Shown here one piece after another: positions 1-64,000 of a stretch of 64,000 nt of DNA. Below the pieces are notes generated by a model. It had not been told where the DNA came from. It was given only the letters and a program-made list of their open reading frames with translations, and did no database searches. The translations under genes were made by a program, and so were the position numbers. Numbering within the stretch: the stretch's first letter is position 1; every line of letters begins with the position of its first letter. The stretch comes from Ostrea edulis (taxonomy: Eukaryota), in contig NC_079172.1 in the NCBI RefSeq assembly GCF_947568905.1, positions 43,586,001 to 43,650,000 on the forward strand, in the 5' to 3' direction.

Positions 1-560
1 CTGTTCATATATAAACAAGACGACCTTAAACTGTTCATAAACAAGATGACCTTAAACTCCTGTAAATCAATGATAACCTCACACAAGATGCTGCTCAAAT
101 AAATGCCTGATGTACATAAAAATATCACACATTATTTTTTAAGGAGAAAGTATTACATACTGTGTATGTCCCACAAATCAATTTTTATTCTCACTGTTTC
201 ACTGCAGACCAAAACTATGTAATTCAAAACTACAGTGAATAAAATCTATTCATATTTAGATATACTGTATACTTTAATTAACAATAGAAGTTAATTAAAC
301 TGTGGATTTATATTGGTGTGGAAGTGGATTTAGATTTTAAAAAAAACAAAACATGAAATTAACCTGTCTGGAATCAACAGCTTTACAATTCATATAAAAC
401 CTTTCGAATCTTCTGAAAATGTGTAGTGCTTTATAAACTGTAAAGAAATGGTTTTAATTAGGTGTTTGAGATATTTTCAAGAAGTTTTTCATCCCAAAAT
501 TATTTTATGCATATAGATGCACGGAATCTATGTTAAGTACAAAATGTTGAGAACTTCAAA

Positions 561-791
561 TGAATTTTGTAGATAGTTGATAAATTGAAATGAATTTTGT
601 AGATAGTTGATAAATTGAAATGAATTTTGTAGATAGGTGATAAATTGAAATGAATTTTGTAGATAGGTGATAAATTGAAATGAATTTTGTAGATAGGTGA
701 TAAATTGAAATGAATTTTGTAGATAGGTGATAAATTGAAATGAATTTTGTAGATAGGTGATAAATTGAAATGAATTTTGTAGATAGGTGAT
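561..791 (+). repeat. 30-bp minisatellite (about 8 copies) spanning the exon A acceptor
   Basis: Unit TGAATTTTGTAGATAG(G/T)TGATAAATTGAAA; AG dinucleotides at 572, 602 and so on to 782. Confidence 0.95.
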
Positions 792-884
792 ATAGATGGA
801 GAGGAGAGTTTGAATCTGACAACTACAACACTTAAGAGGTGCAAACAGCAGGTGCTTCGTCCATACTGGCGACTTCTTATGTTT
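783..884 (+). CDS. GRL exon A (IGDIDGEESLNLTTTTLKRCKQQVLRPYWRLLMF)
   Basis: ttttgtAG acceptor at 781-782; GTAAGT donor at 885; phase 0 into the next exon. An alternative acceptor at 794-795 is possible. Confidence 0.75.
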
Positions 885-3800
885 GTAAGTGTTATAAATC
901 AATATAAATTAATCCTCTCATGCTGGGAATTCTTGTGTTAGTGAGTATTATAAAGAGATTATACAATGCTCCTCTCATGCTGGGAATTCTCATGTTAGTA
1001 TTATAAAGAGATTACACAATGCTCCTCACATGCTGGGAATTCTTATGTTAGTATTATAAAGAGATTATACAATGCTCCTCTCATGCTGGAAATTATCATG
1101 TTAGTATTATAAAGAGATTACACAATGCTCCTCTCATGCTGGGAATTCTATGTTAGTATCATATAGAGATACAATACTGATCCTCTCATGCTGGGAATTC
1201 TCATGTTAGTATCATATAGAGATTACACAATGCTCCTCTCATGCTGGGAATTCTATGTTAGTATCATATAGAGATTACACAATGCTCCTCTCATGCTGGG
1301 AATTCTGTGTTAGTATTATAAAGAGATTATACAATGCTCCTCTCATGCTGGGAATTCTCATGTTAGTAAGTATTATAGATTACAGAATACTCCTCTTATG
1401 CTGGATGTCATTTTACATGAATATAAAGGAATTTTTTTTCTCGAAAAATTCTTACTCAGATCAGCATGGCCATGTTAGTCATATTGATTTTGAGGCATCC
1501 TCACATTGTGTGGATTCAAGTTCAATTAAGTCACATCACCATGCAGTACGTAGGGGTCATGATATGAAATCAAAAATTTGTCGTTGGGCTAAAGAGAGTA
1601 GAGATCTTAAAACAATCGGAAGCAAGTTGACTTGGTGGACATTGTTACTAAATGATGCATAATGCTCCTGCAATGCTGGAAACACCCAATGCTTATAAGT
1701 ATTATATAGAATACACAATCCTTTGGCCATGTTGAAGACTTTTCATGTTTGAAAGTATTACTTAATATACAATATGCCCTGGCCATGCATGTGATTTTGC
1801 ATGTTTGTGAGTATTAGGCATTATACATTAGTGGAAAGTATCAATATTGTATGTCTATGTGAAAGAACAATATGATAAAGCTCTAGGCAGTATTGGTTAA
1901 ATGTCTTATGTCTCAACTATATACTATATGTGTGTGAGCATGCAAGTGAGTGTATGTGTGTGAACATGTGTGTGTGTGTGTGTGTGTGTGTGAACGTGCA
2001 TGTGTGTACAGTGTGTGTGTGTATGTGTGTGTGCAGAGATAAACTTGCATGTATACTGCTGGTGGATATTTTAGTTTTTACATTGACAAGTAGTCCTGAA
2101 ATTCGTTTCTTGGTGACCATGATATTTTATTCCGTCCCAGACACAAACAGATGGATGGACAGAAAGACGGACGGACAAACACTGGACAAAGTGATCCCCA
2201 TGTGTCTGCCATATGCTTTGCAGGTGATGCAGAATCACAGCAGTAAATTCCATGCCATCTCCATTAATGATTACATATTTGACTTTTGTAGATTGGATGG
2301 CGGGGGTTCGGCAGGGAGTCTGTTCACTTTACCAGTAAAAGATTGACTGTGTTGAACGTCGTGTACCCTATATTTGTTGTCTGCTTGTTACTGTATACCT
2401 ATGTTTATGAGATTGTTGCGTGTCAATGGAAACTGGATCTTCACAAGGATACTCAGGTAAGACGTCATGTCTCGGACGTCACTCAGGTGAAACAGATGTC
2501 ATGTCTCGGATATCTAGATGTTTTATCCCACTTACTGGTAGATGCAGTTACAATGTATTGGTAGAAAGCACAAAAATCTTGTAATGTGATTTTTTTTCAT
2601 TTAAATGACAGATGTTAATTAAATTAAATTAAATATTGATTAACCTTAATCTGATCTGACTGATTAACCATTATCATATTCTGGTTTTCCTTAATTCTCT
2701 TCTGTCGGAGGAAGATCTGGAGGCCTATTAATTGTACTAAAGCCAGTCTGTCTTTTGGTTAACAACTTTAACTTTGGCCATTATCTTTTGAACCATAAAT
2801 ATAAAGATGAAGACTTCATGTATGATCCATGGTTAGGTCTAATAAAAAGCTTGTTTGAGATTGCCTTTGATGTCAAAGGGTGTAGCCTTTATTTCGTTTT
2901 CAGCAATAACTTGATAGAGTGTGTTTATATTTGCACCATGGCTGGAGCAATGAAAACTTTGTCTCAGATATTGTATTTGATATCAAAGGGTGGCATTTGT
3001 TACTAAAGATAAATATTTAGTTTCTTAGCAATACTTTAAAAAGGGTTTGAACATAATTGATTGGTGTAATGAAAATCTTGTCTGAGATTGCCTTTGGGAT
3101 CATGGGTCCTAGGGTGTGGCCTCTGTTGCTAAAAATAAATGTTTAAGATTTCTGCATTAGAACCAGGCTATAATGGTCCCTTTATGGGAATTTTGTTCAA
3201 ATTTTGTAGGATTGTTAGTCACCAAATGTAGTTGATCACATTCCACCGCCATTTTGATTTGTCAAATTTTACAGGAGTTATGGGACTTTGTTGAATTTGT
3301 ACATTCGACTACACTATAGGATTAACACTTTGTGGACACAATCCCTCAGTGACCACTATACAGATTTTGTTCAAGTTATGCAGGATTGTTATTCACAATA
3401 TGTAGTTGGACATATTCCACCGCAATTTTGATTCTACGAATTTTACAGTAGTTATTGGACTTTTGTGCAACTTTTTTTGTGTTGGTGGGGGACATATGGC
3501 TACACGTACACATAGCAGTCTTGTTACTTTTGCTTTGTAGCTTCCTCTCTGTTAGTTGTATAGTGTGACTTATTTGTCTTTTTACTTTAATCTGTTAATC
3601 AGAAATACATAGATGCAAATCCTGCACATGTGTAATGAATAATGTATTACAGTGTATCTCATGCTAAGATGAGCTTAATATGCAGTACTAGTGGAATGAT
3701 CTATCGGTGCATCGTGATACTCATCTTCAGTTGGCTATGTATGGATAAATACACATGTCTGTTAAATGATGATACCTGTCATAGCGTTTTCCAAAAGTAT

Positions 3801-4133
3801 CAGAACATCACAAGTCGGGTATTTTCAGTCCGCCAAGTAGAAAATAAAGGTAGAACTACAACAAAACATGGCGGACTACATAATCCGACTGGAAGCAAGT
3901 CAGGGGTATGGGAGAGGTTTGGCTTATCAGTTTATAAAAGGGAAAACGGTGTAAGAAACATTGATAAAACAAGTTTTTGCAAGATGTTTGGAGCATCGTG
4001 ATACTTATTTTATTCTAGATGAGTATCTAGCTGAATATTGATTGATATTTTTTCTGTTTTGTTTGGAATTGAATAAATTTGAAATCCTTTCTCTATAGTT
4101 ATGCCCCCGAGATCAAAGATTGGGGGGGGGGGG

Positions 4134-4164
<31 letters not shown>

Positions 4165-7100
4165 TAAAAATTTAACCTTGCTAATAACTTTTGAACAGTA
4201 AGTGCTAGAGCTTTGATATTTCATATGAGTATTCCTACAGTGACAAGACCTTTCTGTGGGTACTAAACCTTTTGACCTTGGCATTTGACCTACTTTTAAA
4301 AAATTTGACATTGGTCATAACTTCTAAATGGTAAATATTAGAGCTCTCATATTGCACATAAGCATTTCATGTGACAAGATCTTTCTACTGCTACCAAGAT
4401 ATTTGTCCTTGTGACCTTTATGGAGCGCCAAATTACATAAACTCAAATAATTGAAGATGTCTTCAATTATTTGAAGATATCATCAATTCATTTGATGCGC
4501 GCAACAATTTAATTAAAGATCCCTTCAAATAATTAATGATATCTTCAATTCTGAATTATTGCACGCATTAATTGAATTGATGATAGCATTAATTCTGCAG
4601 CTGAATTGATGCGGCTTTAATTGAATTGATGATCTCTTCAAATGAATTAATGATATCAACAATTGAATTGATGCGCGCTACAATTCAATTGAAGAGAGCA
4701 ATAATTGATATAATGCACGCATTAAATCAATTGATGAGAGCAATAATTGAATTGATGCGCGCATTAATTCATTTGATGAGAGCAATAATTGATTTAATGC
4801 ACGCATTAATTCAATTATTGCTCTCTTTAATTGAATTAATATCTTTAATTCATTTGAAGAGAGCAATAATTCTTTTAGAGAGAGCAACTATATAATTAAA
4901 GATATTTTCAATTCAACATATCCACAATTGAATTAATGATCTCTTTAATTGAATTGTTGCTCTCTTTAAAAGAATTGATGCGCGCATTAATTCCTTATAC
5001 AAAAGCATTGTAAATAATTAAAAATATCTTCAATTAAATTAAAGAGATCATCAAATTATTTATACCGAGCTCTAAATTAATTATTGCGAGCAATATTTCT
5101 ACGAAATTGATGCTCTCATCAATTGAATTGAAGAGAGCAATAATTGAATTAATGTGTGCATCAAATCTATTATTGCTCTCATTAATTCAATTGATGCTCT
5201 CATCAATTGAATTGAAGAGAGCAATAATTGAATTAATGTGCACAGTAAATCAATTATTGCTCTCATTAATTCAATTGATGCGTGCATTAATTCAATTGAT
5301 GAAAGCAATAATTGAATTGAAGTGTGCATTAATTCATTTGATGAGAGCAATAAATGATTTAATGCGTGCATTAATTCAATTGAAGAGAGCAATAATTGAA
5401 TTGAAGATATCTTCAATTATTTGAGTTTATGTTAATTTGGTGCTCCATAGACCTTGGCCATCTTTGAAATTGGTCATTATCGGGGGCATTTGTGTTTTAC
5501 AAACGCATCTTGTTTTTATTGATGTGCAAAGTATCGCGATATGTATCGTATCGTGTGTCAAGTATTGTGATACGTATTGGATCGGCTAGAAAGGGTATCA
5601 TCCCACTCCTACTTGGCAGGGTGTATTTTTCTGATTAGTACAGCCCACGGCTGCGTTTTAGATCATAGCAACTAGCCTAGCTGCTAGGCTAGATATCTAG
5701 GTCTATTGAAGGCAATGTATGAATTAACGCTTGTTATCCCTACATAGGGCTAGCCTAGATGTTTGTTTAATTTCATACCACTATCTAGCACTATGTAGGT
5801 AATATGATCTTGAACGCACTGGTCTGAATCCTGATAATTTTGTTATTTCTTGTAGGTCATCACTACAACTACCACCACTCCTGAGTCCACAGAAGCAAAT
5901 ATTAGTACCACAATGACGGGAGGTCAGAGTGTGGCCACACTGACCTTAGGCTCACCCCAGAATCTCACCAGCATGCACTGGATCGCCCCGTCTGAGCGTC
6001 CCGAGGCCTGTAAGCACATCATCACTACGTACGTCATTCCCAACACTCTCCACTTTGTGGCATACATTATGGGGATGGTTCACTTCAGACTACAAGAGAA
6101 TGAACAACTGTATGCCATCATGGAAAAGGCAGGTTTTTGTAGATCTCTTCCCTATTCTCTAGTTTAGACAAATTGTTGTATGATTATAAGGCAGGTTTTA
6201 GTAGATCTCTTCCCTATTCTCTAGTTTAGACAAATTGTTGTATGATTATAAGGAAGGTTTTTGTAAATCTCTTTCCTATTCTCTTAAGTTTAGACAAATT
6301 GTTGTATGATTATAAGGTAGGTTTTTGTAGATCTCTTCCCTATTTTCTAATTTAGACAAATTGTTGTATGATTATAAGGCAGGTTTTTGTAAATCTCTTT
6401 CCTATTCTCTTAAGTTTAGACAAATTGTTGTATGATTATAAGGCAGGTTTTTGTAAATCTCTTTCCTATTCTCTTAAGTTTAGACAAATTGCTGTATGAT
6501 TTTATTATATGTGTACAGAAGGATAGCAGTTTTGTCACATATTATTTCAGTACCAAAGTGATTTCAGCCCCTATTTGTATCATCCTGTGCCATTTCATCA
6601 CTGTAGATTATATAGTTCTTTTTAATCCTAGTTTAAAATTCGCCTCATGATGTTTGGAGCAATTTGATTGTGTGCTAAATGCATCGATGTGAAAACATCC
6701 TCTGTGTACAAGACTGAAAAAGCAAGTGCAATGAATATTTTATCAGATACAGTTTGTGTTGTACTCCAGCTGATGTGTAGCTAATAAGGTATGGGACAGC
6801 TGGAATATAGAATTGATGCTTGGTACTGGTAATATGAGCATTTTGATACCATATAGGTTTCTGGGTACTGATTTGGACCAATTTTGATGAATGGTTCCAA
6901 ATTGCTGAAATTTATATCTATATAGAAGATATTACGGGAGGATCATCAAACTAAGGAGGATTATCATACCTTCATCTCTTCAATTCATCAAACTTTGTAT
7001 CCACCACAAACGTCTGCCATACAGTATTCGAGCTCATAGTTTTGATGTTAAAACTGACATTTAAATTTTACTGTAGGTTTTCCTACAAGCCACACCATCA

Positions 7101-10100
7101 TATAGCAGAACAGCATCCCAGCAAAAGATGATCAAGAAGCTTAGGTGTGTATTTGTGTTATCAGGTAGTAATGAAAACACAGACCAGTGCGAAGTCGAAA
7201 GTGAGGTTTGTTTTCTCTTTTTGACATCTCAGTTTGACCTATGGGTTGGTAGTGTTAATATTCTATTTTAGAAACTAAAAAAATAAGAAAAATTTAAGGA
7301 GGGACATTGAATTAGCAGATCAATTTTATTTTATTTAGTTTATGATACAGCATAAACAAAATGTGGAGTCAATTTGCATTGCATAAAAATCTGAAATATG
7401 TTTTGAAATTTGAAATGACAGATTTAATTTTCTGTAAATAAATTAAATAGCATAAAAAATTTTGATGAAGAGTTGGTGCATTTTATCAACCTGGTCAAAA
7501 ATGGAAAAGAAATAAACCTTTGCTGAATGATTTAATCAGCTTTTGGACATTCAATCAAGTTTTCAATCACTTGATAATGGGTAGAAATTAAGTGATTTCT
7601 TTTTTATTTAAAGGATACTGATGGCCGTGGGTGCAATCTGGGTGGCTGTCACGTTAGTGATGCAGGGACTGTATGAGTTTGCCTTTGACTTCCCCAAACT
7701 GCTCTTCTTTAAAAAAGTAGGGTAAGAGATTTTATATTTATATAAAAAAGACTTTTGGGAAACTCCATATTGTGTCCATGAAATTTTTTAATTTCTGTTT
7801 TATATTATGAATATCCATTAGGTGTTATTTCTGTTTAACAGTATGACTGTTCATTAGGTGTTATTTATATTTTACAATATGATTATTCATTAGATGTTAT
7901 TTCTGTTTTATAGTATGACTGTTCATTGGGTGCTATTTCTGGGGTTTTCTGTTTAACATTATGAATATTCATTAGGTATTATTTCTGTTTTATAGTATGA
8001 CTGTTCAGGGCTGTCACTGTCCTTTTTGGTACAGGGTCCCATTAGATTGGGAAAATTATCGACGTTTTGGGTCAAATTGGGAAATTTTACTTTCATACAA
8101 TGATTTTAAAAGACAGACAAAAACAATATCTAGTAAGTTCAATTAGGTTTTATTTTTCAATTGATCACCTGGCTGCCAATCTATAAAGAGACTAGAGGTC
8201 TCTTGCGCAACTTTTCGGGCCTTGTCGAAAATGCGCAAGAAGTTATAAGTGAAAACGAAACTAACATGATTTAATTTTTTTTTTATACACACAATGAAAC
8301 AGTTTATGATATTGGGAATTTCTAGGCAAATAAATTGGGAATTTTGGGATTTTTTCCCAATTGGGAAGGGTCCGTTTATCGGACCCAATTCAAAGTGATT
8401 GAAGGCCCTGCTGTTTATTGGGTGCTATTTCTGTTTTACATTATGAATATTCATTAGGTGTTATTTCTGTTTTATAGTATGACTGTTCATTGGGTGTTAT
8501 TTCTGTTTTATAGTATGACTGTTCATTGGGTGCTATTTCTGTTTTATAGTATGACTGCTCATTGGGTGCTATTTCTGTTTTATAGTATGACTGCTCATTG
8601 GGTGTTATTTCTGTTTTATAGTATGACTGTTCATTGGGTGCTATTTCTGTTTTATAGTATGACTGTTCATTGGGTGCTATTTCTGTTTTATAGTATGACT
8701 GTTCATTGGGTGCTATTCAGTATTGAACTACTGGGAATCCTTATCCTGAACTCGGTGACATTGGCAGTGATAGCAAATTATGTTACACACTGTGAGATGG
8801 CCCTGTTCTACCTGAAGGGTCTGGCTCTCAGATTGCAGGAGAAGTCCTCAGAACTCAAGGCAGCAATGAAGGTCAGTTAAAAAAATCACACACTAAGTGC
8901 ACACTATTGCATTTGAAATATTTCATGGACTTTAGAAATAAATTTCAAAGCACAAACTAGTGTGATTTATATTGAATTAGTTCATATTTTTAAGTATCTG
9001 AAATGTATATCAATTTCAAGGAATATGTCAAGGAAAAATATTTATTTGATGAAGTCCTTTAATGTTCATGTGGGAGACTTTTAACTTATATGGAGATGTA
9101 AGTGAAATCTTTTGATAGAATATGTAATTTCACTCATGATACGATTCACTGAACACAAACTTTGTGAATGATCTTGTCTTGGTTGTAGGACCTTCTGTTC
9201 ATCAAACAGAACGTGAGTTTACTGAATGGACCAGTGGCGAGAATGACTGCTCTCATATCCGTCATATTTGCTGAACTCACTATCATTGGTATGCTTAATT
9301 TTAAAGGGACTGGTTCACGATTTTTGATAAAAATATTTTTCCTTTTTTATCGTAAACATTAAAAATATAACTAATTTAATGCTGACAGCCAAAATTTTGA
9401 CCTTCTGAATGCAAGAATAATAGCAATATTTTAGCCTTAAATCTGTGTTATGTAAACAAAGACTCGAGTCTATTTATGTATACAAACAAACAAGTGATTT
9501 CAGAAATATTGATTTTGTAATATAAAACATCTTAATTTTGCATAATCTCAAATTTGAACTTCTAAATGACACATTTTGTCCCAAAAATGCTTGAAATGTG
9601 AAGATATAATAAACTTAGATCGATATCCGTTTCTTTTAAAAATTTCGTAAAAAATAGCATACCCCAATCTTTGTTTACAAAACAAATAATAAACTCTCTA
9701 AAATGAGCTTCTGTGATAATGTATACCCTTAATTTTTATGTGAACTCTTTTAAACACATTAGACAGAAGATTTTGATCATTAAAAGTGAAAAAGAAAATT
9801 TTAGGGAAAATCGTGAATTAGTCCCTTTAAGATTTATTTCTAGAGTTGGTTGAAAAATACTGTATCCTTGCAGCAAATCATAGGAATATAGAAGCATTTA
9901 TCAATAAAATTGCAAAGGAAAACCAAACTTCGAAGAATAGATATTATCATTTTAAATGTTGATGGTGGTATGTAACAAACTTAATTTGTTTAAAGCAAAA
10001 TTATAATGTTTTATGTAGTTTGCCAGGAAAAGATCAAAAATTTTACACCTTCAAGATTTATAAACTGGTATCGTTTTTGGTCTGTCTGTTTGGATAATTC

Positions 10101-12281
10101 AACAATGGCCATAGCTACAATGTATATACAAGGCAGAAAGCTTGGTATTTGGTGAACAGAATGGTATATGATGTATCAGTAGGTCAAGGTCAAATTTTAT
10201 CTACAATTTAACTCTTAATGCAATCAGAGTCGTAGTGTTTCATGAACATGATTTGTTCTGATTGTTGGAGAATACAAGAGACTTGCCATTACATTTATAT
10301 ACAATATATTACAAATACAAGAGACTTGCAATTACATGTATATACAATATATTACAGGTATTGTTATTCTGGTACTGAACAAAAATGATTCCTTAAAAGT
10401 GTGGATATACAGGAGTTTCTTCCCTTTAGTTTGGCTCTTCATTCTTGTTGCTCCATTGTACCAGGTAAATCTTATATCATTTCATTATATTGGTCTTCTG
10501 TACATTTAATGAAACTCGAAGAAAGGTTGAATACATTGATAAAGTACAGTAAAACCCTGTTATCTCGAACTCGATGTGACTGAGAAAAAACTTTGAGATA
10601 TCTAAGGATTCGAGATGTCAAGGTTAAATTACTTAAAGAATAAGTTCTTTGGGACTTCGGAATCACTTCGACATATTTAAGGTATTCGAAATATTGGTGT
10701 TCGAGATATTTAAGTTCAACTGTATTTGAATTACGTTGCAGGCAGCTCGAGTGAACTCGGTGTCAATAAGAATGAAGAAAATAGCCCTAGAGATGAAGGT
10801 CTTTGGGTACAAGAATTCCTCACAGCTAGAACTGGATTCCTTCATCTTGTTTGTCAGTGAGGCTAGGATGAAGGTAATACAAGTCTTATTCTTCTAGAAT
10901 TCCTCAAAAGCTCTCTCAGCAAAACTGATACAAGTTTGTGAGCATGTTCATCTGAGTACAAAACTTGTATTCAGTTGCTCTTATTTATCCCGTCATTTAG
11001 TTTCTTGACTCCATGTTTACAGTAACAATAAAATGGCAAACATTACAAATGTATACAGTGAAACCTGTCTAATCCGACATACACTGGAAGACATTAAGTA
11101 CAGTGAAACCTGTCAAATCCGATATACACTGATAGACATTAAGTACAGTGAAACCTGTCTAATCCGACATACACTGGAAGACATTAAGTACAGTGAAACC
11201 TGTCTAATCTGACATACACTGGGATACATTAAGTACAGTGAAACCTGTCAAATCCGATATACACTGATAGACATTAAGTACAGTGAAACCTGTCTAATCC
11301 AACATACACTGATAGACATTATAGGGACTCATTCACGATTTTCCTCCAACTTTTGTTTTTCACTTTAAATGTTCAAAATCTACTGTCCAATATGTTTAGA
11401 AGGTTTCACAAAAAAATCAGGTTATTCATCATGACAGAAGCTCATGATAGAGAGTTTGTTATTTGTTTTGAAAACAAAGATTGAGGTGTGTTATTGTTTA
11501 CAGGGTTTTCAAAATATATGGATATTGATCCAAGTTTAGTATATATATCACGTCTCAAGTATACTTTAGGTAAAATGTGTCATTTAAAAGTTAAAATTTG
11601 TGATTGTACAAAATGAAGATGCTTTAAATTACAAAATTAATGTTTCACTGGTTTGTTTGTTTACATAAAAAGACTCGAGACTTTGTTTACATAAAACAGA
11701 ATCAAAGCTAAAATATTGCTCTTATCCTTGCAATCAGACGGTCCAAATTTTGGTTGTCATCATTAAATAAGCTATATTTTTAATTTGTAACATCAAAAAT
11801 GAAAACATTTTTTTCGAAAAACATGAACCAGTCCCTTTAAGTACAGTGAAACCTGTCTAATCCGACATACACTGGGAGACATTAAGTACAGTGAAACCTT
11901 TCTAATCCGACATACACTGGGATACATTAAGTACAGTGAAACCTGTCTTATTCAACATACACTGAGAGATAAATTTTAGTCAGAATACAGAGTGTGTCAG
12001 AATAAACAGTGTAAACAACAATGAAATGAAATTTAGATTGACAATAAAGGGTCAGAATCCCCAGTGAAACAGATTGCATAGGTGTCAGATTAGGCAGTCT
12101 TCATTGCATTAGATTGCACTTTCTTGTTATCTAATGAAAACTTGATCTTCTATTTCAGGCTAAGCTTTTCCACATTCCCATTCTGCCTCGGTATCTGATA
12201 GCAGTGTTTGTCCTAGGCTCCTTCATTCTTCTGGTCCTGTTCCAAACCAGCGTCATAGGTCCTGTCAACTACTGGTTCTAG
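783..12281 (+). CDS. Gustatory-receptor-like 7TM ion channel (GRL/7TMIC) gene, 5'-partial; join(783-884,2292-2456,5856-6128,7077-7144,7614-7721,8694-8871,9189-9288,10358-10464,10742-10873,12159-12281)
   Basis: Ten phase-compatible exons (1356 nt, 451 aa plus stop) joined by GT-AG introns and one GC-AG intron. Seven hydrophobic segments. The C-terminus ELDSFILFVSEARMK|AKLFHIPILPRYLIAVFVLGSFILLVLFQT resembles the GR/GRL TM7 region (TY-hhhh-QF-like). Family assignment is from recalled motifs, not a search. Confidence 0.82.
913..1410 (+). repeat. About 52-57-bp minisatellite (about 10 copies), intronic
   Basis: Unit TCCTCTCATGCTGGGAATTCTCATGTTAGTATTATAAAGAGATTACACAATGC. Confidence 0.9.
1925..2035. 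repeat. Interrupted (GT)n microsatellite
   Basis: Seen directly. Confidence 0.9.
2098..2228 (+). mobile_element. 3' end of Pearl/CvA-like (Helentron-type non-autonomous) element
   Basis: ACRG-type microsatellite (acagatggatggacagaaagacggacggac) followed by a gtgatccccatgtgtc...gcaggtga terminal segment. Confidence 0.55.
2292..2456 (+). CDS. GRL exon B (IGWRGFGRES...LHKDTQ; TM1)
   Basis: ttttgtAG acceptor, GTAAGA donor, 55 codons with a hydrophobic helix. Confidence 0.85.
4099..5514 (+). mobile_element. Helentron-type non-autonomous element (HINE/Pearl-like), interrupted by an IS3EU-like insertion
   Basis: Subterminal IR ATGCCCCCGA/TCGGGGGCAT, 3' hairpin tgtgttttacaaacgca, T-rich flanks. 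Confidence 0.7.
4419..5449. mobile_element. Non-autonomous foldback DNA transposon, IS3EU-like
   Basis: About 40-bp TIR TATGGAGCGCCAAATT.../...AATTTGGTGCTCCATA; 6-bp TSD GACCTT (4413-4418, 5450-5455). TAY...RTA termini with a 6-bp TSD fit IS3EU. Confidence 0.7.
5856..6128 (+). CDS. GRL exon C (Thr-rich extracellular loop, TM2, ...LYAIMEK)
   Basis: ttcttgtAG acceptor, 91 codons. Ends at AAG|GCAGGT, a GC donor required by the phase of the next exon. Confidence 0.8.
6126..6501 (+). repeat. 62-64-bp minisatellite (6 copies) beginning at the exon C donor
   Basis: Unit AAGGCAGGTTTTTGTAGATCTCTTCCCTATTCTCTAGTTTAGACAAATTGTTGTATGATTAT at 6126, 6188, 6250, 6314, 6376 and 6440. Confidence 0.95.
7077..7144 (+). 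CDS. GRL exon D (VFLQATPSYSRTASQQKMIKKLR)
   Basis: ctgtAG acceptor; GTGTGT donor in phase 2, matching the next exon. Confidence 0.75.
7614..7721 (+). CDS. GRL exon E (TM3, ILMAVGAIWVAVTLVMQGLY...)
   Basis: Poly-T acceptor, GTAAGA donor, phase 2/2. Confidence 0.85.
7795..8720 (+). repeat. 36-bp minisatellite built from the exon F acceptor; degenerate 5' part and homogeneous 3' part split by an insertion
   Basis: Unit TTCTGTTTTATAGTATGACTGTTCATTGGGTGCTAT. Confidence 0.95.
8006..8410. mobile_element. Small TIR element (CAGGGC...GCCCTG) inserted in the 36-bp array
   Basis: Short TIR; CTGTT duplicated at 8001-8005 and 8411-8415. Superfamily uncertain (hAT-like ends, atypical TSD length). Confidence 0.55.
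8694..8871 (+). CDS. GRL exon F (TM4, MTVHWVLFSIELLGILILNS...AAMK); 5' boundary ambiguous in 36-nt steps
   Basis: Last of seven identical ttctgttttatAG acceptors; GTCAGT donor at 8872. Confidence 0.8.
9189..9288 (+). CDS. GRL exon G (DLLFIKQNVSLLNGPVARMTALISVIFAELTII)
   Basis: ttgtAG acceptor, GTATGC donor, phase 0/1. Confidence 0.85.
9305..9826 (+). mobile_element. Kolobok-like non-autonomous element
   Basis: TTAA TSD on both sides; TIR AGGGACTGGTTCACGATTTT/AAAATCGTGAATTAGTCCCT. Confidence 0.75.
10358..10464 (+). CDS. GRL exon H (end of TM5, TM6, ...VAPLYQ)
   Basis: ttacAG acceptor, GTAAAT donor, phase 1/0. Confidence 0.85.
10547..10722. mobile_element. Tc1/mariner (Tigger-like) MITE
   Basis: TA|CAGT...ACTG|TA termini; internal ctcgaac/gttcgag IR. 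Confidence 0.65.
10742..10873 (+). CDS. GRL exon I (AARVNSVSIRMKK...ELDSFILFVSEARMK)
   Basis: ttgcAG acceptor, GTAATA donor, 44 codons, phase 0/0. Confidence 0.85.
11052..11970 (+). repeat. 45-bp tandem array derived from a MITE left end, interrupted by a Kolobok-like element
   Basis: Unit TACAGTGAAACCTGTCTAATCCGACATACACTG(G/A)...GACATTAAG. Confidence 0.85.
11323..11836 (-). mobile_element. Kolobok-like non-autonomous element, inverted relative of 9305-9826
   Basis: AGGGACT...AGTCCCT termini, TTAT/TTAA flanks; interior is reverse-complement similar to 9305-9826. Confidence 0.7.
12159..12281 (+). CDS. GRL terminal exon J (TM7, AKLFHIPILPRY...VLFQTSVIGPVNYWF*)
   Basis: tatttcAG acceptor; TAG stop at 12279-12281. 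Confidence 0.85.
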   Translation, partial: AKLFHIPILPRYLIAVFVLGSFILLVLFQTSVIGPVNYWF

Positions 12282-14230
12282 TCAATGACAAGAAACTCAC
12301 ACAAGTACAGGCCCTGTCAACCACTAGTTCTAGTCAATGACAAAGAAACTCACACAAATACTCGAGGATAGTCAATGACAAAAATCTCGCACAAATACTC
12401 GAGGATCAGCTGTGATCCAGTGAGGCTTAGTTTTATTGGTCCGCTACCAAGAAAGACGAAGGCAATAACTAGTTTCTGCTCCGTCTGTACGTGCCACTGT
12501 CCTTCTTTCAAAACTTTATTCTCTAGACTTTTTCCCTCATCATGCTTTGATGAAGGGAGCTGGAATTTTGTTTATGATATGATAATATATGTTTACAGAT
12601 AAAGTTTTAAGTTTTGTCACAGTTGACTGATCGATTTTGAGATTTTTGTAGTGAAGGTAGTTTCGTAGACTTTTTTTTCTATTCTGCTTTAATTTAGGAA
12701 ACTGAAATTTGATATGTGGTTTTCTTATAAGGAGATACAGATTACACCTTATTTTCATTGTTGACTCATTCTAACAAAAATTGTAAGACATAGTTTTATG
12801 GTTGAGTGAACGTCTTTAAGTCTTGTAGTCTGTCTAGTTCTCTGTACCTTTTTTTGTGAAATCCATGTAAGTTACTGAAATAAAATTCATCTTCATTCTT
12901 TTTTATAATTAAACAGTGGACTGTTGGCATAAGATCATTCAGACAGATTATTCATGTAAAATATCACGTGAACAATTAAACCTGTGGGGGACATATATTG
13001 CTTGCTATACTTACAGATTTTGCTTGTTTAAATTCAGTTACTATGATAAATGTCTTAGTGTTGATTGTAAATGATTTAAGACTGATTACTCCAAAACAAT
13101 TGGTGTCAAGTTTTTGATGATGTTCAGTTTTCTTCTTTTTTATATTTGAATGACAAAATAACTCTAATAGAAGCCTGGGGGTGGGTGGGTGGGTGGGTGG
13201 GGGCAAAATCACTCTAATAGAAGCCTGGGGGGTGGGGGTAAAATCACTCTAATAGAAGCCCGGGGGATGGGGGTGGGGGATTTTTACCATTAGATAACAA
13301 TGATATGTACTACCAAACACTCCATGTATTACTGTGTTCATGTTACAATGATGTCACAATAATTGCTAATGTCATTTTAATAATAAACTGTTTGTTTTTG
13401 TGTATGCATTTCACTTAATATCTTGTCACACTAAAATATTGATGAACTCTGACCTCATATTTTGAAGCACATATTGGTGTACATGAACATTCTCTATGTG
13501 TAGGTAATATCTACTTATGTAAGTTACACAGCTCGGTGTAATAATTAAATTACCTGGTATCTTTGTTTCGATTGGTATGTTTGACAATACACAAGGAGAT
13601 TGGAATTTGATATTTATAATGTATGGTGTTTGCTGTATGACAATCTGCACAATGAGATTGGGAATTTGATATTATGTATGGTTTGATTGGTATGTTTGAC
13701 AATACACAAGGAGATTTGGAATTTGATATTATGTATGGTTTGATTGCTGTTTGTGTGATTGCTATATGGTTTTTTTTATGTATGCTTCACTTTATACACA
13801 TCCAAAATAGAATGTCATTTATGGTTGTTTCAAGGGAGGAAACTCCTGTACTGTATACACAGTGTAGGATTCTGCTGAGAGTTGTACATTATTGTGTTAT
13901 TACTGTGTATTTGTAGTCAACTTCAATTTATAATTATACACATGCACTTATAGATCAATATACATCAAAGACTGTTCTGTGATAAATAATTGTTAAAAAT
14001 CAGCCATTACTTTGTTGAATATTGGATTTATATTTATGCAATGATAATCTATATTATACATGTTGTAAGTAACTTTACAATATGATTGCTATATATTATG
14101 TTGTGGCTTGTCTCTGTTACATTTGTAGCTGAGATACCAATACAATTTGTTGAAATGTTAATAAAATAATTGTGAATTTCAGAAGTGTGTTTGTTCCAAA
14201 TTGTCATAGTAGATTTATAGAATGCCAAAA

Positions 14231-15144
14231 ATAACAAGAAGTAGATCTCTAGAACACTCAAAATAACAGGAAGTAGATCTATAGAACACTCTATATAACA
14301 GAAAGTAGATCTATAGAATACTCTAAATAATGAAGTAGATCTATAGAATACCCTAAATAACCGGAAGTAGATCTACAGAACACTCTAAATAACAGGAAGT
14401 AGATCTATAGAACACTCTAAATAACAGGAAGTAGATCTATAGAATACCCTAAATAACAGGAAGTAGATCTATAGAACACTATAAGTAACAAGAAGTAGAT
14501 CTATAGAACAACCTTAATAACAGGAAGTATATCTCTAGAATACTCTAAATAACAAAGTAGATCTATAGAATACTCTAAATAAGAGGAAGTAGATCTATAA
14601 AATAGCAGGAAGTAGATCTCTAGAATACTCTAAATAACAGGAAGTAGATCTAAAGAACACTACTAATAACAGGAAGTAGATCTAAAGAACACTCTAAATA
14701 ACAGGAAGTAGATCTAAAGAACACTCTAAATAACAGGAAGTAGATCTATAGAACACTCTAGATAACAGGAAGTAGATCTATAGAATACTCTATATAACAG
14801 GAAGTAGATCTATAGAACACTCTAAATAACAGGAAGTAGATCTATAGAATACTCTAAATAACAGGAAGTAGATCTATAGAACACTCTAGATAACAGGAAG
14901 TAGATCTATAGAACACTCAAAATAACAGGAAGTAGATCTATAGAACACTCTAAATAACAGGAAGTAGATCTATAGAATATCCTAAATAACAGGAAATAGA
15001 TTTATAGAACACTCTAAATAACAGGAAGTAGATCTATAGAATACTCTAGATAACAGGAAGTAGATCTATAGAATACTCTAAATAACAGGAAGTAGATCTA
15101 TAGAATATCCTAAATAACAGGAAATAGATCTATAGAACACTCTA
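14231..15144 (+). repeat. About 32-bp minisatellite (about 28 copies)
   Basis: Unit CAGGAAGTAGATCTATAGAACACTCTAAATAA. Confidence 0.95.
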
Positions 15145-15316
15145 ACTGAACTATCTCAGCTGTGTACAAGCCGAAGAACTCGGTGAACTATCTCAGCTGT
15201 GTACAAGCCGAAGAACTCGGTGAACTATCTCGTAACATTCCTTAACTTCTTTATAAGCAACACATACCTCTTGGTGTCTAACATTGGTCAACCGTATACA
15301 TTTCCAGTACAATGTG

Positions 15317-15750
15317 TATGAAGCGCCAAGTGAACATAAAACTCAAACAATCGAAGATATCTTTATTATTTGAAGATATCGTCATTTCATTTGATATATG
15401 CAACAATTCAATGAAAGATCTCTTTAAATAATCGATGATATCTTTAATTCTAAATTATTGTGCGCATTCATTAAATTGTTGATAGCATTTATCATGTTCG
15501 GTATACGATTGAATCGTTGCTCTCTTCAAATAATTTGATGGTACATGTATCAACATTGATGCACGGTACAATTCAATAGAAAAGATCAATAAGTCAATTA
15601 ATGCGGAAATCAATGCGCACAATAATTTAATTATTATTCTCTTCAATTATTGCGTGCATCAATTCCATTAATGTGCGCAATAATTCAATTAATACGCGCA
15701 ATAGTTAAATCAATGATGTCGTTAATTCAATTATGCACGCAATAATTCTT
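15317..15750 (+). mobile_element. Degenerate left part of the IS3EU-like foldback family
   Basis: Starts TATGAAGCGCCAAGTGAACATAAACTCAAA, homologous to 4419 onward. Confidence 0.6.
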
Positions 15751-16938
15751 TCAGAACACTCCAAAATCTCCTGTGCAAACGGGCGATCTCCCGCACATTT
15801 CTTTTATTCACATCAAATTTCTTGAAAAACAAGACAGTTCCTGTCACTTTTTACAAGACATGATTTTATATAGAATAAGATAATTGAGAATTTTCATTCA
15901 GAAATTCACTACCGACTCTCGTGCGAAAACAAATCAAGCGTTAAACGAGCCATCAGAGTATTGTTTGCTACGAAATCATAGAATATTGAATTGCCCAAAG
16001 CATCACCTTCTTATATTTTCGATTTAAGGCCCAATCGGTTGTGCAGTAGATCGACTGGTGCCCGTGATAGATATGGGCGTAGGAATTTAAGAATGGACGG
16101 AGTGACTTCATATTCAGTGATAGAAAGTATATTTATCTAAAGTCGGCATTACACATACAAAGACAACAGGTAACAAGCCCCCGGGAGCTTTATTAACCGA
16201 CTATATGCGAACAAAAGAACTTAAAGAACAAATGCATTGGAATTTAAAACATAAGTAGAACGGATAAACATAAATGCAGACTAAACTACTCTAAACAAAA
16301 GCATAACTATTCCTGCATGCACTAAAAAGCTTGTTTAAGGTAGCTCATTACACTAAAATTTTATTTAATGCTTCTTTAAAATACCTCTTATGAAGTATGA
16401 TTTCACCATCAAGCTCTCTATTATTTTATGTGGATTTTTGTGATTTTTCCCGTAAGGATAAAAAAAGGAAAGCACAACAGGATGAGGTCCTAAAAAGGTT
16501 AAGCAAGCAAAGGTCAACCATAATCTGGTTTATCAGGTCCCCCTACACTGTCTGTGACGCGTAATATTCTTAATGGCTGATAGGTAGAATGACATCGCCA
16601 GCTTATTCCATTGAACTTTTGACAAAAAAGGATTCCATATCAAAGATTGCCCGAAATACCAAAATCAGATACACAGTTCCATTCAAAGCACTCCACAACA
16701 GACAGTAATAACCGCACGCCAGAAATTACTTTTTCATCTCGATTTCAGATATTGTACTTTATACATGTACATGCATAAGGTGCTGGCTAACGACAGCGAT
16801 AATGTATACTATTCGGACGTGGTGATAAGCATGCGATGGTAATTCAAAATATAATGGTAATTTAATGCATTTTTACGTGGCCTTTCATGTTACTATTTCT
16901 TATACATGTAATTAATTCATAACTTAACAAATAATAAA

Positions 16939-17716
16939 TCCCGTGGGCACAAATTGTGCTCCTTTGTTAGCTGACCTGTTTTTATATTCTTAAGAAGCAG
17001 AATCTATTGAAAAACTTCTACGTGAGAAGAAAACAATCTCTTGCTGTGGCCTTCAATGCGGCATTTAGATATATCGACCACGTTTTATCTATAAACAATA
17101 ATAATGTTCATTCATATGTTGATTCGATATATCCCCGTGAACTCGAAATAAAAGACACCACAGAGTCGTCCACTTCTGCTTCATACTTTATCTCATATAT
17201 TGAAAGTAGATATTAACGGCAAACTAACAACTAAATTTGATGACAAACAGGATGATTTCAGCTTCTACATCGTCAACTTTCCATATTTATGTAGCAATAT
17301 AAAGAGCTAGTACTGTGTATGGTCAGTCTTTAAATCGAGGCAAGCTACTGACAAACAAGTTGATGGTGCAGGGATTTCAACAGTCTCGTTTAAAGTCTGT
17401 ATTTCGCAAATTCTATGGTTGTTATAACAATCTAGCTTGCCAATACAACCTATCATTGGGTCAAATGCTCTCTGACTTGTTTCATACCGATTGTTAGACC
17501 GTTCTTGGCACACTGATTTTGACTACGGATAACTCCGTTTACCTGATCAAGATATAGGGCTCATGGCGGGTGTGACCGGTCGACAGGGGATGCTTACTCC
17601 TCCTAGGCACCTGATTCCACCTCTGGTATATCCAGGGGTCCGTGTTTGCTCAACTCACTATTTTGCATTGCTTATAGGAGTTATGAGATTGATCACTGTT
17701 CGTTATCTTAACATTT
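16939..17716 (+). mobile_element. Penelope-like element (Naiad-type) 3' fragment, decayed RT plus conserved 3' end
   Basis: GTNCAPLLADLF / FRYID RT motifs and a 3' tail shared with 29645-30882. Confidence 0.8.
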
Positions 17717-17965
17717 AATGTGTTTAAAACCGAAGTACGATTTTGAAGAATTTCATCTTTTGAAAAGACAGCTTGATAGGTAGGATTACCAAATGCGAGA
17801 TTAATGCCGAGTTCGTTTGAAATACAGTTGCAATAATGAGTCTTACAATGAAAGACAATGTTTTGCAAGCTTTGTCAGCTGGAGCCAAAACATATTCCTC
17901 TTGTAACCTATCTAATTCTTTGATCAGTTCTGGTTTACTAAATACAGAAAGATAGATGGTACACA
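17717..17965 (-). mobile_element. Inverted upstream fragment of the same PLE family
   Basis: ELDRLQEEYVLAPADKAC / NIVF.CK.HY / DEILQN, the pre-RT region of PLE ORFs; abuts the 3' end of the + copy. Confidence 0.65.
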
Positions 17966-18709
17966 CTTTTGTTTTGATGTGTCTATTATATTATTTTACA
18001 TGTAATGTTCCTCTTATTCTTTTTATCCTGACTAATATAAATGTTTATAGAGAAGTTGATTATCATCGTTATTGATTTTTTTAAGCTTTCTCGAGAATGT
18101 GAGTTGGGAAGCCATCATGAAAGGGTGTTACGGGAATTTTCTTTGCAAAGAAAAAAATTGTAGGATCAATGTGCAGACAGGCCTAATTTTCTCTTCGTTC
18201 GAGTATATTGTCACAACATCATGATGTTCCACATCTATCTATCCATCGAAGTAGGTAGGTAGAGAGGTAGGCAGGCAAGAAGGTAGTTAGGTAGGGGCTA
18301 TATACAACGTAATAGTCTGAAATGTTTTCTATCTGTTTTACTTTCTCCGATCACTCCATGTATGATAATTATAGATATCCGAAAAGTGTCCCATCCTCTG
18401 GAGGACCCGATGATACCCCTATTTCCCAAATCTAAGGTTTAGAAATCAAAGCCCCCGGTACTTGTATCGTGGACTCTTCAAAGATGGAAGTTATTATCTT
18501 TATCTACTTTCACCCTACAACATGTACATGTACAATAAGAAACTTTCAGATAAGCCCATTTTTCGAAATAGGCTCCTTAACCTTGTATATGATAGGCTGT
18601 ACTGTTTTCTATCTTTTGATCAGTGCTGTTTCATTCGATCACCCAAATCTAATGATTAAAGAGACCTGAAAAGAGACCTTTGATAAATATCAAGGAGATA
18701 TTTACCTCT

Positions 18710-19502
18710 CACTGGATGAAAACGCTAGTTTCCGCAACACTGAAACCATATGGAAACCTTGCGGAAACCTGACGTTGAGGTTTCCCATATGGTTTCCGCA
18801 GTACGTAAACGATTATATAGTATACTTTTATCGATGAAATGATACATGCTTGTAACCCTTTTCAATTTTGCACCATGGAGGCATACATGTTTCTGAATCA
18901 TTTCTCGTGTACACTAGTACTGTTGTGCATGTCCTATATTGTTCAACGAAGCTTAAGATTGTTAATGTTATTAATCAATAATCTTTATACATGTATAAAT
19001 CTTTGAATCTTTAATAAAAGCATTGTATATAAAATGCTTGTGTTTTGTTTTAATTTGTGGTTGGTGATATCTCAGATTTTAAACATTTTATTCAATGAAT
19101 AGAGAATGGGTTTGCATAAACTATTGCTGAATGATTTGTAAATTTCAGGAACACAATATATATCACTAATATTAAAGTGTGACTGTGTGTACATAGCCTT
19201 GATTCAATTATGTCATATTTTAGATGTTGATAAGTTTCTGGAGGTTGTGAAGTAGTTTCAGTAGTGCGGAACCTTGCGTAAACCTAGGGTGGCGACTAGT
19301 TTCAGTAGTGCAGAAACAGTGCAGAAACCTTAGGTTTCCGCAAGTTTCGGCTGCGTAAACCACCTGGAATCGGGGACGGCCTACGCATTCCGTAAACCCT
19401 TGCAAACTTGAAGTTTCCAATCTGAAACCTTGCGTAAACCATTTGTTTTCTTAAGTTTCCGCATAGTTTCCGCACCATGGAAACCATAACTTTCATGCAG
19501 TG
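18710..19502. mobile_element. CACTA/EnSpm-like non-autonomous element
   Basis: TIR CACTGGATGAAA/TTTCATGCAGTG, 3-bp TSD TCT, many subterminal GTTTCCGCA/GGAAACC repeats. Confidence 0.75.
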
Positions 19503-20299
19503 TCTATTTCGACACTGAAGTGTAAAATTAAAAACTTTCACTCGAGTTCAATTACCTTATAAGCTATGTCACAACGTATAAGGGTCCTATATGATAGTCT
19601 GCATTGTTTTGTATCTTTTATCAGTTTTGTTTTATTCCATCATCTAATATTTGATAATTATAGAAATCTGACGTGACCACACCCATGGGAGTTCCAAGGT
19701 GGTATCCATATAGCCTCAAACTGAGGTCGGGAAATGATAGTCCATGAGGTCTCCTACCTTCCCTTTATATTCGTTTCGTGGATTCTTCAAAGATTAGGGA
19801 GATTTTAATCTCCATTCTGACTCTTTGAAAAGGAAAATTGGGACCTTTTAACTGAGCTCAAAGTCTGATGTGAACTCCTCTTGTTTATATTGGTTTCATC
19901 AACGTTTCTATCCATCTCTTGACAGTTTTTCCCCGTTTGATCACCTTCAATAAAAGGTGAAGATTACGAACAGAGATCAATTAAGAATACAGAATAAAGA
20001 GTTGGGCGAACACGGACCCCTAGACATAGCAGAGATGGGATCAGATGCCTAATAATCATTATGGTCTGAAAAGTCACCCACCCTCGGCAGATCCTAAGTG
20101 GCACCGCTGCAGCCCCAAGCCAATGGCGGGAAATGATATCCCAAGGGATCTCCTACCTTGCCTCTATACTCATTTCGTGGAATCTTAAAAGATGAAGAAG
20201 ATATCAGTCTTCAGTTTGACAATGTGATATGTAAAATTAGCAACTTGTAGGTAAGCCAGATTGCTGCCATAGGCTCAATGACCCCTTATGAGGTTCCTA

Positions 20300-20515
20300 C
20301 TGTGGAATCATTTTAATTCGTGGAGGCAATGTTCATGGGTAAGCAAAATTTTGCTGGTTGATGGGGACGTGATTTCGTGGGTAAGCGATACGATGTCACA
20401 AGGAGAAATAACTCTACTTGGTTAAAAAATGTTCGAGGACACGTAAATTCGTGGGTAAGAGTGACCCACGAAATCCACGAACATCAATCTCCCACGAACA
20501 ATGATGATTCCACAG
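20300..20515. mobile_element. Tc1/mariner MITE
   Basis: TA|CTGTGGAATCAT...ATGATTCCACAG|TA. Confidence 0.75.
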
Positions 20516-20527
20516 TATTTGATTCAG

Positions 20528-23500
20528 TTTATTTTTTTAGTCCTCTTCGTGCTGGTGTGCACATAAGGCTTCCACTAGAGACCTCCAGTATGCTCTGTCT
20601 TGAGACCAAGTCTTTATTTGTCCCCAAGTCCATCCTTGTTCCTTCATCTCTCTTTCTACTGTTCTCCTCCATGTCTCTTTTGGGCGACCTCTTTTTCTCT
20701 TCCCTGCTGGTGTCCATCTTAGAGCAACATGTGGGATCGATGTGGGATCGATTCTCAAAATATGGCCTAGCCAGCGCCACCTCCTCTTCTTAATTTCCTC
20801 TGATACTGCTGTTGTTTTAGTTTTGTTGTACATTTCTCTGTTTGATATTCTATTTGGCCAAAAAACTTTTAGAATTCTTCTTAAACATCTCCTCTGGAAA
20901 ACATCAAGTTTATTGCAGATGGTTTTTGTGACTTTCCAGGATTCTGAACCATATAAAAGAACTGAAATTACATTGCTTTTGAAGATCTTGATTTTCGTGT
21001 TAAGTTTGATTTTTGAGGCGTTCCAGATTTTCTTTAAACTTGCAAAGGCTCCTCTGGCTTTGGATAGACGGTGGTCAACATCGATTTCTGAGTTTCCATC
21101 TTTTGTAATTTTACTTCCCAAATAAATGAAGTCATTTACATCTCCACTGTCTGGTTGTCAATCAAAATAGGATCTTCTCTTTCCGTGTTTATTCTTATTA
21201 CTTTGGTTTTAGCAGTATTTATGTAAAGACCAAGTTGTTTTCCTGTTTCTTCCAGTATGTTCGTTTTAGCTTGTATATCAATTAGGCGCTGAGAAAGAAG
21301 GACAATATCGTCAGCAAAGTCAAGGTCTTCCAAACGTTCCGTGAATGTCCATTCTAGGCCCCTGTTCGTGTCTTTTGTAATTTCCTTCATAAGTCAGTCC
21401 ACACACATGGAGAAGAGAAGCGGTGACAGAAGACAACCTTGTTTAACTCCTGTTCTAATTTCTAGTTCAGGTGAAAGTTCAGTACCACAAATGACTTTTG
21501 CTCTAAAATCTGAATATAAAACTTTGATGATGCTAATAATTTTAGATGGGATTCCATAATGAGACAAAATTTTCCATAATGAATTTCTATCTATGCTATC
21601 GGATGCTTTCTGGAAGTCAATAAAATTGGCATAAAGTGTGTTGGTTCACTCATTGCTTTGCTCAATTATCTGCCTTAGAGAAAATATCTGGTCACTACAA
21701 GATTTTCTTTTTCTAAAACCAGCTTGATTTTTCCGTAAACAGGTATCTACTTCCCTGGTTATTCTATTGAAAACATTTCTACTAAGGACTTTGCTGGTAA
21801 CAGAAAGCAGCATAATTCCTCTCCAGTTATTACAATCAAATAAGTCGCCTTTCTTTGGTAGTTTGGTTATAAGCCCCATCTTCCAATCATCAGGTGTTTC
21901 TTCTGTAATCCAAATATTTTCTAGTATACAAGTAAGTGTAGATGGTAAGATATTTGCTTCACATTTTAATAACTCAGCTTGAATTCCATCTTGCCCTGGT
22001 GCTTTACCATTTTTTAGAGCTTTTATAGCAGCCTGAACTTCTTGAATAGGTGATTCGATGTTAATATCTAGAAATTCTGTGGCAGGTTGAATAATGGCCG
22101 CAACTGCGGGACTGCCTTTGTTTAACACATTCTCAAAATGATCTTTCCATCTTTTCAGTTTCTCTTCATCTCCTGCAATTATTTGTCCAAGTTCATTCTT
22201 TACTGCTGTTTCACAGTTGGTAAACCTTCCAGTAAGCATTTTTGTGATTCTATATAGCTTTCCAAGATCTTGACTTGCAGCTGCCATTTCAGCTTCATCT
22301 GCTAAATTTTCTATGTAAGCTTGTTTGTCTCTCTTTGTGCTTTTCTTTACCTCCTTATCTAAAGATCTATATCTGTTTTCTAGTTGGTCTTTAATTCTTT
22401 CTGACTTTGTTTGAATCAGCCTTTTCTTAACATCCTTCCGTTCATCTATAACTTTCCAGGTGTTCTTAGAAATCCATTCTTCTGATTTCTTCCTTTTGGG
22501 TCCCAAGATCTTATCTCCCACTTCATAGACTGTTTTATTAAAGTCATGTATGCTCATTTCTTGTTCATCGTTAAGCACACTAAATTTGTTCCTCAGCTCC
22601 ATTTGAAAGTTTCTTTGGATAGATGGTTCTTTTAATTTATCAACATCAAGTCTTAACTTTCTTTCTGTTTTCTTTCTTACTTTTCGGAGTTTGAGTTTTA
22701 TCTTCGCAATAACTAGAGAATGGTCACTGCCAATGTTTGCTCCTCTTTTGACTCTCACATCTTGCAAAGAGCCTCTCCATCTTCTATTGATGATAATGTG
22801 GTCGATATGATTGTTGGTATGACCATCTGGAGATGTTCATGTTTGTTTATGTATATCTCTATGCTTGAATATAGTCCCTCCAATGACAAGACTGTTTTCT
22901 TCACACAGCTCGACAAGTCTCTCTCCATTATTGTTTGTCTCTCCTATTCCATGCATTCCCATTGTTGCCTCCTTTCCAATGTTTTCATTACCAACTTTTG
23001 CATTAAGGTTGCCAAGAACAACTAAAATATCGTGTCTTGGTGTTGTTTCAATGAGTTCTTGCAATTTCTCATAAAAGATGTTTTTGTATTCCTCCTCTGC
23101 TACTTCTGTTGGTGCATAGCATGTTATAACTGATAATTTAGCATATGTGGAATAGAACCTAGCTGTCAGAAATCTTTCATTAATTGGTTTCCATTCTATT
23201 AGAGTTTTCCTGATGTCATTGGTCATAATCAGGGCTACACCTCTGTCATGATAGTCATCTTGTCTTCCAGAGAAAGCAATGTGATGCTTCGAGGCGAGTT
23301 GTCTTATTCCGCTACCTGTCCATCTTGTTTCACTAACTGCTAGTAGATTGATGTTATAGGTCTCCATTTCTCTTACAACTTGTGCTAGTCTACCAGTTTG
23401 GTAGAGTGTTCTTACATTCCAGCAACCAAGCTGGACGGTGGTTTTGGGTCCAAGAATCTTTCCACTTAGGCTGTCAGCTCCTGCTATGGTTTGGCTGACA

Positions 23501-23940
23501 TCCGTCCTACGTCCAGGGTTTTGGATTGGTCTGACCCTTGTTTCCGCATTACTGTTATCTCTAGTTTCCGTTTCTGTAATCTAATCTTTTAACAGGAGTA
23601 GGTGATTAGCCTTCTGCCCAACCTCGTACGTGGAGGGTCGGGTTTTTCTGTTGGGGTTTTCCATCCCTTAGATAATTGCTTGCCCCAGCTAACGAAATAC
23701 ATCTTTCCGGGTTTTGTATCAAAGTTTTCCTTCTCCTAGGTGGATGTCAGAAGTGACTTACAGTTTCCACCAACTGGGTTTTAAATCAGAGTTTTCCTTT
23801 TCTTAGATGAGCTGCCTTCCCAGGCTACCGAGTCCCATCTACCCGACACCCTTGCAGTTCAGCCTGGGTCCGAATGGTGCCGAGTTCCCGTCCGCTACCA
23901 CGGGGAGGTACTGCATAGGATTTGTTGTAGAGAGGCTATG
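20528..23940 (-). mobile_element. Near full-length RTE-clade LINE (APE + RT), inactivated
   Basis: WNVRTL, SETRW.GSG, YAPT and G(D>N)LNAK EN motifs; KGDLFDCNNWRGI, GVKQGCLLSP and DFADD RT motifs; RTE C-terminus RWRWLGH..R. Three in-frame TGA stops and one frameshift near 21140; short A-tail. Confidence 0.92.
23853..23936 (-). ncRNA. Candidate HDV-like ribozyme in the RTE 5' UTR (P1 degenerate)
   Basis: Minus strand gives P2 UGCAGU/ACUGCA, P3 ACC/GGU, L3 UCCCCGU, GGG for P1.1, and J4/2 GCUGA with the catalytic-position C. Confidence 0.6.
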
Positions 23941-24492
23941 TACTGGCAAAAGAAGACTGACTTATTTTGCTTCCTCCTGTCACATTTCTGCTAGCCAGCG
24001 GCAGTGTTGCAAGTGAGAGATGACAGGCACACAGACACAACAGACACCACACTAGACGCATCACACAACATTTAGCAGACACACAGTATTTGATAGTTTG
24101 TATTTTTCTCTATCTTTCAGAAAGTTTGTTTAATTCCATCACCTATATGACATAAATTTAGAGATAGGAAGGGTTATTACACCATTGGAAGGTCTCAGAT
24201 TATACCTCTACAGCCCCATACTGTATTGTTAGTCCAAAAGAACCCCAAACTAGCCTCGATACTGACTCTTTAAAATTATTTGTTATTTACCTTCAATATT
24301 AACATACAAGTAAAATTAGGAACGTGCAGGTGAGACCAATTGTCCTCAATAGTCGATTCAAATCCTTTTAGGGATTATATCTACATCTTTATCGATCTCT
24401 TGATCTGTTCAGTTTCATTTGATCACACCATTTTCAACAATCATAAAGGTCATAAAGTGACCCAATACACGGGCATCCCCAGGTGGCACCCC

Positions 24493-25149
24493 TAAAGTCT
24501 CAATATACCTGGCGAATTGCCAATACGAAGCTAAAGTGACCAGGGTTAAAATGTAAATATGTTAAAAGAGTATTTTATAGAATTTAAATAGTTTCATTGT
24601 TATTGATATCTGTATTAATATAGGGAGGTGACCATTCTACATTGATCCAGTGCCTTTTTATGGGATTCGAAACTGTGACTGTGAGATGTATGAGAGTTTG
24701 ACTTCTAGGCGGGCAATTCTACTTTCACTTTAAACGGTAAGTTGAAAAGAGCATGCTGCATCTTTGATGTAAAATATCTCGAAAAGGAATCAAGGACCCT
24801 ATTGCAAATTTGGCCTTGTTGGAAAGGTTAGGAATTTTGCTGAAAGTTGATATCTGTCATTATACTGGGAAAATTTTTGTTTTTGAATTAGGATGGGTTG
24901 AAAATGGGTATATTTTCCTCATTTTTGTTGCTTTTTTACTTCCAGGATGGCAGGTGCCTGAGTGTATCTCGACCCATTTCCAGGCTAGCATCAGATGTCA
25001 TGATGGACCTTTAAAATCTTTCACATGTGTACTTTCAAGAACCATATACATTATTTTTGAAAATTGGTTGCCATGGTAATAAAATCTGAAAATTAAAACA
25101 TGGGCTTCTGAAGGCGAATTTTCCTCCATTTCCTGGTAGTTTGTGACCT
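24493..25149 (+). repeat. 657-bp segment, copy 1 (TIR-like ends, Kolobok-like)
   Basis: Appears identical to 26730-27386 by eye and by identical ORF translations at offset 2237. Confidence 0.85.
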
Positions 25150-25378
25150 TAAGCACAAATCAGCTTGAAACTTGAATTTTCCAGGCAAGAATTTTTTTGT
25201 TTATTGTGTTTAAATATGATGTTTATGCTTGAAATATGAAGTTTATACTTAATATTATTGATTTCATTGAAATTGAAGGTCATCGATTAGTAAATATGTC
25301 AGAAGTATTCTTAGCAATTGGTCGAGTGTGAGTGCAAGACATTTCTCCTCAGCCATAAATTTTCTATGAAAGTTTTTT

Positions 25379-25772
25379 NNNNNNNNNNNNNNNNNNNNNN
25401 NNNNNNNNNNNNNNNNNNNNNNNNNNNNNNNNNNNNNNNNNNNNNNNNNNNNNNNNNNNNNNNNNNNNNNNNNNNNNNNNNNNNNNNNNNNNNNNNNNNN
25501 NNNNNNNNNNNNNNNNNNNNNNNNNNNNNNNNNNNNNNNNNNNNNNNNNNNNNNNNNNNNNTGCGTGCGTGCATGCATGCATGCATGCATGTGTACGTGT
25601 CTGTCTGTGTGTCTATGTGTTTGTCNNNNNNNNNNNNNNNNNNNNNNNNNNNNNNNNNNNNNNNNNNNNNNNNNNNNNNNNNNNNNNNNNNNNNNNNNNN
25701 NNNNNNNNNNNNNNNNNNNNNNNNNNNNNNNNNNNNNNNNNNNNNNNNNNNNNNNNNNNNNNNNNNNNNNNN
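25379..25772. other. Two assembly gaps (25379-25561, 25626-25772) flanked by simple repeats
   Basis: N runs. Confidence 0.99.
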
Positions 25773-26729
25773 CTGTCTATACCCGTTCTATGTGTGTGTT
25801 TATCAGTGAGTGTGTGTGTCTGTCTGTGTGTGTTTGTCTATGTATGTGTTGTGTGTATCTGTCTGTGTGTCTGTCAGGTAGTCATAGAGAAACAGATAAA
25901 GCTTCAGAATATAAATTTCAATTTTATTGAATTCACTGTATATTGCATAAGGATCACTAACATAGGTGTGATACACTGTACATCTACTGGAGTACACCGA
26001 CTTTTCAGAAACTTTTTGATATGTCATCCATACGCAGCCTGGCATGAAACCGCTTCTGTTTGTCTATTTGAATTACAACAGTGGATCTACATAGGCTAGC
26101 TTAACTATGACATCATAATATAACACGTAATGTGATGTCATAATAGAGTAATGACATCAGCTTTTTTTTTTTTTTTTTTTTCTTTTTTTTTTGGCTAGAG
26201 TTATCTTCCTTGACAAATATTCTTCTTCATACAAAGGTCTCTTATTTTGACTTACGTTTATTAGATAAAAGCATGATATCAGGGTCATTTATTAAAAATG
26301 TGACGGTTTAGACGAACCAATTTTTAGGGCAAATTTCTCATTGAAATAAGTTTTTTTGAACTTGAAAAAACAAAAAACAGACTCTCCAGGATTGCTCAAG
26401 TTAACATCCTTACTGGCCATTTCAGGGTTTTTTTCCCCTACAATTCCTTTTATTTCACATCAAATTTCCTTTACATACAATTCTAGTCTTTATTTGGAAT
26501 CAAAATCACATGTATTTCACTCAGTTCTGGGTCTTTTATTCTATTTTCAACTTTACCAAGGGGAATAACTCTGCTGGAAACAGTGATGGGAAGAGGGCAG
26601 TTTTTGTTCACTCATTTCAAGATATAATTAACAATAACTCCCCATGTATGATACATCATTTTATTCGGAAAAACTTAAATTTTTAAACAGTATAGGTATT
26701 TCATGATGTCGTAGAATTTCCGCAGTCTT

Positions 26730-27386
26730 TAAAGTCTCAATATACCTGGCGAATTGCCAATACGAAGCTAAAGTGACCAGGGTTAAAATGTAAATATGTT
26801 AAAAGAGTATTTTATAGAATTTAAATAGTTTCATTGTTATTGATATCTGTATTAATATAGGGAGGTGACCATTCTACATTGATCCAGTGCCTTTTTATGG
26901 GATTCGAAACTGTGACTGTGAGATGTATGAGAGTTTGACTTCTAGGCGGGCAATTCTACTTTCACTTTAAACGGTAAGTTGAAAAGAGCATGCTGCATCT
27001 TTGATGTAAAATATCTCGAAAAGGAATCAAGGACCCTATTGCAAATTTGGCCTTGTTGGAAAGGTTAGGAATTTTGCTGAAAGTTGATATCTGTCATTAT
27101 ACTGGGAAAATTTTTGTTTTTGAATTAGGATGGGTTGAAAATGGGTATATTTTCCTCATTTTTGTTGCTTTTTTACTTCCAGGATGGCAGGTGCCTGAGT
27201 GTATCTCGACCCATTTCCAGGCTAGCATCAGATGTCATGATGGACCTTTAAAATCTTTCACATGTGTACTTTCAAGAACCATATACATTATTTTTGAAAA
27301 TTGGTTGCCATGGTAATAAAATCTGAAAATTAAAACATGGGCTTCTGAAGGCGAATTTTCCTCCATTTCCTGGTAGTTTGTGACCT
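26730..27386 (+). repeat. 657-bp segment, copy 2
   Basis: See 24493-25149. Confidence 0.85.
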
Positions 27387-27824
27387 AAAGCCCAAATGTG
27401 AGGAAGGGAAATAATAGTTCAAAGTTGCTTTGATACTCTTTTCGTGGACTCTTCAAAGATTAAAAAGCTATCCACGTTCAATGTTTATGCTTTACGATGC
27501 ATAATAGTGGTCTTCCATTCAAACTGTTCATGCGAGTTAAATTGTTCTATAAGTTTTTAACAATAAAAATTAAGAATCCGAGTACTAAAAATGATTCATT
27601 TTTGGTCGTATATTTGCTGATTTTGAACATTTTGCGTACTCTCAGTACTTTGATGAATTTCATTATTTGCTGCTATGGGCGTATTCGCTGCTGGTTAGTG
27701 GCTTGAACTTCAGTCTAGTTATTAAATCAAACAATTATATCAAATACAACTGCATTATGATGCAAATAATTAATTATCGTAAACCATATATCCTTGCATT
27801 AATAGATTTGTAACAGGAAGGGAG

Positions 27825-28160
27825 AAAATGCAAAGGGCCCCTGAATCTCTAGTCAGGTGCTCTACCAACTGAGCTATCTGGCCACCGGAGAGCGAACCCG
27901 GCTGACCGCTTCACTCCTCCCTCCTTAAATGTCTTAACATCCCATGATATTTATCCCCAGGGGCTGGTCTACGGCACCAAATGTAATATAGAAGAAAGGA
28001 GAAAATCTGTGGCTGAACCGGGAATCGAACCCTGCATTACTCGTCAGGCGCTCTAACCACTGACCTACCCAGGCCAATATTCACAGTCCGTATAGCCCTA
28101 ATTACGACATTCCTCCCTCCTTAATTTGTCTTCGCCCTCGAAGACACACAACCCAGATTC
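27825..28160 (-). mobile_element. Tandem tRNA-derived SINE-like units (about 190-bp period)
   Basis: Minus strand ggccagatagctcagttggtagagcacctgactagag (A-box-like) and ggttcgattcccggttcagcc (B-box-like); no complete cloverleaf. Confidence 0.6.
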
Positions 28161-29644
28161 TTTCTCTTTTTTTGGTGCCCCTGACAGGAGTTTCATCTGC
28201 AAATCTCATGTGAACCTGGAACAGATTTATGCATCAGGTCAAATTACGTCGTTCAAATCTTACTTACAGTAATCTTTTGTCTATTCCTATTCCAGTAACT
28301 AATAGAATGCTTTCTTTGGTTTGTTAAATGGGACATGAAGGTCGCAAACATTGCAGAAAAATGCGTAACGCGCGTTATTGATCAGTATTATCTCCCAGAG
28401 TTGTAGCAATAAAGACCTACAATACTGACACAAACAACAATACATGGGGGGTTGTGATTTAAATGTTCTACTCATAAAAGAAAACAAAAATGTGTCAAAA
28501 ACTAATAAGTGCTGCTATAATACCGTAAATCTCAGTCGGTCTTTAAATTCAGGTTTCGGTTTCGATGTATTTGTTAGTATGGTCAGCGAAAAAGGTAACA
28601 AATACATGAACAATGAATTAAAAAAAAATGAAGAGGTAAAATACTCAACAGATTCAAATGCAAAACGAACTGTCACGGTTGCAAAAGAAGCGGTGATCAA
28701 TGCAAACATTCGGAGCGCGCACTTTTTGTACTAAAAATGAAATATAATAAATTTAAAAAACAACAACAATCGACTCGAACAATTTCAATCGTTTCTAACA
28801 TGTTTAAAGTAGTGCGCTGATCCTTCATAGCAAGCGGTAATACTGAGATGTGGTTGCCATCTTTTTAGCGGGAGGAGGGTTGTCAATCCCTTGGTAAGAA
28901 CAACCCAGCTCTCTTAAAATGACCATATGAACATTATGGACCAATGCTCCTTAGGGGTAAGGTTGGAGAGTTCAAATACCTTCACGACACATCCTGCATC
29001 TCTACCAGATTAAATGTTGTATAAAAACGTTAAAGATTGATTGGGTTCGGGATTGGTCATTTTGGTGTCGAACATTTTTGTTGTAAAATTGTGATTTACT
29101 ATTTCAATGACGGGAAAAAATAAAGTTTATAAACTTTTGTATTTAATATTTGTTTTAGAAACATTAAAGCAAAATTACATTACAATGTATTTCTGCCCAT
29201 ACAAAAATTATTTCTATACAATGCTATACATTCATAAATTGAGTTTTAATTTTATCAATGACTATGGTTAAAGTTACATACAAAACTATCATAATAGCAC
29301 ATTTCTACAACAAAATAAAATTGTCTGATTTAGAGTGAATATTACAGGAACTTGTGCCATTCATTTTCAAACTGAAAGAGAAAATGTAGCACTTCATATT
29401 TTTCTTTCAAGTAATCAGGGTTTATAGTTTTTACTTTCTCTTTATCAAACGCTTCTTTCTAATCATTTTCATCAATTATCATTTCCTTACTTTACAATGA
29501 GGGGTAGGCGACTTTGCTCTCAGTTTATCTATTTCTTCTTTTGGTAACATATCTAAAGTTTATTCTAAAAGCAAGGTAAATGGTTTGTACGTATGCAATG
29601 TGCAAGTTTTAAATGTATATGCTCCTCACGAAAATGTTAACAGC

Positions 29645-30882
29645 TGTGAAGGAGAAATTCAAACTTACTGTGCGACTACATATGCCAGAAGTGGTGTTAA
29701 TCAAATGTGGATTCTAAAAAATTCTAAAGAACTTTTAGTAAACTTGAAATCACAGAATTTTTCCCAAATCAATAGCATTAAAACCTATGACTTTTCAACA
29801 CTATACACGACCATTCCTCACGATAAATTAAAGACTAGACTTTTTGACATCATAGACAGTTGCTTCTTCAACAAAAACGGAAAACGGAAATATTCATATC
29901 TAGTGATCAGTCATTCAAAAACTTACTTTGTTAAACACCACTCTGATTCCACGCACAAGTACTCTGAAGTTGAAATAAAAAATATGCTAGAGTTCCTCAT
30001 TGACAATATCTTCGTGGTCTTTGGTGATCAGGTCTTCCAACAGTCTGTTGGAATTCCCATGGGCACGAATTGTGCTCCTTTGTTAGCTGACCTGTTTTTA
30101 TATTCATATGAAGCAGAATTTATTCAAAAACTTCTACGTGAGAAGAACAAATCTCTCGCTGTGACCTTCAATTCGACTTTTAGATATATCGATGACGTTT
30201 TGTCTATTAACAATGATAGCTTTCATTCATACGTCGATTTGATATATCCCTGTGAGCTCGAAATAAAGGACACCACAGAGTCGTCCACTTCTGCTTCATA
30301 CTTAGATATTTTATTGAAAGTAGACATTAACGGCAAACTAACAACTCAACTGTATGACAAACGGGATGATTTCCGCTTCTCCATCGTCAACTTCCCACAT
30401 TTATGTAGCAATATTCCATTATCACCTGCATATGGTGTTTATATATCTCAACTGATTCGATATGTAAGAGCTTGTTCTGGGTATAGTCAGTTTTTAAATC
30501 GAGGTAAGCTACTGACAAACAAGTTGATGGTACAGGGATTTCAACAGTCTCGATTGAAGTCAGCATTTCGCAAATTATATGGTTGTTATAACGATCTAGT
30601 TCGTCAATACAACCTCGCATTGGTTCAAATGCTGTCTGACGTGTTTCATACCGATTGTTAAGCCGTTCTTGGCACACTGATTTTGACTGCGGATAACTCC
30701 ATTTACCTGATCAGGATATGGGGCTCACGGCGGGTGTGACCGGTCAACAGGGGATGCTTACTCCTCCTAGGCACCTGATCCCACCTCTGGTGTGTCCAGG
30801 GGTCCGTGTTTGCCCAACTATATATTTTGTATTGCTTGTAGGAGTTATGAGATTGATCACTGTTCGTTATCTTCACCTTGCA
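29645..30882 (+). mobile_element. 5'-truncated Penelope-like element (Naiad-type) with open RT
   Basis: ORF 29585-30661: QMWILKNSK, YDFSTLYT, GIPMGTNCAPLLADLFLY, FRYIDD. Stop directly after the thumb with no C-terminal GIY-YIG, then a 220-nt conserved 3' end. Confidence 0.88.
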
Positions 30883-31064
30883 TATTGATTGATGTCTTCA
30901 ATTTCAAAACTTTAGGAACAACTCCGTTTTAGTTCTGTATTTGTTCTTTACATACTGTTTTTCAAATGCCTTTAAGTCAAAAGTTAAAGGAATGAGTCAA
31001 TTGCATTGGACCGGATTGTCTGGATACCGAATTAATAGAGCTACACTCCATCAAACATTTTGTA

Positions 31065-31394
31065 TGATAGGTGAAAATAAACGAACAGTCATCAATCTCA
31101 TAACTCGTGTAAGCAATACAAAATAGAGAGTTGGGCAAACACGGACCCCTGGGCATACCAGAGATGGGATCAAGTGCCTAGGAGGAGTAAGCACGCCCTG
31201 TCGACCGGTCACACCCACCGTGAGCCTTATATCTTAATCAGGTAAACGTAGTCAAAATCAGTGTGCCACGAACGGTCTAACAATCGGTATGAAACACGTC
31301 GGACAGCATTTGACCCATTGATAGGTTGTATTTGCAAACTAGATCGTTATAACGACCATATAATTTGCGAAATGCTGATTTTAAACGAGACTGT
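31065..31394 (-). mobile_element. PLE 3' fragment, tail-to-tail with 29645-30882
   Basis: Reverse complement of about 30540-30882. Confidence 0.85.
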
Positions 31395-31419
31395 ATACCA
31401 TTAATCATGAAGAAATCAT

Positions 31420-31517
31420 TAATTAAATTGTTGTGCGCATCAAATCAATTGATGATATCTTTAAATAATTAAAGATATCTTCAGTTATTTGAGTTTGTGC
31501 TAATTTGGCGCTCCATA
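31420..31517 (-). mobile_element. Terminal fragment of the IS3EU-like family
   Basis: Ends TTTGAGTTTGTGCTAATTTGGCGCTCCATA. Confidence 0.6.
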
Positions 31518-32377
31518 GTTGTTTATATGCTGCAAGTCTTCGACAGCCCTATGTATAAATTTCATGCACTGTGGCATTTAAAATACATGCATACACTTGA
31601 AATCCGATGCACACATAGTTTAAAAGAATCTCGCTGGAAACAGGTAAATAGAACAATGCTTTACTTTTTAAGAATTCTTGCAGTTTAAAACACTATTTAT
31701 GCAATGAATTATTAGTAGCATTGGTTTGCCTAATTTGGAAATTCATGCTGCATTATCAATATAATTGCACATTGAAATGAACTTTATAAGAACCTCTACT
31801 CATGGTAAGGTGAGGTCTGTGGTGCATTTGGTCGAAATCTTGGTCGAGTATGTGCCTTCACTTTATTTTCGTTTCAGAAAATATAAAATAAAAGTGCATT
31901 TTGAAACCAAAGCCAGATTTCTTCGATTTCTTTTGTGCATTTTCAGGGAAAATGTATAACTTTATTGACATGAAGTACTGAAATCAATAATGCATATTGG
32001 ATACTGCGACGAAAGTTGACTGGTTCCGGTGCGATAGCTATCTAGTACACGCAGACTCATCGAGTTATACATAATCATGTTTTATTTAATCTACATGTAA
32101 TTAAAATCAGATGTAAGATCCGCTCACGTACTCGCTACATTTGTGTAGCGAGTATGTGAGCGGATCTAACATCTAATTTTAATTGGATTGTGTTTTATTC
32201 AGAGAAATGTGGGCTACATTACAATAAATCAGGAAATTCCATACAAGTACAGGAAAATTTAAAATGTTTCATTAACTTGATAAATACATATCTTAATTGA
32301 TATGACATTGTCATTTCGCTTCTGTATTGAAACAGTACGTATAATATGGGCTAACATGTGCAATGCATTAACAATTT

Positions 32378-32686
32378 GCTACCGCATGTGGAAGCTCGGG
32401 GTTCGAATTCCGGCCGCAACAGACCTAAGTCATTAAAACAGTTGGTGACAGTTCCATCGCTAAACGCTCGGCATAAGGTGTGAATGTCACGGGTCCTTGG
32501 AGATGACCTTAAAACGGATGTCCCGTGTCAGTAGGTGTGGCACGCTAAAGAACCCTCACTGTTCAATAGTCGTAAGCGCCGAGGATAGGTCTAAATTTGA
32601 AGTCCTTCACCGGTATTGGTGACGTCTCCACATGAGTGAAAAATTCTCGGGAGGGACGTTAAGCAAGATACAATCAATCAATCAAT
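32378..32686 (+). mobile_element. tRNA-headed Meta-domain SINE
   Basis: B-box GGTTCGAATTCC, central CCCGTGTC..GTGTGGCACG.TAAAGA block, (CAAT)n tail, 12-bp TSD CATTAACAATTT (32366-32377, 32687-32698). Confidence 0.8.
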
Positions 32687-32756
32687 CATTAACAATTTCC
32701 TAGAAATAAAATCACTTTGACAATATACAGACATTGCCTTTATTTCAGATCGAAAC

Positions 32757-34848
32757 ATGAATCTAAAGCAGACCACTTGGTGTGTTTCTTTCACGACGCT
32801 GCTTGCATGTATCGTCTTGGTTCAGGGATACTGGAAAACTCCAGAAGAGGGTCCCACCTGCAAAGCTGATACATGCAGAGAATCTGATGCTATATGTGAA
32901 TGCTCTCTCACCATTGAACACAGGTTGACAATGACAACAAAAGATCCTTTACTAGTAGTTCCATTTGGTGGCAAACTTTACTATTATAACGATACAAACA
33001 AACGCCGCCCTCTGTCAGATTCCGTCATCAGTGACATTATTACGACAGACGGATATGGATCTCGTCTTGTCATAGCTGTTAATGATAAATTCCCCGGCCC
33101 AACCATAGAAGCTTATGAAAACCAGCAAATGATAATCCATGTTAGAAACCTGATGCATACTGACTCAACTACGATACATTTTCACGGGATGCACCAGCGC
33201 AGGACACCACATGCTGATGGTGTAGCCTTTATAAGTCAATGTCCAATTTTGCCTGGACAAACCTTTACCCACAGATTCACTGCGAGTCCACATGGATCCA
33301 GTTTCTATCATGCACACATAGGAGATCAGCGTAGCATGGGTTTATATGGAGGGCTTATCATTTATCCTCGACACAAATTCTTTCCTCAACCACAAGTTGG
33401 ATTCACTGTTCTCTTGCAGGATTGGAATCATAACGATGAACCTGAAACTTTGTATCAGCGCATGCTTAACGGGATCTACGATTTTCAAAAAAATCCACCG
33501 ACTCGAATTCAAACAACACAGTCCGTTGATGGCGCTAATTTTAGTCGATTTCATTTTCACTCTGGACTCGTCAATGGTAAAGGAAGGTTTTATTCACCGA
33601 AACCAAATAGGCCTTATGAACTTCAACACAATGGAGCCCCTCTTGAAATCTTTCGCGTAAAGCCACAAAGAACTTATAGATTTCGAGTGATAAGTGCAGC
33701 AACTCTTTACCCTTTCCGTGTTTATGTTCAAGATCATCTAGAAATGACAATTGTAGCATCTGATGGATTTGAGATTGTTAAAGGAATTGGGGAGGAAAGT
33801 CAGCCAATCGTTGTAGAATCGTTCATTATTCATCCTGGAGAGCGATTTGATTTCTTCTTGTTCACAGGAAAGACTATAAAATCGTATCTTTTAGTTGCAG
33901 AGAGTATTGAAGTCCTACCTAGCAATGTGTATGAATATCATGCGGCAGAGGCAATAATAGAATACGAAACCTCCACAACGTCATACGTTACATCAACAGC
34001 AAGCAATCAGAAATATTGTACCAGTGGAACACCATGTGTAACATTCAACTGTCCATATCTGTATTACCCCGCCAATCAGAACAGATTGTGCCTTCCTTAT
34101 GATGTAGCTAACAGTAATGAGCCCAATTCGAGTTATAGCGAAGTTGCAACCGTTTCTGAAACACTGTTTTTTAACTTTGCTTTTCCTGGGGAACCAGGAA
34201 ATACACCTGGTTCGGTTAATGGACATGCATTTGTACCGCCTGTGGCACCTATACTCACGGAATCAAATAACAAACTGCGAACGGTTTGCGAAGACTCAAA
34301 ATGCGGCATTGACTCCGTCTGCGCTTGCACATATTCCGTCGATCTTGACTTTGGGAAGGTATATCAGTTTGTAATTACAAATATTGGTAGTGGTCGAGGA
34401 TGGTCCCATCCAGTTCATCTTCATGGTCACTACTTTTACGTGTATAAAATGGGATTCGGTGATTATAATCAGAATACAGCCAAATTTATCGCTGAAACAA
34501 ATGACATTGAATGCATTGGAACTAATACTACAAATTATTGTAATTCTGCTAAGTGGAGAAATCAAACTTGGGGCAACAATATTCCTGGTTCAAAAACAAG
34601 CTATCCTCCAGAAAAAGACACCATAATAATTCCAACGGGAGGATACGTCGTTATCCGATTTAAAGCAAACAATCCTGGAGCCTGGTTCTTTCACTGCCAT
34701 ATTGACGTTCACAACACTAACGGGATGGGGATGGTTCTTCTGGAGGCGTCAAACAATTACCCATCAGCTCCATCTGGATTCCCGAAATGCGGATTGTTTG
34801 AAGAAAATCAAAACGGAAATTCATCTGTTGGATCAAGATGTGTAATCG
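32757..34848 (+). CDS. Laccase-type multicopper oxidase, main exon (signal peptide plus all three cupredoxin domains)
   Basis: Signal peptide MNLKQ...VLVQG. Four Cu motifs IHFHG, YHAH, HPVHLHGH and HCHIDVHNTNGM (Met axial ligand). Unspliced ORF runs to 34874; GTATGT donor at 34849. Confidence 0.95.
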
Positions 34849-35004
34849 GTATGTTTTACTGTCGTGAAATATAAACCACTCAAATGAACTAGATTCATTT
34901 TATGCATAAAATATTCCTGGTAATTTTCTGATCCAACAATCTGTACTTGAGCATACTTCTTGGAATGAAAAAAGTAAAGATAATAGATAGTGTTTATCTG
35001 ATAA

Positions 35005-35148
35005 ATCCCATAAGTATTAAAAAAAATATGAGAGCAGAGAAAACACGGACCCCTGGAAATACCAGCTGTGAATCAGGTCCCTAGGAGGAGTAAGCATTCT
35101 TTTTTGACCGATCACACAAGCCGTGAGCCCTACATCTTAATCAGATAA
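35005..35148 (-). mobile_element. PLE 3'-end fragment
   Basis: aaacacggacccctgg...ctaggaggagtaagc. Confidence 0.7.
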
Positions 35149-35248
35149 GTGCCAAATAAATCGTTGAGTAAAATATTTATAGTTGTTATAGATAAAAAAA
35201 AATCAATAGAAATGTCTATTAAAATATTTTGCTTTGACCTTCAAGTTC

Positions 35249-36402
35249 CAGTGCTCGAGCTGGGCTTCGCCATTTTCACCAATGGCGAATTTTTTTCAAA
35301 AATGGCGAAAAAAAATTGGAAGTGGCGAAAATCCCTTTTTGCAATAAATTGTATTTTTAATCCTTTGTCAGTGACACATTATCGCCTGTTTGTTTATGCA
35401 GTCAAAATCTGTTTATTCAGTCAACGCGTGCGACCGGAAATCTCGCGTCACTCCAGTGCACACAGAGCTGGTCACAGCCTCAGGTAATTTATGGCTGCAA
35501 AAAAGTCGGTGATTATGAAATAAAGTACATCGGACAGCTGTTGACCCTGCTTTGATCAATTGTTTAACATTTAAAGTCTTATTCATTATCGTGTTATCAT
35601 CTCCACATTAATGTGAATTCTTAACCAGAGAACCGACCGGTAATTAAATTGGCCGTATTATTGTGTATAATGTATATATGAATACATCAATTGTTTGTTT
35701 TTGCGGCCAAACTCGTTGATTACAAGATTTTGATGTGTTTGATTTTAGTTCGAATATTTCATAAACTATGCGGTCGGTCACCATTGATATGGCCATAGCA
35801 ATTTTAATAAATAATTTTCTTTGAAGTTTGGTGCGCAAAAGTATAAAAATGCTAATCTCATAAGACTATGCACCCCATTCTATTTTGACACTAAACTTGT
35901 AGCTTCTGGCCCTAGTCAGTCTAAAATTAAAAAAATATCTATGTTTGGCTTTACAGTCAACCCCACCTGCTCAAACATCTGATTCTGTCCAACTTGCAAA
36001 ATCTTCCATACAAAAACGGAAATTTAATAGGGAATGGTTGAGATACGACTCTAAATTGGGCTTGATGTTTTGTGACATCTGCATTTCGGCCAATGTACAC
36101 AATGTTTTCACTGAGAGGTGTAGCATCATAAAGTTTATATTTATATGATTTATTATCTGAATTTTTATTTCCATAATAGAATTTATCAAACAAATCAACT
36201 TTTTATTATTACAGAAAGAAATGTTTAGGTATGGTAGCTGGATATGATTAAGTAATGTAACTGATTCAAAATGCTAAAATAAGTGTAATGAATAAAATAA
36301 ATATATAATATGATGGAAATAATTGTAAAGCATGTGATTATTTGTGTCGCGCAGCTCCCCTAAAAAGTGGCGAAAGGGAATTCTGGTCCAGTGGGAGCAC
36401 TG
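35249..36402 (+). mobile_element. hAT-like deletion derivative with an N-terminal zinc-finger remnant
   Basis: TIR CAGTGCTC/GAGCACTG, subterminal TGGCGAA repeats; KRKFNREWLRYDSKLGLMFCDIC at 35945-36148. Confidence 0.65.
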
Positions 36403-37625
36403 CCTTCAACTCGAAATATATCGACGTCGTTTATCTATTAATGATACTGAAATGCACTCGTATGTCAATTCGCTATATCAAAGTGAACTCGAAATAAAAG
36501 ATACCACAGAGTCTTTCACATTTGCTTCTTTCCTTGGTATTTTAATGAACATAGATGTTATGGGCAAATTAAGGTGGGTCCTTAGTCCTGGATTTTTGGG
36601 GTTTAGGTAGCATTTTTTTGTTTGGAATCAATAAATTAACATTCAGAGTAATGAGAAAAGGCAAATTAGTTAAGGATTTCCAGATTTATTTTCATTACAG
36701 ACACTACTGAAGTAATGTACCCTATGTTGATTTTTATGAAATTCATTGGAAACAGTTATCTGTTGTTATTTTAAAATAAAAACAACAACAAAAATTTTAA
36801 ATTTCATTTATTTATCAGGAAACATGTCAAGAACTAAAACACATGTCATATTCACTATGTTCATCAAGTTTTAGTATAATAAGTGCAAAATATTGAATTA
36901 GCCTTACTCTCCAAAATGTTAAAAAACAAACAAATATGGACACAATTTCCTTATAGCATGGTTTACATATAATTTTTTCTGGTTATATTAGTAAATGTAC
37001 ATCTGTTATAGTTATTTATGAAAAAAATCCATACCTTTCCTTAATAATTTCAAATCTATAGCTTCCAGAGTATGTATATACCCCCATAAAAACCCTAAGT
37101 CTGGCACCATACAACTGAGCTATTCAAAACCACTCATGGATTAAAATTTTATGTAATTTCATGAAAAGACACAGATTATAATTCCTTATCACCTTGGTAA
37201 AATGTTTGTGAAAAATATAGGAAATCTATTGCATAATGGACTTGATAAATAATTTAATGAAAACAGAGTTATTGTCCTTGGATTCAATATTTTGAAACGC
37301 ATAATTGACTATTCAAATATAACTAAGACTTTTGAAATATTTTATGGCTAACAAGATTTTTTACAATGACTATTGAAAAAGACTCCAACAAAATTTATGT
37401 TCCAGTCATTAAATTATTGACTTTGCACAATCTTATGACGTCACTGGAGTGTGGAACTACGTTAACAGCTCACCTTTATGACAAGCGGGATAACTTCAGC
37501 TTCTCCATCGTCACCTTCCTATATTTATGTAACAATATACCATTATCACCTGCATATGATGTTTAAGTCTCTCAGCTGATCCGATATGCACAAGTATGTT
37601 CTACATATGATTAGTTTTGAAATCG
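36403..37625 (+). mobile_element. Decayed PLE RT fragment split by a TTAA-flanked element
   Basis: ELEIKDTTES before 36569 and LYDKRDNFSFSIV after 37465. Confidence 0.7.
36573..37461. mobile_element. Kolobok-like insertion
   Basis: TTAA on both sides; the host PLE sequence rejoins across it. Confidence 0.6.
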
Positions 37626-38299
37626 AGTTCTATAGTTGTTTGACGATCTAAGAACTCTGGATTCCTGCCTATATTTTCAACTCGTATATTTTAAAAAGCT
37701 TTGCAGTTTTGCTAATGATATTTTTTTTTAAAATATAAAGTAGAATCCATTATTAATTGAATATTAACTTTAATACCAGTGTTAATTGAACAATGGCTCT
37801 TAATTTCAACACCTTTTGATTAGGAGTAGAAAAATATGTTCCTTGAAACCGGGCTTTAAAACGTCGTCTTCAAATTGCTTATTGCTAGCAATAGATAACC
37901 ATTTAATCTGACAAATTACTGTATATTATTGAATAAAAATGGTTAAGCTTTATTTCTCACATTTTAGCCTCATTTGCAATCGATCACAGACATTTTTGCT
38001 GTGTTTTGGTCTGTTAACATATGTTCCCCCTGTGAAACAACAACAGTTTTGGTATAAATTTGATATAGGACAGTTTGTAATACCTGGATAAAGAAATTCG
38101 TGTTTCACGAGAGGAGGATGGTTTAAATATTTCCGTTTTCCATTGATTTAGTGAAATATAGAGGTATCTCTCTTTGTTTTGTCAAGTAAACCAACTTTTA
38201 TGAAAATTCATATAAATATCTATATCTACATCAAGAATATCATTTACAAATAATAACTTTTAAAAATTGACCAGAAGGTATACGGTGAAGCAATACTAT

Positions 38300-38570
38300 C
38301 ATTCGCAGTTCTCTAGAAATTAAACCTGCCATTAGGTCAAATGCTGTCTAACGTTTGGCATACTGATTTTGACTACGGATTATGCCGTTGATCTTATCAA
38401 AGTATAAGGCTCATGGCGGTTGTGACCGGTCAATTTGGGATGCTTACTACACTTAGGCACCTGATCCCACCTTTTGGTATGTCCATGGGTCCGTGTTTAC
38501 CCTACTCTTAATTTTGTATTCTTTATAGTATTTTTGATATTGATCACTGTTTGTGATGTTTACTTTTTCA
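38300..38570 (+). mobile_element. Decayed PLE 3' fragment
   Basis: Homologous to the conserved 3' end. Confidence 0.7.
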
Positions 38571-38615
38571 TAGACCATGTTGGTAATTAATAATATTAAG
38601 CCGTCTTTTTTCCAG

Positions 38616-38683
38616 ATCTGGTATTCCTGTTGTTCCTGACATTCGGAAGACTGACATTCGGAAGACTTGTAGATATAATGTAA
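38616..38683 (+). CDS. Probable terminal laccase exon (DLVFLLFLTFGRLTFGRLVDIM*), hydrophobic GPI-like tail
   Basis: Strong ccgtctttttttccAG acceptor; phase 1 matches the donor at 34849; hydrophobic peptide then TAA. Confidence 0.55.
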
Positions 38684-39120
38684 ACTCTAGTGGGTAAAAT
38701 ATATAAATTGTGAATTTAACTATCATATCATATATGAAGGTTGTACAGCAGTAATATCTTATAAGCATACATGGTTGGGTAATTATGAATATGATATTTC
38801 TGGAAAACATCAAAGATAACATATTTTCTGTCCTCTCATTATCATATATAATCAGAAACGAGAAGGTTCTCCACTTTTTACCATGGGGGAAACTGCGTGT
38901 AAGCAACAGTACAAATGCGATTTTGACCTCTTAGGTTTTGTTTAATGTAGTGTTGGTGATATCAACAATAACAACAATTCCCATTCTCCTGTTATGACTG
39001 TTTGACTGTAAGTGAGCAGCTCAGCAGAAATGAAAAATAATTAGAGAAATCAGAAGAGTTTTCAATGTAGAAGTGCATTTCATAAATTCATTCATATGAA
39101 TTAGAGGAAATTCTAGCTAA

Positions 39121-39859
39121 TTAGTCCCCTACCGACGAAGTCGAGGGGACTTTAGGTTTGCGCTCCGTCCGTCTGCCCATCAGTCCAGTTTTCCGCACTT
39201 TTTTTCTCTGTTCTTGCAGATATTTATTTGATATTTGGTATGTCGCTTTGCTATAACACGTTACAGATCAAGTTCGAATTTCGTCTCAGTCCGTTGATTT
39301 TTCACTTAGTTATGGCCCTTGGACTTAGAAAAATAGCATGAATAATCAGTTTTCCAGACTTTTTTTGGATGTGCTTGCAGATATTCATTTGCTATTTGGT
39401 ACATTGCTTTGCCATAACAAGTTACAGCTCAATATCAAATTTCATCTTGGTCCGTTGATTTTCCATTAAGTTATGACCCTTGGACGTAGAAAAATAGCAT
39501 GAATTGTTAGTTTACATCCAAGTCTCTTATCTCTGTAGATAAGAATTAAGAATACTACACTCATTAAAACTTCTAGCATAGTAATACAACAATATAGCTA
39601 AATTATCCATGATCATTTACATGTCACAGTTTATTGACTTGGTTAAAGACCTAAATCTAATTATAAATTTGTCTTTTTTCTTGGTCTAGTCTGTACTCGA
39701 ATAGTAGTTGATTTTCAACCATTCCTATCCTGGTTCCCCAATTTTCCCTTTTACCATAACCTACATATTAAATGAACGTTGAATATTGTTGTGGTACAGT
39801 AATTTTTGCAACCGGTAGGGGACTATGTATTGCCATGCAATACTCTCATAATGCTTGTT
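39121..39859 (+). mobile_element. Helentron-type non-autonomous element (HINE)
   Basis: 13-bp subTIR TAGTCCCCTACCG/CGGTAGGGGACTA, 3' hairpin GTATTGC-CAT-GCAATAC, CCGT microsatellite, internal tandem core. Confidence 0.8.
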
Positions 39860-39916
39860 ATATTTCAAATGTCTATGAATTAAAAATTTGTATGGAAATT
39901 ACATCTACCAGGTAGC

Positions 39917-40918
39917 AACAACCGCGCTCGCTAGGTGGCGTGTCATGGTCTATTTTTATTTCTACAGGAAAAGTGGGACGAGGTTCCATCCTGTTTTTTA
40001 CGGGCTAGTATGGATAAACCTAGAGCCTACGAATGATGAGAAGTTTATCGTTCGGATCTAAAATAGCTATATTTAGCGTATCTCACGTGATTAGGCACAT
40101 TCCAGAAAATCCCTTTGAAACTTAAGCGCTTAAGCAGAGCGAATAAATGTAAACATTGACTTAACGGTGAAATACACAACAAAGAGTGACATATTAATAC
40201 ATTTTATGCATAAATAGATTATACTGAGGTCAAACATGGACGATAATTGCCCGTGTTCATATAGTATTTGATTGATTTCAATGTCCAAGAAAAGATAACT
40301 CCCATTATTAACGTACACATAACGTACCGGAAGTATAAAATAATACAATGTTTATACATCACATGTATTTCTGAATGATGGGTGAATCTTTATTTTCATC
40401 AGAATCTTTTTCATCACACTCACAGACCAGGTCCCCATACCCCTACCAGTGTCAATCTGTGACTGATAGTAGTGCGGTATTTAATTTGATATAGTCTAGA
40501 GGAAATTCGAAATATGGTAGTGACATTTCTTCCTCACTGAATTAATCGGATTTTTAGTGTTTAAAGAAAAGTGGAGTATGGACTGGGAGGCTAATAATGC
40601 TATTTGCCAAATTTTCAACAATATTAATTACAAGGCAAGGCAAATTTAAAGGGGGTCATAAGCTATAGATGATAAAATATTCGCTTGCAAGTTGCACTGC
40701 CACTAGTTACACTTAGTGACTTACTTACAGATAAATAAAGTAACTTACAGACAAATATTTTATTTATTTATCTATCATTTCATTTCATTTTTTTAATATC
40801 ATGGTTTGTACTTGAAGAGTCATTGCAATAAAGGGACATTATTGGGGTTACAAAGAAATCTGATCATGCAGTTTTTAAATTTCCGAATTCTGAAAAAATA
40901 AAAATAAATAAATAATAA
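39917..40918 (-). mobile_element. About 1-kb dispersed repeat, copy 1 (HINE-like orientation minus)
   Basis: Roughly 90% similar by eye to 54887-55881; ends TTGTT on the minus strand with no clear TSD. Confidence 0.7.
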
Positions 40919-41349
40919 ACATTTCAACCATTCATTCTCAGACAAATTCTGATACCACTCAGCCCCCAGACTGGCCAGAGAGTTCTGCTTCTGTGAATTC
41001 TGATGCAACTCAGCCTCCAGACTGGCCAGAGAGCCCAGTGTTTCAGTAAATTCTGATAATGATGCAACTCAGCCACCCACCCACCCCCGACAGCTCTACC
41101 AGAAGTTCTCGGAAAAGACTTGCTGATGTTTAATAAATCAGCTTTCCTATTAGTTTTACTTTTGCTCCTGTTCATCAGTTCATTATGCTATGGCCCAATC
41201 TGATTAAATTTAAGTTCTTTGATCCGCTCCGTATACCTCTTCCTTTCCTGTATCTGTGAAGTCCAGAGGTGAGATACATCCTTTCCAAAACAACTAAGAA
41301 TGTTCATGGAACAATTTAGTATCAATTGTTTTCCTTTCTATGTTGTATG

Positions 41350-41738
41350 CCTTATTTCAAGAAATAACTTTGGGTAACTTTTTAATGTGAAATGGAACAT
41401 TTTCCGTTTTTGACAACCTGACGGTAGGAGTGTTTAAGACACTATACCTCATTTTCTGTAAGAAAGTGGAGTAAAAGGAATTCAGATTTGGATTCAGCAT
41501 ACTCAAAAGTGGTAATTACACCTGATTTTTATTGTTTTGGGTAATGATGTTTCAAGAAATAAAGTTGGGTCACTTTTTTATGTGAAATGAAACATTTTCC
41601 GTTTTTGACAACCTGACGGTAGGAGTGTTTAAGACACTATACCTCATTTTCTGTAAGAAAATGGAGTAAAAGGAATTCAGATTTGGATTCAGCATACTCA
41701 AAAGTGGTAATTACACCTGGGTTTTATTGTTTTGGGTA
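41350..41738 (+). repeat. 192-bp tandem duplication
   Basis: ttcaagaaata...ttttgggtaa occurs twice. Confidence 0.85.
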
Positions 41739-42216
41739 AATTTTAAAAAGTGGGTGGTGGTTGCTATACCAGGGCTCCCTGTATAGTTTTTTCAGACCCA
41801 AACATTTATATTTAAAATATGGTGCAGTTCTTTTAACCATAGTGCACATGACGACAGATGAAAAAAGAACCAGACCTTAATGATGTATGCTACTGACAGA
41901 AATTTGATACCTACATGCACATCAATGAATATTTACAGAATCATAAGTAAATATTGCTTTTGAGAGGAAAACCCCCCCGAAAAATAGAAAACAATATAGA
42001 AAAGAAAGAGTTGTTTGAAAATTTCTCCTCCTCAGAATATTATTCATTTTATAACGTATAGTAATAACTTTGCAGTTTTACAGTTTAGAATTGCAAAGTT
42101 AATGTAATGTAAAACGTTGGAATGAAATATCTCAAATCATTAGCTAATCAGATTAAAGTATTGTAAGAAATAAGGAGTAAATTCATTATCCAATTAACCT
42201 GAGACAAAGTATATAA

Positions 42217-42525
42217 ATACAGCCCTACCACGATATTCAGGTACTCTGCTTATATGAATACAGCCCTACCACGATATTCAGGTACTCTGCTTATATGAAT
42301 ACAGCCCTACCACGATATTCAGGTACTCTGCTTATATGAATACAGCCCTACCACGATATTCAGGTACTCTGCTTATATAAATACAGCCCTACCACGATAT
42401 TCAGGTACTCTGCTTATATAAATACAGCCCTACCACGATATTCAGATACTCTGCTTATATAAATACAGCCCTACCACGATATTCAGGTACTCTGCTTATA
42501 TAAATACAGCCCTACCACGATATTC
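42217..42525 (+). repeat. 41-bp minisatellite (about 7.5 copies)
   Basis: Unit AATACAGCCCTACCACGATATTCAGGTACTCTGCTTATAT(G/A). Confidence 0.95.
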
Positions 42526-42981
42526 TGCTTACTCGGTTCTCTGACAGTGAAATTTGCAGGTGGGATAATTCTAAGGGCTGTATCGAAAAGCAAGCAGAAA
42601 TGCCTTGCATCTACACGGTATCTAAGCTTGATTTTCTCTGTTTGTAACTAGGTTTTACTTATAGTAAATTAGAGAATTTCTAGTAATACTGTTCGTGTGA
42701 CTTTTTGAATTGTTTGTGTCAATATAAAATGTCTCACGTAAAGAGTTCAGTTCACATTGTTCGACTTCCTTATCGTGTTATATAAGTTCATATCTAACGG
42801 TGTTTTCCATATCATATTGCTCTGTAGATGATGTATAATATACTATTTGCTGTTTGTGCTTTTTAGTTTTTAATAGATGTACTGTTTTCAACTATAATAA
42901 ACATGTCATATCTTATCCTTGACCTTTTGAACAAATTGGCATAAATATGGAAATAGAATTACAATGCCAAAATGGTCTTCA

Positions 42982-43783
42982 AAATAGATATTAACGGCAA
43001 ACTAACAACTCAACGTTATGATAAACAGCATGATTTCATGCTATCCATCGTCACCTTCCCATATTTATTTAGCAATATTCCATTATCACCTGCAGATGGT
43101 GTTCATATCTCAACTGATTCAATGCGCAAGACTTTGTTCTGCGTATGATCTGTTTTTAAATCGAGACAGGCAACTAACAGATACGTTGTGGTGCAGAGCC
43201 TTCAAAAGTCTCGTTTAAAGCCAACATTTCGCAAATTCTGTGTTCGTTATAATGATCTAGTTTGCCAATACAACCTATCATTGGGGCAATTGCTGTCTGA
43301 CGTGTTTCATGCCAATTGTTGGGCAGTTCTTTACATACTGATTTTGACTACAGATAACTCCGTTTACCTGATCAAGATGTAGGGCTCACGGCGGATGTGA
43401 CATGTCGACAGGAGATGCTTACTCCTCCAAGGCAGACATGATCCCACCTTTGGTATATCCAGGGGTCCGTGTTTGCCCAAATTTCTATTTTGTATTGCTT
43501 ATATGAGTTATGAGATTGATCACTGTTCGTTATCTTCACCTTTCATCGACGACATTTTATCTATTAACAATAAGTTTCGTTCATATGTCGATTCGATATA
43601 TCCCTGTGAACTAGAAATAAAATACATCAGAGAATCTTTCACTTCGGCTTTATACTTGGATATTTTATTGAAAATATATATTAATGGCAAACTAACAAGT
43701 CAACTTTATGATAAACGGGATGATTTCCGCTTCTCCATCGTCAGCTTTCCATATTGATCACAGTTCGTTATCTTCACCTTTCA
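42982..43783 (+). mobile_element. Two tandem, permuted PLE 3' fragments
   Basis: A copy ending TCACCTTTCA at 43545 is followed at once by an upstream RT piece that again ends in the same terminus at 43783. Confidence 0.8.
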
Positions 43784-43869
43784 TGAATATGGTTTCTAAG
43801 ATAGTATATTGTACTGCGTCCAGGACGGAATCCATTTTGTGCAGAATCTAGTGTACCTTGTTAATTCAC

Positions 43870-46800
43870 AAACCATCTCAACCTTGTGTTAATTATTTTT
43901 TGAGAATTTTTTTTTCAAGGGTTTGCACGATCAGTGATTCGTAGGAGTTGGGAACATCACGGTCCTTATTTGGCTTAGGCTTTGGGGTGACTATAACATT
44001 CCTCAAGGTGTTGGAAATTGGGTTTTTTTTTGGGAATAGTTTTAGAAATGGAGTATAATATATGTGAATTTTAGATGGAAGCATTTTAGCATGATAATAT
44101 TATATGAAATTCTGTCCCCTCAGGATGCAGTGTTTTTGTTGTGTATGAGACCTTGTTTGAGTTTGCGCAATTTAAATGGTACATTGAGTGTTCTAGTGTT
44201 GCGACATGTACCCTTGACTAAGAATTTGTGCTTGAAGTGGTCCCTGACTAGTGTATGAGCTGGATCAAAGTGTTTAAACTAGCTCATTAGAAGTCTTTGT
44301 CCTGTGAGCTGTATGCGTTGTGTTGGAAGAGTTTACCTAGTGTTTTTGCGTAGTCGGTCTTGACCCTTTCCAGACTGTTGTTATGTTTGTACGTGAGTGA
44401 AGTCTTGAAATTGAGATTAGCCAATGTGTTTGTTTCCTGCAGGATAACGTGGTTAGTGTGTTTACATGTTTTGTTGTATTCTTGTTTGGATATTTGGCCC
44501 TGCTGGAAGTCTTTGAAGGCTCTTCTGCTAGTTTTCCTGGCTTGATTGGAGTTGTGAGTCCAAGCTGGGTTGATTGGCCTAGTGGTTGTTTCACCAGATG
44601 TCTTGAGGATAGATTGTATGGCCACGAGATGACTTGCTTGGTTGATATTGCCCAGGTACTGTCTATGTTATCATGTGCAATTTGGTCAATCTGGATTGCA
44701 TTAAGTATCTGAGCATATTTGGAGCAATACAGGATATCAGTACTAGAATTGGAACTCTTCGGAAAAAGAAGTTGTGAGAATTATGATTTACGTGGGCAAC
44801 TCTTATATATACAAATTAGTGATGGCGAAAGACGATTCCTCCTATGCACTTAATCCTACATCTGGTATATACAAGGGTCCATATTTGCCCAACTCTCTAT
44901 TTTGTATTGCTTGTGAGAGTTATGAGATTGTTCACTGTTCGTTATCTTCACCTTTCTCATACAAAAATATTTGCTGAATTGAAGATTAATTTTCAGAATG
45001 TTGCAAGCAAATATCCTACTATCAAAAACATGAGTTACTATATTAAATTTCGTATGTTTGATAGCGGAAGACGAGTCAAAAATGATTCACAGCACTGTGT
45101 ATTTCTGTTACCGTATGTGGATATTTACTCAGTGTGTTAGACTTTTTGACTCTGATTCCACGAACAAGTATTCTGAAGTTGAAATAAGAAATATGCTAGA
45201 GTTCCTCATTGACAATATATTCGTGGTCTTTGGTGATCAGGTCTTCCAACAGTCTGTTGGAATTCCCATGGGCATGAATTGTGCTCCATTGTTAGCTGAC
45301 CTGTTTTTATTTATATGAAGCAGAATATATTCAAAAACGTCTACATGAGAAGAAAAAATAACTTGATATGGCCTTCAATTCGACATTTAGATATATGGAC
45401 GACGTTTTGTTCATTAACAATAATAACTTTCATTCATATGTCGATTCGATATATCCCTGTGAGCTCGAAATAAAAGACACCACAGAGTCGTCCACTTCTG
45501 CTTCATACTTAGATATTTTATTGAAAGTAGACATTAACGGCAAACTGACAACTAAATTGTATGACAAACGGGATGATTTCAGCTTCTTCATCGTCAACTT
45601 CCCATATTTATGTAGCAATATTCCATTATCACCTGCATATGGTGTTTATCGCTCTCAACTGATTCGATACGCAAGAGCTTGTTCTGTGTATGATAAGTTT
45701 TTAAATCGAGGTAAGCTACTGACAAACAAGTTGATGGTACAGGGGATTCAACACAATCTCGATTAAAGTAAGCATTTCGCAAATTCTATGGTCGATATAA
45801 CGATCTAGTTTGCCAGTACAGCCTATCATTAGGTAAAATGCTGTCTGACATATTTCATACCGATTGTTAGACCGTTCTTGGCACAGTGATTTTGACTACG
45901 GATAACTTTTAACGTTTACTTGATCAGGATATAGAGCTCACGATGGGTGTCCCCGGTCGACAGGGGATGCTTACTCCTCCTAGGCACATGATCTCACCTC
46001 TGGTATATCCAGGGGTCCGTGTTATCCCAACTATCTATTTTGTATTGCTTATAGGAGTTATGAGATTGATCACTGTTCGTTATCTTCACCTTTCACTTTT
46101 CGAGTCATTGCGTAAAGCAACTGCCCACTTTGTAATAAAATCGTGAATAATGGCATTTTGCGGATCAATTTCCAAGCACACAGCAACTGAGCTGGGTCCC
46201 ACTGTGTTTCACATACGTACCATTTACTTTATAATAACATACAAAGGTCATTATTTTTACATCAATTCATTAACTGGACACTTTTTATAGTCGTGATAAA
46301 TGGTAGTGTAAATGCAAGAAATGAATTCATGTACCATTAACCAAGTATATTAAAGAATATCCTCCGCCCAGGTTATGGGTTTGTGCAAAACTACTTTTCT
46401 TACTAAGAATTTTCAAACAAATCTGAAGGAAGCAACATCTCAATTACCCCCCCCCCCCCCCCGTCCACAAACGACGCTTAGTGCCTGAACGCATAATATC
46501 TGATACATGTAGTATGCTTATGTACTGAAAAGTTGCCAAAGTTAACGCAGAAAAGGATATTTAGTTGGTTATACTAATTATTAAATCCACGAAGGAATCG
46601 AGGACAAAATAATGATTCCGATATTCCGTATTGGTGTTAGTATAGACGCAAGATTTCGATAATGTTTTGGAATCCATGTAAGGGGAAAGTTGATATACGT
46701 TGGGGTCATACACATCAGAGATGACCGACATGGTGTTTGGTTTGATGGTTACATCAAAGCCGAGGTGTTCCCAGTATTTGGAATAATCCTATAGGGGATT

Positions 46801-47360
46801 CATCATTAAGTATGACTTAGGTATGACGTTAAGCATGTAAGTCCCGAATCCTGACTTTAGTCACTATTTCACCGAGTGGAACAGTGACAATTTGGGAGGC
46901 GGAATAGGTTCTGTGGGTGTGGTTTGGTTGACAATCGTACTGGAATTCTAGATTTGTTTAAGGGCATTCCCTCTGGAAATATATAGTATAATAGGGTGGG
47001 AACTGTACTTTGTAATGGCGCAACCTTTGTAAAAAGCAGTGGTTACCCTTGCAGCTGGAACAAGACATGGTTTTACTATCACATGTCTTGGAATCGTGTT
47101 GGCCTCCACATCTGGGACACAATGAAAATTTATTGCACACTCCTGTGTGATAACCATGACATGTGGTGAAGATGAGTTTGGGTTGTTGGTTTTTTTTATG
47201 CCTTGCTGCTTGAAGTATCATGACACTTTACCCTCACAGAATGCTTAACTTTGTTTTTGTTGCCAGAATTTAATAGTCTGACAATGTTAACGATTTTGAT
47301 CTCTGGGTAGGCCTGGTTAAGCTCCTTAAGAACCTTGAATTGTCAAAGCATTCTTATACT
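43870..47360 (-). mobile_element. Decayed I/Jockey-group LINE, interrupted by PLE copies
   Basis: ORF1 with three zinc knuckles (CHGYH..VC; CPRCGGQH..KTC; CSSCKGNH) at about 46960-47220; RT-entry motif VIVTPKPKPNKDRDVPNSY at about 43900-44000. Confidence 0.65.
45137..46095 (+). mobile_element. PLE (Naiad-type) 3' fragment with frameshifts; a short 3'-end piece also lies at 44845-44957
   Basis: GIPMGMNCAPLLADLF, FRYMDD, conserved 3' end. Confidence 0.85.
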
Positions 47361-48886
47361 AATATACATTGAACTTCAAAGAAACTATTAATCTAATTTG
47401 CTATCTGCATATCAATGGCGGTTGACAACGGCGGTTGTTCAACGAATATTTGTTATCCTAAAAAAAAAACTAAAGACAAAAATATTTTAGATAACGAGCT
47501 CGGAGATAAAACTATAAACACTGTATCAATATTTAATTAGCCAGGTTCTCAGATTACGGCCTGACACTGAATTGAAAGACTTTAATGAGTTACACTTTAA
47601 TTGTCAACAATTGATCACAGTACCCATCCAATCCACACCGTACAGGATTATCGATTTTCTGCAGGCCCAAGTTGACTGGGGGTGCCGTCTGATCCGATCT
47701 ACCCGAGACCCGTCTGCACAAAAGCGACCCGAAAATTACTGGTTGCACATGTACTGACTATAATAACAGTCTGACCGAATAAACAAACAGGTGAAATATT
47801 AAAACTCAGGACATATTTTTACATACAATTTATTGCCAAAAAATTTTGTCACTTGGATTTTGTTTACGCCAATTTTGAAAAAAAGAGCCATTGGCAATGA
47901 TGACGATGAAGTATCATATGTAAGGATTGATAACGCTAGTAAACGTTAAAATATATGTATTTCAACCAAGCAACATATAACACGTACAAAGTATGCAAAT
48001 CTACACAAATCGACTCTAGCTCGCTTCTCACACCTGTCTTGACTGCAGCACGTTTCTCTCCCCGGATACAGACGACGACAACACACTCTCCGAGCATGCG
48101 CACACTTCACCGATGCCTAGTGAATTCGTACCTATACACATTCGCAATGTCTACAACAACGAACTACATCTCAGTCACTGGCACCAGTTTTATATTGTAC
48201 ATCAAATCTAAAACGTGTGTGACCCTATAATCAGAAAGCTAGGTGACAGTTCTAATAATAATGCAGTGAATTTAACAAATCCCAATTAAAAAACAAATAA
48301 TTTCATAACAAACTTTTATGATCGTCACTTTATAGTATTCAATCGTAACTACTCGGCCATTTCCGCGAACGAAAAATAAATGTTTTTTTTCAAAGGCCGA
48401 GCGTGTTCCGATTGTATAGTTACTGTACTATCCGAGGGGAGGTCACTCTAATGAGAGAAAATTCCATCATTTCTTTGTAAGAAATATGTCAGTCATTTTA
48501 TTGTTTATTACATTACAGAATAGGAATGACTATGTCTTTACCCGATGTTTAAAATAGATATCTATAATGGTTTCTATAGATAAAATCAAATATTGTTATA
48601 GAAAAGAGATCGTCATATGATCATGCCAGGAATATGCAGCAGAACACAAAAATACCATTTTAAAAAAATGTATATTACGGAAAACTCCTCTAAAGTTCTC
48701 ACAAAATGTTATTTACGAGGAATTTGCGGAAAGATTAGAGATCCCTTCATTAGTTCTGTGTATGTGATAAGCTGACTCCCAACGATAGAACCTGAAGGCC
48801 AAATAAAAATGTTTGCTTTACTAATTTACAAACTGCCAACAACCTGACGATAAAGGGTTGAAATAAATAAAATCTACTAATAAGAA

Positions 48887-49254
48887 TGAAAGGTGATAAT
48901 AACGAACAGTGATCAATCTCGTAATTCCATAAGCAATACAAAATAGAGAGTTGGGGAAACACGGACCCCTGGACACAACAGAGGTGGGATCAGGTGCCTA
49001 GGAGGAGTAAGCACCCCCTGTCGACTGGTCACACCTGCCATGAGCCCTATATCTTGATCAGGTAAACAGAGTTACCCGTAGTCAAAATCAGTTTGCTACG
49101 AACGGTCTAACAATCGGTATGAAACACGTTAAACAGCATTTGACCCATTGATAGGTGTGTCCAAAAAAAAATGGTCCGTGTTTGCCCAACTGTCTATTTT
49201 GTATTGCTTATAGAAGTTAAGAGATGGATCACTGTTCGTTATCTTCACCTTTCA
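48887..49254. mobile_element. Divergent pair of PLE 3' fragments (48887-49156 minus, 49172-49254 plus)
   Basis: Both carry the GTTATCTTCACCTTTCA terminus pointing outward. Confidence 0.8.
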
Positions 49255-50824
49255 TTTAACCATCGAGCTTGTATCTCTGGTGGTGGACAGTCTGTTCCCG
49301 AGGATACTTGTCGCTCGATATATGTTCCTTCATGAATATACACAATAAAGAAACAATACTGGCTGAGACGTCGCCGAATTCTAGTCAACTCGGCCCCTGG
49401 AAAACTTGGCCCCTGGTGAATTCGGCACTTGGTTAATTCGGCACTTGTTTTATGAATAGAAGAATAATGTGTATACTGAACAGTATGAGTGCAATATTTC
49501 TAGATTTTTTAAACGTAGTTGTAGATGATCTGTCTTCAACATTTATTTAGGAAATATTGTAAGTTTTAATTTTTTCAAATGCTACGAAGGTTTTAAATAA
49601 CACCGGCACTCGGCTAAATATTAGCACTTTGAATGACTGAAATTGCTGCTCATAATTGGCAATCACACATTGACAATATATAATGCAAATAACTTTCTCT
49701 TGGGCATTTAAATAGACTTTATAATATGCGAAAATACACCCCGTGCAAATGATTCGGAGGAAGATCTTGCGTTTCCTCGGAGTCCCCCCTTTCTCGTGGA
49801 AACGTTTATAAAGATATATCCCTGTGTTATTTGAATCTGACAAATCTTAGGTAATTATGAAATTCATTGTCATATTTCTAAAATTTAATCTTATTTCAGG
49901 GGTTTTATAGTATAGTTTTAGTACAAGATATTTAGACTGGCTGGTCTCTGTCGTCTGGTTACGAATTCTTTGTAAATTGGATTTGGCTACATTTGATAAA
50001 TTATATAATGCCGTAGAAAATTGTCATATTTTGAAATATAACAAACAACTGGTGCAATAATAATATTATCCTTGTATCTAATTATGACAATACAATATTT
50101 AACCTTTTTCTCTTGTTATAATGCTATTGATGTCATGATTAAGTATTTTATGACGCATTATGCCTATATAATTTTTATCTTATATATATTTAATTAACTT
50201 AAATTTGTAAGCGGGGATTTAATTTTATACACTTCCCAACTCTCGGGACTTAGGAGGAGGAAAAACAGGTTATTCAAACACCAACATTTTCATTAATTTA
50301 AATTGCATCAAAAAGGATTTCGCCCAATAAAATATGTACATTAGTAACAGTTGTTCATCAGAGAGTTCAACTTCTGGGTAATATTGCATGTGCGCATTAC
50401 ATTTGTAATGTGCATTACATTCGTTCTTAATATGTCTAAATCATATCTTCTCCATACACTGTATTTATCAATACAGGTCAATGATACATTTTCAGATTCC
50501 AATGACACAACTCTTGAAGGATATAATTCATGAAATAAAACCATAACACCATAGTGAGTTTCTGCTTAATTTTATGTGCATCCATCATGTATTCCACAAT
50601 TGATAATAGATATATACACCATATACAGTCCATATAAATAATAGTTTAACCCAACATGCAATAAATAACACATTGATACAACATGCAACATGTATTCCAC
50701 ATGAACATTCATTAATCACACATTTATAGCACATTAATCCCACATAAACCACAAAGATATTGTATAACGGGTATATTTTCTGCGGTTGTCCAATTTTTGT
50801 GGGAAGAAAGACGTCTGGTAGGCG

Positions 50825-51135
50825 CATCACTGTGCAGAAGGACCGTAGATGTTGGCACATCTCTGCAGTAGCTGGCTTGCCGTAATATCCCTGTTGCAGT
50901 ACTGGTACCACAATTCAAAAACACGTCCCTCTACTTGACGGGTCCTCTTCCGTTGGTACCGCTGCATCTTGACTTCGGACACCATCTTCATCTGAAGGCA
51001 AATGTCCGTTGCTTCCAAATACAGCATGGATACTAGATGGATTTCAAATATGGGGCTACGAATCCATGTTCTGATGATATATTCCATAACTGGAGCCAAT
51101 ACTTCTGGAGCACGGCCATCCAGACGATGGAACGA
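50825..51135 (-). pseudogene. MULE-like transposase C-terminal remnant with an internal deletion
   Basis: MEYIIRTWIRSPIF joined to LVSMLYLEA...RYQRKRTRQVEGRVFELWYQY...LLQRCANIYGP; the expected RTNN..E segment is missing. Possible MULE-type subterminal repeats at 49367-49445. Confidence 0.55.
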
Positions 51136-51841
51136 GAGGCTGGTTGAACCGGCAGCGAGAGAGGTTGGTGGAACTGGAGGCGGAGAGGCTGTTGCAGCTG
51201 GCGGCGGAGAGGCTGTTGAAGCTGGCGGTGGAGAGGCTGGTAGTGTTGGTGACAGGAGAGGCTGGTGGTGTTGGTGGCAGGAGAGGCTGGTGGTGTTGGC
51301 TGACATCCATGACATGTCCACTCAAATGTTTCCCGGCTTTTTACTAACTTTCTATATCGGGGTCTAGTAATTTAGAATGAATCCTCATAATTTGATATGC
51401 AATCATTTTATTTATCTTTTTTATATTTATTATCATTTATTTTTTGTACAAATTCTTATGTATGACATGATTAGCATACCATTGTTACATGTTCGATGTT
51501 GCCACTTGTTACATCTATCACACTGAAGCGCTTCATGTCGTGTGCGAACGAGCTGATTGCACAGTATGCCTGTACGAAAAAAAAGTTCTTAATGTTCTTG
51601 TATGATTATCAACAATAACATATTGACTGTCTTTGTATTTGGAATGAAGGTGATCTCTTTGACTGAATTATTTTTTCTTCTTATTCTCTACCTACTGACC
51701 CTACCAAGGAATTATTTTATTCTAATATATATTATGCTACATGGAATATTGAAGATGAATTTTTGTTGGTATGTCCACTTTATAATAAATAATAATGTTT
51801 TTAAAAAAAAAAAAAATATTACTTCGAAAAAAAAAAGAGAC

Positions 51842-51844
<3 letters not shown>

Positions 51845-51905
<61 letters not shown>
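51845..51905. repeat. (CA)n(TA)n microsatellite
   Basis: Seen directly. Confidence 0.95.
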
Positions 51906-53039
51906 GTAACAGTAGTAATAATGTTTAAATCTTATATGATAAAACAATTTTAATATAGAGAATTTGAAAAAAAGAATTGTCATAGTATAATAATAGTTTG
52001 GCCACAAAATTATGAAAAGGTTTATGTTCTTCAAAGCGTTAGAACTTGACAATGTGCTCTCAAGTATTCCTTGATGGAGCGAATTACAAAATCACTTGTT
52101 TCATCAACCTGTACATCTCTACAATACGTCTTACATTTTTAAATCCTAAATGCAATGAAAGAGGGAAAGTAGTTGTATATCTTTATCAATCTGTTATTAT
52201 CTAAATAAAATTCAACAACTGTTTTCGATTTCATTGCTGCACTCTTTACACTTTTTAGTTACAGTGTTATCTCATTTGCTAATAAGGAGGTTATTACTCA
52301 ATAAGTTTTGTATTAGTTTATAATTAAATTCTGCGAAGGATTTGTCTTCAGTGCATTTAACTTTAATTAAAAATATTGATTCCCATTTCTTTTTATCTGT
52401 TATTTGGAACTCTTTACTTAACTTTGTAAGCGAGGTTTTTTTTTAATTTATGTTTTATTAAAGTAAAAACTGTTAGTTCTATGTTGTAAAAATAAATTTT
52501 TATTTATGCTGGTATTCTTTAATTTAATTTAAGGAATTTTAGAAAAATAATATCCGAAATTATTTTTTTTCTGAAAATACGTCGTATCATCTGATACTCG
52601 CATAGCTATCCTCATTAAGATATCCTGAATTATATTTATGAAAAACCTTATACTTTTAAATATCTACAGAGTATATATTCAAATTAGGAGAATGTTTATA
52701 AATATGGATGTTCAAGAATACAACAGATGTGCAAAAATGCTGAGGTTATCCTCAATTTTGTCGTATTTCATATTCACTATATATATTCCATACCAGATAC
52801 TTTTTCATAAATATGTACGTGTCCATTTATTTAAGATACATTGTATTTAAATGAGAGTTTCAAAATAGAACTGTATCTTACAGTACAGTATCAAACATAC
52901 ATGTACAATATATCAGTAAATATAGTTTATCCTCACATCGGATTGAAATTTAGCGTCCACGATTTATTTTCCCCTAAACTGCATTGCATATACGTTATGT
53001 ATATCGTTATGTTTATTATTTCTTTGTAAAAAAAAAATT

Positions 53040-54573
53040 AACCTGAGCCCGGGAGTCAAACACAACAATGCTGACGCCTTGTCCAGGAGACCCTGTAAAG
53101 CTTGTAAACATCAGCAAGACAATGGTGCCGGGAATAACTCAGAAAATGAATCCAGCAAAGAAACTGACCAAAATGATACTGATCTTGGCCATGTTTGTGT
53201 TGTTACCAGAGGGCAGCATAAAACTTCAGAACCCCCTTAATTTCTAAACACAGCTGTATTGCAAGGTTGGGAGCCTGACCAAATCCGTTTACTCCAGCTG
53301 CAAGACCTGTACATTTTCCCCATCATGATGTTCCTAGAGGATGCCGCCAATAAACCTGTCTGGAATGATATTTCACACCTCTCAAGTTCTGCAAAAATAC
53401 TATGGAGACAATGGGATAGATTACAAATACAAGGTGGTACTTTATATAGAACCTGGAAAGCTGATGACAAGGAAACCAGAATTCAGTTAGTTGTACCATT
53501 AACAAAGCAGTCTGAAGTTATTAAATATTACCACGACATCCCGTCTGCTGGTCATCTTGGCATTGAGAAAACCCTGGAAAAAATCAAAAATAAATTTTAT
53601 TGGCCCAACCTTAAAGAATCTGTAGAAAAATACATAAGAACCTGCTCTAGATGTTCTGCCAGAAAGAACCCTGTTGACAAAAGAGTTGCACCCCTTAGAC
53701 AGTATTTAGTTGGCGAGCCGATGGAAAGGATTGAAATTGACATCATGGGTCCACTTCCTCTATCCCTCAAAGGCAACAAGTATGTACTAGTTGTTTGCGA
53801 CTGTTTCACCAAGTGGACAGAGGCCTATGCAATACCAAATCAGGAGGCAGACAGTTGTTAAAGTCTTAGTCAATGAATTCCTTTGTCGCTTTGGCACTTC
53901 CCTCCAGATTCATTCTGACCAAGGGCGCAACTTTGAATCTCGGCTTTTCCAGCAAATGTGTCAATTTTTTCACATAGACAAAACCAGAACCACAAGTAAA
54001 AGGCCCCAGAGTAATGAAAATATTGAACGTTTTAACCGTACATTAGATTATCTACCCCAAGTAATGATGGTGTACCGTTCCTCAGTTCACAGTAGTACAC
54101 ACTTCACACCAAATATGATAGTATTCGGTAGGAATATCACCATGCCCCTTTAAGCTGTAACATGTTGCCCAACCAAAGAAACGGAGTCTGACACCCATGA
54201 TTACATATCTGATCTTCAAGCAAAACTTCACTCTGTCCATGAACTTGCAAGACAGAACCTGAAAACAAGTGCAGAACATCAGAAACGTTATTATGACATC
54301 AAAGCAAGTAAAAAGTCCCTTGACATTGGCCAGCTGGTGTGGTTATATGAACCTTTACGGGAAAAGGGAGTGTGTAAGAAGTTGTCTTGTCCTTGGAGCG
54401 GTCCCTGCATTGTCCTTGAGAAAATTGATGATACAACATATCGAGTCAAAAGAAGCCCTAGAAAAGAAGCAAAATTATATCACATAGATCGCTTATCAGT
54501 ATACAGGGGGAGGGATGTGCCAGTATGGATAAGGAGGTTGCAGAGAGAAACTGAGATCTCTTCTGTGCAGTAA
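53040..54573 (+). pseudogene. Ty3/Gypsy pol 3' part (RNase H end, integrase), frameshifted
   Basis: PGVKHNNADALSRRPC; HDIPSAGHLG...CSRC; DIMGPLP; HSDQGRNFES; W.GP C-terminal module. Confidence 0.92.
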
Positions 54574-54886
54574 TAGCGTAATGTTTCTGGAAGGAATGTT
54601 TAGTATCCATTGTACCTGTGGGAGAAATTGTGTTTCTCCGCTACCGGGGCTTTGTGTAATTCCTGTTGAGTCATTACGGGGTAGATTTGAGAGGAGATCT
54701 TTTCTCCAAGTTGTGTTTTTATTACCATGAGGTGAGGAGGATGCTAGTGTCTATGGTGGCACTGTATGAAGGGTCGCGCCCTTGTGTGAGGATGCATAAC
54801 TGGCCTGATCACCCAGGGTGTGCTCCTGTGGTTTATATTAGTGACCATGTAGGATCCTTGAAGAGGATGTTGGGTCTGTATTTAGA

Positions 54887-55881
54887 AACAACCACGCTCG
54901 CTAGGTGGCGCGTCATGTTCTATTTTTATTTCTACATGAAAAGTGGGACGAGGTTCCATTCTATTTTTTACGGGCTAGTATGGATAAATCTAGAGCCTAC
55001 GAATGATGCGAAGTTGATCGTTCGGATCTAAAATAGCTATATTTAGCGTATCTCACGTGATTAAGCACATTCCAGAAAATCCCTTTGAGATTGAAGCGAT
55101 TAAGCAGAGCGAGTATATGTAAACATTTACTTAACGGTGAAATACGCAACAAAGAGTGACATATTAATACATTTTATACATGAATAACTTATACTGAGGT
55201 CAAACATGGACGATAATTGCCCGTGTTCATATAGTATTTGATTGATTTAGATATCCAAGGAAAGGTAACTCCCATTATTAACGTACTGACAACGTACCGG
55301 TGGTATACAATAATACAATGTTTATACATTTCTGAATGATGAGTGAATCTTTATTTTCATCAAAATCTTTTCCATCACACTCACAGACCACGTCCCCATA
55401 CCCATACCAGTGTCAATATGTGACTGATAGCAGTGCGGTATTTAATTTGATATAGTCTAGAGGAAGTTCGAAATATAGTAGTGACATTTTTTCCTCACCG
55501 AATTAGCTGGATTTTTAACGTTTAAAGAAAAGTGGGGTATGGACTGGGGGGTTAAAAATGCTATTTGCCAAATTTTCAACAATATTAATTACAAGGCAAG
55601 GCAAAAGAGGTCATAAGCTACAGATGATGCTATTTTCACTTGCAAGTTGCACTGCCACTAGTTACACTTAATTAGTGACTTACTTACAGATAAATAAAGT
55701 AACTTACAAATATTTTATTTATTTATTTATCTATCATTTCATTTTTTTTTAATATCATGGTTTGTACTTGAAGAGTCGTCGCAATAAAGGGACATTAATT
55801 ATTAGTGTTACAAAAAAATCTGATCATGCATTTTTAAATTTCTGAATTTTGAAAAATAAAAATAAATAAATAATAAATAAA
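54887..55881 (-). mobile_element. About 1-kb dispersed repeat, copy 2, inserted in the Gypsy element
   Basis: See 39917-40918. Confidence 0.7.
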
Positions 55882-55943
55882 CGACGTTCTCAGCTCGTAA
55901 AATAATACTGAGCCTGACAGATATTTTTTTACCCGTTTTCAGC

Positions 55944-57795
55944 ATGTCCTCTGCAGTGTATGTCTGCTGGCTTTGCCCAGAAAAATTCAAAACCAACCGT
56001 GACAAGAAAAACCGCTTGATTTCAAGGCCACATGAGCGGATGAGGGTTATCTGTCCTTTCTGCCCCGTTCGTGGTGGTAAGAGAGAGAAGTCCCTGAGGA
56101 GGATGACTGACCTGAAAGTTCACGTTTTAGAAGCCCACAAAGAAGAACGTTAAGGGTGTGCCATCTGGTTTCTTCTCTGAGGCCAACGGCGTTTGGATGT
56201 CCCTCCATCCAGTGGACTATAGGAAGGTAATAAACCCAAATCCCTGGAGGAGTGAATCTGCCACTAGGGCAAGGATGGAAATGGTGACATGGACAAGAAA
56301 CAACGGTTTGAGCCGTCGTAGACTGCAGGAGCTGGAACAAGGGTGGAAAGTTGCCAGGAGTTCTTCCCTCACACCTGAAGAACTGTTTACGCCGGATTAT
56401 TCTGAGGAGATGGAAGAGGATCCCTCTCCAATGACCAAAAATCCTAAAGGGTATTCACCATCCAAGCCCGAACTGGACGAGAACTTCACCATCAAAATTG
56501 AAGGGGGATTACTCAGAGTTCACATATTATCAGAGGAAGATGAAGTTTTCAATGTGGTGATGACAACAGAGGCTAGCAGAAATTCCCAGATTCTGTCTTC
56601 AGTCACGAGGAAGTCACAGACCATCCGGAGGGACCCGTCTTTCAACTCCCATCACTGTTCACTCCTGTCAAGTCGCCTACTCTTTTGAAGGAGATGTCCA
56701 AGATGCTTGGGATCGATGAAAGATTGGTGGAATCTATCAGGAAGGGTACTTCCCCACCAGTCTATGTGCCATCCAGTTCTTCATATGCGGGCTCCCAGGA
56801 ATCAGGAATCTTGATACAAGCTGCTGAATCCCAAACTACGTTGGATCCCTCCTCTGAAACAACTGAACCTCTTCTGGCAAATCCAGTGGCAATTGTGACA
56901 GACATTTCTCCATCTGGTGATGCCTGCCCGGATCCAGTCCAGCCAGCTGAAACAGAGATACCGACTCCTCCTGTCATTTCCCAGTCTTCCATCTCCTTGT
57001 CTGATTCACAAGCTTTAACTCATGGAGAGTCTGTTCCTTCAGCAGAAGGGTTCCCTGTCCCAGAGCTGTCAGATGCTGTTCTTCCTGACTTTGAGCACTC
57101 TGTTTTGTACCAGCTTGCTGACCCTGCAGCATTGAGCGAAGGCGTTCTTCCCTTAAATCCACCTACTACAGAAACCGCAACATCTAGTCAGCCCAATGAC
57201 TCCAGTGACCCCCATTTGTCCCTTTCGCCACCTTCTGTAACATTATCTCTCTTGCCTCCATCTGCTTCATAAGAAGAAGAGTCTGACATTTCCGTAGTGG
57301 GCAACCTTGCAGAGGGCACGCAACTTACTGGAGTTTGGAGTCATGCCACTTTTACCACCAGCACGAAGAAATTGGCAGGAAATAGGTGCCTTTGAGATCT
57401 CCATGAATGGTGCTGTGATAAGTTGGTCACCAGCTGGCTGGGAGGCGTTCACCCCAGATAAGAAATTGCAGGCCTGGGAATTTGCAGCACTTCAACTTGA
57501 GACCAAGGGAATCCTCTCGGCTGTAAGTTTCTCCTTTTCCAGAGCGCAGCTCCTCTCTCGTTACAACATGTTATGTTTGCCTGGATCTGCGAAACCCTCT
57601 ATGTGCTCTGGTGACGAAGTTGACCGGAAGTTGAGGTTTTACAACTACAAGAAGCTGAGTGTTATTGCTGTGAAGGGTGTAAGGAGTGCGGATGATGAGG
57701 ATTTTCTGTGTTTGGTGGAGGCTGCATCATTGAAGAGGCCAAAGAGACTCGATAATGTGATTAATCAAAGTTCCTGTCAGACTTGCATAATGTGA
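55944..57795 (+). pseudogene. Extra Gypsy ORF (env position): C2H2-like zinc fingers, P/S-rich linker and C-terminal domain of unknown function
   Basis: Four ORF pieces joined by apparent single frameshifts; CPFC...LRRMTDLKVHVLEAH; lies between integrase and the PPT. Confidence 0.6.
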
Positions 57796-57832
57796 AATCT
57801 TACTCTAAAATTCAGGAGAATTTTGTATTTTT

Positions 57833-57880
57833 AAGTGGGGGTGGTGTAACATAAATACGGATGTATATTTAATTGCTGTT
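57833..57880 (+). mobile_element. Polypurine tract and start of the Gypsy 3' LTR (TGTAAC at 57845), truncated
   Basis: ttttAAGTGGGGGTGG|TGTAACA. Confidence 0.7.
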
Positions 57881-58111
57881 ATAAAATTTAGAAATTCATT
57901 TCAAAATTAAGGATTATCTCCCTCATGCATAGCTCTTATCCTTGGACGAATTTGGCTCCACTTTTTTGGCACGCTGTTTTTGGCTATATTTAGCTCTAAA
58001 ACTTCATAGTTATTTCGGATTTCAAACATTTCGGTTGAGCATCACTGAAGAGACATTATTTGTCGAAATGTGCATCTGGTGCATCAAAATTGGTACCGTA
58101 TAAGTTTTACA
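57881..58111 (+). mobile_element. 3' end/pLTR of a second PLE family carrying a hammerhead
   Basis: Short ORF tail ending LPHA*, followed by a hammerhead motif. PLE origin is inferred from the known association of minimal hammerheads with PLEs. Confidence 0.6.
58039..58082 (+). ncRNA. Minimal type I hammerhead ribozyme
   Basis: GCAUCA-CUGAAGA-GACA(UUAUU)UGUC-GAAA-UGUGCA-UC^-UGGUGC: stem I 6 bp, stem II 4 bp, near-palindromic stem III, cleavage after C58076. Confidence 0.85.
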
Positions 58112-58809
58112 ATATGAGACCTCGTGTGCTAATTTTCATGTTAAAGTATGTCCATTCTGAATAAGATTTATTATAATTATTGCACTTGATCCTAAATTAT
58201 TTTATCAAGCTTAAGCAGCATGTATTATGTCTTGTTTTAACCCAGATTTTGTTCACATAACTTATAGTCATACCGTTCGTGTTTTGACAACATCCCCCAT
58301 TTTGGATCATTTGTGTACAAATTTTATTCTTTACATTCCTTCGCAAATACAATATGGCAGCATATATCAGATGTAAAATACACAATTATGAAATAAAATA
58401 TTATCTTTGTCCGATGAGCCTGGAAAAGACTGCACATCGGGAGACAATATTTTAATCAAAATTATGCCAAATGGATCCCAGGACTCAATCATGGGAACCA
58501 TCCGTCAATACTAAAATGCGGCAATTTTTCATTCACTACATATATAATGTTTGAGCTTGTATGTACCATGTACAAAATGTCATCCAAATACTTATATATA
58601 TAGATGTCATAGCTTCTATGTACACCAATTGATACCCACATGAATGTCATAATGTGCGTGTGCCAGATATACCAAAATAATTGACAAGATGTATATATAT
58701 TTAAGATAGATAGATGACAATTTCTGAAAACTGACCATGACTCGTCAGTATATGTAAACATTCATTCAATGATAAGTTCGAGTAGATGTAGTGACAAATT
58801 GCACGATAG

Positions 58810-60275
58810 CATTTTTCTAAGAGTTGATGAGAATACTATTTCCTAGACCTGACTACTATACTCTATCCATTCTAAATAGCCGATTGTAAGATAACTGAAT
58901 AGCAGAGTATTTAATGGAGGCACCATGAAGTTGGTTTAGAGCAAAAGTTGCAATTGCACTATTAATTTTTTTTGTTTTTGTTTTGTTTTTTTGTTGTTGC
59001 TTTTGCACCTTCAGAATTTGACAATGACTTTCTCCAATTACCGCGAGGTAAAATATGTGACTATACAATTAGTGTATCTGGCAGATCTTTACCTAATTGT
59101 GCTAATGTACGTTCCATGAATTTTTTAAGGGTATTTTGAGGATCGCCTATGTTATTACCTCCACAATGTAGAATCAAAATAGATGGAGGACTACATTCTT
59201 GCCACAATTGAAGCAAATTCTCCCAAACCATCCCCCTTTTACCATTCCATATATTAGCAAACTGCTTCAAACCCAGGTCTAAATGATTGGTGTTTCTGCA
59301 TGTTGCTGTGCCCAGTGAACAAGAGGTACTGTGAGCAATGCTCACTAAGAATACCCCCCGCTTACCCCAATCTCCCAAAGGGTGTTGGTAATAGGTAAAA
59401 CTTCAGTATTATGATCCAAAAGGTATCTAGGAATACAGCATCTCCATGCGATGAAAAAAGCCATTAAAGAATGTAAATGGAAACCATATTGCTACTTCGA
59501 TGTCCAGTGCACGTGACCTTTGGACCCCAAAATCAATAGGGAACATCTTCATCCCATGGGTAGTCCGTATGTATGATATGGTGACTGTAGGTGGAAAGGA
59601 TAACGCTTTAGAGCCCGGAAACCATATTGCTACTTCAATGTCCAGTGCGCTTGACCTTTGACCTTTTGACCCCAAAATCGATAGGGAACATCTTCATCCC
59701 ATGGGTAGTCCGTATGTATGATATGGTGACTGTAGGTGGAAAGGATAACGCTTTAGAGCCCGGAAACCATATTGCTACTTCAATGTCCAGTGCGCTTGAC
59801 CTTTGGCCTTTTGACCCCAAAATCGATAGGGAACATCTTCATCCCATGGGTAGTCCATATGTATGATATGGTGACTGTAGGTGGAAAGGATAACACTTTA
59901 GAGCCCGGAAACCATATTGCTACTTCGATGTCCAGTGCGTTTGACCTTTGGACCCCAAAATCGATAGGGAACATCTTCATCCCATGGGTAGTCCATATAT
60001 ATGATATGGTGACGGTAGGTGGAAAGGATAACGCTTTAGAGCCCGGAAACCATATTGCTACAAACCATATTGCTACTTCGATGTCCAGTGCGCTTGACCT
60101 TTGACCTTTTGACCCAAAATCGATAGGGAACATCTTCATGCGTTAGAGCCCGGAAACCATTGCGTCTACAGACGGACAACCCGATTCCAGTACCCCCCCC
60201 CCCCACACACACACACACAACTTGTTGCGGGGAGTATAATAATTGATGAACCAATGATCCACACAGGGTCTGAAA
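58810..60275 (-). pseudogene. SGNH/GDSL hydrolase-like ORF of the YR element, split by insertions at about 59321-60243
   Basis: WIIGSSI (block I), WNGKRGMVW (II), HCGGNNI (III), decayed D..H region (RMDRV**). Confidence 0.7.
59430..60240 (+). mobile_element. Pearl/CvA-like element with 5+ core repeats of 138-145 bp
   Basis: GGAAACCATATTGCTACT at 59479, 59617, 59762, 59907 and 60045; ACAGACGGAC then a C-run/G-run terminal hairpin. Confidence 0.8.
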
Positions 60276-60454
60276 ATGTTTAAGTGAAATTGAATTGTAA
60301 TGTCCAATATAGGATTTAAAGGCAGAGGAATTCCATCGACCCTTTTGTTTAATCTGTAGTTCTGAAACACCCTTGAGGTACAGATAAGTTGCCCCACAAA
60401 TACGAAAAGAGTGAGATTTGTAGGAATTGTTAGGTATAACTAGAAATTTCAGTG

Positions 60455-61015
60455 ATTTATTGAAAGTAGACATTAACGGCAAACTGACAACTCAACTGTA
60501 TGACAAACGGGATGATTTCAGTTTCTCCTTCGTCAACTTCCCATATTTATGTAGCAATATTCCATTATCACCTGCATATGATGTTTATATATCTCAACTG
60601 ATTCGATATGCAAGAGCTTGTTCTGCGTATAGTCAGTTTTTAAATCGAGGTAAGCTACTGACAAACAAGTTGATGGTACAGGGGTTTCAACAGTCTCGAT
60701 TGAAGTCAGCATTTCGCAAATTCTATGGTCGTTATAACGATCTAGTTCGTCAATACAACCTCGCATTGGGTCAAATGCTGTCTGACGTGTTTCATGCCGA
60801 TTGTTAAGCCGTTCTTGGCACATTGATTTTGACTGCGGTTAACTGATCAGAATATAGGGATCACGGCTGGTGTGACCGGTCAACAGGGGATGCTTACTCC
60901 TCCTAGGCACCTGATCCCACCTCTGGTGTGTCCAGTGGTCCGTGTTTGCCCAACTATCTATTTTTATTGCTTATAGGAGTTATGAGATTGATCACTGTTC
61001 GTTATCTTCAACTTG
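60455..61015 (+). mobile_element. PLE (Naiad-type) 3' fragment inserted in the YR gene
   Basis: KVDINGKLTTQLYDKRDDF...MLSDVFHADC* plus the conserved 3' end. Confidence 0.85.
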
Positions 61016-61450
61016 TATGTAGCATACATGAAAATTGATATTGAGTTAAGGGCTTAGCATTGTAATGTGCAAACAACTGTTTCCCTTGAATGCTTCGACG
61101 GAGATCAGCAAATTGTTGTAACATTTCAAACACGCCAAAGAATCTAGATTTTTCATTATTCTAACGGAATGACTCTTCCTAAACTGGGCAGTTTTGGAAT
61201 GCTGAATTGAAACACACATTTGGTCTTCAAATATTTGAATATAATTTCTCTCCAATGACACTACTTCAGTCACCCTCAGTAAAGCGAAGAATGCAAGAAG
61301 GAATGCTGAATGAAATAATTGGGATTCATACGAAGAGTAAGTCAACACAGGAATGATTTTGATTATTTGTGTAAGCAAAGATAATGTAATGAGTTGCCTA
61401 TTATCAACAACTTCCCGAGTTCTCTTAAAACCAACCATCAACTTTCGAAC

Positions 61451-61707
61451 CCGTGGGGATCCAGGTTAGAATAGGTCCCCAGTACCCCTTGCTTGTCGTA
61501 AGAGGCGACTAAGTGGGGCGGACCTTCGGATGAGATCGCAAAAACCGAGACCCCGTGTCACAGCAGGTGTGGCACGATAAAGATCCCTCCCTGCTCAAAG
61601 GCTGTAAGCATTGGTCTAAATTTTGCAGCCCATCACCGGCAGTGGTGACGTCTCCATATGAGTGAAATATTCTCGAGAGGGACGTTAAACAATATAAAAT
61701 CAATCAA
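61451..61707 (+). mobile_element. Meta-domain SINE-like element with a non-tRNA head
   Basis: 6-bp TSD TCGAAC; removing it restores YR frame CFFVRKLMVG; shares body and tail with 32378-32686. Confidence 0.75.
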
Positions 61708-64000
61708 TCGAACAAAAAAGCATTCAGTTGGATTTTCCCAACCATGTAAGTTGATCACGAAACTTAAACCACTCAAATAACACTTTGCTGTTGAATGCGC
61801 CAGACCTGATTCCTTCATAAAGGTTATAAAATTTACATGGATTAAAGGGGGTGGCCACAAATCATCAAGAGAAGCATACATCCTAAAATTCATGAATCAA
61901 TGCCTGAATACCTTGTTTATAAGCTTTACTTGAATTTTCAGATATGCACGTTTCTAATAACTGATTTATAGTAGCTGAATGATTTCCCGAAATTGAGTAG
62001 GAATTGGGGAAGGAAACTTCTCTGCTGATAGGACCAGGTGTATGCAAGACTAAAACTCGAAGCAAAACCATAACGTTTTTACTTTTTGACGATTTTTGTT
62101 GATGACGTGAACTAATGCTAGGTTGCCAATATGCAGCAGTAATTCTTTGATTTGAGTTGTTCTTCCCAAATATGGATCCCTAATACTATCGGAACTAATT
62201 CCAAAAATGCTAGTCTTTGATCATGTAATCAGACCAATGTGAAGGCCAGGCCAATGGACACCATTCATTTCCGAAAAAAAAATTCCTGAACTATCTGTAT
62301 AAAATTCAAGTGTGTCATCATTCTGCCAAAAAAGATGGAAAAGTTGTCAACCCATTGGAATTTGACAAAAAATATATCCACATTTCTAAATCCTTTCTAA
62401 TCTCATTTGAAATCCTAATGAAGTGAAAAGGTTTTTTCCCTCCTGCTAGTGCACCATAAATACGCCCAAAAAAATGCTCTCCCCGAGGATAGAGCCTTGA
62501 CTACAAATGCTAGTGAACCAGCTAATGACTGTATTTCTTTAAGAATAGCTTTTTGGCAAAGCAATACCAGGGAATTTTTTCCCCAATAATTCACTAACCT
62601 TTTCATCAGGAATGAATAATGTTCTTCATATCGTGTCAATGCCTAAACATAGTAAACAAAGACGTGTACACGGACCTTGAGTTTTTTCCGGTGCTAGTGG
62701 GATTCCTAAAATTCAGCCAACTCAACCAATTGTGACATTAACAAACTACATTCTTGAGTGTCTGCTTTTCCTATCAACAAAACTCATCCAAATAGTGAGT
62801 TATTCCTCTTGAATTAGATCTTTGCTGCAACTCCCAATGAATAAATGATGAGAAAATTTCGAATGAACACGAAATTGAACAACCCATTGGCAAACATTTG
62901 TCAATATAATATGAATTCAAAAACTTGAAACCTAACAAACAAAAATCTTCATGACAAACTGGCAATAACCTGAATGCACTAGATATATCCATTTTAGCCA
63001 TTAATGCACCCACTCCAAACTCTTGAATTAATGATACAGCATCATCAAATGTAGCATATGACACCGAACAATATTGTTCATCAATATGATCATTAATACT
63101 ATCACCAGTTTGATATGACATATTAGAAATCATTCGCCACACACCTTGTATTTTAGGGACAATACCGATAGGATTACATCATTCTCTAATTTGCAATGGG
63201 GGGATACGGGAAAGAGCCTAAAACTCTACCTAGCCCAACTTCTTTGGATATGTTTTTGCTGGAGTTCGAAAGAATGTTCTTGAGCTGAAATCATGTTCTT
63301 AACTTCTACTTTTTTTCTTAAACCTGAATACTGTAAGGAAAAACCATTCTTGAAACCATTAGATAGAGTTGTTGCTATATGCTTGAAAGGATACATTTAA
63401 AGTAATAAATCCAAGTTTTGAGTTTTGATAGGAGAATATCCGATGTCCCATAACTTATACCACAAACTACCTGGTATTTTGTTGTCCAGAATTTTGCTGT
63501 TGTTGGTTCCTGAAAAATTGGTATCATAGTCATTTGGATTTCAACGAGCCTGGGGATTTCGGGGAGCTTGAGAAGATTGACTTTTATGACAGTTGATTGA
63601 TGGATGGGGTGCATTACATTTAATGCACTGATGGAATAAACTTATGGTTGGTTGGAGTCATTTGCTGGGTTTTGTTAAAATGTGCTGACTGCATGTAATG
63701 AACCCCAACTTCGGGAGGTGTCAACAGATTTCTTTAAACGAAACTGCACATCATAGTCCAACCAACCTAAATTATTGCTGGAGCCCCCTTTCTAATTGTA
63801 GAGACGTATCTTATAAGAGGCATGGCTTGTAATGGTTGTTTTTTTGTAGGTAAATTGATGCATAGATGAAAAGTGCATCCAGCCATTGATAAAAACTTGC
63901 TATCTATCTTTCTTTATTCTTAGGGTTGAATAGGAAAAAACTCCCTTCAAAGACAATTTGGTTTTGATTCTCTGAACAGGGGTCTTGCAGAAATAATTTA

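What the first reader, a model, noticed from the sequence alone, without database searches (positions are those of the whole stretch)
783..12281. Multi-exon gustatory-receptor-like 7TM ion channel gene, invisible in the ORF track
Seen: ten short exons splice in phase into a 451-aa product with seven hydrophobic helices, a long Thr-rich first extracellular loop and a TM7 ending SFILLVLFQT; the last two introns are phase 0. Established: insect GR/OR channels and their GRL relatives have a TY-hhhh-QF-type TM7 and phase-0 introns near the C-terminus, and non-arthropod GRLs are poorly characterised. Inference: this is a molluscan GRL, possibly a ligand-gated cation channel.
Basis: partly seen in the sequence, partly recalled or inferred. 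Interest (0 to 1): 0.7.

Follow-up and report, generated by a model that had tools for sequence, protein, structure and literature searches.

The report
Flat-oyster GrlHz seven-helix channel-like gene

Summary
The exon chain is real. Ten exons (783-12281, + strand) join in frame into 451 aa, identical to residues 72-522 of RefSeq [quoted passage not shown]. Base 783 is a splice acceptor, not a start; 71 more residues are encoded upstream of the window.

It is not a canonical sequence-defined GRL:
- no Pfam 7tm_7 match;
- no profile similarity to the two canonical oyster GRL loci;
- the TM7 motif is off register.

It is single-copy and conserved from sponges to amphioxus. Its direct orthologues (C. 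virginica LOC111099567, scallop, limpet, Hydra and others) are in the published GrlHz (GrlHolozoa, Drosophila CG3831) data set of Benton & Himmel 2023. The gene is therefore the O. edulis GrlHz orthologue, a known family of unknown function.

Spliced contigs from two probable RNA runs fit the chain, including a GC-AG intron 3 and the exon-6 acceptor at 8694.

Two sibling notes cover repeats in this same gene.

The parts
783..884 (+). Coding exon, residues 72-105 of the 522-aa protein. An internal exon, not the first: AG acceptor at 781-782, donor GTAAGT.
   Evidence: homologues continue N-terminally; upstream exons found
2292..2456 (+). Coding exon, residues 106-160. Encodes TM1.
   Evidence: helix 121-152 in the model
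5856..6128 (+). Coding exon, residues 161-251. Encodes the Thr-rich, glycosylation-site-bearing outer loop 1, TM2 and the conserved ENEQLYAIMEK motif.
6129..6134 (+). GC donor (GCAGGT) of intron 3, a GC-AG intron. It is also the first unit of a 62-bp x6 tandem array (6126-6501).
   Evidence: The GC is present in an independent DNA contig (X7, 6069-6190, no differences). Exon 4 measures 68 nt in the RNA-like contigs, which requires this phase-0 donor.
7077..7144 (+). Coding exon, residues 252-274 (VFLQATPSYS...).
   Evidence: Depth arithmetic gives 68 nt in both X1 and X2. Homologues read MEKVFLQA.
7614..7721 (+). Coding exon, residues 274-310. Encodes TM3.
   Evidence: a contig piece ends at 7721 (table 3)
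8694..8871 (+). Coding exon, residues 310-369. Encodes TM4 and its cytoplasmic extension. The acceptor is the last of seven in-frame TTTTATAG copies in a 36-bp array.
   Evidence: contig pieces start at 8693/8694 in X1 and X2 (table 8)
9189..9288 (+). Coding exon, residues 370-403. Encodes the TM5 cytoplasmic part and the start of TM5.
   Evidence: contig letter count across exons 7+8
10358..10464 (+). Coding exon, residues 403-438. Encodes the end of TM5 and TM6. Followed by a phase-0 intron.
10742..10873 (+). Coding exon, residues 439-482. Encodes the TM6 cytoplasmic extension and TM7a (conserved FGY...LDSF). Followed by a phase-0 intron.
   Evidence: contig piece 10739-10874
12159..12281 (+). 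Last coding exon, residues 483-522 plus stop TAG (12279-12281). Encodes the AKLFHIP turn and TM7b with the conserved F504, L509, Q511 and T512.
12282..12629 (+). 3' untranslated region, at least about 350 nt. Length is inferred; the far end was not mapped.
   Evidence: The X1 contig has 471 letters after its exon-9 piece, that is 123 coding plus about 348. X1 and X2 hold words of 12159-12880.

Best explanation
The locus is the Ostrea edulis orthologue of GrlHz (GrlHolozoa; Drosophila CG3831). GrlHz is the single-copy, animal-wide branch of the seven-transmembrane ion channel (7TMIC, Class-A) superfamily that also holds insect Or, Gr and Orco. The gene has at least 12 coding exons, ten of them in the window, and encodes a 522-aa protein.

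Shown: identity with the RefSeq model, the Or/Gr fold, single copy in this genome, the pan-metazoan spread, and membership of the published GrlHz orthologue set.

Inferred architecture:
- a disordered cytoplasmic N-terminus of about 75 residues;
- seven helices with the N-terminus inside;
- a glycosylated outer loop 1, probably clamped by the near-invariant C149-C212 pair;
- long cytoplasmic extensions of TM4-6 plus TM7a, which in Orco and the Grs form the 'anchor' that holds a tetramer together;
- TM7b, which lines the pore in those channels, here with a conserved Gln (Q511) near its outer end.

Inferred function (about even odds): it assembles as a tetrameric cation channel. The gating ligand would be conserved and probably endogenous. 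The argument is that polar residues inside TM1, 2, 4 and 6 are invariant from sponge to oyster, while true chemoreceptors diverge fast. It would then act in general cell physiology rather than in sensing the environment.
For: The exon join equals P0137 residues 72-522. P0137 is RefSeq LOC125659305 isoform X2 of O. edulis.

Only this locus matches in the 895-Mb genome; the next hit has E 0.05 and contains stops.

Homologues at 30-83% identity occur in bivalves, gastropods, chiton, nemerteans, bryozoans, brachiopod, rotifers, chelicerates, a millipede, echinoderms, hemichordates, amphioxus, cnidarians and a sponge.

K+R count is 35 on the proposed inner segments against 9 on the outer ones. The NIS and NLT sequons sit in outer loop 1.

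Benton & Himmel 2023 (PMC9998090) define GrlHz. The GrlHz source-data trees and FASTA files contain C. virginica LOC111099567 (=P0136, 82% identical to the oyster protein), P. maximus LOC117342308 (=P0127), M. yessoensis LOC110461386 (=P0128), Lottia LOTGIDRAFT_235407 (=P0158), Hydra XP_047130201.1 (=P0079), Acanthaster XP_022093404.1 (=P0102) and Anneissia XP_033117936.1 (=P0124), together with Dmel CG3831 and Capsaspora.

Protein-language-model neighbours are clusters named 'Gustatory receptor', followed by 7tm_7 and DUF3537 clusters.

Spliced contigs of 1899 and 1066 nt in two probable RNA runs fit the chain.
Against: No tool aligned the oyster protein directly to Drosophila CG3831. The link runs through named orthologues in the paper's files and through motifs read by eye in its FASTA.

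No pancrustacean member turned up in my word-based searches.

Channel function is untested for any GrlHz. The authors themselves say a quite different activity cannot be excluded.

The family lacks the canonical TM7 motif and any profile similarity to canonical GRLs or to solved Or/Gr sequences, so convergence of fold is not formally excluded.

The model is a monomer; tetramer formation was not predicted.

X1 and X2 are only guessed to be RNA, and the species label of X1/X2 differs from that of the DNA runs.
Confidence: 0.9

Rival explanations
1. A canonical chemosensory GRL: a mollusc taste/smell receptor channel tuned to environmental chemicals.
For: Same fold as insect Grs. UniRef auto-names several orthologues 'Gustatory receptor'. 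A phase-0 intron lies just before the TM7b exon, as in Grs (PMC9998090).
Against: The gene is single-copy. It is 82% identical between oyster genera and 30-45% identical to sponge, cnidarian and amphioxus proteins, which is unlike fast-evolving receptor repertoires.

PF08395 does not hit it, but does hit two other loci in the same genome. hhalign against those loci gives probability 0.3%. The TM7 motif is out of register. Drosophila GrlHz is broadly expressed in non-neuronal tissues.
Confidence: 0.07
2. A protein with the 7TMIC fold that is not an ion channel, for example a scaffold, a transporter-like protein or an organelle-membrane protein.
For: No GrlHz has been assayed, and the authors leave this open. 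The canonical pore-helix motif is absent. The 75-residue disordered N-terminus and the conserved helix 79-106 could be interaction modules.
Against: The model keeps all the parts that build the tetrameric channel in Orco and the Grs: long TM4-6 extensions, split TM7a/7b, and a conserved polar Gln in TM7b. It aligns over about 350 of about 380 residues with solved channels.
Confidence: 0.4
3. A GPCR-type seven-helix receptor, or an artefactual gene model stitched from chance ORFs.
For: Seven helices. One homologue, P0015, carries a 7tm_1 match.
Against: No GPCR appears among the fold matches. Charge bias and sequons put the N-terminus inside. The 7tm_1 match of P0015 lies after residue 371 of a 587-aa model whose match to this family lies at residues 258-348, so P0015 is probably a fused gene model. 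The exon join equals an independent RefSeq model, fits the spliced contigs, and is conserved exon by exon in five other bivalves.
Confidence: 0.01

Closest known systems
GrlHz / GrlHolozoa (Drosophila melanogaster CG3831, UniProt Q9W1W8; Benton & Himmel 2023, eLife, PMC9998090)
   Different: The O. edulis gene itself (LOC125659305) is not in the paper's files. There is no WD40 N-terminal domain, which only a subset of GrlHz proteins has. The gene structure (GC-AG intron, repeat arrays at exon borders) is specific to this species.
Insect gustatory and odorant receptor channels with solved structures (Gr43a 8jm9, Gr64a 8jme, BmGr9 8uvt, Orco 6c70, MhOR5 7lic)
   Different: Only 8-14% identity. 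No HMM or Pfam match. The TM7 motif TYhhhhhQF is replaced by x-F-h6-Q-T. An extra disordered N-terminus of about 75 residues and a long Thr-rich outer loop 1. Single-copy and slowly evolving.
Canonical non-insect GRLs (Pfam 7tm_7, e.g. the two loci on contig C3 of this genome; Nematostella Grl1)
   Same: Same superfamily by fold, as inferred in the literature. Found in animals.
   Different: Those loci are hit by PF08395 and this gene is not. Profile-profile comparison with them gives nothing.
PHTF and plant DUF3537 proteins (other 7TMIC branches)
   Same: Same fold class. DUF3537 clusters appear among the language-model neighbours.
   Different: No PF12056 match. PHTF is placed in Class-B, whereas GrlHz is placed in Class-A with the Grs (bioRxiv 10.1101/2023.08.30.555482).

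Membership tests
7TMIC superfamily (insect Or/Gr/Orco fold) | Tertiary structure matches solved Or/Gr/Orco subunits over most of the chain | tested here: met
7TMIC superfamily (insect Or/Gr/Orco fold) | Seven TM helices with an intracellular N-terminus and mostly longer inner than outer loops | tested here: met
   Seven membrane-length helices in the model. K+R 35 inside against 9 outside. Inner loops are 34, 52 and 55 aa; outer loops are 16, 9 and 11 aa, apart from the glycosylation-site-bearing 69-aa loop 1. No dedicated topology predictor was available, so this rests on the positive-inside rule.
7TMIC superfamily (insect Or/Gr/Orco fold) | Cytoplasmic anchor: long extensions of TM4-6 and a split TM7a/TM7b | tested here: met
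   Helices 311-358, 364-408 and 415-459, then 466-478 (7a) and 492-511 (7b), in the model.
7TMIC superfamily (insect Or/Gr/Orco fold) | Forms a tetrameric ligand-gated cation channel | not testable with these tools
   Only a monomer could be predicted. No GrlHz has been assayed (PMC9998090).
Canonical Gr/GRL family (Pfam 7tm_7 PF08395 / Trehalose_recp PF06151) | Significant match to the family profile | tested here: not met
   No Pfam family for P0137 or for 26 homologues, even at E up to 10. PF08395 run on the whole genome hits two loci on C3 and not this one.
Canonical Gr/GRL family (Pfam 7tm_7 PF08395 / Trehalose_recp PF06151) | TM7 motif TYhhhhhQF | tested here: not met
   Family consensus at 503-512 is (A/T/S)-F-h-L-L-I-L-h-Q-T, with F504 in 35/48, Q511 in 43/48 and T512 in 37/48 sequences. 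F and Q are 7 apart instead of 6, and there is no aromatic residue after Q. Whether Q511 sits at the pore position of the Gr Gln was not resolved.
Canonical Gr/GRL family (Pfam 7tm_7 PF08395 / Trehalose_recp PF06151) | [quoted passage not shown] | tested here: inconclusive
   The introns after residues 438 and 482 are phase 0, and the last one lies between TM7a and TM7b. But 6 of the 9 introns are phase 0. No alignment to Grs could be made to show positional homology. The third ancestral intron, after TM7, is absent.
Canonical Gr/GRL family (Pfam 7tm_7 PF08395 / Trehalose_recp PF06151) | Detectable profile similarity to canonical GRLs of the same genome or to solved Grs | tested here: not met
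   hhalign of A1 against A2: probability 0.3%. The HMM of A1 against all PDB sequences returns no Or/Gr chain.
GrlHz (GrlHolozoa, CG3831 orthologue group) | Close orthologues are members of the published GrlHz set | tested here: met
   P0136, P0127, P0128, P0158, P0144, P0154, P0168, P0079, P0102, P0124 and P0069 carry the same LOC or accession names as tips of the paper's Figure 3-supplement 1 trees and entries of the GrlHz-Dmel-CG3831 FASTA.
GrlHz (GrlHolozoa, CG3831 orthologue group) | Conserved across animals including cephalochordates; low copy number | tested here: met
   Spread across taxa. One locus in this genome.
GrlHz (GrlHolozoa, CG3831 orthologue group) | Direct significant alignment to Drosophila CG3831 | not tested
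   No referenced copy of the fly protein was available to the tools. Only shared motifs were read by eye in the supplement text.

The most novel reading that the evidence does not exclude
GrlHz may keep two gene-level marks of Gr ancestry that the literature has not used. One is the phase-0 intron directly before the TM7b exon. The other is a shifted but animal-wide conserved F...Q-T signature in the pore helix. Together with an invariant polar pocket in TM1/2/4/6, these would make it a tetrameric channel gated by a conserved endogenous small molecule in non-sensory cells. That would be the 'housekeeping' ancestor-like form of the insect chemoreceptor channels.
Probability: 0.2. Interest if true: 0.45.

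Novelty: already known. Interest (0 to 1): 0.2.

Why it matters
It matters little as a discovery. The gene is annotated in RefSeq as 'uncharacterized', and its family was named and placed in the insect-chemoreceptor channel superfamily in 2023, with oyster, scallop and limpet orthologues in the published trees.

The result is still useful in three ways:
- It gives LOC125659305 a family name.
- It shows that the first-stage reader can rebuild a ten-exon gene correctly from raw sequence, including a GC-AG intron.
- It warns that 'Gr-like' here does not mean chemoreceptor.

GrlHz remains a conserved animal protein without a known function, so an oyster or other marine-invertebrate expression atlas or a channel assay would be of real, if modest, interest.

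Tried and rejected
- Pfam on each exon separately: blank apart from a chance Pescadillo hit.
- My first borders for exon 4 (7077-7164) gave two in-frame stops.
- An all-GT alternative (exon 3 to 6132, exon 4 from 7090) is open. I rejected it because it loses 'VFLQ', which P0137 and all homologues have, and because the RNA-like contigs measure exon 4 at 68 nt, not 55.
- Exon 6 from 8721: rejected for the same reasons.
- Word search with exon 3 returned only exon-sized genomic ORFs of relatives, so the full library search was needed.
- Family HMM against PDB sequences: only chance RIPK2 CARD hits at E about 0.9.
- hhalign against the two canonical oyster GRL ORFs: nothing. Intron homology with Grs could therefore not be tested.
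- Looking for the TM7 exon of those GRLs in the 1.5-kb flanks: none found.
- P0110 (947 aa) as a possible WD40-bearing form: it is an Ig-domain protein matched through low-complexity sequence.
- A search from the horseshoe-crab member found chelicerates and a millipede but no insects or crustaceans.
- The intron ORF 3642-4001 has no Pfam family.
- Paper search for the LOC numbers of the oyster and scallop orthologues: no main-text mention.
- Read laying did not print the intron joints among its 15 shown rows. Splice support therefore comes from contig pieces, piece ends and depth arithmetic, not from listed joints.

The joined exon model was never sent to any search, fold or family tool. It was only translated and compared inside a local script. 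All whole-protein work used the identical database protein P0137 by its id.
Full report
**What is in the sequence**

Reading 1-13500 and translating candidate exons in a script showed a + strand gene of short exons with AG/GT borders.

My own first borders failed at two places. Exon 4 taken to the GT at 7165 gave two in-frame stops, and exon 6 taken from 8721 turned out too short.

The chain that works is:
- 783-884
- 2292-2456
- 5856-6128
- 7077-7144
- 7614-7721
- 8694-8871
- 9189-9288
- 10358-10464
- 10742-10873
- 12159-12281

That is 1356 nt, or 451 codons plus TAG.

The chain needs a GC donor after exon 3 (AAG|GCAGGT at 6129). It also needs the last of seven in-frame TTTTATAG acceptors of a 36-bp array for exon 6.

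Six of the nine introns in the window are phase 0, including the last two.

**The product is incomplete**

Base 783 follows an AG and an in-frame TAG. The exon has no usable ATG.

A search of the window's own genome with the full protein placed residues 14-74 at G000:C9:43584723-43584905. The coding part of that exon ends about 1.1 kb before window base 1. A further exon carrying KMMGYA lies about 1.8 kb before it.

**Which gene it is**

Pfam on each exon was blank. The word search with exon 3, given by reference, found only exon-sized genomic ORFs of related bivalves. All of these read ...QLYAIMEK and then run on into a GT intron.

The full library search with exon 3 found 114 proteins, many of 430-590 aa. 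A word search from one of them listed named orthologues. Among them was P0137, 'uncharacterized protein LOC125659305 isoform X2 [Ostrea edulis]'. The exon join is identical to its residues 72-522.

The joined model itself was never handed to a search tool. From here on I used P0137 by its id.

Exon by exon, the window matches the orthologues of C. virginica, Saccostrea, Pecten, Mytilus and Mercenaria in the same order. In the 895-Mb genome only this locus matches.

**Transcript evidence**

No run on record as RNA holds the 3' end. Two runs guessed to be RNA (X1, X2; another species label, a few SNPs) and several DNA runs do hold it.

Laid on 6069-12068, X1 and X2 have depth only over exons and over high-copy repeats. 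They have none over unique intron sequence, which the DNA runs X3 and X7 do cover (table 2).

One X1 contig of 1899 nt and one X2 contig of 1066 nt carry both exon 6 (from 8693/8694) and exon 9. The contig letters between those two pieces fit exons 7 and 8 (100 + 107 nt) (table 8).

Dividing bin depth by contig depth gives 68 nt for exon 4 in both runs and 109 nt for exon 5. It gives about 58 nt of exon 3 from base 6069, where 60 are expected up to 6128. Piece ends fall at 7721 and 8693 (table 3).

This fits the GC-AG intron and the 8694 acceptor, and not the alternatives. A DNA contig of X7 covers 6069-6190 without a difference, so the GC is not an assembly slip.

The tool did not print the intron joints among its 15 shown rows, so this support is indirect. 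Junctions 1-2, 2-3 and 9-10 were outside the 6000-base limit.

Full-length orthologues on 1.8-2.2-kb Logan contigs (P0129-P0133) look like assembled transcripts of other bivalves.

**Fold and topology**

I aligned P0137 with 47 homologues (A1, mean column identity 33%). The AlphaFold2 model has pLDDT 78.7 and pTM 0.77. Only residues 1-76 and 176-200 are disordered.

| Search | Or/Gr/Orco hits | What comes next |
|---|---|---|
| Foldseek against the PDB | 20 best entries (AaegOR10, Gr43a, BmGr9, Gr64a, MhOR5, AgamOR28, Orco), prob 1.00, target TM 0.47-0.69 | E jumps from 4e-3 to above 0.1 |

The model shows the long TM4, TM5 and TM6 helices (45-48 residues) and the split TM7a/7b of these channels.

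With the seven helices placed as in the model, the N-terminus and loops 2, 4 and 6 hold 35 K+R. Loops 1, 3, 5 and the C-terminus hold 9. The two sequons NIS and NLT lie in loop 1. That is N-in, the opposite of a GPCR. No GPCR appears among the fold matches.

**Family membership**

Sequence tests against the canonical Gr/GRL family failed:
- P0137 and 26 homologues have no Pfam match, even at E up to 10.
- PF08395 run over the whole genome hits two intron-poor loci on C3 and not this gene.
- hhalign of the family against those two ORFs gives probability 0.3%.
- The family HMM finds no Or/Gr chain among PDB sequences.
- The TM7 consensus is x-F-h-L-L-I-L-h-Q-T, with F and Q seven apart. This is not TYhhhhhQF, the canonical motif quoted in PMC9998090.

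The phase-0 intron just before the TM7b exon recalls the 'second ancestral Gr intron' of that paper. I could not show that the positions are homologous.

**What the family is**

The homologues span sponge (Oscarella), Hydra and Hydractinia, crinoid and starfish, acorn worms, three amphioxus species, rotifers, bryozoans, brachiopod, nemerteans, chiton, gastropods, bivalves, horseshoe crab, scorpion, spiders, a tick and a millipede. Identity to the oyster protein is 30-83%.

That pattern is the one described for GrlHz (GrlHolozoa, Drosophila CG3831) by Benton & Himmel 2023. They describe it as:
- a 7TMIC-fold protein with homologues across Holozoa, including Branchiostoma;
- broadly expressed in non-neuronal fly tissues;
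- of unknown function.

The paper's Figure 3-supplement 1 source files and its GrlHz-Dmel-CG3831 FASTA name the same proteins I had retrieved: C. virginica LOC111099567, C. gigas LOC105343036, P. maximus LOC117342308, M. yessoensis LOC110461386, Lottia LOTGIDRAFT_235407, Gigantopelta LOC121375421, Aplysia LOC106012012, Hydra XP_047130201.1, Acanthaster XP_022093404.1, Anneissia XP_033117936.1 and Centruroides LOC111612574. They sit there in one tree with Dmel CG3831, Capsaspora and Sphaeroforma.

The fly sequence printed there shows the family's motifs. The O. edulis LOC number itself is absent from the files.

A later preprint places GrlHz in Class-A eukaryotic 7TMICs together with Or, Gr and DUF3537. 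Language-model neighbours of P0137 agree: clusters named 'Gustatory receptor' come first, then 7tm_7 and DUF3537 clusters.

**How it probably works**

Shown: the fold, the topology indicators, the conservation and the single copy.

Inferred:
- a tetramer held by the TM4-7a anchor, with TM7b lining a pore;
- a gate near the conserved Q511;
- an outer loop 1 that is glycosylated and probably clamped by the near-invariant C149-C212 pair;
- a binding pocket lined by near-invariant polar residues (N127, Y130, H214, Y219, P222, H226, N338, Q342, Y420, R421).

The constancy of that pocket from sponge to oyster argues for a conserved, probably endogenous, ligand rather than environmental chemicals.

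I put orthology with GrlHz at about 0.9, a channel function at about 0.5, and an external chemoreceptor role below 0.1.

**Verdict**

The fold-level interpretation is right. The family-level reading needs correcting from 'poorly characterised molluscan GRL' to 'oyster orthologue of the already described GrlHz'. Interest is low.

Two sibling notes (s1-292138, s1-292226) concern the repeat arrays at this gene's exon borders. Those I only touched in passing.

Noticed in passing
window 558-792, 913-1404, 6126-6501, 8411-8717, 10271-10356, 12257-12361: Six tandem arrays (30, 53, 62, 36, 43 and 52-bp units) touch or lie within 30 nt of exon borders of this one gene. They sit at the exon-1 acceptor, just after the exon-1 donor, at the exon-3 GC donor, at the exon-6 acceptor, at the exon-8 acceptor and across the stop codon. 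Several units duplicate the splice site itself. This is the subject of sibling notes s1-292138 and s1-292226.
   Followed up: partly
window 8478-8694: There are seven in-frame TTTTATAG acceptors 36 nt apart. Each upstream one would add 12 residues without a stop. The RefSeq model and the assembled contigs of X1 and X2 use only the last one, 8694. Contigs drop rare forms, so minor use of the others is not excluded.
   Followed up: partly
window 6129-6130: Intron 3 is GC-AG in this oyster. The orthologous exon in related bivalves runs on into a GT: ORFs P0001-P0011 all read ...MEK then V. The GC is confirmed in an independent DNA run (X7). A GT four bases downstream is not used.
   Followed up: partly
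window 9321-9837 and 11312-11821: A very high-copy element of about 520 nt lies in intron 7, and an inverted copy of it (81-84% complementary) lies in intron 9, bracketing exons 8 and 9. Contig depth over them reaches about 1e6 in the DNA runs. Inverted repeats that flank exons can favour back-splicing; this was not tested.
   Followed up: no
G000:C3:14674256-14675101 and G000:C3:14600925-14601788 (L021, L022): Two canonical 7tm_7 (PF08395) gustatory-receptor-like loci lie about 73 kb apart in the same genome. Each is a single long ORF of 357-368 aa, and they are 49% identical. Both end ...GAK(L/V)(H/N)SQ just before an intron. Their TM7 exons were not found within 1.5 kb.
   Followed up: partly
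window 4531-5404: Intron 2 holds two blocks of 21/42/84-bp AT-rich tandem repeats (AATTGATG...). They read as open frames on both strands, which explains several spurious 69-105-aa ORFs in the ORF list.
   Followed up: no
protein P0015 (587 aa): This homologue carries a rhodopsin-type 7tm_1 match after residue 371. Its match to this family lies at residues 258-348, so it is most likely a gene model that fuses a GrlHz gene with a neighbouring GPCR gene.
   Followed up: no

What the first reader, a model, noticed from the sequence alone, without database searches (positions are those of the whole stretch)
8458..8871. Seven in-frame splice acceptors in a 36-bp array: a possible length dial on a receptor helix
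Seen: the repeat unit is the polypyrimidine tract, the AG and the first 23 nt of exon F. Identical AGs end at 8477, 8513, 8549, 8585, 8621, 8657 and 8693. The unit is 12 codons with no stop, so each more upstream acceptor adds one MT(V/A)HWVLFLFYS in front of TM4, up to 72 extra hydrophobic aa. Degenerate copies fill much of the rest of the intron. Inference: acceptor choice and VNTR allele length could both change the protein. An even or odd number of extra membrane passes would preserve or flip downstream topology. I know of no description of this in a GRL.
Basis: partly seen in the sequence, partly recalled or inferred. Interest (0 to 1): 0.8.

Follow-up and report, generated by a model that had tools for sequence, protein, structure and literature searches.

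The report
Splice-site minisatellite in oyster receptor intron
A 36-base repeat in a flat-oyster receptor gene really does copy one splice acceptor seven times in frame, but all transcript evidence uses only the last copy, so it is an ordinary, tolerated "mirage" minisatellite and not a protein-length dial.

Summary
A 36-bp array (8411-8717, 8.5 copies, 94% alike) repeats 13 nt of intron with its AG plus the first 23 nt of exon F. Seven identical acceptors end at 8477-8693, and the frame stays open from each.

The gene is Ostrea edulis LOC125659305, a conserved gustatory-receptor-like (7TMIC) protein. My spliced model matches RefSeq isoform X2 100% over 451 aa.
- All three RefSeq isoforms, and one spliced RNA contig in each of two runs, join exon E to 8694, the last AG.
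- No RNA contig covers the inner array.
- The array is absent from the orthologous intron of other oysters.
- The loop it would lengthen is exactly 18 aa in 32 of 51 aligned orthologues, including every mollusc.

This kind of repeat is already described: amphioxus "mirages" and the human F7, IFI6 and CBS boundary minisatellites. The same gene carries four or five more boundary arrays, and earlier notes of this scan report the same kind in other genes of this genome. The boundary bias fits random duplications in once-short introns.

Contigs cannot exclude rare use of the nearest pseudo-acceptors. Raw junction counts remain the decisive test.

The parts
7614..7721 (+). Exon E (end of helix S3 and the short link ...FPKLLFFKKV-G). 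The donor GT is at 7722-7723 and the intron is phase 2.
   Evidence: tblastn to orthologues. The spliced model is 100% identical to RefSeq XP_056005293.1. RNA contig depth lies over this exon.
7722..7790 (+). The only non-repetitive part of intron E-F (69 nt of 972).
   Evidence: The DNA contig of run X3 ends at 7790, where the array begins.
7791..8007 (+). Old, degenerate part of the 36-bp array. It holds six units, 3-7 differences from consensus. Four have an in-frame TAG (CATTAG) and a fifth reaches TAA just past the unit. AGs end at 7841, 7913 and 7995.
   Evidence: TRF period 36/72; unit table.
8008..8407 (.). MITE-like insertion inside one array unit. It has short CAGGGC terminal inverted repeats and a CTGTT duplication at the flanks. 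It is high-copy in the genome.
   Evidence: Depth is 60-90x single copy in DNA runs X3 and X4, and diverged copies occur in the RNA runs.
8411..8693 (+). Young part of the array. It holds a partial unit, unit 8442 (in-frame TAG) and six units 8478-8693 with 0-2 differences. Each unit has a yUnAy branch-like TTCAT, a pyrimidine tract and TTTTATAG. Pseudo-acceptors end at 8477, 8513, 8549, 8585, 8621 and 8657. The authentic acceptor ends at 8693.
   Evidence: The branch-point assignment is inferred from sequence only.
8694..8871 (+). Exon F (start of helix S4/TM4, MTVHWVLFSIELLGIL...). Its first 23-24 nt are the exonic part of the repeat unit.
   Evidence: RNA contigs of X1 and X2 start here (8693-8869). 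The exon is 78-93% aa identical in relatives, with VHWVLF invariant. M311 is the first residue of H311-358.

Best explanation
This is a 'mirage'-type intronic minisatellite. A 36-bp segment spanning the 3' splice site of intron E-F of Ostrea edulis LOC125659305 (13 nt of intron plus 23 nt of exon) was tandemly duplicated and then amplified by slippage or unequal exchange. It reached about 14 units. The oldest units decayed and took a MITE insertion, while the six nearest the exon are young or homogenised. Every unit is a complete 3' splice-site module, but the spliceosome uses the exon-proximal (last) AG, so the whole array stays intronic and the protein is unchanged. The authentic acceptor must now take its branch point from the exon-derived part of the preceding unit. 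Choice of the last AG is most likely due to exon definition: the true exon body and its donor at 8872 lie next to the last module only. The in-frame, stop-free period is a coincidence, and the array is a tolerated by-product of a repeat-prone genome with once-short introns. Shown: the anatomy, the canonical junction in assembled RNA and in RefSeq models, lineage specificity, and the constraint on loop length. Inferred: the mutational origin, the branch point and the reason for last-AG choice.
For: Array anatomy. One spliced contig in each of RNA runs X1 and X2 (1066 and 1899 nt, k-mer depth 13.5 and 11.7) has pieces 8693-8869 / 10739-10871 / 12157-12274, and depth is zero in bin 8497-8667. The spliced model is 100% identical to RefSeq isoform X2. 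Isoforms X1-X3 differ only at the N-terminus. Orthologous contigs L001-L009 have E-F introns of about 310-450 nt without the unit, and L001 and L007 have no tandem arrays at all. VHWVLF is invariant at the exon start. The link length is fixed at 18 aa in 32 of 51 aligned orthologues, including all molluscs. The same gene has boundary arrays at 558-792, 913-1404, 6126-6501, 10271-10356 and 12257-12361 that are out of frame or carry stops. Orthologues in Sinanodonta and Liolophura carry boundary arrays too. The counts fit random duplication if ancestral introns were 150-300 nt (pooled P 0.82 and 0.10), as they are in crassostreine oysters. Literature: amphioxus mirages do not disturb splicing (PMC3087553, PMC3902484), and the F7 IVS7 pseudo-sites are silent (PMC1557585).
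Against: RNA evidence is from assembled contigs only, which drop rare isoforms. At k-mer depth about 12, a roughly 10-20% isoform could be missed (my own estimate, not given by the tool). The RNA runs carry a different organism label (A) from the DNA runs (B), although divergence is only about 1% and one SNP is shared with a B sample. All seven 3' splice-site modules are identical over -20..+23, so there is no sequence reason for strict silence. In two of the five human donor-side precedents (IFI6 6-16 and CBS), the nearest pseudo-sites are used. With present-day intron lengths the boundary bias is significant (P = 0.027, 1e-5 and 0.024), so a mutational or selective bias toward boundaries is not excluded.
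Confidence: 0.8

Rival explanations
1. Leaky pseudo-acceptors: the one or two exon-proximal pseudo-sites (AGs ending 8657 and 8621) are used at a low level. This would give minor isoforms with 12 or 24 extra residues at the extracellular start of S4. These would be splicing noise or, less likely, functional variants whose range depends on VNTR allele length.
For: All modules are identical in sequence and in frame, so such mRNAs would escape NMD. In the human IFI6 6-16 and CBS minisatellites the two nearest pseudo-donors are used constitutively (PMC1557585). RefSeq models of the chiton orthologue include two isoforms that differ by 5 aa (LLGFS) at exactly this junction, from acceptors 15 nt apart.
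Against: No RNA contig in two runs covers 8497-8667, and no RefSeq isoform carries an insert. The link length is invariant at 18 aa in all molluscs aligned. No protein among 1.84 billion representatives holds the repeat peptide.
Confidence: 0.15
2. Splicing-regulatory decoys: the reiterated branch/pyrimidine/AG modules bind U2AF and U2 and tune splicing efficiency or retention of intron E-F, without changing the protein.
For: There are seven full 3' splice-site modules within 250 nt of the real one. Several other boundaries of the same gene carry reiterated splice signals.
Against: There is no expression or retention data. The array is absent in other oysters whose orthologue is otherwise conserved. 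Boundary arrays occur in unrelated genes of this genome according to earlier scan notes, which fits a mutational by-product.
Confidence: 0.04
3. Assembly artefact: the array length or its existence is an error of the assembly.
For: Short-read contigs cannot span it.
Against: Contigs of two samples (X3 and X4, the latter with its own SNPs) end exactly at 7790 and 8688-8692, and array-bin depth is about 4x single copy in both. The decayed units and the MITE insertion are not what a collapse or expansion error produces.
Confidence: 0.01

Closest known systems
Amphioxus 'mirages' (Adh3, troponin C, globins BflGb6/BflGb9, PGBD5)
   Same: Both are minisatellite-like tandem duplications of an intron/exon boundary. 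BflGb6 repeats the 3' end of an intron plus the 5' part of the next exon, exactly this arrangement. Units carry AG/GT signals yet regular splicing is kept. Units of 10-160 bp show concerted evolution (PMC3087553, PMC3902484).
   Different: This case is in a mollusc, not a cephalochordate. Here the unit is a multiple of three and stop-free in the six young copies. Length polymorphism is not shown here.
Human F7 IVS7 37-bp VNTR (also LAMIN B2 and PDGF intron minisatellites)
   Same: The terminal monomer spans the exon boundary, so the authentic splice site is reiterated by strictly identical pseudo-sites that stay silent. Only the exon-proximal site is used (PMC1557585).
   Different: Those arrays are on the donor side, while this one is on the acceptor side. 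The 5'-to-3' scanning mechanism shown for F7 donors cannot be transferred as such.
Human IFI6 (6-16) and CBS IVS13 minisatellites
   Same: A boundary minisatellite supplies multiple splice sites, and the nearest pseudo-sites are really used, changing the mRNA.
   Different: Those are on the donor side and use is documented. Here no use of pseudo-sites was seen.
Tandem alternative acceptors a few nt apart (NAGNAG-type and wider)
   Same: These are in-frame alternative 3' splice sites that add residues at a loop. The chiton orthologue has such a pair 15 nt apart at this very junction.
   Different: They are not generated by a minisatellite, and they have two sites rather than seven.

Membership tests
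Mirage / boundary-spanning minisatellite | Head-to-tail array of 10-160-bp units | tested here: met
   36-bp unit, 8.5 plus about 6 copies.
Mirage / boundary-spanning minisatellite | Unit contains intron and exon sequence, including the splice signal, and the terminal unit is the authentic boundary | tested here: met
   The unit is 13 nt of intron with AG plus 23 nt of exon F. The last unit runs into the exon with 0 differences in 24 nt.
Mirage / boundary-spanning minisatellite | Regular splicing is retained and pseudo-sites are silent | tested here: met
   The RNA contig in each of two runs and three RefSeq isoforms use 8694. Rare isoforms are not excluded.
Mirage / boundary-spanning minisatellite | Length instability or polymorphism between haplotypes | tested here: inconclusive
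   The ratio of array depth to single-copy depth is 4.0 in both X3 and X4. Short-read contigs cannot size the array.
7TMIC / gustatory-receptor-like (GRL) proteins | Fold of insect GR/OR: S0-S7, long S4-S6, split S7 | tested here: met
   AlphaFold pTM is 0.73 for the oyster protein and 0.70 for the chiton one. The Foldseek PDB top 23-24 hits are all GR/OR/Orco, prob 1.0, target-normalised TM up to 0.71. Atlas feature hits go to GR, OR, 7tm_7 and DUF3537 clusters.
7TMIC / gustatory-receptor-like (GRL) proteins | Sequence match to Pfam 7tm_7 or Trehalose_recp | tested here: not met
   No Pfam hit for the exon pieces or for ten full-length orthologues. Membership rests on fold only.
7TMIC / gustatory-receptor-like (GRL) proteins | Ligand-gated tetrameric cation channel | not testable with these tools
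   No functional data.
Functional alternative-acceptor array ('length dial') | Junction evidence for upstream AGs | tested here: not met
   Zero RNA contig depth over 8497-8667. No isoform or database protein holds the repeat peptide.
Functional alternative-acceptor array ('length dial') | Conservation of the array or of insert tolerance in relatives | tested here: not met
   The array is absent in other oysters. The link is fixed at 18 aa in molluscs.

The most novel reading that the evidence does not exclude
In some tissue, stage or VNTR allele of Ostrea edulis, the exon-proximal pseudo-acceptors are used. This would produce GR-like channel subunits whose extracellular S3-S4 link and S4 mouth are extended in 12-residue steps, so that an intronic minisatellite sets the range of receptor isoforms. 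It would be an acceptor-side counterpart of the IFI6 6-16 minisatellite, in a conserved metazoan 7TMIC.
Probability: 0.05. Interest if true: 0.65.

Novelty: new member of a known kind. Interest (0 to 1): 0.3.

Why it matters
As found, it matters little. It adds an acceptor-side, in-frame example to a known class of repeats and shows that the annotated protein is unaffected. Three things have some value. (1) "Mirages", described in the papers found here only for amphioxus plus a few human genes, also occur in molluscs: several in this oyster gene and in its unionid-mussel and chiton orthologues. (2) A natural array of seven identical 3' splice-site modules, of which apparently only the last is chosen, is a ready-made substrate for studying acceptor selection, the mirror of the F7 donor model. 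(3) The gene is a well-conserved, apparently single-copy metazoan GR-like protein that Pfam does not recognise.

Tried and rejected
- Pfam scans of single exons and of ten full-length orthologues gave nothing.
- The word search with the 138-aa open frame found only four ORF fragments of relatives and no protein with the repeat.
- The exact look-up of chiton isoform X2 failed because only the longest product is on record. Isoform X1 worked.
- No run on record as RNA holds the stretch. Only two small runs guessed to be RNA were available, and only as contigs, so junctions could not be counted.
- I considered that the boundary bias proves a splice-site-directed mutational mechanism. I rejected this as unproven, because the excess disappears if ancestral introns were 150-300 nt.
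- I considered that the open frame signals selection. I rejected this because the period and frame are within chance, and the sister arrays in the gene are out of frame or stopped.
- One paper search failed on a syntax slip and was resent.
- A search for mollusc literature on such repeats found none.

Full report
**Observation.**
- TRF reports a 36-bp array at 8411-8717 (8.5 copies, 94% matches) and a degenerate 36/72-bp array at 7791-8007.
- The consensus unit matches seven times at up to 3 mismatches, against none in 100 shuffles.
- Chopping the intron into units shows six decayed units (7806-8007), one unit split by an insertion, unit 8442, and six nearly identical units at 8478-8693. The exon's own copy follows.
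- TTTTATAG ends at 8477, 8513, 8549, 8585, 8621, 8657 and 8693.
- Exon E ends at 7721 in phase 2. Reading from each of these AGs is open and adds MT(V/A)HWVLFLFYS per unit.
- The unit is 13 nt of intron plus the first 23 nt of exon F.
The older units mostly carry an in-frame TAG. A ~400-bp MITE-like element at 8008-8407 sits inside one unit; it has 60-90x single-copy depth in DNA runs.
- Only 69 nt of the 972-nt intron are non-repetitive.

**What the gene is.** Exon pieces give no Pfam hit.
- A profile of exon F from the window and three relatives (A1) found 130 proteins.
- A word search with the chiton orthologue then found 82 full-length relatives across molluscs, annelids, brachiopods, nemerteans, amphioxus, hemichordates, chelicerates, corals and a rotifer.
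- My ten-exon model is 783-884, 2292-2456, 5856-6128, 7077-7144, 7614-7721, 8694-8871, 9189-9288, 10358-10464, 10742-10873 and 12159-12281.
- It translates 100% identically over 451 aa to Ostrea edulis LOC125659305 isoform X2, XP_056005293.1.
- AlphaFold models of the oyster protein (pTM 0.73) and the chiton orthologue (pTM 0.70) hit only insect gustatory and olfactory receptors and Orco at the top of the PDB search. Probability is 1.0 and target-normalised TM reaches 0.71.
- Language-model features point the same way. The GR-like (7TMIC) assignment therefore holds by fold, although Pfam 7tm_7 does not match.
- Counting helices back from the C-terminus, H311-358 is S4. G310|M311 is the E/F junction, so exon F does start at the first residue of TM4.

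**Are the upstream acceptors used?** No evidence says so.
- Only two small runs guessed to be RNA held the exons. Each contains one spliced contig (1066 nt and 1899 nt, k-mer depth 13.5 and 11.7).
- Their pieces lie at 8693-8869, 10739-10871 and 12157-12274, so exon F begins at 8694. The extra base is the G shared with the end of exon E.
- Neither run has any contig over the inner array: bin 8497-8667 has depth 0.
- The RNA differs from the window at about 1% and shares one SNP (8742) with a DNA sample of the window's organism label. It is therefore conspecific or nearly so.
- Independently, all three RefSeq isoforms differ only at the N-terminus and read KKVG|MTVHWVLFSIELL.
- The isoforms of the C. 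virginica, Saccostrea and M. gigas orthologues also differ only at the N-terminus or by a few single-residue substitutions.
- None of the proteins retrieved holds the repeat peptide.
- Contigs drop rare variants, so use at perhaps 10-20% or less is not excluded. That bound is my own estimate.

**Comparative evidence.**
- ORF fragments found by the word search led to contigs L001-L009 carrying the orthologue in other bivalves. L001-L007 are closest to Magallana/Crassostrea.
- Their exons are about 80% identical in DNA and 78-93% in protein, with VHWVLF invariant at the exon start. The exon start is therefore ancestral and the array derived.
- Their E-F introns are about 310-450 nt and lack the unit. 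L001 and L007 have no tandem array at all.
- Across 51 orthologues, the segment between the FAFDFP and IELLG anchors is exactly 18 residues in 32 orthologues, including every mollusc. It is 12-27 residues overall. Inserts of 12-72 residues are far outside that range.
- The one hint of tolerance is the chiton. Its RefSeq isoforms X1 and X2 differ by five residues (LLGFS) at exactly this junction, from two AGs 15 nt apart.

**Context: this is one of many.** The same gene has other arrays on its boundaries:

| Coordinates | Unit | Position |
|---|---|---|
| 558-792 | 30 bp | TTTTGTAG plus the first 10 nt of exon A; in-frame TGA |
| 913-1404 | 53 bp | starts 29 nt downstream of the exon A donor; unit resembles the exon A end plus donor |
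| 6126-6501 | 62 bp | end of exon D plus its AAG\|GCAGGT donor |
| 10271-10356 | 43 bp x2 | abuts the exon H acceptor |
| 12257-12361 | 52 bp x2 | across the stop codon |

- The Sinanodonta orthologue has four donor-side arrays, one of 109 copies. The chiton orthologue has three.
- With present intron lengths, boundary-spanning arrays are in excess (P = 0.027, 1e-5 and 0.024).
- If ancestral introns were 150-300 nt, as in crassostreine oysters, the excess vanishes (pooled P = 0.82 and 0.10).
- Two earlier notes of this scan report the same kind of arrays in other genes of this genome and reach the same reading.

**Comparison with the known.**
- Tandem repeats spanning intron/exon boundaries are described as "mirages" in amphioxus Adh3, troponin C, globins and PGBD5. 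BflGb6 is an acceptor-side case, and regular splicing is kept (PMC3087553, PMC3902484).
- In human F7, LAMIN B2 and PDGF the reiterated donors are silent. In IFI6 6-16 and CBS the two nearest pseudo-donors are used (PMC1557585).
- The present array is thus a new, acceptor-side, in-frame member of a known kind, in a mollusc.

**Mechanism.**
- Shown: the array is intronic in the mature mRNA that was assembled and annotated.
- Inferred: it arose by tandem duplication of a boundary-spanning 36-bp segment and grew by slippage or unequal exchange.
- Inferred: the authentic acceptor now depends on a branch point in the exon-derived part of the preceding unit. TTCAT lies 24 nt upstream of the AG and UGAC 31 nt upstream.
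- Inferred: the last module wins because only it adjoins the true exon body and its donor (exon definition).

**Verdict.** The finding is of low to moderate interest.

Noticed in passing
window 558-792: A 30-bp array (7.8 copies, 99% alike) whose unit is TTTTGTAG plus the first 10 nt of exon A (which starts at 783). It gives eight identical acceptors, but the frame hits TGA in each unit.
   Followed up: partly
window 6126-6501: A 62-bp array (6 copies) starting with the last codon of exon D plus its donor. The 100% match to RefSeq requires the exon to end at 6128, so the intron begins GCAGGT. This is a GC-AG intron whose GC donor is reiterated six times. Crassostreine orthologues have a normal GT donor there.
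   Followed up: partly
window 913-1404, 10271-10356, 12257-12361: Three further arrays sit on or next to functional boundaries of the same gene. A 53-bp unit resembles the exon A end plus donor. A 43-bp x2 array ends 1 nt before the exon H acceptor. A 52-bp x2 array duplicates the last 25 nt of the CDS, the stop codon and the start of the 3' UTR.
   Followed up: partly
L011:27860-27895 (Liolophura sinensis LOC135479555): RefSeq isoforms X1 and X2 of the chiton orthologue differ by five residues (LLGFS) inserted exactly at the homologous E/F junction. They come from two AGs 15 nt apart.
   Followed up: yes
L010:16252-21667; L011:23499-24248 and 28005-28243: Orthologues in a unionid mussel and a chiton carry their own boundary-spanning arrays. 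One is 50 bp x 109 copies on the exon A donor. Another is 118 bp x 6.4 containing 100 nt of exon B plus its donor. A third is 81 bp x 3 on the exon F donor.
   Followed up: partly
window 8008-8407: A MITE-like element is inserted inside one unit of the 36-bp array. It has CAGGGC termini and a CTGTT flank duplication. Depth is 60-90x single copy, and there is no second copy in the window.
   Followed up: partly
window 9300-9860 and 11330-11810: Two stretches of an extremely abundant repeat, with summed contig depth up to about 10^6 against about 70 for single copy. Contigs join the two stretches on opposite strands, so they are probably inverted copies of one element flanking exons H and I.
   Followed up: no
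protein P0146 and 50 orthologues (alignment A3): The gene family is an apparently single-copy, strongly conserved metazoan GR-like protein (about 60% identity across molluscs, about 45% to amphioxus). It has no Pfam match. The S3-S4 link is exactly 18 residues in every mollusc aligned.
   Followed up: partly
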